A stretch of 64,000 nt of DNA from Macrostomum lignano (taxonomy: Eukaryota). This document shows, one piece after another, positions 1 to 64,000 of the stretch. A model generated the notes under the pieces. It did no database searches. It was not told where the DNA came from and saw nothing but the letters and a program-made list of their open reading frames with translations. The DNA lies in contig NIVC01000269.1 in assembly GCA_002269645.1 (NCBI GenBank), positions 1 to 64,000 on the forward strand, given 5' to 3'. Position numbers and translations under genes: made by a program. Position 1 is the first letter of the stretch; each line of letters opens with the position of its first letter.

Positions 1-357
1 AGCCGATTGGCTCTAAAGAAAGGTGGGGAAACCGTGTGCCACGGCGCCTTCACACCTGAAAACAATTCCTTCGTAAGAGAATACTTGCACTACCTGAAAA
101 GCTGTCAATCTGCAAGCCACACAACTCGTCCCGTGGATCCCCTACCAGCTCTTCTCCAACAACACACGGTGTTTGCATTCGATCTCACACCCGAGGGAGC
201 GGCTCTGTGGTACGGACAGAAGGAGGGCAACCTGCGGCTGGAGATTCGCTTCCAACAGGCTCTGAATGAAGCGGTGTCCCTGATTGCTATGTGCCTGTAT
301 GACTCGCTGATTGAGGTCACCAAGCACCGAGAGCTTTTGCTGGACTATTCATCTTAA
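1..357 (+). CDS. Maverick major capsid protein, C-terminal part (5' end outside window)
   Basis: Frame 1 is open from base 1. HTVFAFDLTP...GNLRLEIRFQQAL...DSLIEVTKHRELLLDY matches the Polinton MCP C-terminal pattern (FAFDLTP, LRLE.RF, LIEI..R....DY). Confidence 0.85.
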   Translation, partial: SRLALKKGGETVCHGAFTPENNSFVREYLHYLKSCQSASHTTRPVDPLPALLQQHTVFAFDLTPEGAALWYGQKEGNLRLEIRFQQALNEAVSLIAMCLYDSLIEVTKHRELLLDYSS

Positions 358-362
358 TTGAC

Positions 363-875
363 ATGGATGCAATTCAACTACTTAATCTCGCCAGAAAATT
401 TTTGCCTTACCAAAAATTTCTCATAGTTACTTTACATTTGCGCTATAAAAATTCTCTGCCCTTGAATGTAAAAAGAAAATTTAGATCATCAATTTCCTTT
501 GAAAACAAGTTTGTTTTTGTCCTACTTCAGCACAATGGCTCATTTGGTCACTGGGTGGTGTGCTATGTTGGGCAAGGAAATCGCATTGAGTTGTTCAACT
601 CCCTCGGCTGGGAACCTGAAATTTTATCTTTGGTTTATAATTTGTTTCGAGAGATTAAAACAACTGGCTTTTGGCTCCGAAGCAATATAAACAGAGTTCA
701 ATGTGCTAACTCTAATAAATGCGGAATGTTTTGCATCTATTTTGCTTATCAAAAGTTTCTGTTCAATCGGTCATTTGAGGGGATTTTGAAGCATTTGCAT
801 GCTAATGAAAAAAATCATTTGAATGATAGAATCTTACAGAGGTTTGAAGCCAACTTAAGAAAAAGATGTCCGTGA
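363..875 (+). CDS. Adenain-like cysteine protease (capsid maturation)
   Basis: GHWV (His), IELFNSLG and VQ...SNKCGMFC (oxyanion Gln and catalytic Cys) in adenain order; lies directly after the MCP gene. Confidence 0.9.
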   Translation: MDAIQLLNLARKFLPYQKFLIVTLHLRYKNSLPLNVKRKFRSSISFENKFVFVLLQHNGSFGHWVVCYVGQGNRIELFNSLGWEPEILSLVYNLFREIKTTGFWLRSNINRVQCANSNKCGMFCIYFAYQKFLFNRSFEGILKHLHANEKNHLNDRILQRFEANLRKRCP

Positions 876-1545
876 TTTCTAATATTTATGCATTAAACAT
901 GGGAGAAAAGCAAGTTTGCTACGATATCCGCCTCAGGCAGGGAAGCTGCATGATTGTCTGCGGGCCCACCAATGCAGGAAAAACAACCTTTGTCGAACAC
1001 CTGATCCAGTACAGAGACGTCATGTTTGATGTGAAGCCTGGCAGAGTTCTGTGGTACTATGGGATCTCACAGGCAGGCCATGCAGAACTGAGCAGCCTAG
1101 GTGTGCAGCTGCGCCAGGGATTTCCCACCAACATCGAGGCAGCACTTAGGCCCAATGACCTGGTTGTTTTCGATGACTTAATAGAGGAAACTTCAAACTC
1201 TGCTTCAATGCGAAATTTTTTCACAGGAATCGCACATCACTTGCCGTGCTTTTTGGTGATGCTGACTCAGAATATATTTTTCAAGGGAAAAGAGTCGCGA
1301 ACAATGAGCTTGAATGTAATGTACTTAGCTATCTTGAAAAACCCCGAGACCAGCTGCAGATTGCAGCACTGGGCAGGCAGTGCTTTACAGAGAAGCCCGG
1401 CTTTCTGCTGTCAGTGTTCAAGCACGTGACCGCGCAGGGCAGGGGAGCCTACCTGTTCCTAGACTTTCACCCATCAACTCCCGATGAGCTGCGAGTGCGG
1501 GCCAGAATTCTGCCCAACCAGCGACCCCATCTTGTATTTGCTTAA
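866..1545 (+). CDS. FtsK/A32-like DNA packaging ATPase, split by a one-base frameshift near 1341-1346
   Basis: Walker A GPTNAGKT, Walker B LVVFDD, then HH, TQN and RTMSLN motifs in ORF 866-1429. The expected continuation (KNP)RDQLQIAALGRQ...YLFLDFHP..DELRVR is in the -1 frame (ORF 1246-1545). Confidence 0.88.
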
Positions 1546-1586
1546 GAAAGTGAAGCTTGTTTTTATCAGCTATTGTTTTCATCGCA

Positions 1587-1925
1587 ATGGAAGTGCTTGA
1601 TTCATATGCAAGTCTTTTTGCGGTTCTTGCGTCACCTAAATATACCGTGCGCTTCAAGCGGCTGTTGATAAAAAATTGTCCAAAAGAAGTGCGTTATTTT
1701 CTTGTCGAGGCCTGCCATAATCTCTTACAAAACAATCTATCGTTTTCGCTCGATGAAAAAGCTGTTCTTGCAAAGTCAAAAGAGATAATTCGAAAAATTA
1801 CTCACAAAAGAAGAAAGACAGACTTGTTGAAGGCTGGCTTCATCAAAATACTCCCGATTCTGCTTAAGCTGGTAAAGAAGAAGAAGCAAAATGAACAAAT
1901 TTTCAGAAATGGTTCTGATTCCTAA
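1587..1925 (+). CDS. Conserved small basic Polinton/Maverick protein of unknown function
   Basis: ATG at 1587. KRLLIKNC...LVEACHNLLQNN...KEIIRKI...GFIKILPILL resembles the small basic ORF usually found after the ATPase in Mavericks (pattern recall). Confidence 0.65.
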   Translation: MEVLDSYASLFAVLASPKYTVRFKRLLIKNCPKEVRYFLVEACHNLLQNNLSFSLDEKAVLAKSKEIIRKITHKRRKTDLLKAGFIKILPILLKLVKKKKQNEQIFRNGSDS

Positions 1926-2583
1926 AGCAGAGTATGAGATGTTGATGCAGAATTTGAAGCCAAATGAGACTACCACTGAAGCTGACTTGAAGCAGGCTCA
2001 GAAGAAATGCGATGACATCTTGTATGCCGAGGATTGTCCAGAAGATGTGAAAACCGCCATGTACCAAAGTGCAATGCAAAGTTTGCTGGCCAAGCGCAAG
2101 CACGCTGGAAAAGAAGGAGCACGCAATACTGAAGCCAAGTTGATGAAAACAGAGACACCCCAGATAAGCACCTGGGAAGAGAAGATCAGCAAGTCGGTGC
2201 CACAGAAATTCAAAACCAGGGCTCGCAGTCTGTGGACGATCCTGTCCACCAATCCAGAGCTGATTCGAGTTTGTGAAAACGGGGAGGTGGAAATCGCAGG
2301 CACGTCAATCCCTTCCTCAAACATACTGGACTTGATTCAGCACACAGTGAGGGATTCGCCATGTGAGCGTGAACCAGTTGGGTGGAACGAGTTCATCGAT
2401 TTTCTGCAGCAGAAAAAGCTTAATGTTCCGCTTTCCGCTGTTGGTAAATCAGTTAAGAAGAAAATGGCAACCAGCAGAGGGGGTGAACTGGAGAAAGAAC
2501 AGGAGAGTCTAGTCAAGGGGTACGGGAGCAACACAGCCTGGCTGAAATTGCCTGCCAGAAAAGTATATAAGAAGGTGGACTGA
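1891..2583 (+). CDS. Conserved Polinton/Maverick protein of unknown function
   Basis: EMVLIP...DDIL...DVKTAMYQ and ENGEVEIAGTSIPSSNILDLI...PVGWNEFIDFL...NVPLSAVG match a widespread Maverick ORF pattern; start overlaps the previous ORF. Confidence 0.75.
   Translation: MNKFSEMVLIPKAEYEMLMQNLKPNETTTEADLKQAQKKCDDILYAEDCPEDVKTAMYQSAMQSLLAKRKHAGKEGARNTEAKLMKTETPQISTWEEKISKSVPQKFKTRARSLWTILSTNPELIRVCENGEVEIAGTSIPSSNILDLIQHTVRDSPCEREPVGWNEFIDFLQQKKLNVPLSAVGKSVKKKMATSRGGELEKEQESLVKGYGSNTAWLKLPARKVYKKVD
2564..2571 (+). promoter_or_regulatory. Candidate TATA box (TATATAAG)
   Basis: About 45 nt upstream of the ATG at 2613. Confidence 0.4.
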
Positions 2584-2612
2584 CTCCGAAATTTTCGAAG
2601 GAAAGCTGCATC

Positions 2613-3464
2613 ATGAACTACATTGACTTCCAAGGATTCCCGTGCAACAGCACAAGCAAAAAATTTGTTGTGAAGGAGTTGGCAGTTGTTCAAATCAGAG
2701 CGGGGAGCTACCACATTGCTCACCATGTGTACGCACCTCCGTATCCATGGGAGAGAGTCTCACCTGACATGCGAGTTTACTACAGACAGCTATCTAAGAG
2801 TCTGCACCAGTTTAAGTGGAATGATGGAACCCGTCCGTACATGGAACTGGCGGAAGACATTCTGAGCATTGCCAGTGGTCCGATCTGGTCAAATGGGGAA
2901 AGGAAGTCGATTTTTCTGACTGAGCTGCTTGGAAGACAGGTTTATAACCTAGAAGATTTGGGAGCACCCTCGACTGAAGATTCAGATACTGGCTGTGCAG
3001 TGAGAAATTCGTTGCTGCACTACAGTTGGCTTAAGCCAAAGTTCTGCATCAACTTAAGAAGCGAGCAGTGTCCGTGGCACACGAGCAGTAAAGTTGGCAG
3101 AAGCAGATTTGGTGAAGAAGTTGACGATCGAAATGAGCCCACCAGCTACAGCCCTAAGAGTGACCAATCTGGTTGGCGGAGTAGATCTGAGACTGGATGG
3201 TGGCAGGGGCGCTCAGCTGCCTCTACGGGAACTGGCTCTCAGCATGGCTCATGTGATCTACCGGCCCGTCTGGCCCCGGGTGCTCATCAAGCGGATGCGG
3301 ATTCCCAGAGTGACTCTCCTACTCTACCCTACTGGGCAACTGAGCATCTGCGGTGCCAAGACCCACGCAGACGCCAAAAGGGCTGCCCGTCGCTTCGTGG
3401 CTATGCTGCATCGGAGAGTGCCGGCTCAACTGCTGCCTCATCAAACAATTTGTGTTCGAATTAA
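2613..3464 (+). CDS. DEDD/DnaQ-like exonuclease-fold accessory protein (recognisable part is about the first 150 aa); C-terminal extension overlaps the TBP-like ORF
   Basis: YIDFQGF...FVVKELAV...PPYPWE...LHQFKWNDG..PY...GERKSIFL...VYNLEDLGAP...CAVRN resembles a Polinton accessory family. TATATAAG lies about 45 nt upstream. Confidence 0.55.
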   Translation: MNYIDFQGFPCNSTSKKFVVKELAVVQIRAGSYHIAHHVYAPPYPWERVSPDMRVYYRQLSKSLHQFKWNDGTRPYMELAEDILSIASGPIWSNGERKSIFLTELLGRQVYNLEDLGAPSTEDSDTGCAVRNSLLHYSWLKPKFCINLRSEQCPWHTSSKVGRSRFGEEVDDRNEPTSYSPKSDQSGWRSRSETGWWQGRSAASTGTGSQHGSCDLPARLAPGAHQADADSQSDSPTLPYWATEHLRCQDPRRRQKGCPSLRGYAASESAGSTAASSNNLCSN

Positions 3465-3705
3465 AACTATTACTGCTCATGGACAGCTCCCAGTTCATTC
3501 CGCACTTTCCTTATTAATGTTAAAATCAATTATCCCAAACGCCGAATATGAACCAGAATCCTTTTCTGCTTTAATTTTCAATTTAAACTTTTGTAAATGT
3601 CTGCTTTTTCACAGCGGCTCTTTTGTTCTCAGTGGAGCTCGGTCCTTGAATCAGTTGCATACCGATAGCATGCGTCTACTCAATGTAGTTCTTTCCATTG
3701 AATAA
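3133..3705 (+). CDS. Divergent TATA-box binding protein (TBP) homolog, 190 aa from the first ATG
   Basis: Both TBP repeats align by eye: VTNLVGGVDL (QNIVSTVNL), RMRIPRVTLLLYPTGQLSICGAKT ([24 protein letters not shown]), AKRAARRF (SRLAARKY), AEYEPESFSALIF (SSYEPELFPGLIY), CLLFHSGSFVLSGAR (LLIFVSGKVVLTGAK). Tandem AATAAA at 3701-3712. Confidence 0.88.
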   Translation: MSPPATALRVTNLVGGVDLRLDGGRGAQLPLRELALSMAHVIYRPVWPRVLIKRMRIPRVTLLLYPTGQLSICGAKTHADAKRAARRFVAMLHRRVPAQLLPHQTICVRIKTITAHGQLPVHSALSLLMLKSIIPNAEYEPESFSALIFNLNFCKCLLFHSGSFVLSGARSLNQLHTDSMRLLNVVLSIE

Positions 3706-3712
3706 AAATAAA
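3701..3712 (+). terminator. Tandem polyadenylation signals (AATAAA x2)
   Basis: Overlaps the TBP-like stop codon, at the convergence with pPolB. Confidence 0.55.
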
Positions 3713-4287
3713 GTCAAGTCAAGCAATTTGCCGCAAATATTTCAATGATTAGTGAAAAGTGAATAAAAGGATAAACTTGGTATTCTTTACATTCATTTTC
3801 CCAGGCAGACAGCTATGGAACACTTCAAAAACGTATTTAGCCCATCACCAAAAGTATCGCAAAACGCATATCAAATCCGAAAGTAAACAATACTACCATC
3901 GTTATAACAAACGATGTGCACCGAGAGAAGAGAAATAGAAAAGTGATAGAGAAAATATGATTAAAACGCTGATTGAATTTACAGGAACAATTTGTGTCAG
4001 ATAAAAACCAAAAACACATTTTAAACAAGTAGTACACAAAGCAAACAAAAATGAATTAATATTGTATGAGCGCACTTGCCACACAGCTTTATAAAAAGTA
4101 AAACTTAAATTGATATCAATATTTCACGCCGCAAAAACAAATTGACAGCTAAATCTAGCGCAATTAGCCAAGCATACAAATTTGTAAAAGTTACTACATG
4201 CAAGTCACTACATTTAAAACAGAATTTGGCAATTTAAACAACTCTAAAAGCAAGAAAAAGTACTAAACAGTCTGTTAAACACCCGCA

Positions 4288-7200
4288 CTAGACCAGTCGG
4301 ATGCGCTTCAGCTGATCGTGGGATGCGGGCGTCAGCGCATAGTGTCCGTAGGGCAGGCTTCGATTACTGCTAAGCCACACTCGCTTATCCTCCCACACCG
4401 ATAGGCTTCTTTTCTCCATGACCGACGTGAAGATTTCGTGTTTCTTGGAAACAATCGCTGTCATGGCAACCATCTGCTCTTGCTTGGACTCGAACGCGTC
4501 GACATAGTTCGCATGCGAAATTTGCTGTCTTACTACTGACTGCTTCACGCCTTTGGCAGTTTTCTTGATCTTTGCACTCGAATTCTCGGCAGGGAGAAAC
4601 GAATAAAGTTTTGGACGCAAAAGAATCCACTCCTGGTAAATTCCACCAGCAGATTCATCTTTAACGCAGCCCAGCTTTCCTTTTAACTCTTCAGAGAAAT
4701 GCGGATGGTCTCGAGAATAGTTGGATGTGTCAAGTATTTTTTCCTCTCTAAGCTTCGGGATTACCTCCGATGTTAAATCATGATTCTTGAAAGCTAGAAA
4801 AAATGAGTCAGTATCACCTCCGCAAAGCATCATGTCTCTGGAACCGTCTGAATGACAGAACAGCGGTCGGAGCCTGTCATATAGTAGGCTGTACATGGCC
4901 ATCTTAGAGAGATCGAGAACTGCCTGGCCAACGAAAATGGCCTTGTCAAGCGTGACTTTATCTTTTTTGAGCTGAAAAATGCTCAACGACTCATTGATAA
5001 TCGAGAATGCGGCACAGTTTGGTCGAGAGGCGCAAGTTTCTGCTTGAGTCTGGTTAGTGCAAATTCGAACATCGCATCTTTTTCGAACGTTCTCCATAGT
5101 TTTTCCAAAGAGAGAATTGTTTTTCAATTTGTAAAAATCCTTAGCAAACTCGGAAGTTGCCAAAGCTCTTTTTTCATTGTTGCTGGCAATGTACGGCGCG
5201 AAAATATTTTCCTGCTTGAACGAAATCATTTTTTTGACGCACTTGATCCGCATTCCGTGTTGCAGGTAAAATCTTAAAACGGTGCTGTGAACTACGTAAG
5301 AATCCTTGTCGGTACAGGTGAGTAGAAGCTTCTCCGTTGCTTGAAACTTAGCTTCAGCATTGCCAGTTCGCTGTTCAGCAATCTCTTTCCATAGTTCGGC
5401 CATGTACGGCGAGAATTGATCTGGCTGTGGTTTTGATTTTTCAGGTGCAAACGGTAACTCCTGAGTCGAATCGTGAATCTCAGCTGGGTATTCTAGATCG
5501 AGTTGAACAAGGTAGGCGATCTCGGCTTCTGGATTGAGTGACAGAAACCGATTGGAGTCCCAGAACTGGATTTCCTGTTCCGGTACCCACCTGAATTCCC
5601 TGCATGGAAGCGGAAGCGACAGGGCAAAGCCATACAAGTTGTTCATATCGATCGGCATGAGGCTTACACTCTCTTGCTGATCATCATAACCTGGCAAGCT
5701 AGGATTATTACCTTTGACGCAATGCACATTAATGAAGGACATGCCTCCTCGTATTCCCTTCTCAAACAGATGATACATGTCAGCATCAGTCAGCTGCTCT
5801 AGAACCACTCCAGTCGACTTTAGAGCTGAGTCGTAAGACAAACCAGGAGTAGTAAAGTAGTGTACCGGATCCAATCCGTCCTCTTTCAGACTGGCCTGTC
5901 GGAATGTCTCGAAAATGTCAGCCAGCTGCCTTACATCCATTTCAAGATAGGCGAGCATATAATCCTTCAAACTTTTGCATTGAAATGCCGCCCATGCCGC
6001 TCTTGCTCTATTGTAGTCGTCGTCGGAAATTCCCCGATCGGAAAGTCGATTAAAAAAAGCATCTTTAGGCGGCAAAACCGACTGCTCGAGAATCTCAAAT
6101 CCTGTGAGGTAATCATATGGGAAAATCCCTTTTTTTCGAAGTAGCTCTCTTGAAAGATGTGGTCTTGACTCAAGCATTTGCATTGTCAGCTTGCATTCAG
6201 CTTCGGGAAGATTAGCAAACAAATTGGACAAACTTCCCTTCAAAAAGCAGAGCGAGTCGATGAACTGAATTGTAAACATGATTGGCACAACTTTTCCGTT
6301 CTTTACGTAACTTGCAACAGGGAATTCCGCCCTTAGTGACAAGTATCGCTCGGATGATTGCGGAACAACACTAAGTTTCCAATTTTTCATGCTCCCAAGC
6401 GCAGTGGAAAGTAGAAGATGAAGGTCGTAGCCGCCTAAGTTGTGAAAAACCAGGGGCAGAAACCGGCGTCGGAGCTGTGCTCGCAGGTTGCATTCTTGAC
6501 ATGCTGCACCTTTGTACTGTCCATTTAAATGATCGTGGTCAAAATGTTTATCTGTAGAACTTTTAAAGTTCTTCTTGCAGTAGTGACATACCTCAGCAGA
6601 ATTGAAATCATCCATGACGGTCGCGGATGATCGGTCAGCCGGCTGGTGGCTATGCTTCTGGTTCCAGTGAAATATATCCTGAGCCAGGCTTTCAAGAGAT
6701 TTGAGAAAACCAAGGATACACTCATCAGGGTCCGCATTGCAAAAGACCTTGTACATGTCTCCTTCTGGCCTAAGCGGAGGTCCTGTCATGCCTTCACGAG
6801 GCACTGCAAGAAAAGCTGCTGCACATGGTTCATGCTTTGAGATCAGGTTAGCAGGGTCTGTGTTCGCTCGCAAAATGGCTTCCAGGTCGGCATAGGCAAC
6901 GAATGGTGGACTGACAGTGTTTTGACAGTTTCGGAACTTTATTTCATTCTGTCCTGGAACTGGAAGCGTTTCTTTGACAGGATTTTCTGCAGTAATGCTG
7001 CATTCGTTCCTGTGCTCTTGAAGCCTCTCGTTGCTATAAAATGATGTTAAACATTTCGTGCACCACTTCCTCATGGCGGGACCATTACGACTGTTCATTA
7101 ACCTGTCAAAATTAGTAATTGCACACCAGTGCTCCGATCCGTAGCTGTCTTTAACTAGCAAAAGCATGAGGTGTCTTCGGTCATCTGACTCATGCTTGCG

Positions 7201-7746
7201 GCGACGGAGAAGAGTCACACTGCCCTGCTGCCAAGAGAACGCAGAAATGCAAATTCCTGGATTGTTAGACTCGACGCGATCGATATCAGCGACACTCACT
7301 GGCATGGAGATTTCTGCAAAGTCCAGCTCACGCAACCATTCATCGTAAGAGGATATTCTGTTGGGCGATTTCTGAACTTTCGGATCGGCGCTGTGCAGTG
7401 CAGCGAGACAGGCGTACAGGAAACAGTCTTTGCCTGTGCTCGGTGGATTGATAACAGCCTTTTTGTTCTTCAAACTGGCAGGAAGATTGAATCTAACGGC
7501 TCTGCCCTGGCGAAATCGAATTGGATTGTACCTGGCAAGGTTGATGTCTAGAAAATTAATTTGTTTAATTGTCCAGCCACTGCCGTTCGTATTAATCATA
7601 CTACAGATCCTCTCCAACTCCTGCTCCTGCTCAATCAACCAGTTGTTTAAACGGCCTGCTTCACCACCTAGGTCTAGGGCCTGCATTTTACAGCTTATCC
7701 ATCTGTCCTCTTCGGCAAGCATCTCCCCATCTCTTATTCGGACCAT
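4288..7746 (-). CDS. polB: Protein-primed family B DNA polymerase (pPolB) with an endonuclease VII-like Zn-finger insertion
   Basis: ExoI YADLE, ExoII FHNLGGYD, KGIFPYDY, ExoIII YLEMD, motif A DMNNLYG, motif B KLKNNSLFGK, motif C DTDS, KGV. CHYC...DHDHLNGQYKGAACQECNL insertion. Frame stays open 68 codons upstream of the ATG (to 7950). Confidence 0.96.
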   Translation of the reverse strand: MVRIRDGEMLAEEDRWISCKMQALDLGGEAGRLNNWLIEQEQELERICSMINTNGSGWTIKQINFLDINLARYNPIRFRQGRAVRFNLPASLKNKKAVINPPSTGKDCFLYACLAALHSADPKVQKSPNRISSYDEWLRELDFAEISMPVSVADIDRVESNNPGICISAFSWQQGSVTLLRRRKHESDDRRHLMLLLVKDSYGSEHWCAITNFDRLMNSRNGPAMRKWCTKCLTSFYSNERLQEHRNECSITAENPVKETLPVPGQNEIKFRNCQNTVSPPFVAYADLEAILRANTDPANLISKHEPCAAAFLAVPREGMTGPPLRPEGDMYKVFCNADPDECILGFLKSLESLAQDIFHWNQKHSHQPADRSSATVMDDFNSAEVCHYCKKNFKSSTDKHFDHDHLNGQYKGAACQECNLRAQLRRRFLPLVFHNLGGYDLHLLLSTALGSMKNWKLSVVPQSSERYLSLRAEFPVASYVKNGKVVPIMFTIQFIDSLCFLKGSLSNLFANLPEAECKLTMQMLESRPHLSRELLRKKGIFPYDYLTGFEILEQSVLPPKDAFFNRLSDRGISDDDYNRARAAWAAFQCKSLKDYMLAYLEMDVRQLADIFETFRQASLKEDGLDPVHYFTTPGLSYDSALKSTGVVLEQLTDADMYHLFEKGIRGGMSFINVHCVKGNNPSLPGYDDQQESVSLMPIDMNNLYGFALSLPLPCREFRWVPEQEIQFWDSNRFLSLNPEAEIAYLVQLDLEYPAEIHDSTQELPFAPEKSKPQPDQFSPYMAELWKEIAEQRTGNAEAKFQATEKLLLTCTDKDSYVVHSTVLRFYLQHGMRIKCVKKMISFKQENIFAPYIASNNEKRALATSEFAKDFYKLKNNSLFGKTMENVRKRCDVRICTNQTQAETCASRPNCAAFSIINESLSIFQLKKDKVTLDKAIFVGQAVLDLSKMAMYSLLYDRLRPLFCHSDGSRDMMLCGGDTDSFFLAFKNHDLTSEVIPKLREEKILDTSNYSRDHPHFSEELKGKLGCVKDESAGGIYQEWILLRPKLYSFLPAENSSAKIKKTAKGVKQSVVRQQISHANYVDAFESKQEQMVAMTAIVSKKHEIFTSVMEKRSLSVWEDKRVWLSSNRSLPYGHYALTPASHDQLKRIRLV

Positions 7747-8169
7747 TCGAATATTCGCCTTTAGCTGAACTTTGTAATGATGTCTTGAAATTCTTTGCTG
7801 AACTGCCTCAATAATTTTGTCTCCAGCTTGGACAAAAAATTCTGACGGAAGCGTGTCTGGGTGACTCGATCTGAGCCTCAGTATTTCCAGTGATTGATCA
7901 TAGGCTTGGGCAACTCTGCTGAAGCTGACTGTTGAACCTGGTTTGTGGTTTTAGGATAATATTTTTGTTTTTTGCTGCCTATAGTTTCAAATATCAAAGA
8001 TACTAAACTAAACGTCTGTACCCAAGCATACATGTACAACCCTACCGGTATAAAGTCTTTTATCTCCCCTTCTCCCATTCTTTGGACTAAAATTTTAGAC
8101 TGCATAATATACATCGCATTGATAAGAAAATTTTTAAGTAAGTTGAAAAGGATAAATAAAGGCACTTAC

Positions 8170-8566
8170 CTTGGTGTGCATCAGTCACCGACTCGCTGTT
8201 GGCTGCTGACTCGCTGCTGGCTGCTGACTCGCTGCTGGCTGCTGACTCGCTGCTGGCTGCTGACTCGCTGCTGGCTGCTGACTCGCTGCTGGCTGCTGAC
8301 TCGCTGCTGGCTGCCGACTCGCTGCTGGCTGCCGACTCGCTGCTGGCTGCCGACTCGCTGCTGGCTGCTGACTCGCTGCTGACGTCATGGTCCACCCAAG
8401 GGTGGTCATACTCGATCCACGAGTGGTCATCCTCCATCCACGAGTGGCCATTCTCCATCCATGAGTGGTCATTCTCCATCCATGAGTGGTCATTCTCCAT
8501 CCATGAGTGGTCATTCTCCATCCATGAGTGGTCATTCTCCTGCTCCATCCAGGAGTGCTCAACCAT
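8170..8566 (-). CDS. Repeat-rich ORF or candidate internal exon of a spliced pPolB transcript: (ENDHSWM)n, (ESAASS)n
   Basis: 21-bp and 18-bp in-frame tandem units. Strong donor AAG|GTAAGT at 8170/8169 and a pyrimidine-rich acceptor ending at 8558. Confidence 0.45.
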
Positions 8567-9449
8567 AGAAAAGGCAAGCAGTTAAAAGCTGACAGTGTTT
8601 ACTGGCTGCAACTGAGTGTCATAAGCAACTGGGAGTGAATATTTGAAATCTTTTTTCGTAAGTCTTTATTGCTGCAATACTGGTACAATATCCACACTTA
8701 CAAGCTAGTAGATGCTGGTTATATTTTTTTGGTTCTCCCTTAAGCTAGCTCTCTGCATGCATATTCTATTGATCCCTATTCGTAAAAGTTCGTTTCTATT
8801 TGCCTCCTACGCAGACTCAATCGGTAAAAAATGCAAAATGAAGCCAATAGTTAATTAACAAACCAATCACCGAGTGGAAAAATGCTGACATTATATATAT
8901 ATTTTTTAAAAAAATATCGAATTCACATGGTGCAATCATAGTCAATAAACAATGCATGGAACAATGAATTACAAATACAGACGAGAGTTTAGAAGCAGAA
9001 ATATAGCTGAAAAGTTCAATAATTAAAGAATGAGGAAACACCGCATCAAAGCAGTAGAAAGAAAATTATACCTAATCAATCGCACCAAGCATACGAAACC
9101 ATCACCAATTTATTGAAAGTATGTTATGTTGATTTTAATTTGTTAAATTCAACTGTATAATGTTTCACCTACTTTTCAAATAATTTTTTTTTACCTCGGA
9201 TACCAAAAAAATATTGGTTGCCACTACGAGCTACGAGCTTTTTTAAAACTAATTTGGAAATGAAAACTGAAAACTTATAAGCAAGATTCCTAGAAGCGAA
9301 TACAGAGTTATGAGATGATCAAATCATTAATTAATGTACCTACTTTCAACTTTAAAAAGCTAGTTGAAATAAAGTTTTAGCAATAATTGCAATAAATGGG
9401 TAGATTTCTCACTCCACACAGAAAGCAAAAAAGTACAAAAATTGCTTAG

Positions 9450-10868
9450 TCACAGCGGCACAATTCTAATACGATTTTCGAAAATCGTTACCTCGTACCC
9501 AGCCCCGCCGACAGGAGGCAGAAAGAAGGCAACTCCAGCTGGCACGGGTGGAGTTTCGGATTGAGAAGCTGGAATTGTAGAGGCTGCAGCTGGGGCGGCT
9601 GGAGCAGCTGGGGCAGCCAGAGCAGCTGGGGCGGCCAGAGCAGCTGGGGCGGCTGGAGCAGCTGGGGCGGCCAGAGCAGCTGGGGCGGCTGGAGCAGCTG
9701 GGGCAGCCAGAGCAGCTGGGGCGGCCAGAGCAGCTGGGGCGGCCAGAGCAGCTGGGGCGGCCAGAGCAGCTGGGGCGGCCAGAGCAGCTGGGGCGGCTGG
9801 AGCAGCTGGGGCGGCCAGAGCAGCTGGGGCGGCCAGAGCAGCTGGGGCGGCCAGAGCAGCTGGGGCGGACAGAGCAGCTGGGGCGGACAGAGCAGCTGGG
9901 GCGGCCAGAGCAGCTGGGGCGGCCAGAGCAGCTGGGGCGGCTGGAGCAGCTGGGGCGGCCAGAGCAGCTGGGGCGGCTGGAGCAGCTGGGGCGGCCAGAG
10001 CAGCTGGGGCGGCCAGAGCAGCTGGGGCAGCCAGAGCAGCTGGGGCGGCCAGAGCAGCTGGGGCGGCCAGAGCAGCTGGGGCGGCTGGAGCTGCAGGTGG
10101 CACAATTGCATTATGCGACTCATTGTCGCTGCCCTCCTCTTCTAGGATTTCCATTTCGTGGTCGTCTTCAATTAGATGAAGTTGTTTTCCAGCAATCACC
10201 GGAACCGAAGAGACAGGTTGCTGCTGCTGCTGCTGCTGACCAGCGTTGAATTCCCTGAGGAACTGATCCAGGACATCTTCCTCTATGAAGTTTATGACAG
10301 CAGCAGCCTCGACTCCAGCAGCCTCGACTCCAGCAGCCTCGACTCCAGCGGCCTCGACTCCAGCAGCCTCGACTCCAGCAGCCTCGACTCCAGCAGCCTC
10401 GACTCCAGCGGCCTCGACTCCAGCAGCCTCGACTCCAGCAGCCTCGACTCCAGCAGACAGCTCAACTTCAAATTCTGCAGCTGCTGAAGACCCGCTTGGC
10501 CTCATCCTCTTCAATGTAGAGTCAATTACTTGACTCAAGTGAGCTGATAGCAGACTCCTGCTGGCTCCCTTTTTCTGCTGGCTCTTCTTTTCTCTCTCGT
10601 TGCTCTTTTTGATGGCGCGGATTACTTTCCAGCGGTTACTTTCTTGCTTTTTCTTGTCATCGCTGACGATCTTGTGTCCTCGATGATATGCTGGAATTTT
10701 TCCCTCCTGCAGAGCTTCGACGGTGCCGCACTGGTCGCATGCCAACCAGCATGAGACCAGACAGTTCTCATTCTCGTGGTGTCTTGGGGACACGCCTCCA
10801 AGCAGGCACACTTCGCAGCTTATACAGACCTCATAGAGGTCTCTATGACAACTTTTAAAAGTTTTCAT
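9450..10868 (-). CDS. Maverick accessory protein: Cys/His-rich N-terminus, basic patch, (VEAAG)n and (APAALA)n repeats
   Basis: 472-aa ORF with a non-repetitive N-terminus containing CxxC pairs. 15-bp and 18-bp repeat units keep the frame. TATATAAG about 100 nt upstream; possible donor GAG|GTAACG at 9492/9491. Confidence 0.65.
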   Translation of the reverse strand: MKTFKSCHRDLYEVCISCEVCLLGGVSPRHHENENCLVSCWLACDQCGTVEALQEGKIPAYHRGHKIVSDDKKKQESNRWKVIRAIKKSNEREKKSQQKKGASRSLLSAHLSQVIDSTLKRMRPSGSSAAAEFEVELSAGVEAAGVEAAGVEAAGVEAAGVEAAGVEAAGVEAAGVEAAGVEAAGVEAAAVINFIEEDVLDQFLREFNAGQQQQQQQPVSSVPVIAGKQLHLIEDDHEMEILEEEGSDNESHNAIVPPAAPAAPAALAAPAALAAPAALAAPAALAAPAALAAPAAPAAPAALAAPAAPAAPAALAAPAALAAPAALSAPAALSAPAALAAPAALAAPAALAAPAAPAAPAALAAPAALAAPAALAAPAALAAPAALAAPAAPAAPAALAAPAAPAAPAALAAPAALAAPAAPAAPAAASTIPASQSETPPVPAGVAFFLPPVGGAGYEVTIFENRIRIVPL

Positions 10869-10969
10869 TTTGAAAGAGAAAGAGTTGTTTTTTAGAAGTA
10901 GTAAGGTTTTTAAAAATCCTTTTATACAATTTGTTTTTGTCTATTTGTTTATTTGTACTTGCGTGGCTG

Positions 10970-10977
10970 CTTATATA
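10970..10977 (-). promoter_or_regulatory. Candidate TATA box (TATATAAG) for the leftward accessory/pPolB transcript
   Basis: Same octamer as at 2564; about 100 nt upstream of the ATG at 10868. Confidence 0.45.
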
Positions 10978-11348
10978 GTAATTTGTACATGCATGCCCTC
11001 TCCTTATCATATCGTATATGAACATCCAGCCATGCTCAGGTAATAATTACTTTACCGTTATAGAGGCCACTGGCTGTAATTAGTGTATCCCCCCCGTCCC
11101 CTTATCCAGGTAAGCAACACCAGCCGTCCTCTGTGCAGTTGTAAAACTTTATAACCTTACCCTAACACAGAGCACAGAGATTGGCCACCCCTCTTATCTC
11201 TGCAATGTTTAGCCGTTCCCAATGCACAGAGATAGGATCCTCTCCGCAGTGTATTTTTCCTATATCCTTTTTGCCGCCTATCTCGCCAGCGCTAGTGCGG
11301 CAGTATCATGAATCGCCTCTATCTCCGCAGTGCTTAGCCGTCCCCAAT

Positions 11349-11990
11349 GCACAGAGATAGAGCTCATATCTCTGCAGTGCTTAGCCGTCCCCAATGCACA
11401 GAGATAGAGCTCATATCTCTGCAGTGCTTAGCCGTCCCCAATGCACAGAGATAGAGCTCATATCTCTGCAGTGCTTAGCCGTCCCCAATGCACAGAGATA
11501 GAGCTCATATCTCTGCAGTGCTTAGCCGTCCCCAATGCACAGAGATAGAGCTCATATCTCTGCAGTGCTTAGCCGTCCCCAATGCACAGAGATAGAGCTC
11601 ATATCTCTGCAGTGCTTAGCCGTCCCCAATGCACAGAGATAGAGCTCATATCTCTGCAGTGCTTAGCCGTCCCCAATGCACAGAGATAGAGCTCATATCT
11701 CTGCAGTGCTTAGCCGTCCCCAATGCACAGAGATAGAGCTCATATCTCTGCAGTGCTTAGCCGTCCCCAATGCACAGAGATAGAGCTCATATCTCTGCAG
11801 TGCTTAGCCGTCCCCAATGCACAGAGATAGAGCTCATATCTCTGCAGTGCTTAGCCGTCCCCAATGCACAGAGATAGAGCTCATATCTCTGCAGTGCTTA
11901 GCCGTCCCCAATGCACAGAGATAGGGCTCATATCTCTGCAGTGCTTAGCCGTCCCCAATGCACAGAGATAGGGCTCATATCTCCGCAGTG
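11349..11990. repeat. 47-bp tandem array (about 14 copies) in the Maverick terminal region
   Basis: Unit gcacagagatagagctcatatctctgcagtgcttagccgtccccaat contains the inverted repeat cagagata/tatctctg around GAGCTC. A degenerate copy of the terminal ~110 bp occurs at about 11213-11320. Confidence 0.95.
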
Positions 11991-12294
11991 TATTTTTCCC
12001 TATACATTTGCATTGCCGCCTATCTCGCCAGTGCTAGTGCGGCAGTATCATAATTCGCCCTACTACTTAACGGCTTTAAATTCACTGGACCTTTGTTGGC
12101 TTGTCCGGTCTCCGCTAACGGTAGGCGCGAGCCATAGACAATTAATTGTCACGTGCTGCAACCGCTGATTCATTCATTGTTTTTCTGTTCGACAATCCTT
12201 ACAAACAATGTATTGTTCTAATTCTGCATAAAATGTGCAGCACATCTCACTTCTGCAAAACTTTTCTTTCGTTGTTTCCAATCTCTAGGCTTCT

Positions 12295-12329
<35 letters not shown>

Positions 12330-12755
12330 TCCACTCTCTTTAGCAGAACTTCACTAACCAGTGCGGCTGCCGACCCAACGAATCTTAATCCTCCAATCTG
12401 TTTGCTCACCCTCTCTCTCTCTCTCTCTCTCTCTCCTCCCTTCCCCCTCTGACTGAACGCGTTTAGAGTTGCAGCGGAGCCCCCTGATTTTCCGTTGTGA
12501 GCAGCTTGAGTACCCGCCCGCCCTCTGCACCCAACCCCCCCCCCCCAGCCAACCCACTCGGCGTTTAATTTCCCCGCACAAATCCCAGCCGGCAGTTGCA
12601 GCTGCAGTCAGAAACATTTGGACAGAAATTGGCTACATTGCTGCAGCCGAGGAGGCAACAGCTAAGGCTCGTAACCGGAACTGCCAAGTGTCGGATAGCT
12701 CTCCTGTCTTTGAAGGCTCGATCTGCTCAGCTTGTCCCCGCCTTGCTTATTGGTC

Positions 12756-27568
<14,813 letters not shown>

Positions 27569-27798
27569 CTGACAGACAGACAGAGCGAGTGAATCGTTGA
27601 TTGTTCTTCTCAATGGGTTTTTTCAATTATGAATCTAGTTTATGCCTTGTGCTTTTTATGTCGCTTTATCTGTGCTATAAAAAATAGCAAATTAACTTAT
27701 TTAAAGTTAATGATATTTGTTTAAATCCCTGTATTGAGGATGACGCATCAGTTGTGTGCACATCTGCGTACTAAACTTCCTTGTTGATATATAGGGCC

Positions 27799-28160
27799 TT
27801 TTTTTATAAAGGCGGGGGGGTTGTGTGCACCCTGGCGCACTTTAAGCGACATTGGCACACAACCGGCGAGAGGCATTACTGCCCATTCCGCCGACTCCCC
27901 TGAGCAGGCATACAAGCGCGCGGATACGTACGCAGGCACACACTCACACAGGAGTGTACAGCGGCCCTAACTTTATTTTATCGTTAGTCATGTACACTTC
28001 ACTGCGCCTTGGGGGGTTGGCTCTCAAGGCCGTTAATTGCACGAGCAGAGCCAAGCCGAGATTCCAATTCAGCCCCAAATTAATGTGACTGCACTTGGAA
28101 TCGAGCCTGGGTCGCTGGCACACCAGAGCCTGCGCTAGACCGCTGGGCTACGGCCCCCCA
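27799..28160 (-). mobile_element. tRNA-derived SINE, full length, with 8-bp target-site duplication ATAGGGCC
   Basis: Minus-strand head GGGGCCGTAGCCCAGCGG (A-box-like) and GGCTCGATTCC (B-box-like), plus an A-rich tail. ATAGGGCC at 27791-27798 and 28161-28168. Three more copies in the window. Confidence 0.85.
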
Positions 28161-28199
28161 ATAGGGCCATTTACCTTCCTTCTGTATTACCTGTACTCT

Positions 28200-28400
28200 A
28201 TTCCCAGCTAGTCAAGACCCCATCAAAACTTTTAGCACTTCATTAGGCATCCCACTCTCCCACTAGTCAAGACCCAATCAAATTCTTTCAACCCCCATTA
28301 GGTACCCCACTCTCCCGCTAGTCAAGACCCCATCAAATACTTCAACCCTTCATTAGGCACCACACTCTCCCGCTAGTCAAGACCCCATCAAATTCCTTTA
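28200..28400. repeat. ~57-bp degenerate tandem repeat (3-4 copies)
   Basis: Recurrent ctagtcaagaccccatcaaa core. Confidence 0.8.
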
Positions 28401-28874
28401 CTCCAATTCCACATTGGCCAACGACCACTACATGTTAATTTAACTCTCTTCTCATCTCAACTTTAATTCAACTAATCTCACGTGTACCTTGCTGCAAGAG
28501 CCCTACAAAAGCTCTATCCACATTGGTCGGGAATCCGAAAATATTTAAAGTATTCCTACATTATTATTTCCGTGTTCCATACTTCTATATACATGTAACT
28601 CCCATTGCAAGGCTCTAATCGTACATGGCCGGATGTACTACAAAAATAAAATCGTTTTAACTCTTCTGGATTTGGTCACCGATCCAGTTTGTAGCGCTGT
28701 TGTATCTTGAATTAAAAAATGTACCCATCTAAGACAGATTCAAGTTAAAAAATTCGAATTATTGAGTTTTAATTTTTTTTCATAAAACTAAGAAAGCTTA
28801 CGCAACAATTTTATGGCCAAAAACCAAAAAACTAAACAGAGCCCCCCGGGTGCTGGCACCCCTGGTGCCCTCAA

Positions 28875-29640
28875 AATGATAGGACATCTATATAAATGAT
28901 AGGACATCCCTAAAAATGATAGGACATCCTTCTAAAATGATAGGACATCCCTAAAAATGATAGGACATCCTTCTAAAATGATAGGACATCCCTAAAAATG
29001 ATAGGACATCCTTCTAAAATGATAGGACATCCCTAAAAATGATAGGACATCCTTCTAAAATGATAGGACATCCCTAAAAATGATAGGACATCCTTCTAAA
29101 ATGATAGGACATCCCTAAAAATGATAGGACATCCTTATAAATGATAGGACATCCCTGTAAATGATAGGACATCCCTCAAAATGATAAGACATACCTAAAA
29201 ACGATAGGAAATCCCTCAAAAACGAAAGGACATCTCTCAAAATGATAGGTGAGCCCTCAAAATGATAGGACATCCCTCAAAATGATAGGACATCCCTCAA
29301 AATGATAGGACATCCCTCAAAACGATAGGACATCCCTCAAAATGATAGGACATCCCTCAAAACGATAGGACATCCCTCAAAATGATAGGACATCCCTCAA
29401 AACGATAGACATCCCTCAAAATGATAGGACATCCCTCAAAATGATAGGACATCCCTCAAAACGATAGGACATCCCTCAAAATGATAGGGTACCCCTCAAA
29501 ACGATAGACATCCCTCAAAACGATAGGACATCCCTCAAAATGATAGGACATCCCTCAAAACGATAGGACATCCCTCAAAATGATAGGGTACCCCTCAAAA
29601 CGATAGACATCCCTCAAAACGATAGAACGCCCCCTCAAAA
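28875..29640. repeat. 20-22-bp minisatellite (aaaatgataggacatccctc)n
   Basis: Direct inspection. Confidence 0.95.
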
Positions 29641-31806
29641 TGGTCTTCTGCAAGCTACAGTAAACATTTAGTAAGTAAAAAGGACATTAGTCGGGCACTG
29701 AATCATAAGCAGTGTGTTGCAATAAAGGTAATAATTATACACTGTACGATAACAATGGCTGCATAAAGAATGCCGGTAATAATTCATATAATTAGGCAGA
29801 GAAGAAACTGCTCAAACACGCAAGCAGCGCCCACGCCATGCAATCACGCGGGGCTGTAGAAGTCAAATTTCTAAGGAATTTTCTCAGATTATCGACTAAT
29901 TCCTACCTCTAAGAGGGAATGATGAAATTTTATAGTAGAGACTAAAGCCTTTCGCGAGCAACCCTTTTTTGGCAACTGATTAGAAATTTTGTAATTCTAA
30001 CCCGGGGGATTATATTAGTGGTTCAATATTAATTCGTACTTCATCCACTGATAATAATTTTAGAATAAGTTCTCCAACTTTCTGTGCGTTCTGTAATGTG
30101 TCGCGGTCTCTTATGACGGACTGTTTGGTGCACTCTGCCCGGGAGGGTTCTTTGTGTGACCGCGGTAGTGGCCTACCAAGCTGCCCGTATTTCAGGAATG
30201 GTGGGCACCTACCTGCGGAGTGAGCTGGTAAATTGACCACCTGGAAGGCATTAGCCCCAGAAGTTCGTACTCTACCAGTAAGACCTAGTAACTACCGGGG
30301 AACCGGGTTCCAGTTTTTCTAGAAGGGATTTTTTAGAAAACCCAATTGTATTTTGAGCGTCTGCAGGCCGCTCCTCGATAATTGTTTAACTGTTTCTTTG
30401 GACAACTATGTTTGTTGTGATGCATTCTACAAAAAATCTATTTTAAAAACGCTGTACACTTGACCAGTTCCCTTATTCAATGGGTGTTTTAAAATGTAAA
30501 CTAACAACTGTTTCTTACCTGTTGTGAGAAAGTTCAGAAAAAGTACTATTTGTACTATTGGTGAACGGCAGCGTTCAAAATGCAGGTTTTACTGTTCTGC
30601 ACAGGGCTGAATGGGGTTTGGCCATAGACAAATTAAGACCAGAGCAGCTGACGTTTCGTCACAACTTTGCTTCAATGCCAGTCTGCAATAGAATTTCATG
30701 AAAATCTATAGCTTGATAAACTAGCGCGTGCACCTCAGACAAACTGCATGCTTGCTTCGCTTGCTATTTGCAAGTCCAGAAGGTGAAGCATTGTGAATTC
30801 AGTCCTGAAAAAAAAACTAGAAACTTCCTGTCACGCCAGTGCAGTCTGTAGCGAAAAGCCCCGGTCTCCAGGGAAATTTGAAGTTTCTGCGAGTAGGCGC
30901 CATTCAGTTTTACAAGCTATTGAGTTATTTCTATAATGCCAATTCTAAAATGTAACAAAAATTGACTAATAACATGAAATATATGGACTTTACTTTAAGG
31001 GTTACTTACTTCCTGGGGGTGATAACCTTGTCTATAGCTAAATAAATTCTTATGTTTCAATGGCTGGACATCGTCAGGGCTAATTTATTGGAACAAAATA
31101 ATATTGAGTAAATATATGAGACATATTCATGAGAAATATGAGACATGAGATATGAGACATATATTTCATTCATGAGAAATGTATGAGTAAATATAGTAGG
31201 GGTTGTAGACTAGTAGGGGGCTGTCTGGTGAGGAGAGAGAGTGGAGAGGTAACTGGTTTTGTTTAGTTTTCAGAAATCAGAAATTCATCCGAATAAAATA
31301 CTGACTGTTTAAATGTTGATTATGCAGAACTTTTATTTACTGACCATTTCATCAAGCCAGCTACATTACCTGAGAAAAATTAACGGCCGGCTTTATTCGA
31401 TCTTAGTCAATAAGGCGGGGGCGTATTTTAATAAACGATATTGCATTAAAATCATTGCCTCTAACAATCTTAATTAACTAGATTAAATTGGATCAAGGCT
31501 TTGCTTCAGCGACTAAATAGGCAGGAACTGCGCGGTGACGAATTGATGATATTAAAATGTTTTCCGGCTTCTCAAGTCAAAGACAGAAGCCTTAGAAACT
31601 CAACAGAAGATTAGAAGAGATTTGGAGAAGCAAGTTTCAAGCAATTATGATGTTAATACGAGAAATTCGTAGATTTCCAATACGAATAAGCTGATTTTAC
31701 CGTGACAAAAATCCGTTGAAGCTTGCTCCTTCCAAAAAAACAAGATAAAGATAATACAGACATAAAAAAAGATTCGGCAGGCAAATCTGCCTATTTACCC
31801 ACCTGA

Positions 31807-31980
31807 TTTTTTATCAGAGGCAGGGGGCTCAGTGCACCCAGGCGCACTTTAAGCGACATTGTCACACAACCGGCGAGAGGCATTACTGCCCATTCCACCG
31901 ACTCCCCTGAGCAGGCACACAAACGCGCGGATACGTACGCAGTCATACGCACAGGCTCACACTCACACAGGAGTGTGAGT
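31807..31980 (-). mobile_element. SINE fragment (3' part only), same family as 27799
   Basis: Shares gtgcacc..ggcgcactttaagcgacatt...cggcgagaggcattactgcccattcc; the tRNA head is missing. Confidence 0.85.
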
Positions 31981-32414
31981 AACGATGACTTTATTACGAG
32001 TATAAGGTACCGACCTTCGCTATCCAGAAATGCAACGATGAAATAACGACTCGTTCGCATCGGCATCAAATGAGGTCAGTATTTTTATTGTGAGAACCAT
32101 AACATACATAGTTTTACTTACTTTTACATAATTTGCGAGTGCAGCGCCATTATGCTTTTTTTACCAAATATTTTAAACTTAAAAGAATTAAAGAATTTAA
32201 GCTCTTAAAATTTTACGAGATATTAAAGCGGATTTTGACTGAGGTACAGTGTTTGATATTCCATTGATTCAATTATACAGATAAGATAAGCTCAAGCAGG
32301 ATTAGAGCTGTGACACGCCAAAAAATAAATTTACCGTGTTAATAACAACACCAACTGTTTGGAATTAGTTTTCAGAAATCTTTAAACTGTTTAAAAACGT
32401 GTTGATTTTGTTGA

Positions 32415-34167
32415 CTACCGACCACTTGTGCCAGCGGAGACGCTCACAGTTGAAGTGTTTGTGTTTGTTGAGGCACACGGTACAAGTAAAAGTCCGTTTG
32501 GGCTTCTCAGCGTGCTCATTGCGATGCAGTTGCCTTCTCCGACGCCGCGACTGACGACGCAATAGCTGGTTCCGGCCATGGCATTGCTACTGCAAGCGGC
32601 TGCTTCCAAGAAGTTCAGGTTCCTTGTTCCTTGCTGCGGCTGCATCGACTCCGCGTCAGCGTATCGTCGCCTTCGACTGCCGCATCGTCTGTCAGCGCCG
32701 TTTGCAGTTGTCGCTGCCGGCCCCGTCCAGTTGCGCCGGAGACCGCCAACTTGGCCGCCGTTGCCGCCGCTGCCGCCGCCGCCGCGGCCTGCCCCTCTAA
32801 GACCTGATAGAATTCGATTCAACTCTCGTCGAAATTTTTCTCCAAAAAAGCAGAATAGTAGAAAGTTAACAGACGAGTTGACAACAACCATGAATTGGGC
32901 GACGATGTAGAGAAGCTGCGCGGCCAGCCCCGGCTGCTGTTGGTCGTGAATGACAGCCACGAGATTGTCAACAAAGCAGAACGTCTGACAGAAGATAAAC
33001 ACCATCACAATGGTGACTAGCATCAGGCTAATGCTTGTCTCTCGTTTCAGCCGTTTTTTTTGCTCGCGCGAGCTGAGGAGACCGTATTGATGGCACTCTT
33101 GGTGCCACGGGCGATGCTGTTGTAGGCCGTGGTCAGCTCCGGGGGACTCTGCGTTCAGAAATTGGCGAGATTCTGCTGTGGATTGAGAATGAGAATTACG
33201 ATAATTCAGAAACCATTTCAAACAGTATCGTTAGGTGAAGTCTTCATGCTGACAAAATATGGCTCCAACGATTATCCAAGCTAATAACTGGCATGTAATC
33301 CAGCTTACCTTCGGTGGCGTCGGCAGCCCCGGAGTTGTTGATGCTATTCGCCGCTCGGATTGCGCGTATGAGCAGAGCGTTGGCTGTAGTAATGACGGCC
33401 AAGGGCAAAGCGTACATAAAGAGCGTGTAAAGGACGCCTCCGTAGATGCGATTGTACCACAGGCTGCTTCGCAGGGTGCGCTGTTGCTTCTCATTTTCAG
33501 TAGAGTTGCTCCATACGTCGCTATTATTGACTGACATCGACGGCAGAGGCACGAACTCAAGCGCTCGAGGCGCGTTGTAAACCAAGCAGAACATGGTGAC
33601 GCCTAGTAGTGCCCGCCTCGCCCGAGCTCGATTGCTGCCGAGGGGACCGCCGAACCGCAGCGGCAGCATCACGGAGAGGCAGCGCTCCACGGTGAAGCAC
33701 GCTGTCGTGTAGGTGCCGAGCATTTGCGCGAACAGCGACACGGGGTAAAGAATGGCGATGAAGATGGAGTTCTTTGTGTCAATTAGTCGCCGATAATCGG
33801 TGGACAGCTGCGGAAGGCCCATGCAGGCGGCGAAGAGTAGCAGAATGACAATGTCAGCCGCTGCCAAAGCCGCCAGGTAGTCAGACGTGGAAGATGCCAT
33901 CCGAGGCGAGCGTAGCACGGCTATGCTCAGTCCGTTGCCAAGGAGACCGACAATAATAATAGCAGAAGCGACGTAGCCCCACAGATAGCGCTGCGCCGCC
34001 ATCAACAGGTGCGAATTTTTTGACTGTCCCTTCAACTCGTCAGGGGATTTCGTTGGACCCGGCGTTAAAGACTCGACACCGTTGGACTTTGTCGCTAAGA
34101 ATAAATCTAAGATAAGAATCACAATTAGCAGGAGCTGACAGCAGATGGCAACTGACGATCGGAGCAT
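32415..34167 (-). CDS. Rhodopsin-class peptide GPCR (FMRFamide-receptor-like); exons 34167-33309 and 33175-32415
   Basis: GLLGN (TM1), LAAAD (TM2), TVERCLSV (TM3), YNAPR (TM4), LPL (TM5), FIFCQ (TM6), VVVNSSVNFLLFC (TM7). Phase-1 GTAAG...CAG intron and a hydrophobic N-terminal leader. Confidence 0.9.
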
Positions 34168-35589
34168 TTTGTCGAATCTTTCAACACTCTAAAATTTAAA
34201 TGATAATTCCACTTTATTAGTTCTAAAGTACAAACTAGAAGTAATATTGGAGCAAATCATGCGGAAGGCAGGAAGAAGCTCGATGAATGACAGGAGCTCA
34301 ACCTTTTTCACCTCTTGAACGAGGCATTTGTAGCGCTGATCGAGGGTTGCACCAAAATCAAAATGCAAACCACCAGGTCACTACTTTACTGTACTTTACT
34401 ACTTTACTTTAGCCATGCATTCCAGCTGTGGCCCAAATTGCTCGCAGTTGAAACCACATTGATTTCTGTTGTCTATGGCTTTCTAATGTGTAAAACCTCT
34501 TACCACAGATTATATTACCTAGATGGGCCACTCCAATCTGCCCGACGGCATCGCGAAAACCCAGGGGTTTTGACCATAGACTGTAGCTTCTGCTGCTCTC
34601 AAGACATTAGCAGCAGCTAGTGTCTGTGACCCTAACCCCTGAGTTTTCAGGGCCTCAGGGACGACCGCTAAATACATTAGAGAATACTGGAGTGACATAT
34701 CTAGGTAATATACGGTAGAATCTGTATCTCTTATCACGCTGTCACACGAAAGACGGCTGAAGGCCGAGCACCGATTTGAATGCAAAAAAGTACACATAAG
34801 TTGTTCACACTGCCTACCAAATTAATATCGCCACACGTAGTGAATCGAATCACTAGAGACAAAATGTAACTAATGAGCGAGTTATGCTAAATTAACTTAC
34901 CGTTAACTTTGACTCCAAGTATTTCTACTTCGAGAAGTAGTGCGAATCAACTCGCTCAAATGACGTCAATCTCGACTAGAGATAGATGTTTACGAGGCGG
35001 ACTCAAGCAGGAGCTGGCTGAGACAAAAGGGATTAAAGCAGCAATAAAAGTAAGTTAACGATTGCTACATGCAACTCTCCATCAGAGCCAATCGGAGTTG
35101 CCGTCAACTCAGATCAAAGGGAGGAACTGGGAAGCCGTCCTTGGACAGCTGCGGCTCATCCAGTGAATTCAATTTTCCCAGGCTCAGGTGCGGGAAGACT
35201 GCTAGTAGGCAGTCAGAAAGACTGAGAGAAGGAAAAAAAGAGAGCAAGCTTTGAGTTGGGAATAGAAAATTGTAATTAATTTCATCTTTTGTTTTTCTAA
35301 GTGAGTTAGCATCGCAGCAGTTTGCTTAGGCAGTGGACTTTTAGACTTAGCTTGATAATTTTTTGCTTATTTCAGACACGAATTGGGTTTTTAAAACTGA
35401 TAATTGCTTTTATAAATGAAAATGTAAAACAGCACAGCTCAGTGGCTTACGCAATGCACACCAAATGGCCCCACAAAAATTGCGCTCTACCAAAAGCTAA
35501 ATGAAAAGCTAACAAACTCGACGAATGACGCGAGCTCAACAAGTTCAACAATTCCATCGACCTAGGAGAACCGGGTAGGGGCGCCCGCT

Positions 35590-36480
35590 AACAGACAGGG
35601 ACGCCCACCAAGAGACAGGGGCACCCATCAAGAGACAGGGACTGCACACCAAAAGACAGGGACGCCCACCAAGAGACAAAGACGCCCACCAAGAGACCCA
35701 AGAGACAGGGACGCCCACACAGAGGCAAGGGCACCCATCAAGAGAGAGGGGCACCCATCAAGAGACAGGGGCGCCCACCAAGAGACAGGGGCGCCCATCA
35801 AGAGACAGGGGCGCCCACCAATAGACAGGGGCGCCCACCAAGAGACAGGGGCGCCCACCAATAGACAGGGGCGCCCACCAAGAGACAGGGGCGCCCACCT
35901 AAGAGAGAGGGGCGCCCACCTAAGAGAGAGGGGCGCCCACCTAAGAGAGAGGGGCACCCATCAAGAGACAGGGGCGCCCACCAATAGACAGGGGCGCCCA
36001 CCAAGAGACAGGGGCGCCTACCTAAAAGACAGTGGCGCCCACCAATAGACAGGGGCGCCCACCAAGAGACAGGGGCGCCTACCTAAAAGACAGTGGCGCC
36101 CACCAATAGACAGGGGCGCCCACCAAGAGACAGGGGCGCCTACCTAAAAGACAGTGGCGCCCACCAATAGACAGGGGCGCCTACCTAAAAGACAGTGGCG
36201 CCCACCAATAGACAGGGGCGCCTACCTAAAAGACAGTGGCGCCCACCAATAGACAGGGGCGCCCACCAAGAGACAGGGGCGCCCACCTAAGAGAGAGGGG
36301 CGCCCACCTAAGAGACAGTCGGGACTGTTTTCTTTGTTGGTCCCCTGTCTCTTTGTTGGTCCCCTGTCTCTTTGTTGGTCCCCTGTCTCTTTGTTGGTCC
36401 CCTGTCTCTTTGTTGGTCCCCTGTCTCTTTGTTGGTCCCCTGTCTCTTTGTTGGTCCCCTGTCTCTTTGTTGGTGCCCCG
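35590..36480. repeat. 20-bp GC-rich minisatellite (ccaagagacaggggcgccca)n with a strand switch at ~36322
   Basis: Forward array 35590-36320, then a reverse-oriented variant (ggtcccctgtctctttgtt)n. Confidence 0.92.
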
Positions 36481-36816
36481 GCCTTACCCATGTGTCTTTG
36501 GTCTGTTTCCAGGTGCATGCCCGTCCTAGGAGTAAGAGGTTGAGCCCCATTCATTTATCCAGCTTCGTTATACGTTTTTATTTTTATTTTTGAGAAGCGA
36601 GATCAAAATTTTGAAAACCTTTTATGAACGACTTCTGAAATCGACTTCTCAAAACGACTTTTGAGAGGACACAGAGTAATGTCGCTTGCAAAAATTGGCA
36701 AAAAATGAAGTTTTAACCTCGATAATATATTTTTAATCACAGAGTGGCGAGTTGTTAAAATATTTTGGGAATGCAATGCAATGATTGTGGAGGCGCTCAT
36801 TTCAGAATCGTAACTG

Positions 36817-44886
<8,070 letters not shown>

Positions 44887-45804
44887 CTGTGGAATCGGTT
44901 TTTGTTACATTTTTTTTGTTTTTTTTGTTTTATTTGACTCGGCAGTTTTATTACGAGTAACTTTGATTTTAAATCGGCGCCACAAATTTGTTTAAACATG
45001 ATGATTTTTTGATTTGCTACCATTGACTATTAGGCTACGTGAATGCTCTTTAATCAAGACAAATAAAGTCAAACAGAACCAGCTTATCTTGAGCTATTTA
45101 CCTAGTCCAGCGCACAGAAGAACGTAGAGAAGCTTGATTAAGAAGCTTGTCAACATTTGCTTCAAATTCTTCTTTTTTATCAGTTATCTGACGAAAAGCC
45201 GTCCACCGCCGTTAGAAATTTCGTATTAGCTATTTGATATTTGAAGTTCAACAAAAAATGGCTGAAAGAAAACTTAATTGGGTCTTCTCTTCTCTCTATT
45301 TTATTGCCGAGTGCCGCGAGTGGGTCTGCTGACAATGATTTGTAGCGCTGTGCGATGGGTATGAACTCTTTCTTTCAACCTGATATAGAAGATTGCATTC
45401 CAAACAAAAGCAAGAATTTCTACCCTTTAACTGCAGCAGATTTGGAGAGAAAATTATAAAAGAATAAATTGTATTGAATATATATTATTCTCTCGTGGAC
45501 TGTGGACGTTTTACACTTTGACAGTTTGAGCCAATCAGCTTTGCTCAGCTCTGCTTTGCTCAGTGGGGTTGGGTGAAGCAGCTTCTTCGTGAGACTGGCT
45601 CTAGCTTGTGGCTCTGATTTTTTTGTTTTTCTTTCAGCACATGGAATCTACCGACGGTATGGTTAAATAAATGTACATTGGCACGAGATTGAAACTGTGA
45701 GCCAGTAAGTATTGATGCGAAAATAAAGACGCAGTAGCGTAGCGTATCACAGAAATTCTTATTGGAGGGCAGCAACTCTAAGTTGTGCCGATATTTGGTG
45801 TCTT

Positions 45805-46225
45805 GGTGGCGTCCCTGTCTCTTGGTGGGTGTCCCTGTCTCTTGGTGGGCGTCCCTGTCTCTTGGTGGGCGCTCCTGTCTCTTGGTGGGCGTCCCTGTCT
45901 CTTGGTGGGCGCTCCTGTCTCTTAGTGGGCACTCCTGTCTCTTAGTTGGCGTCCCTGTCTCTTGGTGGGCGCCCCTGTCTCTTGGTGGGCGCCCCTGTCT
46001 CTTGATGGGCGTCCCTGTCTCTTGGTGGGCGTCCCTGTCTCTTGGTGGGCGTCCCTGTCTCTTAGTGGGCGTTCCTGTCTCTTGGTGGGCGTCCCTGTCT
46101 CTTGGTGGGCGTCCCTGTCTCTTAGTGGGCGTCCCTGTCTCTTGGTGTGCCGTCCGTCTCTTGGTGTGCCGTCCCTGTCTCTTGATGGGCGTCCCTGTCT
46201 CTTGGTGGGCGCTCCTTCGTCTGTC
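45805..46225. repeat. 20-bp minisatellite (tggtgggcgtccctgtctct)n, reverse complement of the 35590 family
   Basis: Direct inspection. Confidence 0.92.
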
Positions 46226-48393
46226 TCTTAAGCCGATGTATGCCACGTCCAATCGATAGTAAAATTTTGAGTTCAGCTGCCCTGGTCGAGCTATTCTAGA
46301 CGTCAATATCACGTCTTCTGAACTTTCAATTCTGAAATGAAGCGAGCATGCAGCTTTTCAGGATCATGAAACATCAGATGCATTGCATTATGCGGCAACC
46401 TGGCATGCGAGTTTGTGGGTCTGTAGACGCCTGCAGACGATCAGGTTAAATCACGTGACGGACACTTTTTTCAACTTTTTGGCAGGCCATTTGCATCAAT
46501 CATTTGATTTTGGCTTTTTTGAATGCATCGATATCTTTAGACAGAATAAACTGCATTATTACATGTACCTCTAAAATTAGTGTTAATCACCATCTTCTAT
46601 TCTTCTAGTGGATTATCCAATTTGCACCCTCCTTTTTATTTCCGGATAAATAATGCATAAACTTTTATCGATTACAAAACCTTAGCATTTGTTTTAAACT
46701 GATATAAATCATAATGACGTCAAGACATTGAATTCTTTATTCCTAGGAACATGATTATAATGATTCTGGAGTCAGCTAGTGTTGTTTTTGCATGCGAAAA
46801 CGCGGTTAGCCCTCCAAGTAGGGCGAGAGCGCCTATTCATATATGAGCCTTAATGACTCACCAACTCATGTGCGGCCACGTTGGCATAAAGTCATAAAAG
46901 GGGGAGGAAAGTCGGGGGCGCAGAGTACCAGTAAATGAGTACAGTGAGAGAGCACTCCGCACTGCTAGGCACCCCGTTTAGCAACAAGTGAATGCAGGAC
47001 TGCGGCACGGCATGGCATGATAGGATCTTTTGCTTTTATGGTTTCGGTATCAACAGAAAGTTCGCGATCGGGCCCATAAACAAAAATAGCCCCGAGCCAA
47101 TCAGAATTGACATGTTCCGGTATAACAAATCGGCGGTTTTGGCGGTTATTTAAAATTTTTGGAACCTTTGGGGAAACTTTACGATTTCCGTCGAGTGACC
47201 CGAGTTTCCTTACATCTGAAAATTTCTCTTCAATCGGATTGCGATATCAAGTTTTATCAAGTTTCAAGCTTATAACTTTATACCACTTTCACCGGAACTG
47301 ATAGCTAATTGTCGAGAGTGGGCTGACCTCGGTTCCGAAGTTTTTATTGCTTCGTGTTGCATGTGTAAAAATATTAACATATATTCAACTATATACAATA
47401 TAATATAATAATAATATCGTTAAATTTTTCATGATATTTTAATGTTCAATTTTTGTTGAATAGGATCGATACTACTGATATTTTTGTCATACAATTTACA
47501 TGCTTTATACTCGAGTATACATAGCTAATATTGAAACTTTGAATACTGTATACCCAGTAAGTATAACGAATGTCAAAAGAGAACAAATGTGTATTCAAGT
47601 GCAGTAAACTTTCAAAAAATATGCAACTATTTTGTTTATTTATAAACTTTTTAACACGACAAAGTGACAGGCACGTCGAAAAATGGAGTAAAGTTATAAA
47701 AAATTAACAAAAAATTAAAAAATATATTTGAAGTAATATTTGTTATCACACAAAAATACAACTGCACACAATACAGGAACAAATTGCGACAGTTATTTAT
47801 AGGCACTTTTGCTTGGTTGGAAAACAACCTGAGAATGTATTCAACCAGAGATTAAAGAAATTAGATATTGAATCTTCTAAATAGTTGGCGCACACCATAA
47901 TTGTAATTGTTGTAACTTTGTTCTTTTGTTTGTATGTTAGCTGTAAGTCATTTGATAACACTTGATTTACAGCTAATGAATAACAATTCATAATAGCTAA
48001 TCATAATAATGTCTTGAATATATTAATAATTTAAAACTTGAAAAAACAGGAGTTTAATAAACTTCATGGCAGGCAGGTGAATAGTCGGCTCAGTAAAAAA
48101 ACTAATAGAAAAATTAAACAAATTGAAACTTTAATCGCGCTCTAATAAAAGGTTAGAGCACACGCAATTCTAAGAACTTGAGCATTAAAACGAAACATTT
48201 TTCCTTTGGAGGCAAGTTAAAGTTTAAACAAAGTGTATGCTACTTGCACACACTACTGGTTTCTTTCTTACAAGTAGTATCAGTAGAGTAATTTGCATTT
48301 TATAAGATTTTAAAAAATTCTACCGTTTTAAGTCGGACTAGGGCAAAATGTTAGCTGCTTTCGATAACGAAATATCAACGGCGAATCACGCTT

Positions 48394-51300
48394 TCAAACA
48401 ATTTCTGGCAGAATGAGCACTTCTTCTCTGATCTCGGCAGCCAATTTTCCAACTTTTCTTTTACGATTTGAATCTGACTTTGACACCAAAGTTGGCAATT
48501 GCTGCTGGTGATTAATTTTCTGCTTCTGCTGAAGGGACTGCTGCGGCTGCTTCTCGCCGAGGCCCATGCAATCGCAGCAGTGATTGAGCAGACTGCTCAC
48601 TTTGTCTAACATGCTGGCGCTGTCTCGGCGACTTTGGCCTCCGCCCATGCGAAAGTTCTCCGCCATTTTAAAGAAGCCTTCAGCGAATGCTTGGAAGCAG
48701 ATGCCTGTAATGGTGGGAAGCATTGGAACAATATTTGTTGTCAAAATTCAATAGGGTTACGGGAGCGGATATGATGATGCTGGGGAGAGGATGACGTTTT
48801 GAAGAGCGGATGATATTTTAGGGAGCGGATGTCAGAAAGAGAGAAAGAGCGGATAGCGTCAAAGAGAGTGGATGGTTTTAGAAAGCGATGACGTCAGATA
48901 GAGCAGATGATGTTAGGAAGCGGATGACGCCAGGAGAGCGGATGGTGTTAGGAAGCAGATGATGTCAGAGAGAGTGGATGATGTTATGGAAAGCGGATGA
49001 TGTCAGAGAGTGCAGATGATGTTATGGAGAGCGGATGACGTCAGAGAGAGCAGATGATGTTATGGAGAGCGGATGACGTCAGATAGTGAGCGGATGGTGT
49101 TAGGAAGCGGATGACGTCAGAGAGAGCGAATGGTGTTTTGAAGCGGATAAACTTCACAGTTAGCTAACCTCCAGTCGGATCCGAGCTCAGGTACTCCCAG
49201 CGCCTCTGCAAGTCAATATAGAGAATATTCGCATCGGCCATGCTGAGTCCGCACACCCGTTGGAGTGAGCACTTTCTTGCCAGGCCGCGGAACGCCGTGG
49301 CACCCAGCTTGACGCAGCCCCTACGGCCGCCGCAGGCAGTCAGGAACAGATCGGCGAGGCCCTCCAGCACGCGGAGTCGCTGAAGGTCGAAGTGTCGACC
49401 TGAACCGGGAAAAATCTCCGTCATACAACCGATGGTGCATGCGGAGTCTGCTGGCTCCGACTCGACGATGGGACCCTGATCCGGCTGCATGGGATTGATT
49501 TGATTGCGGTTTTGGCAGAGTCAAGTACTGAGTGAGGGAGCGGGGAGGCAGAGACGAGTACTGAGTGAGGGAGCGGGGAGGCAGAGTCGAGTACTGAGTG
49601 AGGGAGCGGAGAGGCAGAGACGAGTACTGAGTGAGGGAGCGGGGAGGCAGAGTCGAGTACTGAGTGAGGGAGCGGAGAGGCAGAGTCAAGTACTGAGTGA
49701 GGGAGCGGGAGGCAGAGTCGAGTACTGAGTGAGGGAGCGGAGAGGCAGAGACGAGTACTGAGTGAGGGAGCGGGGAGGCAGAGTCGAGTACTGAGTGAGG
49801 GAGCGGAGAGGCAGAGTCAAGTACTGAGTGAGGGAGCGGAGAGGCAGAGTCAAGACAAACGATTATCAAGACATTTGATAATGCTCTGACCTGTTCAGTC
49901 TCCATGTCCTGCTCCAAGTCATTCTCATTATTCGTGTCTGTTCCCGGATCTGCATCGGTCTCCATATTTTCTGTTTCATCCAATTCCAAATCGTTGGACG
50001 GCGCTGTCTGATTCTGGCGGATCTTCTCTTCAGATCGAGACGAATGAGCAGCAGGTCTACATGTAAATCGATATGGTTCGTGAATCTTCGCGCTACAATT
50101 TGTACTGAAAAAAATCATCATTAGTAGACTCACTTAGTCGCCTTTTGGTCGGTCCTCTGCAGCATCCATCGCTCAACTGTCGCTAGAGAATCTCTCACTA
50201 ATGCCTGTTTCACCTGCACGTCCACCGGGCTGATGAAGTATTCGCTCACTCCAGGAATGAGTTCAACTTCGTAGTCTAGTCTCAGACTGGGACAGCTGTT
50301 CACTTCCAGTAGTACTGGAGTCAGGTCCGATAGAATGAGAACGTCAAATCCGAGGATCTGCCGGGTTAAAGATTGATTCTTAGATAAGGGCCGGGTTAAA
50401 GTTACTTGCAGATGGTGAGATCAAAGCGATGTGCTCCAGGTCAGGCGCGTCGCCCTCCAGTAAAAGCTATGGGGTGGACATGCCAATGCTTTGTCCCCCA
50501 CCCCACGTTGTGACTCGTTGTGACAATCAATAATTTTTCTTCAGGGCGCCAAAATATAGCGCCAAAATGAGTGCCTGCGGCGCCAAAATGAGTGCCTGCG
50601 GCTCCAAACTGAGTGCCTGCGGCTCCAAACTGAGTGCCTGCGGCGCCGAAATGAGCGCTGACAACAAAATTATCAAAATAATGGAAATGCAGGAATTTAT
50701 TAATGCACACGTACATGTTGAATTCTTGTTTTAATAAAATCCATGGCGACGCCCCTGCTCCAGGTTGAGCAGTTCAGTTCAGAGCAATGTTCCAATGAGG
50801 CTCACCTGAAAACATCTTGGCGATTGTCCTACAGTGGCTCCACGCTGTCTCATATTGACCAGCAGTTCGGGTAGGACAGCCAATGTGGTCTTAACACAGA
50901 GTCGTTCGATAGAACGCCTCAGAGCCAGCACATCGCAGCTGTCACCCATGCTAGCGGCCAGCTGTCGCAGGACGCTACTAAAAGTTCTTTTACTGCCGGT
51001 CTCAGCATTGCCGTGTACAAACGCTCTCGATCGTTTATTAATCGAATAGTTAGTCAGGTGCATGAGATTGGCGCCCAGATTGTCAGCGTTCGGCGCCGCG
51101 TACTGCTGGGTGCAGAACCGGGCCAGGCCGTCCCGACAGATGAACACTCTGGGAGTCGGGTCGGCTTCCAGCAACAGGACGTACAGACGCAAATCGAATT
51201 TATAACCGTCGAGAAGCAACGGTGAGTCCAAGTAGGTTTGCACGATGTGGCTCAACGGTCGGCCTGACTGTTGCCGCGAATAGTCTGCTGCTGACCGGAT

Positions 51301-53321
51301 CAGGTAGATGCCACCGCCCTGGGCACCGGCGTCCGGTTTCACGATGTAGCACGGAGCGGGCTGTCCGGACTCTGTACCACGGTGGGGTTCATGGGTGCAC
51401 TGTGATATTTGATTCGCTAATTTTGTAGGGCTTTTTAATCACTGTCCTCTGAGAGCTCGCACAACGATACGCACGCTGGCACGCGATCACACGGGGTTTA
51501 CACATGGAAATTTTAATTAGGACGCTGCATTCGATTTTCTTAGAAATGAGCTATACGTAAGCTGTCTAACTAATAGCTGACACTCCTGTCTAACTAGCAT
51601 GGGACACTCCTGTCTAACTAGCAGGTGACACTCCTGTCTAACTAGCATGGGACACTCCTGTCTAACTAGCAGGTGACACTCCTGTCTAACTAGCAGGTGA
51701 CACTCCTGTCTAACTAGCATGGGACACTCCTGTCTAACTAGCAGGTGACACTCCTGTCTAACTAGCAGGTGACACTCCTGTCTAACTAGCATGGGACACT
51801 CCTGTCTAACTAGCAGGTGACACTCCTGTCTAACTAGCATGGGACACTCCTGTCTAACTAGCATGGGACACTCCTGTCTAACTAGCAGGTGACACTCCTG
51901 TCTAACTAGCAGGTGACACTCCTGCCTATAGCTAGCATGGGACACTCCTGTCTAACTAGCAGGTGACACTCCTGTCTAACTAGCATGGGACACTCCTATC
52001 TAACTAGCAGGTGACACTCCTGTCCAACAAGCAGGTTGGATCCATCACTAAAACAGGCCTCCTTACTAGCAGCCTCAGCATCCATCACTAAAACAGGCCT
52101 CCTTACTAGCAGCCTCAGCAGCAGCAGCCTCAGAGTACTGAGTGAATTCGGCCAGCTGGTGGGGCAAGAACCAGGTGTCCGGATAGAAGCCAAACTCCTC
52201 CGGAAATAGCCGCCTCATGGTCTCCAAGGCGCGGCTGAGGTTCACCTTATGCAGTAGGTCGCCAATCCCAGGAAATCGATTAACGCAAGAATCTTCGCCG
52301 CCTGGATTCTCAGCGTAGCTCAGTCCGTTCCAGCATATCTCGCAGGGATCTCCGCCGCCTGAGGGGCACTCGCGCCAGCCCAGCTGTTTAATTGCTAAAC
52401 GAACTACGTCCAAGTTGGTGTGCGACATCGTTGTGTCGACGCGTACAGGAGCGTCGCGGGGTTGAACGCCAAACGGCACCGCGATTCGAGCCCGGGTGAG
52501 GCGCGAATAGCGTTTTGCTTCCGCTAGTCGGTCAAGCAGCACCTGAGGGTTTTGGTTCAACTCTTGGAATGTACTTTTAAAAGGTCAATAAAGATAATTA
52601 TTAATTTGTTTCGCGTGTGTCTTAGGTGACTTGTTGCAGTCATGAAGTGGCACCCCTGCTGACACACCAAAACTGGCAACCCTGACTCATAAAATGATAC
52701 CCCTGACTCACACAAACTGGCACCCCTGACTCACACACACTGGCACCCCTGACTCACACAAACTGGCACCCCTGACTCACACAAACTGGCACCCCTGACT
52801 CACACAAACTGGCACCCCTGACTCACACAAACTGGCACCCCTGACTCACACAAACTGGCACCCCTGACTCACATAAAAGCACATCTGACTTCATAGAATG
52901 GCAACCCTGACTCACATAAAGTGACACCACCGACTCACACAAAGTGACACCCTGACTCACATCAAGTGGCACCACCGACTCACAAAAAGTGGCACCACCG
53001 ACTCACACAAAGTGGCACCCTGTCACAACCTTAATTGGCTTCTGTCACACATTAAGCAACAGTTAATTGATTCACCTGCCGGCGAAAGTCGGTGCGCTTG
53101 TACTTGCGCAGCTGGGTCGGATTAAACCGGTGACGCAGCACCTGCTGCCGCAGACGGCTCAGCTCATCTGAAGCTGACGCAATTCCGAAACTGTCGCCGA
53201 CACTGACCACCTCTGATGAGGGCAACTCCACAGATTCTAGTGGAGGCTCCTTTTCTGCGGACTTATAGTCATATATTTTACTTAATCTTTTACTTAGTAG
53301 AGCCAGTCTGTTGAACTCCAA
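48394..53321 (-). CDS. TTLL11: Tubulin polyglutamylase TTLL11-like; exons ~53321-53076, 52542-~52100, ~51399-50806, 50357-50134, 50104-49891, 49484-49169, 48704-48394; 5' end unresolved
   Basis: VNRFPG...LSRALETMRRLFPEEFGFYP.TWFLP, YIVKPDAGAQGGGIYLI, KFDLRLYVLL, MHLTNYSIN, GSKRTFSSVL, CFQ|ILGFDVL...LLEVNSCPSL, plus TTLL11-type C-terminal KLGATAFR...ILYID..RRW and ICFQAF. Most junction phases are compatible; the exon 2/3 junction is ambiguous. Confidence 0.9.
48765..49145. repeat. Degenerate ~21-bp minisatellite (gagagcggatgacgtca core)
   Basis: Direct inspection; TTLL intron. Confidence 0.85.
49515..49855. repeat. 33-bp minisatellite (gagtactgagtgagggagcggggaggcagagtc)n
   Basis: Direct inspection; TTLL intron. 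Confidence 0.93.
51570..52025. repeat. 24-bp minisatellite (gacactcctgtctaactagcaggt)n
   Basis: Direct inspection; TTLL intron. Confidence 0.95.
52650..53025. repeat. ~23-bp minisatellite (ggcacccctgactcacacaaact)n
   Basis: Direct inspection; TTLL intron. Confidence 0.9.
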
Positions 53322-55429
53322 TATAAAGATGAAAAAGCACTTTATGCAAAGGATTGCCTGTTGCTTCTAATTAGAAACAATTATATCTATAATTCAAACT
53401 AATAATATTATTAAAGAACTGATGGTAAACAAAATATAGAAATTCAAAATTTAAATGCAAAAAAGTATAAAAATGATAACTAGATCTATGGTACCCAATC
53501 GAAAATAAATAGTAAAAATATTACCCTGGGCATGCTAACTTTATACTGATATGTGCTCTACTTTAAACTGCAAAAAAAACTATATATACTATTGTATCTT
53601 CACAATAATTGCTAATCGGTTAACTATAGTGTGTGCTACAGATATTAAACTCACTACCAATGTTTCTCTTTTTAACCGCATAAAGTTCTGCTCTATTAAA
53701 TACGTGACGATAATGTTTTAGCATTTTTGATAACTATACGTAGCACAAGATAACACCACTTGAGATTGAGACTAATGGATTACAAATGAGGCCTAATCGA
53801 ATTTTAGAAATCATTATTAAATTCAAATTTTTTTGAAGATTGTTTATTAAAAAACGGAATTAATCAATTACTGTTCGAACATAGTATTCATGATTTCTTA
53901 AAAATCGAAAAAATAGCACTATAACTCTAAAATATTACTTCAGAAATTCTTATGATTCTCAAGAATGATTATTGGCACTCAAGTTTCTTTAGTTTTGAGA
54001 TATACTGGGCAAATAATCTACTTTCCAGCATGTGGCTAGGCCCCTACCACGATCATCTTAACAGCTTGTCGCCTGCGCCCTGTGGCCTGTCACCTAGCTG
54101 TGCGTGGTTGGTGATTCACAAAAGCAATAATATACAAAGTTTTTCGTAAAAAGAAAATTCCTTTTACAATGTTGAATATATGCTCGCTTCTCCAGTTGCA
54201 CGGTACAACAAATACTAATATAGAGCCTCTAAAATATACAAAAAAATAAATATATAAATATAACAATCATGTAGGAAGCTCAAAATAATATATATCTTTC
54301 TGTGATAGTCGTTTTAAAAAACTTGCTTTGACGAAAACACGCGGTTTTAAACTTTTTTTAAACATCGCTGCAAACTTTAAAATATCTCGTGCAATAATGT
54401 GTTGATCAACATTAAGCCAGCTGAAGGAAGTACTTCTTACAGCAACACTGGTGGCTTCAGACATTGGCTAGGGCCTAATCTCTTATTCAATATGGCAATA
54501 TATCAATATATTAGTATGACATTTTAATATTCATTGGATGCATAAATAATTATTGGCTTTTATTCGTGGTATAGCCATAGCATAGGTCCATAGCATAGGC
54601 CGCATAGCATAGCCGCATAGCATAGGCATAGCAAAAAAGATAAAAAGCAAAAAACTATTCATGGAAATGAAGTTTACTACAGTATAGATTGAAGCCATTT
54701 AAATTGAAAATTTGCAGTTGAAAAATGGCAACAGAATTTGAAAAAAGAAAAATAGACATCAAGTTACTAATGCTTCTTTCTTAAGAAAGGAAAATTAACC
54801 TCCAGCATATGCCATTTTTTGCTGTTTTTTCTAAGCTGCATATTTTAATTCTTTTAGCAATACCATAAGTATATGTAAGTCAGTTATTTTTTTATTTCTT
54901 ATAAATGCATGAGCTAATTAATTAAAGTTCTGCAACTAGTGTACTAACACCAAATATTTTTAATGAATTACTAGAATACTAGTTGGTTATCTGCAAAAAT
55001 ATCATTTGAACACAATTATAGTTTTGGTCTAATTATTAGCAAAATATATGTTCTATAAAGTTTTAAACTATTATTATTAATCAATTTCTAATAACTTTCA
55101 AAAGGATTTCTAGTTATAGAGATTTGATGCCAAAAACATATTACAAAGTAGGCCTAGATTGCAATTTTATTATGACATAAGTTCATTTTTGTCAACTAGA
55201 CCCTATATATTATTTTAGATATTTTATTTTATTTTTAATATTTTATTTATTTTACTTAACTTCTTAAGCTTGAGGCTTCCTATAAATAAAAAAAGCAAAA
55301 TTTGCATTAACCTTTCATTTATAGACTGATTGATAAATAATATAACTTTTATAATAGTATAAAATTTAATATAGGCCTAACTATTTTTTGCTTTTATTTG
55401 ATTGTTAATTTAAGTTTTTTATATATGGA

Positions 55430-55790
55430 TTTTTTTATTAGAGGCAGGGAGGTTATGTGCACCTTGGCACACTTTAAGCGACATAGGCATGCAACCGGCA
55501 AGAGGCATTATTGCCCATTCCACCAACTCCCCTGAGCAGGCACACAAGCACGCGGATACATATGCAAGTACACACTCACACAGGAGTATACAGCGGCCCT
55601 AACCTTATTTTATTGCTAGGCATGTACACTCTACTATGCTTTAGGTAGTTGGCTCTCAAGGCCATTAATTGCATGAGCAGAGCCAAGCCGAGATTCCAAT
55701 TCAGCCCCAAATTAATGTGACTGCACTTGGAATCGAGCCTGGGTCGCTGGCATACCAGAGCCTGCACTAGACTGATGGGCTACAGCCCCC
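55430..55790 (-). mobile_element. tRNA-derived SINE, older diverged full-length copy
   Basis: Colinear with the 27799 copy with many transitions; head ggggctgtagcccatcagtctag retained. Confidence 0.85.
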
Positions 55791-56164
55791 TGATTTATAT
55801 ATAGAATATAGTCTTTTATTCTACATATAATTAAACTTAAAATTTTCTAAACTTCATGTATAAAGAAATATTTTTTAGATTTTTAGATTTTTATAAAATT
55901 AATAGTTTCTTATTGTGTATATAATAAAAAAATCTTGAAAAATAATAATTTAACAGTTAATTGTTTTTTTAATTGTTTAATTAGTTTTATTTAAAGTTGC
56001 TACTGCATACTTAAAATAAATTCTAAGTTTTTTATTTAAATATTAGCTTACAATCTAATTTATTGTCTTGCATACTTACTTATATACTTATATTGATTTT
56101 TTACCTTTAAATTTTTAATTAACTTGTTGTATGCTTAAAATATAAGACAAAATATTTTTTTTTC

Positions 56165-59100
56165 ATGCATGCAAAACAAATGACTCGCTGCTGCATGACC
56201 TGGAGAAATGGTCTTATTGCAGTTGCAATCATTTATTTTATATTGGCTTTTATGTGCCTGATGTACCTGCCAAATTTTGATAGTCTACTAATTGATTCTG
56301 ATAAAGCTGATAGTAAGGATCATCACAAACCAAGGCACAGGTTTGTTAAGATTTGATGGCTTTAATGTGATAGTTTATATGTATGTTTAGGTACATATGG
56401 TTGAGCCATTTATTTTCTAAAATCAATTGCATACCTAAATAGATGAGACAAATCATTTTTAGTAAATAGGACTAGTTATCTATGCCACCATTGGGGAGCA
56501 AACAAAGAGTGCAATAAATAGTTTTAAATAAACTGTATATAGCCTCTGACCTTAGCCTTTGTATCTCAGCAATTCCCCCAAAAAACTTGACATTTCAGCA
56601 ATTCCCTCTAAGCCTTGCCATCTCAGCAATTATACAAGTAGGCTCTGGCATATCAGCAATTCCCCCCCTAAAAACTTGACATGTCAGCAATTCCCCCAGC
56701 AAGACTTCACATCTCAGCGATTCCCTCCCCCAGACTTGACATCTCAGCAATTCCCCCCAAAACTTGACATTTCAGCAATTCCTGCAGTAAGCCCTGACAT
56801 CTCAGCAATTCCCCCAGCAAGACTTGACATCTCAGAAATTTCCCCAGTAAGCCTTGACATCTCAGCTATTCCCCCAGTAAGCCTTGACATCTCAGAAATT
56901 TCCCCAGTAAGCCTTGACATCTCAGCTATTCCCCCAGTAAGCCTTGACATCTCAGAAATTTCCCCAGTAAGCCTTGACATCGCAGAAATTCCCCCAGTAA
57001 GCCTTGACATCTCAGAAATTAAACTCGAGCCTAGGCATCTACGCAATTCACCCAACCCAGTAAGCCATGACATCTCAGCTATTCCCCCAGTAAGCCTTGA
57101 CATCTCAGCTATTCTCTCAGTAAGCCCTGACATCTCAGCTATTCCCTCAGTAAGCCTTGACATCTCAGCAATTCCCCTCCCCCAGACTTGAAATCTCAGC
57201 AATGGTTTGATTATATGTGCGGCCACATTCATCTGGGACCTTTGTTGCACGAAAATTGGCCCTGTGGGGGCTGTCGTTACGATTCACACCTATGAAGGCC
57301 AGCCCACAAGGCACTGAGACTGTACATGTCTAACGATTAGAAAGCCGGAGCCACTGTTCACCCTGTGTGAGCGTGTGTGTGAGTGCGTGCCTTGTGCGTG
57401 TGAGTGCGTTTTCACATTTCAATTTTATTCGTTTTGTTCGTTTTATTCGTATGTAAAAAATCTTACAATATGCACTGCTTTATTACTAATAGGCATATTC
57501 TAGTGCGCGAATGGTTGAAACAGCGATGCGAAAATGTGAGCTCTGCTAGACCGGCAGATGTTGTCACCTCGTACCCATTGACCGGATCCGTAGGGATAAG
57601 GAATCAGCAGCAGCAACCGCCGCTTCGTGTAATGAGCGCCTATTATGATGCTCGTAAAGAATTGTCGCATTATATTCGCGTGCTAACGATATTGCCCAGG
57701 TCGGCTAAGTCTACAGTGAACTTGCACTGTCACGTGCCGCTAGCACCTGGTCTGCATTTCACTGTGCCCGGTACGCCTTACGAGATGAACGAGAATCACG
57801 CTATGCCTTATGGGGCTTACGTGTTCTCATGCGCTCTGCCGCCTCATCTGCAGGTGAGAGTGAATTCGATTTAATTAGTGAGAACGTGTTTAATTGGCTT
57901 TGTTACTAGACTGATAGATAGTTGTGTTTATTCATCAAATGTGAGATTCCATTTCTCTGTAAATTACGAGCTATCTCTAGGACTGTAATTCAGTTTTTTT
58001 AGAAGTAAATACTGACAAATCCTATCGTTCAATATTTTGCATTCTAATCCGAAATATCCCAGTCCGTTCCAGTTTCAAAATCCCAAAGAATCCCATTCTG
58101 ATATTTAGTTAAAGATTCGAAATCCCAAAGAATCCCATTCCGATATTTAGTTGAAGATTCGAAATCCCAAAAAATCCTATTCGATATTTAGTTGAATATT
58201 CGAAATCCCAAAGAACCCCATTCTGATATTTAGTTAAAGATTCGAAATCACAAAGAATCCCGTTCTGATATTTAGTTAAAGATTCGAAATCCCAAAGAAT
58301 CCCATTCTGATATTTAGTTAAAGATTCGAAATCCCGAAGAATCCCGTTCTGATATTTAGTTAAAGATTCGAAATCCCGAAGAATCCCGTTCTGATATTTA
58401 GTTAAAGATTCGAAATCCCAAAGAATCCCATTCTGATATTTAGTTAAAGATTCGAAATCCCAAAGAATCCCATTCTGATATTTAGTTAAAGATTCGAAAT
58501 CCCAAAGAATCCCATTCTGATATTTAGTTGAAGATTCGAAATCCCAAAGAACCCCATTCTGATATTTAGTTAAAGATTCGAAATCCCAAAGAATCCCATT
58601 CCGATATTTAGTTGAATATTCGAAATCCCAAAGAATCCCATTCTGATATTTAGTTAAAGATTCGAAATCCCAAAGAATCCCATTCTGATATTTAGTTAAA
58701 GATTCGAAATCCCAAAGAATCCCATTCTGATATTTAGTTAAAGATTCGAAATCCCAAAGAATCCCATTCCGATATTTAGTTAAAGATTCGAAATCTTAAA
58801 GAATCCCTTTCTGATATTTAGTTAAAGATTCGAAATCTTAAAGAATCCCTTTCTGATATTTAGTTGAAGATTCGAAATCCCAAAGAACCCCATTCTGATA
58901 TTTAGTTAAAGATTCGAAATCCCAAAGAATCCCATTCTGATATTTAGTTAAAGATTCGAAATCCCAAAGAATCCCATTCTGATATTTAGTTAAAGATTCG
59001 AAATCCCAAAGAATCCCATTCTGATATTTAGTTAAAGATTCGAAATCTTAAAGAATCCCTTTCTGATATTTAGTTAAAGATTCGAAATCTTAAAGAATCC

Positions 59101-61688
59101 CTTTCTGATATTTAGTTGAAGATTCGAAATCCCAAAGAATCCCATTCTGATATTTAGTTAAATATTCGAAATCCCAAAGAATCCCATTCCGATATTTAGT
59201 TAAAGATTCGAAATCTTAAAGAATCCCTTTCTGATATTTAGTTAAAGATTCGAAATCCCAAAGAATCCCATTCTGATATTTAGTTAAAGATTCGAAATCC
59301 CAAAGAACCCCATTCTGATATTTAGTTAAAGATTTGAAATCCCAAAGAATCCCATTCTGATATTTAGTTAAAGATTCGAAATCCCAAAGAATCCCTTTCT
59401 GATATTTAGTTAAAGATTCGAAATCCCAAAGAATCCCATTCTGATATTTAGTTAAAGATTTGAAATCCCAAAGAATTCCATTCTGATATTTAGTTAAAGA
59501 TTCGAAATCCCAAAGAATCCCATTCCGATATTTAGTTAAAGATTCGAAATCTTAAAGAATCCCATTCTGATATTTAGTTAAAGATTCGAAATCCCAAAGA
59601 ATCCCTTTCTGATATTTAGTTGAAGATTCGAAATCCCAAAGAATCCCATTCTGATATTTAGTTAAAGATTCGAAATCCCAAAGAATTCCATTCTGATATT
59701 TAGTTAAAGATTCGAAATCCCAAAGAATCCCATTCCGATATTTAGTTAAAGATTCGAAATCTTAAAGAATCCCTTTCTGATATTTAGTTAAAGATTCGAA
59801 ATCTTAAAGAATCCCTTTCTGATATTTAGTTGAAGATTCGAAATCTTAAAGAATCCCTTTCTGATATTTAGTTAAAGATTCGAAATCTTAAAGAATCCCT
59901 TTCTGATATTTAGTTAAAGATTCGAAATCCCAAAGAATCCCATTCCGATATTTAGTTAAAGATTCGAAATCTTAAAGAATCCCTTTCTGATATTTAGTTG
60001 AAGATTCGAAATCCCAAAGAATCCCATTCTGATATTTAGGTGAAGATTCGAAATCCCAAAGAATCCCATTCTGATATTTAGGTGAAGATTCGAAATCCCA
60101 AAGAATCCCATTCTGATATTTAGTTGAAGATTCGAAATCCCAAAGAATCGCATCAGAGTTTTCAGAACTCGATTCTCAAGATATTCTATTAGATATTAAG
60201 TATTCGAATTCCAAATTCGAAATCCCATCCTCCCAGTGACTAAATACAAGATTCGAATCCCGCTTAAGTCCCCGCGCTCCACTAATCCGCCAGGTATCCG
60301 ACCCGATCTGCAGCGTGCTGATCACGGACGGCCCCGAGCCCATACGCGACTTGGACGGTCGCCCAGTGAGCAGCGTGGAGCTACCCGTGCTCACTGTGCC
60401 CCGCGAGATCCCCACAAATGCGTTGCCAACGGCATCCGCTATTTCGCCTCGCCAGTTCACCGTCTGCGTGCCGCCACTGTTCGGCTCGCCGTCCGATAGG
60501 AAACTACTTGATTTCGTTGAGATGAGTCGAGCTTTAGGCGCCGAGCATTTTGTATTTTATCTGACTGACGAAATCTATTCGAATAATGGAGTTCTGTTGA
60601 AATTGTTGACATCATATGCTAGCAGAGGCTTAGCAACTCTGTTCCATTGGAAGCCGGTGAACGAGTTCAGATCTCAGATACACTACCACGGTCAGGTACT
60701 GGCTGTGCATCACTGCCTGTACTGGAATATGGGGCTGTCCAAATATGCCGTGTTTCAAGATTTCGATGAACTTCTGGTGCCTAATTCGGCTAAATACAAG
60801 TCTTGGACTGACCTGGCTAAGGACATTGATGATGGCACTCATTGCGGATTCAGGTTAGTTAGGGATCATTCTCCCTAAATGAGTATTTGGGAATAATTCT
60901 CCCAAAATGAGTATTTGGGAATAATTCTCCCAAAATGAGTATTTGGGTATTATTCTCTCAAAATGAGCATTTGAGGATCATTCTCCTAAAATAAGTATTT
61001 AGGGATTATTCTCTTAAAATACGTATTTGGGGATCATTATCTCAAAATGAGCATTTGGGGATCATTCTCCCAAAATGAGTATTTGGGAATTATTTCCCCA
61101 AAATGAGTATTTGAAGATTATTCTCCCTAAATTAGTATTTGGGCATTATTTCTCCCTAAATGAGTTTTTTGGGGATTATTCTCTCTAAGTGAGTTTTTGG
61201 GGATTATTCTCCCTAAATTAGTATTTGGGCATTATTCTCCCTAAATAAGTATTTGGGGATTATTCTCCCCAAATGGGTAGCCCGAGTTTTACTAAATTTC
61301 ATATTTAATAATAATAATTAGCATTACGTAATGCTGCTTCCCCAGATTCTTCAGCGCATTCTTCGAGCCGGACCAAAGCTATTTCGACGCGAAGCGCACA
61401 GCCGGTGTTAGCCGGGTTCGCACCAAATGCATGGTTAAGCCAGACTTAATATTTGAAATGGGTATTCATCATATTAGCAAGCAGAATATTGAAGAGATGA
61501 CGCCGGAAAACAAAGAACCAGATGTTGCTCTGTTGCATCACTACAGTCGGTGCACGATGGCGTTTGACAATGGCGCTGGCGATCTGTGCTCAAAGTACAT
61601 TGCCGACACGGAGTTGCACTTTTGGCGTAAACAATTTGAAAAATTCAAATTGGAGACTGTTCACGCTTTGAACTCTAGCAGTCGGTGA
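56165..61688 (+). CDS. Glycosyltransferase family 92 (DUF23), type II membrane protein; exons 56165-56340, ~57550-57853, 60294-60853, 61346-61688
   Basis: N-terminal TM segment (LIAVAIIYFILAFMCLMY). VMSAYYD, FTVCVPPLF, FVEMSRALGAEHF, QVLAVHHCLY, YAVFQDFDELLVP (DxD), KCMVKP...MGIHH, ALLHHY. Junction phases 2,0,2 are compatible. Confidence 0.85.
56560..57200. repeat. 30-bp minisatellite (gccttgacatctcagaaatttccccagtaa)n
   Basis: Direct inspection; GT92 intron 1. Confidence 0.9.
58070..60150. repeat. 42-bp minisatellite (gattcgaaatcccaaagaatcccattctgatatttagttaaa)n, about 49 copies
   Basis: Direct inspection; GT92 intron 2. Confidence 0.96.
60865..61275. repeat. ~30-bp degenerate minisatellite (aaatgagtatttggg...attctccc)n
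   Basis: Direct inspection; GT92 intron 3. Confidence 0.88.
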
Positions 61689-61699
61689 TTTCTGACAGA

Positions 61700-62545
61700 G
61701 TGGGGTGGGTGTCGGTTTGGGTTGAGGGGCAGCAGTGACGCCCGGGGAGTGGGGTGGGTGTCGGTTTGGGGTGCGGTGGCAGCAGTAACGCTCGGAGAGT
61801 GGAATGGCTGTCGGTTTGAGGTGAGGGGCAGTAGTGACGCCCGGGGAGTGGGGTGGGTGTCAGTTTGGGGTGAGGGAGCAGCAGTGACGCCCGGGGAGTG
61901 GGGTGGGTGTCGGTTTGGGGTGCGGTGGCAGCAGTAACGCTCGGAGAGTGGAATGGCTGTCGGTTTGAGGTGAGGGGGCAGTAGTGACGCCCGGGGAGTG
62001 GGGTGGGTGTCAGTTTGGGGTGAGGGAGCAGCAGTGACGCCCGGGGAGTGGGGTGGGTGTCAGTTTGGGGTGAGGGAGCAGCAGTGACGCCCGGGGAGTG
62101 GGGTGGGTGTCAGTTTGGGGTGAGGGAGCAGCAGTGACGCCCGGGGAGTGGGTGGGTGTCAGTTTAGGGTGAGGGAGCAGCAGTGACGCCCGGGAGTGGG
62201 GTGGGTATCAGTTTGGAGTGAGGGGGCAGCAGTGACGCCCGGGGAGTGGGGTGGGTATCGGTTTGGGGTGAGGGGGCAGCAGTGACGCCCGAGGAGTGGG
62301 GTGGGTGTCAGTTTAGAGTGAGGGGGCAGCAGTGACGCCCGAGGAGTGGGGTGAGTATCAGTTTGGGGTGAGGGGGCAGCAGTGACGCCCGGGGAGTGGG
62401 GTGGGTATCAGTTTAGAGTGATGGGGCAGCAGTGACTCCCGGGGAGTAGGGTGGGTATCAGTTTGGGGTGAGGGAGCAGCAGTGACGCCCTGAGAGTGGA
62501 ATGGTTTGGGTGTCGGTTTGGGGTGCCCAGGGAGTGGGGTGGGTG
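61700..62545. repeat. 50-bp G-rich minisatellite
   Basis: Unit ggggagtggggtgggtgtcagtttggggtgagggagcagcagtgacgccc, starting right after the GT92 stop codon. Confidence 0.93.
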
Positions 62546-63267
62546 TTTTACATAGAGAATCTAATAGAGAAAGAATTAATTGATCAATAACTTGACCCAA
62601 AGATGCTTTCAGTATTATTGTTTCCTAAATATTATAGCTATTGAAAATTTGCTATAATTTTGCTTTGCTTATATAGTCATAATTCGTTAATTACTGCTTA
62701 GAATTTTCGTCCATGCATGCCATTTTGTGACACGCCTCTGTTTCTGCTGGTTTTTATAAGTGCAAGAAAAGCCATCCACATTGATCCGTCGTTAATTTTT
62801 AAAAATAAATTTCATTTCTCAACTTTTTAATTTATAATCATATGCCCTAGTGGTACTGTGTCATCTATATTTGCTTATGCAGTTCTTAAAACTGTAAAGA
62901 GACAATTTGCCCCAACAATTGAAAAGTCTCTAAGTCGGCAGTTTTATTCACCTGTTATGGCATTTTATCTCTAAGCTTCTTTAATGTGGTATACGGCACT
63001 GAACTTCTAAAGGCATGCTTGTTTAGACCATCACTATTTATGTTTTTGAATATGTTTACCAGCTGCAGTCAGTTCGTTCACCTGTAAATTCTGTGCATAA
63101 GCGACTGTCGATCTTTAAAAGAATTCCTTTATTTATGAGTATGTTATTGCTCTTGTGTTATTGACAATGATATAAAATCATTGTCAATTCCGAAAATGCG
63201 TAACTGCGTTTATTTATTTAGCTTGATTCACTTTGCGTAGGTTTATCGAATAGAGCTTGTGAATTTG

Positions 63268-63298
<31 letters not shown>

Positions 63299-63337
63299 GT
63301 CTGTCTGTCTGTCTGTCTGTGTCTGTCTGTCTGTCTG

Positions 63338-63376
<39 letters not shown>

Positions 63377-63459
63377 GTCTGTCTGTCTGTCTGTCTGTGT
63401 CTGTCTGTCTGTCTGTCTGTGTCTGTCTGTCTGTCTGTGTCTGTCTGTCTGTCTGTCTG

Positions 63460-63494
<35 letters not shown>

Positions 63495-63555
63495 GTCTGT
63501 CTGTCTGTCTGTCTGTGTCTGTCTGTCTGTCTTAGTGTCTGTCTGTCTGTCTGTC

Positions 63556-63604
<49 letters not shown>

Positions 63605-63745
63605 GTCTGTCTGTCTGTCTGTCTGTGTCTGTCTGTCTGTCTGTCTGTGTCTGTCTGTCTGTCTCTGTCTGTCTGTCTGTCTGTGTCTGTCTGTCTGTCT
63701 GTCTGTGTCTGTCTGTCTGTCTGTCTGTCTGTCTTAGTGTCTTAG

Positions 63746-63784
<39 letters not shown>

Positions 63785-63825
63785 GTCTGTCTGTCTGTGT
63801 GTCTGTCTGTCTGTGTGTCTGTCTG

Positions 63826-63860
<35 letters not shown>

Positions 63861-63877
63861 GTGTGTGTGTCTGTCTG

Positions 63878-63912
<35 letters not shown>

Positions 63913-63925
63913 GTGTGTCTGTCTG

Positions 63926-63982
<57 letters not shown>

Positions 63983-64000
63983 TAGTGTCTTAGTGTCTGT
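63268..64000. repeat. (CTGT)n microsatellite
   Basis: Direct inspection; runs off the window end. Confidence 0.97.

Follow-up and report, generated by a model that had tools for sequence, protein, structure and literature searches.

A TBP-fold protein encoded by Maverick/Polinton elements of Macrostomum lignano and a TATA-like box upstream of their genes

A close described counterpart of the gene reported here is ORF24 of KSHV, a beta/gamma-herpesvirus protein that combines a viral TBP fold with a non-canonical TATT late box upstream of structural genes and with host RNA polymerase II (PMC12529657, PMC4893493 and PMC7498053). A viral TBP with a private box is thus known from herpesviruses, and the general kind of system is not new. 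However, ORF24 is a large protein that operates in a six-factor complex and binds polymerase II directly (PMC12529657), whereas the Maverick protein is a bare core of 190 aa. TBP-like proteins of NCLDVs, with 7-20% identity between the BFVD matches and the Maverick protein, likewise represent the TBP fold in dsDNA viruses; almost all of these viruses encode a TFIIB as well and in many cases have lost the acidic pair, and in Mavericks the situation is reversed (PMC7221094). A precedent in a midsize linear dsDNA element of the Polinton class is provided by the MELD viruses with adintovirus-like PolB, for which the legend of Fig. 5 in Starrett et al. 2021 labels a TBP (PMC8502044; preprint 10.1101/697771), and the gene is therefore not unprecedented in this virus class. 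In that paper the TBP is named in a figure only, within a section that deals with non-animal datasets, and the accessible part of PMC8502044 says nothing of its carrier, spread, residues, promoters or function; the one supplement searched gave no TBP match.

The novelty for Mavericks suggested by the first-pass annotation of this DNA was thus overstated as regards the gene itself. No literature was found on the spread of TBP in animal Mavericks, on the box or on its function, with the proviso that figures, bioRxiv supplements, Repbase entries or subscription papers may name the gene. In the literature searched, TBP and Polinton occurred together in the Starrett papers and otherwise only in three giant-virus or metagenome papers. 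No TBP or TATA match was present in the text and supplement of PMC11161782, in the supplement of PMC10748475 or in the text of 10.64898/2026.06.19.733378. According to PMC8097293, nobody had at that time seen virions of animal Mavericks that are integrated in a genome.

The window analysed is a stretch of 64,000 nucleotides of the M. lignano contig NIVC01000269.1, and the TBP gene was confirmed from its gene neighbourhood to sit inside a Maverick/Polinton element, as had been proposed at first pass. Since the window starts inside the element, the integrase was taken from a sister copy (L054), where it carries a chromodomain and is accompanied by a PC4-like gene and by presumed minor capsid and core genes. 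The one complete copy checked (C530) spans 16.7 kb and has AGTAGT-type termini and a 6-bp target duplication. In the window the element begins with the 3' part of the presumed major capsid gene (1-357, plus strand), cut by the contig start and assigned by size, position and homology among Mavericks, with no Pfam match. It is followed by the adenovirus-type cysteine protease (363-875, plus strand; Pfam), the packaging P-loop ATPase (866-1545, plus strand; Pfam), with a frame break near 1340 that belongs either to this copy or to its assembly, two conserved Maverick ORFs of 112 aa and 230 aa without a Pfam family (1587-2583, plus strand), a third ORF (2613-3464, plus strand), the TBP gene, the convergent pPolB (4288-7746, minus strand; Pfam), two ORFs rich in repeats, and the right terminal inverted repeat (11320-12067), which contains 47-bp units in tandem, position 12067 being the end of the element. 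The presumed major and minor capsid ORFs, of 427 aa and 272 aa, occupy the expected places and are conserved across families, without a Pfam match. Single-base indels relative to read contigs were seen in the presumed capsid gene (100-170) and in the ATPase gene (about 1340), for which decay or assembly error presumably accounts; the ATPase break is common to many copies in the same genome.

The ORF at 2613-3464 consists of a conserved N-terminal part of 155 aa, which we take to be exonuclease-like, and an unselected tail that shares the first 332 nt of the TBP gene in another frame, an overlap missed at first pass. In Atlas this ORF falls into unnamed arthropod clusters, Maelstrom being a weak lead only. 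Dual coding of the 332-nt overlap was considered and rejected, since the tail frame has a dN/dS of 0.87-5.0 in 10/10 pairs, while the TBP frame is constrained.

Beyond pPolB, contigs from two of six runs guessed to be RNA, belonging to two studies, join across 232 nt at 7936-8169, where the ends read GT-AG on the minus strand. This joint would make the repeat-rich ORF at 8087-8566 (minus strand) an in-frame 5' exon of pPolB; in an unlabelled high-depth run a contig crosses the same stretch unjoined. Altogether 20 of 24 sequencing runs contain the stretch, and none is recorded as RNA. The ORF at 9450-10868 (minus strand, 472 aa) has a Cys-rich N-terminus and a basic stretch, together with repeats that are acidic or consist of Gln or Ala-Pro, and looks like a regulator; it lies behind a TATATAAG box and gave no family match above the cut-off. 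In the host DNA to the right of the element a short ORF (13445-13804, plus strand) is presumably like the N-terminus of a mariner-type transposase.

The ORF at 3133-3705 (plus strand), located between the capsid-module genes and pPolB as first described, encodes 190 aa without an internal stop and without an N-terminal tail, and sequence and fold-model comparisons confirmed its product as a TBP-family protein with a two-lobed saddle fold. The Pfam TBP family (PF00352) matches it in two stretches with an E-value of 7.9e-25 and a score of 87 bits against a curated cut-off of 22.9, so that both halves of the saddle, already aligned at first pass, were recovered. In a PDB sequence search, all 35 matches with E < 1e-9 were TBPs, the best being an archaeal TBP (E 2e-18). 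The AlphaFold2 model, based on a 34-row alignment that included host TBP rows, has a mean pLDDT of 94.6, presents the strand-helix order of both TBP lobes with the saddle intact, and was superimposed by Foldseek on solved TBP structures with TM 0.80-0.84 and an rmsd of about 2 Å for most. The fold predicted from the single sequence was poor (pLDDT 37) and was left out of use. The best viral match to the model in BFVD had an E-value of 1.7e-11 and TM 0.71. The identity to the host's own TBP is 29%, and a protein record labelled Macrostomum lignano is 99% identical to the Maverick protein. Two AATAAA poly(A)-type signals are found at the stop codon (3701-3712, plus strand) in 30/30 of the best own-genome loci.

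Residues are given below in yeast numbering, obtained as host TBP plus 23 from spans of equal length; their roles follow PMC12529657, PMC1636458 and PMC7221094. The protein keeps the DNA-face positions N69, V71, T112, L114, F190, L205 and F207 in family A, together with R105, R107, E186 and E188, and the positions of R105, R107, R137 and K138 remain basic in this family. Two-lobed architecture and the residues N69, V71, L114, F190, F207, E186 and E188 are held in common with cellular TBP, TRF2/TBPL1 and archaeal TBP. Changes comprise E93I, R98W, F99P, A100R, F116Y followed by Pro, V122S, R141A, N159T, V161T, P191S and V208H, of which F99P, F116Y, N159T, V161T, P191S and V208H, along with the absent tail and a shortening by two residues near V203, set the Maverick protein apart from cellular TBP. 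A V203K change seen by eye was dropped, as the alignment has a two-residue gap at that site. In the protein's own numbering, the C-lobe retains both intercalating phenylalanines (F144, yeast F190; F159, yeast F207), and the N-lobe retains its asparagine (N12, N69) and has Pro48 at F99, next to Trp47 at R98, and Tyr65 at F116; the second asparagine is replaced by Thr112 (N159). These assignments agree with the first-pass reading of both repeats. Two of the four intercalating phenylalanines and one of the two base-reading asparagines are thus kept, leaving the canonical TBP set incomplete. F99P, the Tyr-Pro pair at 116-117 and the hydroxyl side chain at position 159 are seen again in family B, by realignment, and in families C-F, where Asn69 is lost too; given these losses, DNA binding may be weakened.

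An acidic pair of TBP contacts TFIIB (PMC7221094), and its counterparts, E140 and E142 (yeast E186 and E188) in the C-lobe stirrup, are kept. The pair reads E-x-E in families A and B and in L095, an unrelated Maverick described below, and D-x-E in families C-F, and is therefore present in 7/7 lineages. In ORF24 of KSHV the reverse pattern is found: it keeps all four phenylalanines and the proline and is without the TFIIB acids, whereas the family-A protein has lost the N-lobe phenylalanine pair and keeps the acids (PMC12529657).

A search of the M. lignano genome with the Maverick TBP gave 152 matches from the 150 of 231 candidates that were scored, and about 99 rows among the 150 matches listed were near-full-length and stop-free, counted by eye. 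These are not insertion counts, because the host TBP and the TRF2-like gene each occur three times in the assembly. Among the 30 best loci 25 copies are identical in protein and in DNA, which points to recent spread. As for the suggestion that the gene might track with Maverick copies, each of the six Maverick families sampled from M. lignano (A-F) was found to carry it. Protein identity ranges over 74-100% in family A; that of family B, with the gene order of A, is 37-38%. A search with the ATPase yielded the four further families C-F, with a pPolB only 28-32% identical to that of the window, and in 8/8 of their loci examined a far more divergent TBP-like gene precedes pPolB. HHalign (96.6%) and a PDB profile search with TBP as best match (E 2.6e-9) identified it; compared with Pfam TBP, one of five sequences was over the cut-off, three were just under and one had no match.

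In families C-F the TBP-like frame begins directly after a pyrimidine-rich AG (L161:100-120, L168:6240-6270, L170:6585-6610, L173:535-555), which suggests a spliced gene, and in family D it continues in frame into a deoxynucleoside kinase. Gene order in these families differs from A/B, and genes for a phospholipase-A2-like protein, dUTPase and deoxynucleoside kinase are added (L169:9378-9815, L170:23-601, L170:5290-6015). A PC4-like protein (PF02229) is encoded in A and B (L054:5281-6057, plus strand; L034:5792-6433, minus strand); in A its gene lies at the left end, and in B it comes after TBP and on the opposite strand.

Beyond this genome, 80 of 580 relatives from a metagenome scan were kept, and Maverick genes accompanied one of the 80, L095, in which TBP sits between ATPase and integrase. 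IMG/VR scanned with the family-A TBP and ATPase alignments gave nothing, and other short-TBP alignments gave 15 loci there, in none of which a Maverick gene was detected by tblastn; cluster look-ups returned no genomic context for 10 short TBP-like relatives. Archaeal-type TBP genes occur on IMG/VR contigs L066 (7076-7672), L070, L072-L074, L077 and L080; L066 also has genes for terminase, portal and capsid and resembles a tailed virus.

The final tree included 46 of the 80 rows plus five from families C-F; the rows left out comprised L078, a viral sequence in the wrong frame, and several that were long or redundant. Maverick TBPs and seven context-less short relatives clustered together (96/85), separately from the cellular TBP and TRF2 proteins. 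The AU test rejected a grouping of A/B with host TBP (p 0.003) or host TRF2 (p 0.025), comparisons limited by long branches, the attraction of which is possible; a clade uniting A/B with the L095 group and leaving out C-F was not rejected (p 0.18). The simplest reading of these relationships is that the Maverick TBP is an old capture. The captured factor envisaged at first pass is thereby retained, its capture probably being old.

The TBP gene is under purifying selection. Across family-A pairs dN/dS is 0.06-0.45 in the N-terminal half of the frame (28/28) and 0.07-0.39 in the C-terminal half (21/28, the unsaturated ones); in family F it is 0.17, with 0.21 for the protease as comparison. Family-B pairs gave 0.26-1.22 on few changes, the copies being too close to judge. 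Between close subfamilies dS is about 0.09 in the N-half and exceeds 2 in the C-half, which marks the gene as a recombination mosaic. Breakpoints between subfamilies lie inside the gene at 3300-3640; the structural module and N-lobe are common to the subfamilies, and the C-lobe and pPolB arm differ and travel together.

A TATA-like box was found upstream of many element genes. CTTAAGAA lies within the preceding ORF, 80 nt ahead of the TBP start (3053-3060, plus strand), and is present in 30/30 of the best own-genome loci, and the motif scan located the same box before the packaging ATPase gene (854-861, plus strand) and the 112-aa ORF (1541-1548, plus strand), and a TATAAGAA box, within TATATAAG, before ORF 2613 (2566-2573, plus strand). 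TATATAAG-type boxes precede the PC4-like gene, ORF 2613 and ORF 9450-10868, and the protease and the 230-aa ORF have no box in A and B. With an upstream window of -165 to -10 that was fixed after matches had been seen (distances 12 to 165 nt), the 8-mer NNTAAGNA precedes 8/10 module genes in A1, 5/7 in A2 and 32/51 genes in families outside its definition. In the non-A families 38 of 63 coding-strand matches fall in upstream windows spanning 21% of the sequence (p 1e-11), compared with 2/11 on the opposite strand; the positional enrichment is weak in B alone (p 0.05) and in L095 alone (p 0.22). Enrichment over whole loci was not found (13 vs 12.6 expected; 8 vs 11.2 expected). Six of seven Leu-Arg pairs written TTAAGA lie just upstream of the next gene (67 pairs examined; expected share 0.8-2.4%); judged by codon choice, the box codons within coding sequence are held more constant than the protein requires. 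Four Maverick contigs that gave no TBP-like match, all of them partial and three from one family, had the box before 1/9, 0/4, 0/4 and 0/4 module ORFs.

The box CTTAAGAA before the family-A TBP gene is in codon register with the canonical TATAAAAG before that of family B, which gives the register C1-T2-T3-A4-A5-G6-A7-A8. The TAAG core is invariant in all families. Boxes of A, B and L095 read mostly YNTAAGAA, with A at position 7 in 24/25, and those of C-F read TATAAG, mostly TATAAGCA, with C at position 7 in 16/27. Base 1 is C in 16/25 boxes of lineages without Pro191 and in 0/27 of lineages with it. Pro191 is reported to favour T at the first base (PMC1636458, PMC12529657), and C at base 1 only in its absence is as that role would predict; the contrast may represent one evolutionary event.

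Taken together, the element TBP is probably a minimal virus-specific promoter factor that would bind the NNTAAGNA box and recruit host TFIIB and polymerase II. The box would be the TATA-position element ahead of the capsid, packaging and integrase genes, read by the element protein and not by host TBP; once bound there, the protein would contact host TFIIB and bring in RNA polymerase II, and the box-bearing genes would be 'late'. Loss of Pro191 may relax the requirement for T at the first base so that C is accepted, and the N-lobe, rebuilt by F99P and by F116Y followed by Pro, may fit the invariant G at box position 6. The family-A TBP gene lies behind its own box, and a first round by another factor would hence be needed; TATATAAG-type boxes may serve host TBP first, an order that is a guess. 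The redirection of host Pol II suggested at first pass, a predicted role, gains support from the TFIIB-contact acids, purifying selection and the positioned box.

Of the features known from herpesviruses, a non-canonical box, NNTAAGNA, is positionally enriched before the presumed structural genes; Pfam families of the six herpesvirus-type activators were not found among the element ORFs scanned, some of which have no family. All 15 TFIIB-family (PF00382) matches of the M. lignano genome are confined to six contigs, none of which holds a Maverick copy examined here, and the two loci inspected resemble host genes of the TFIIB and Brf1 types that are split by introns. This PF00382 search, which a very divergent cyclin fold could escape, detected no TFIIB gene in the Mavericks studied.

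More tentatively, one TBP captured long ago by a branch of animal Mavericks may have served as a single-protein late-gene switch acting through host TFIIB, with promoter codes co-evolving family by family, Pro191 with base 1 and the rebuilt N-lobe with bases 6-7, and with lobes shuffled by recombination between subfamilies.

By the structural rules in PMC13566119, CTTAAGAA fits ordinary TBP, and by those of PMC13566119 and PMC1636458 both CTTAAGAA and TATAAGCA are compatible with it, so that host TBP could read the boxes. The altered specificity raised at first pass is accordingly plausible and not required. It is conceivable on these grounds, if rather unlikely, that host TBP or TFIID reads the box and that the element protein is a competitor or decoy, at promoters or by soaking up TFIIB or TBP regulators, which would dampen host or early element transcription. 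The acidic TFIIB stirrup retained alongside the loss of half of the DNA-kinking residues, and the still basic positions of R105, R107, R137 and K138 in family A, would suit such a role, but neither conserved DNA-face residues nor co-variation with the box would be required of a decoy that acts purely as a protein, and the partial Mavericks without the TBP gene are also without the box.

Late genes of baculoviruses start at a TAAG motif. That the TAAG core of the Maverick box is likewise an initiator-type signal, for another factor or a helper virus, with the TBP-like gene in a separate role, is improbable: the core is invariant across all families and some boxes lie 12-35 nt before the first ATG, which is short for a TATA element, with spacing that differs among copies, but several of the short distances were measured to first ATGs that are perhaps not true starts, the family-A box is in register with the canonical TATAAAAG of family B, and the C-F boxes are TATAAG.

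Both TFIIB-contact acids in every lineage and the intact two-lobe saddle of the model speak against the quite improbable use of the protein as a nucleic-acid-binding module outside initiation, for example in replication or packaging of element DNA, to which the neighbouring pPolB, PC4-like or nucleoside kinase gene and the Tyr at L5.1 might point; at this position, taken as F116/F207, single TBP lobes of bacteria that serve other purposes typically have Tyr (PMC7221094). A recent, decaying and functionless capture of host TBP or TRF2, which the 29% identity to host TBP, the lost key residues and the indels in neighbouring genes of the window copy might suggest, can practically be dismissed in view of purifying selection, the roughly 99 near-full-length stop-free rows, the presence in six families and the AU rejection of a grouping with host TBP or TRF2.

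With a single factor of 190 aa and a predicted 8-bp target, the open question of how Mavericks switch on their capsid genes becomes experimentally testable. The family-specific differences in residues and boxes are natural tests of DNA reading by TBP. If the protein is indeed a promoter factor of this kind, it would represent a third viral TBP design, a bare core working with host TFIIB, beside those of herpesviruses and giant viruses. If the more tentative reading of an ancient late-gene switch with co-evolving promoter codes is also true, the families would constitute a natural set of orthogonal TBP-promoter pairs and would offer a first handle on the timing of virion genes in Mavericks.
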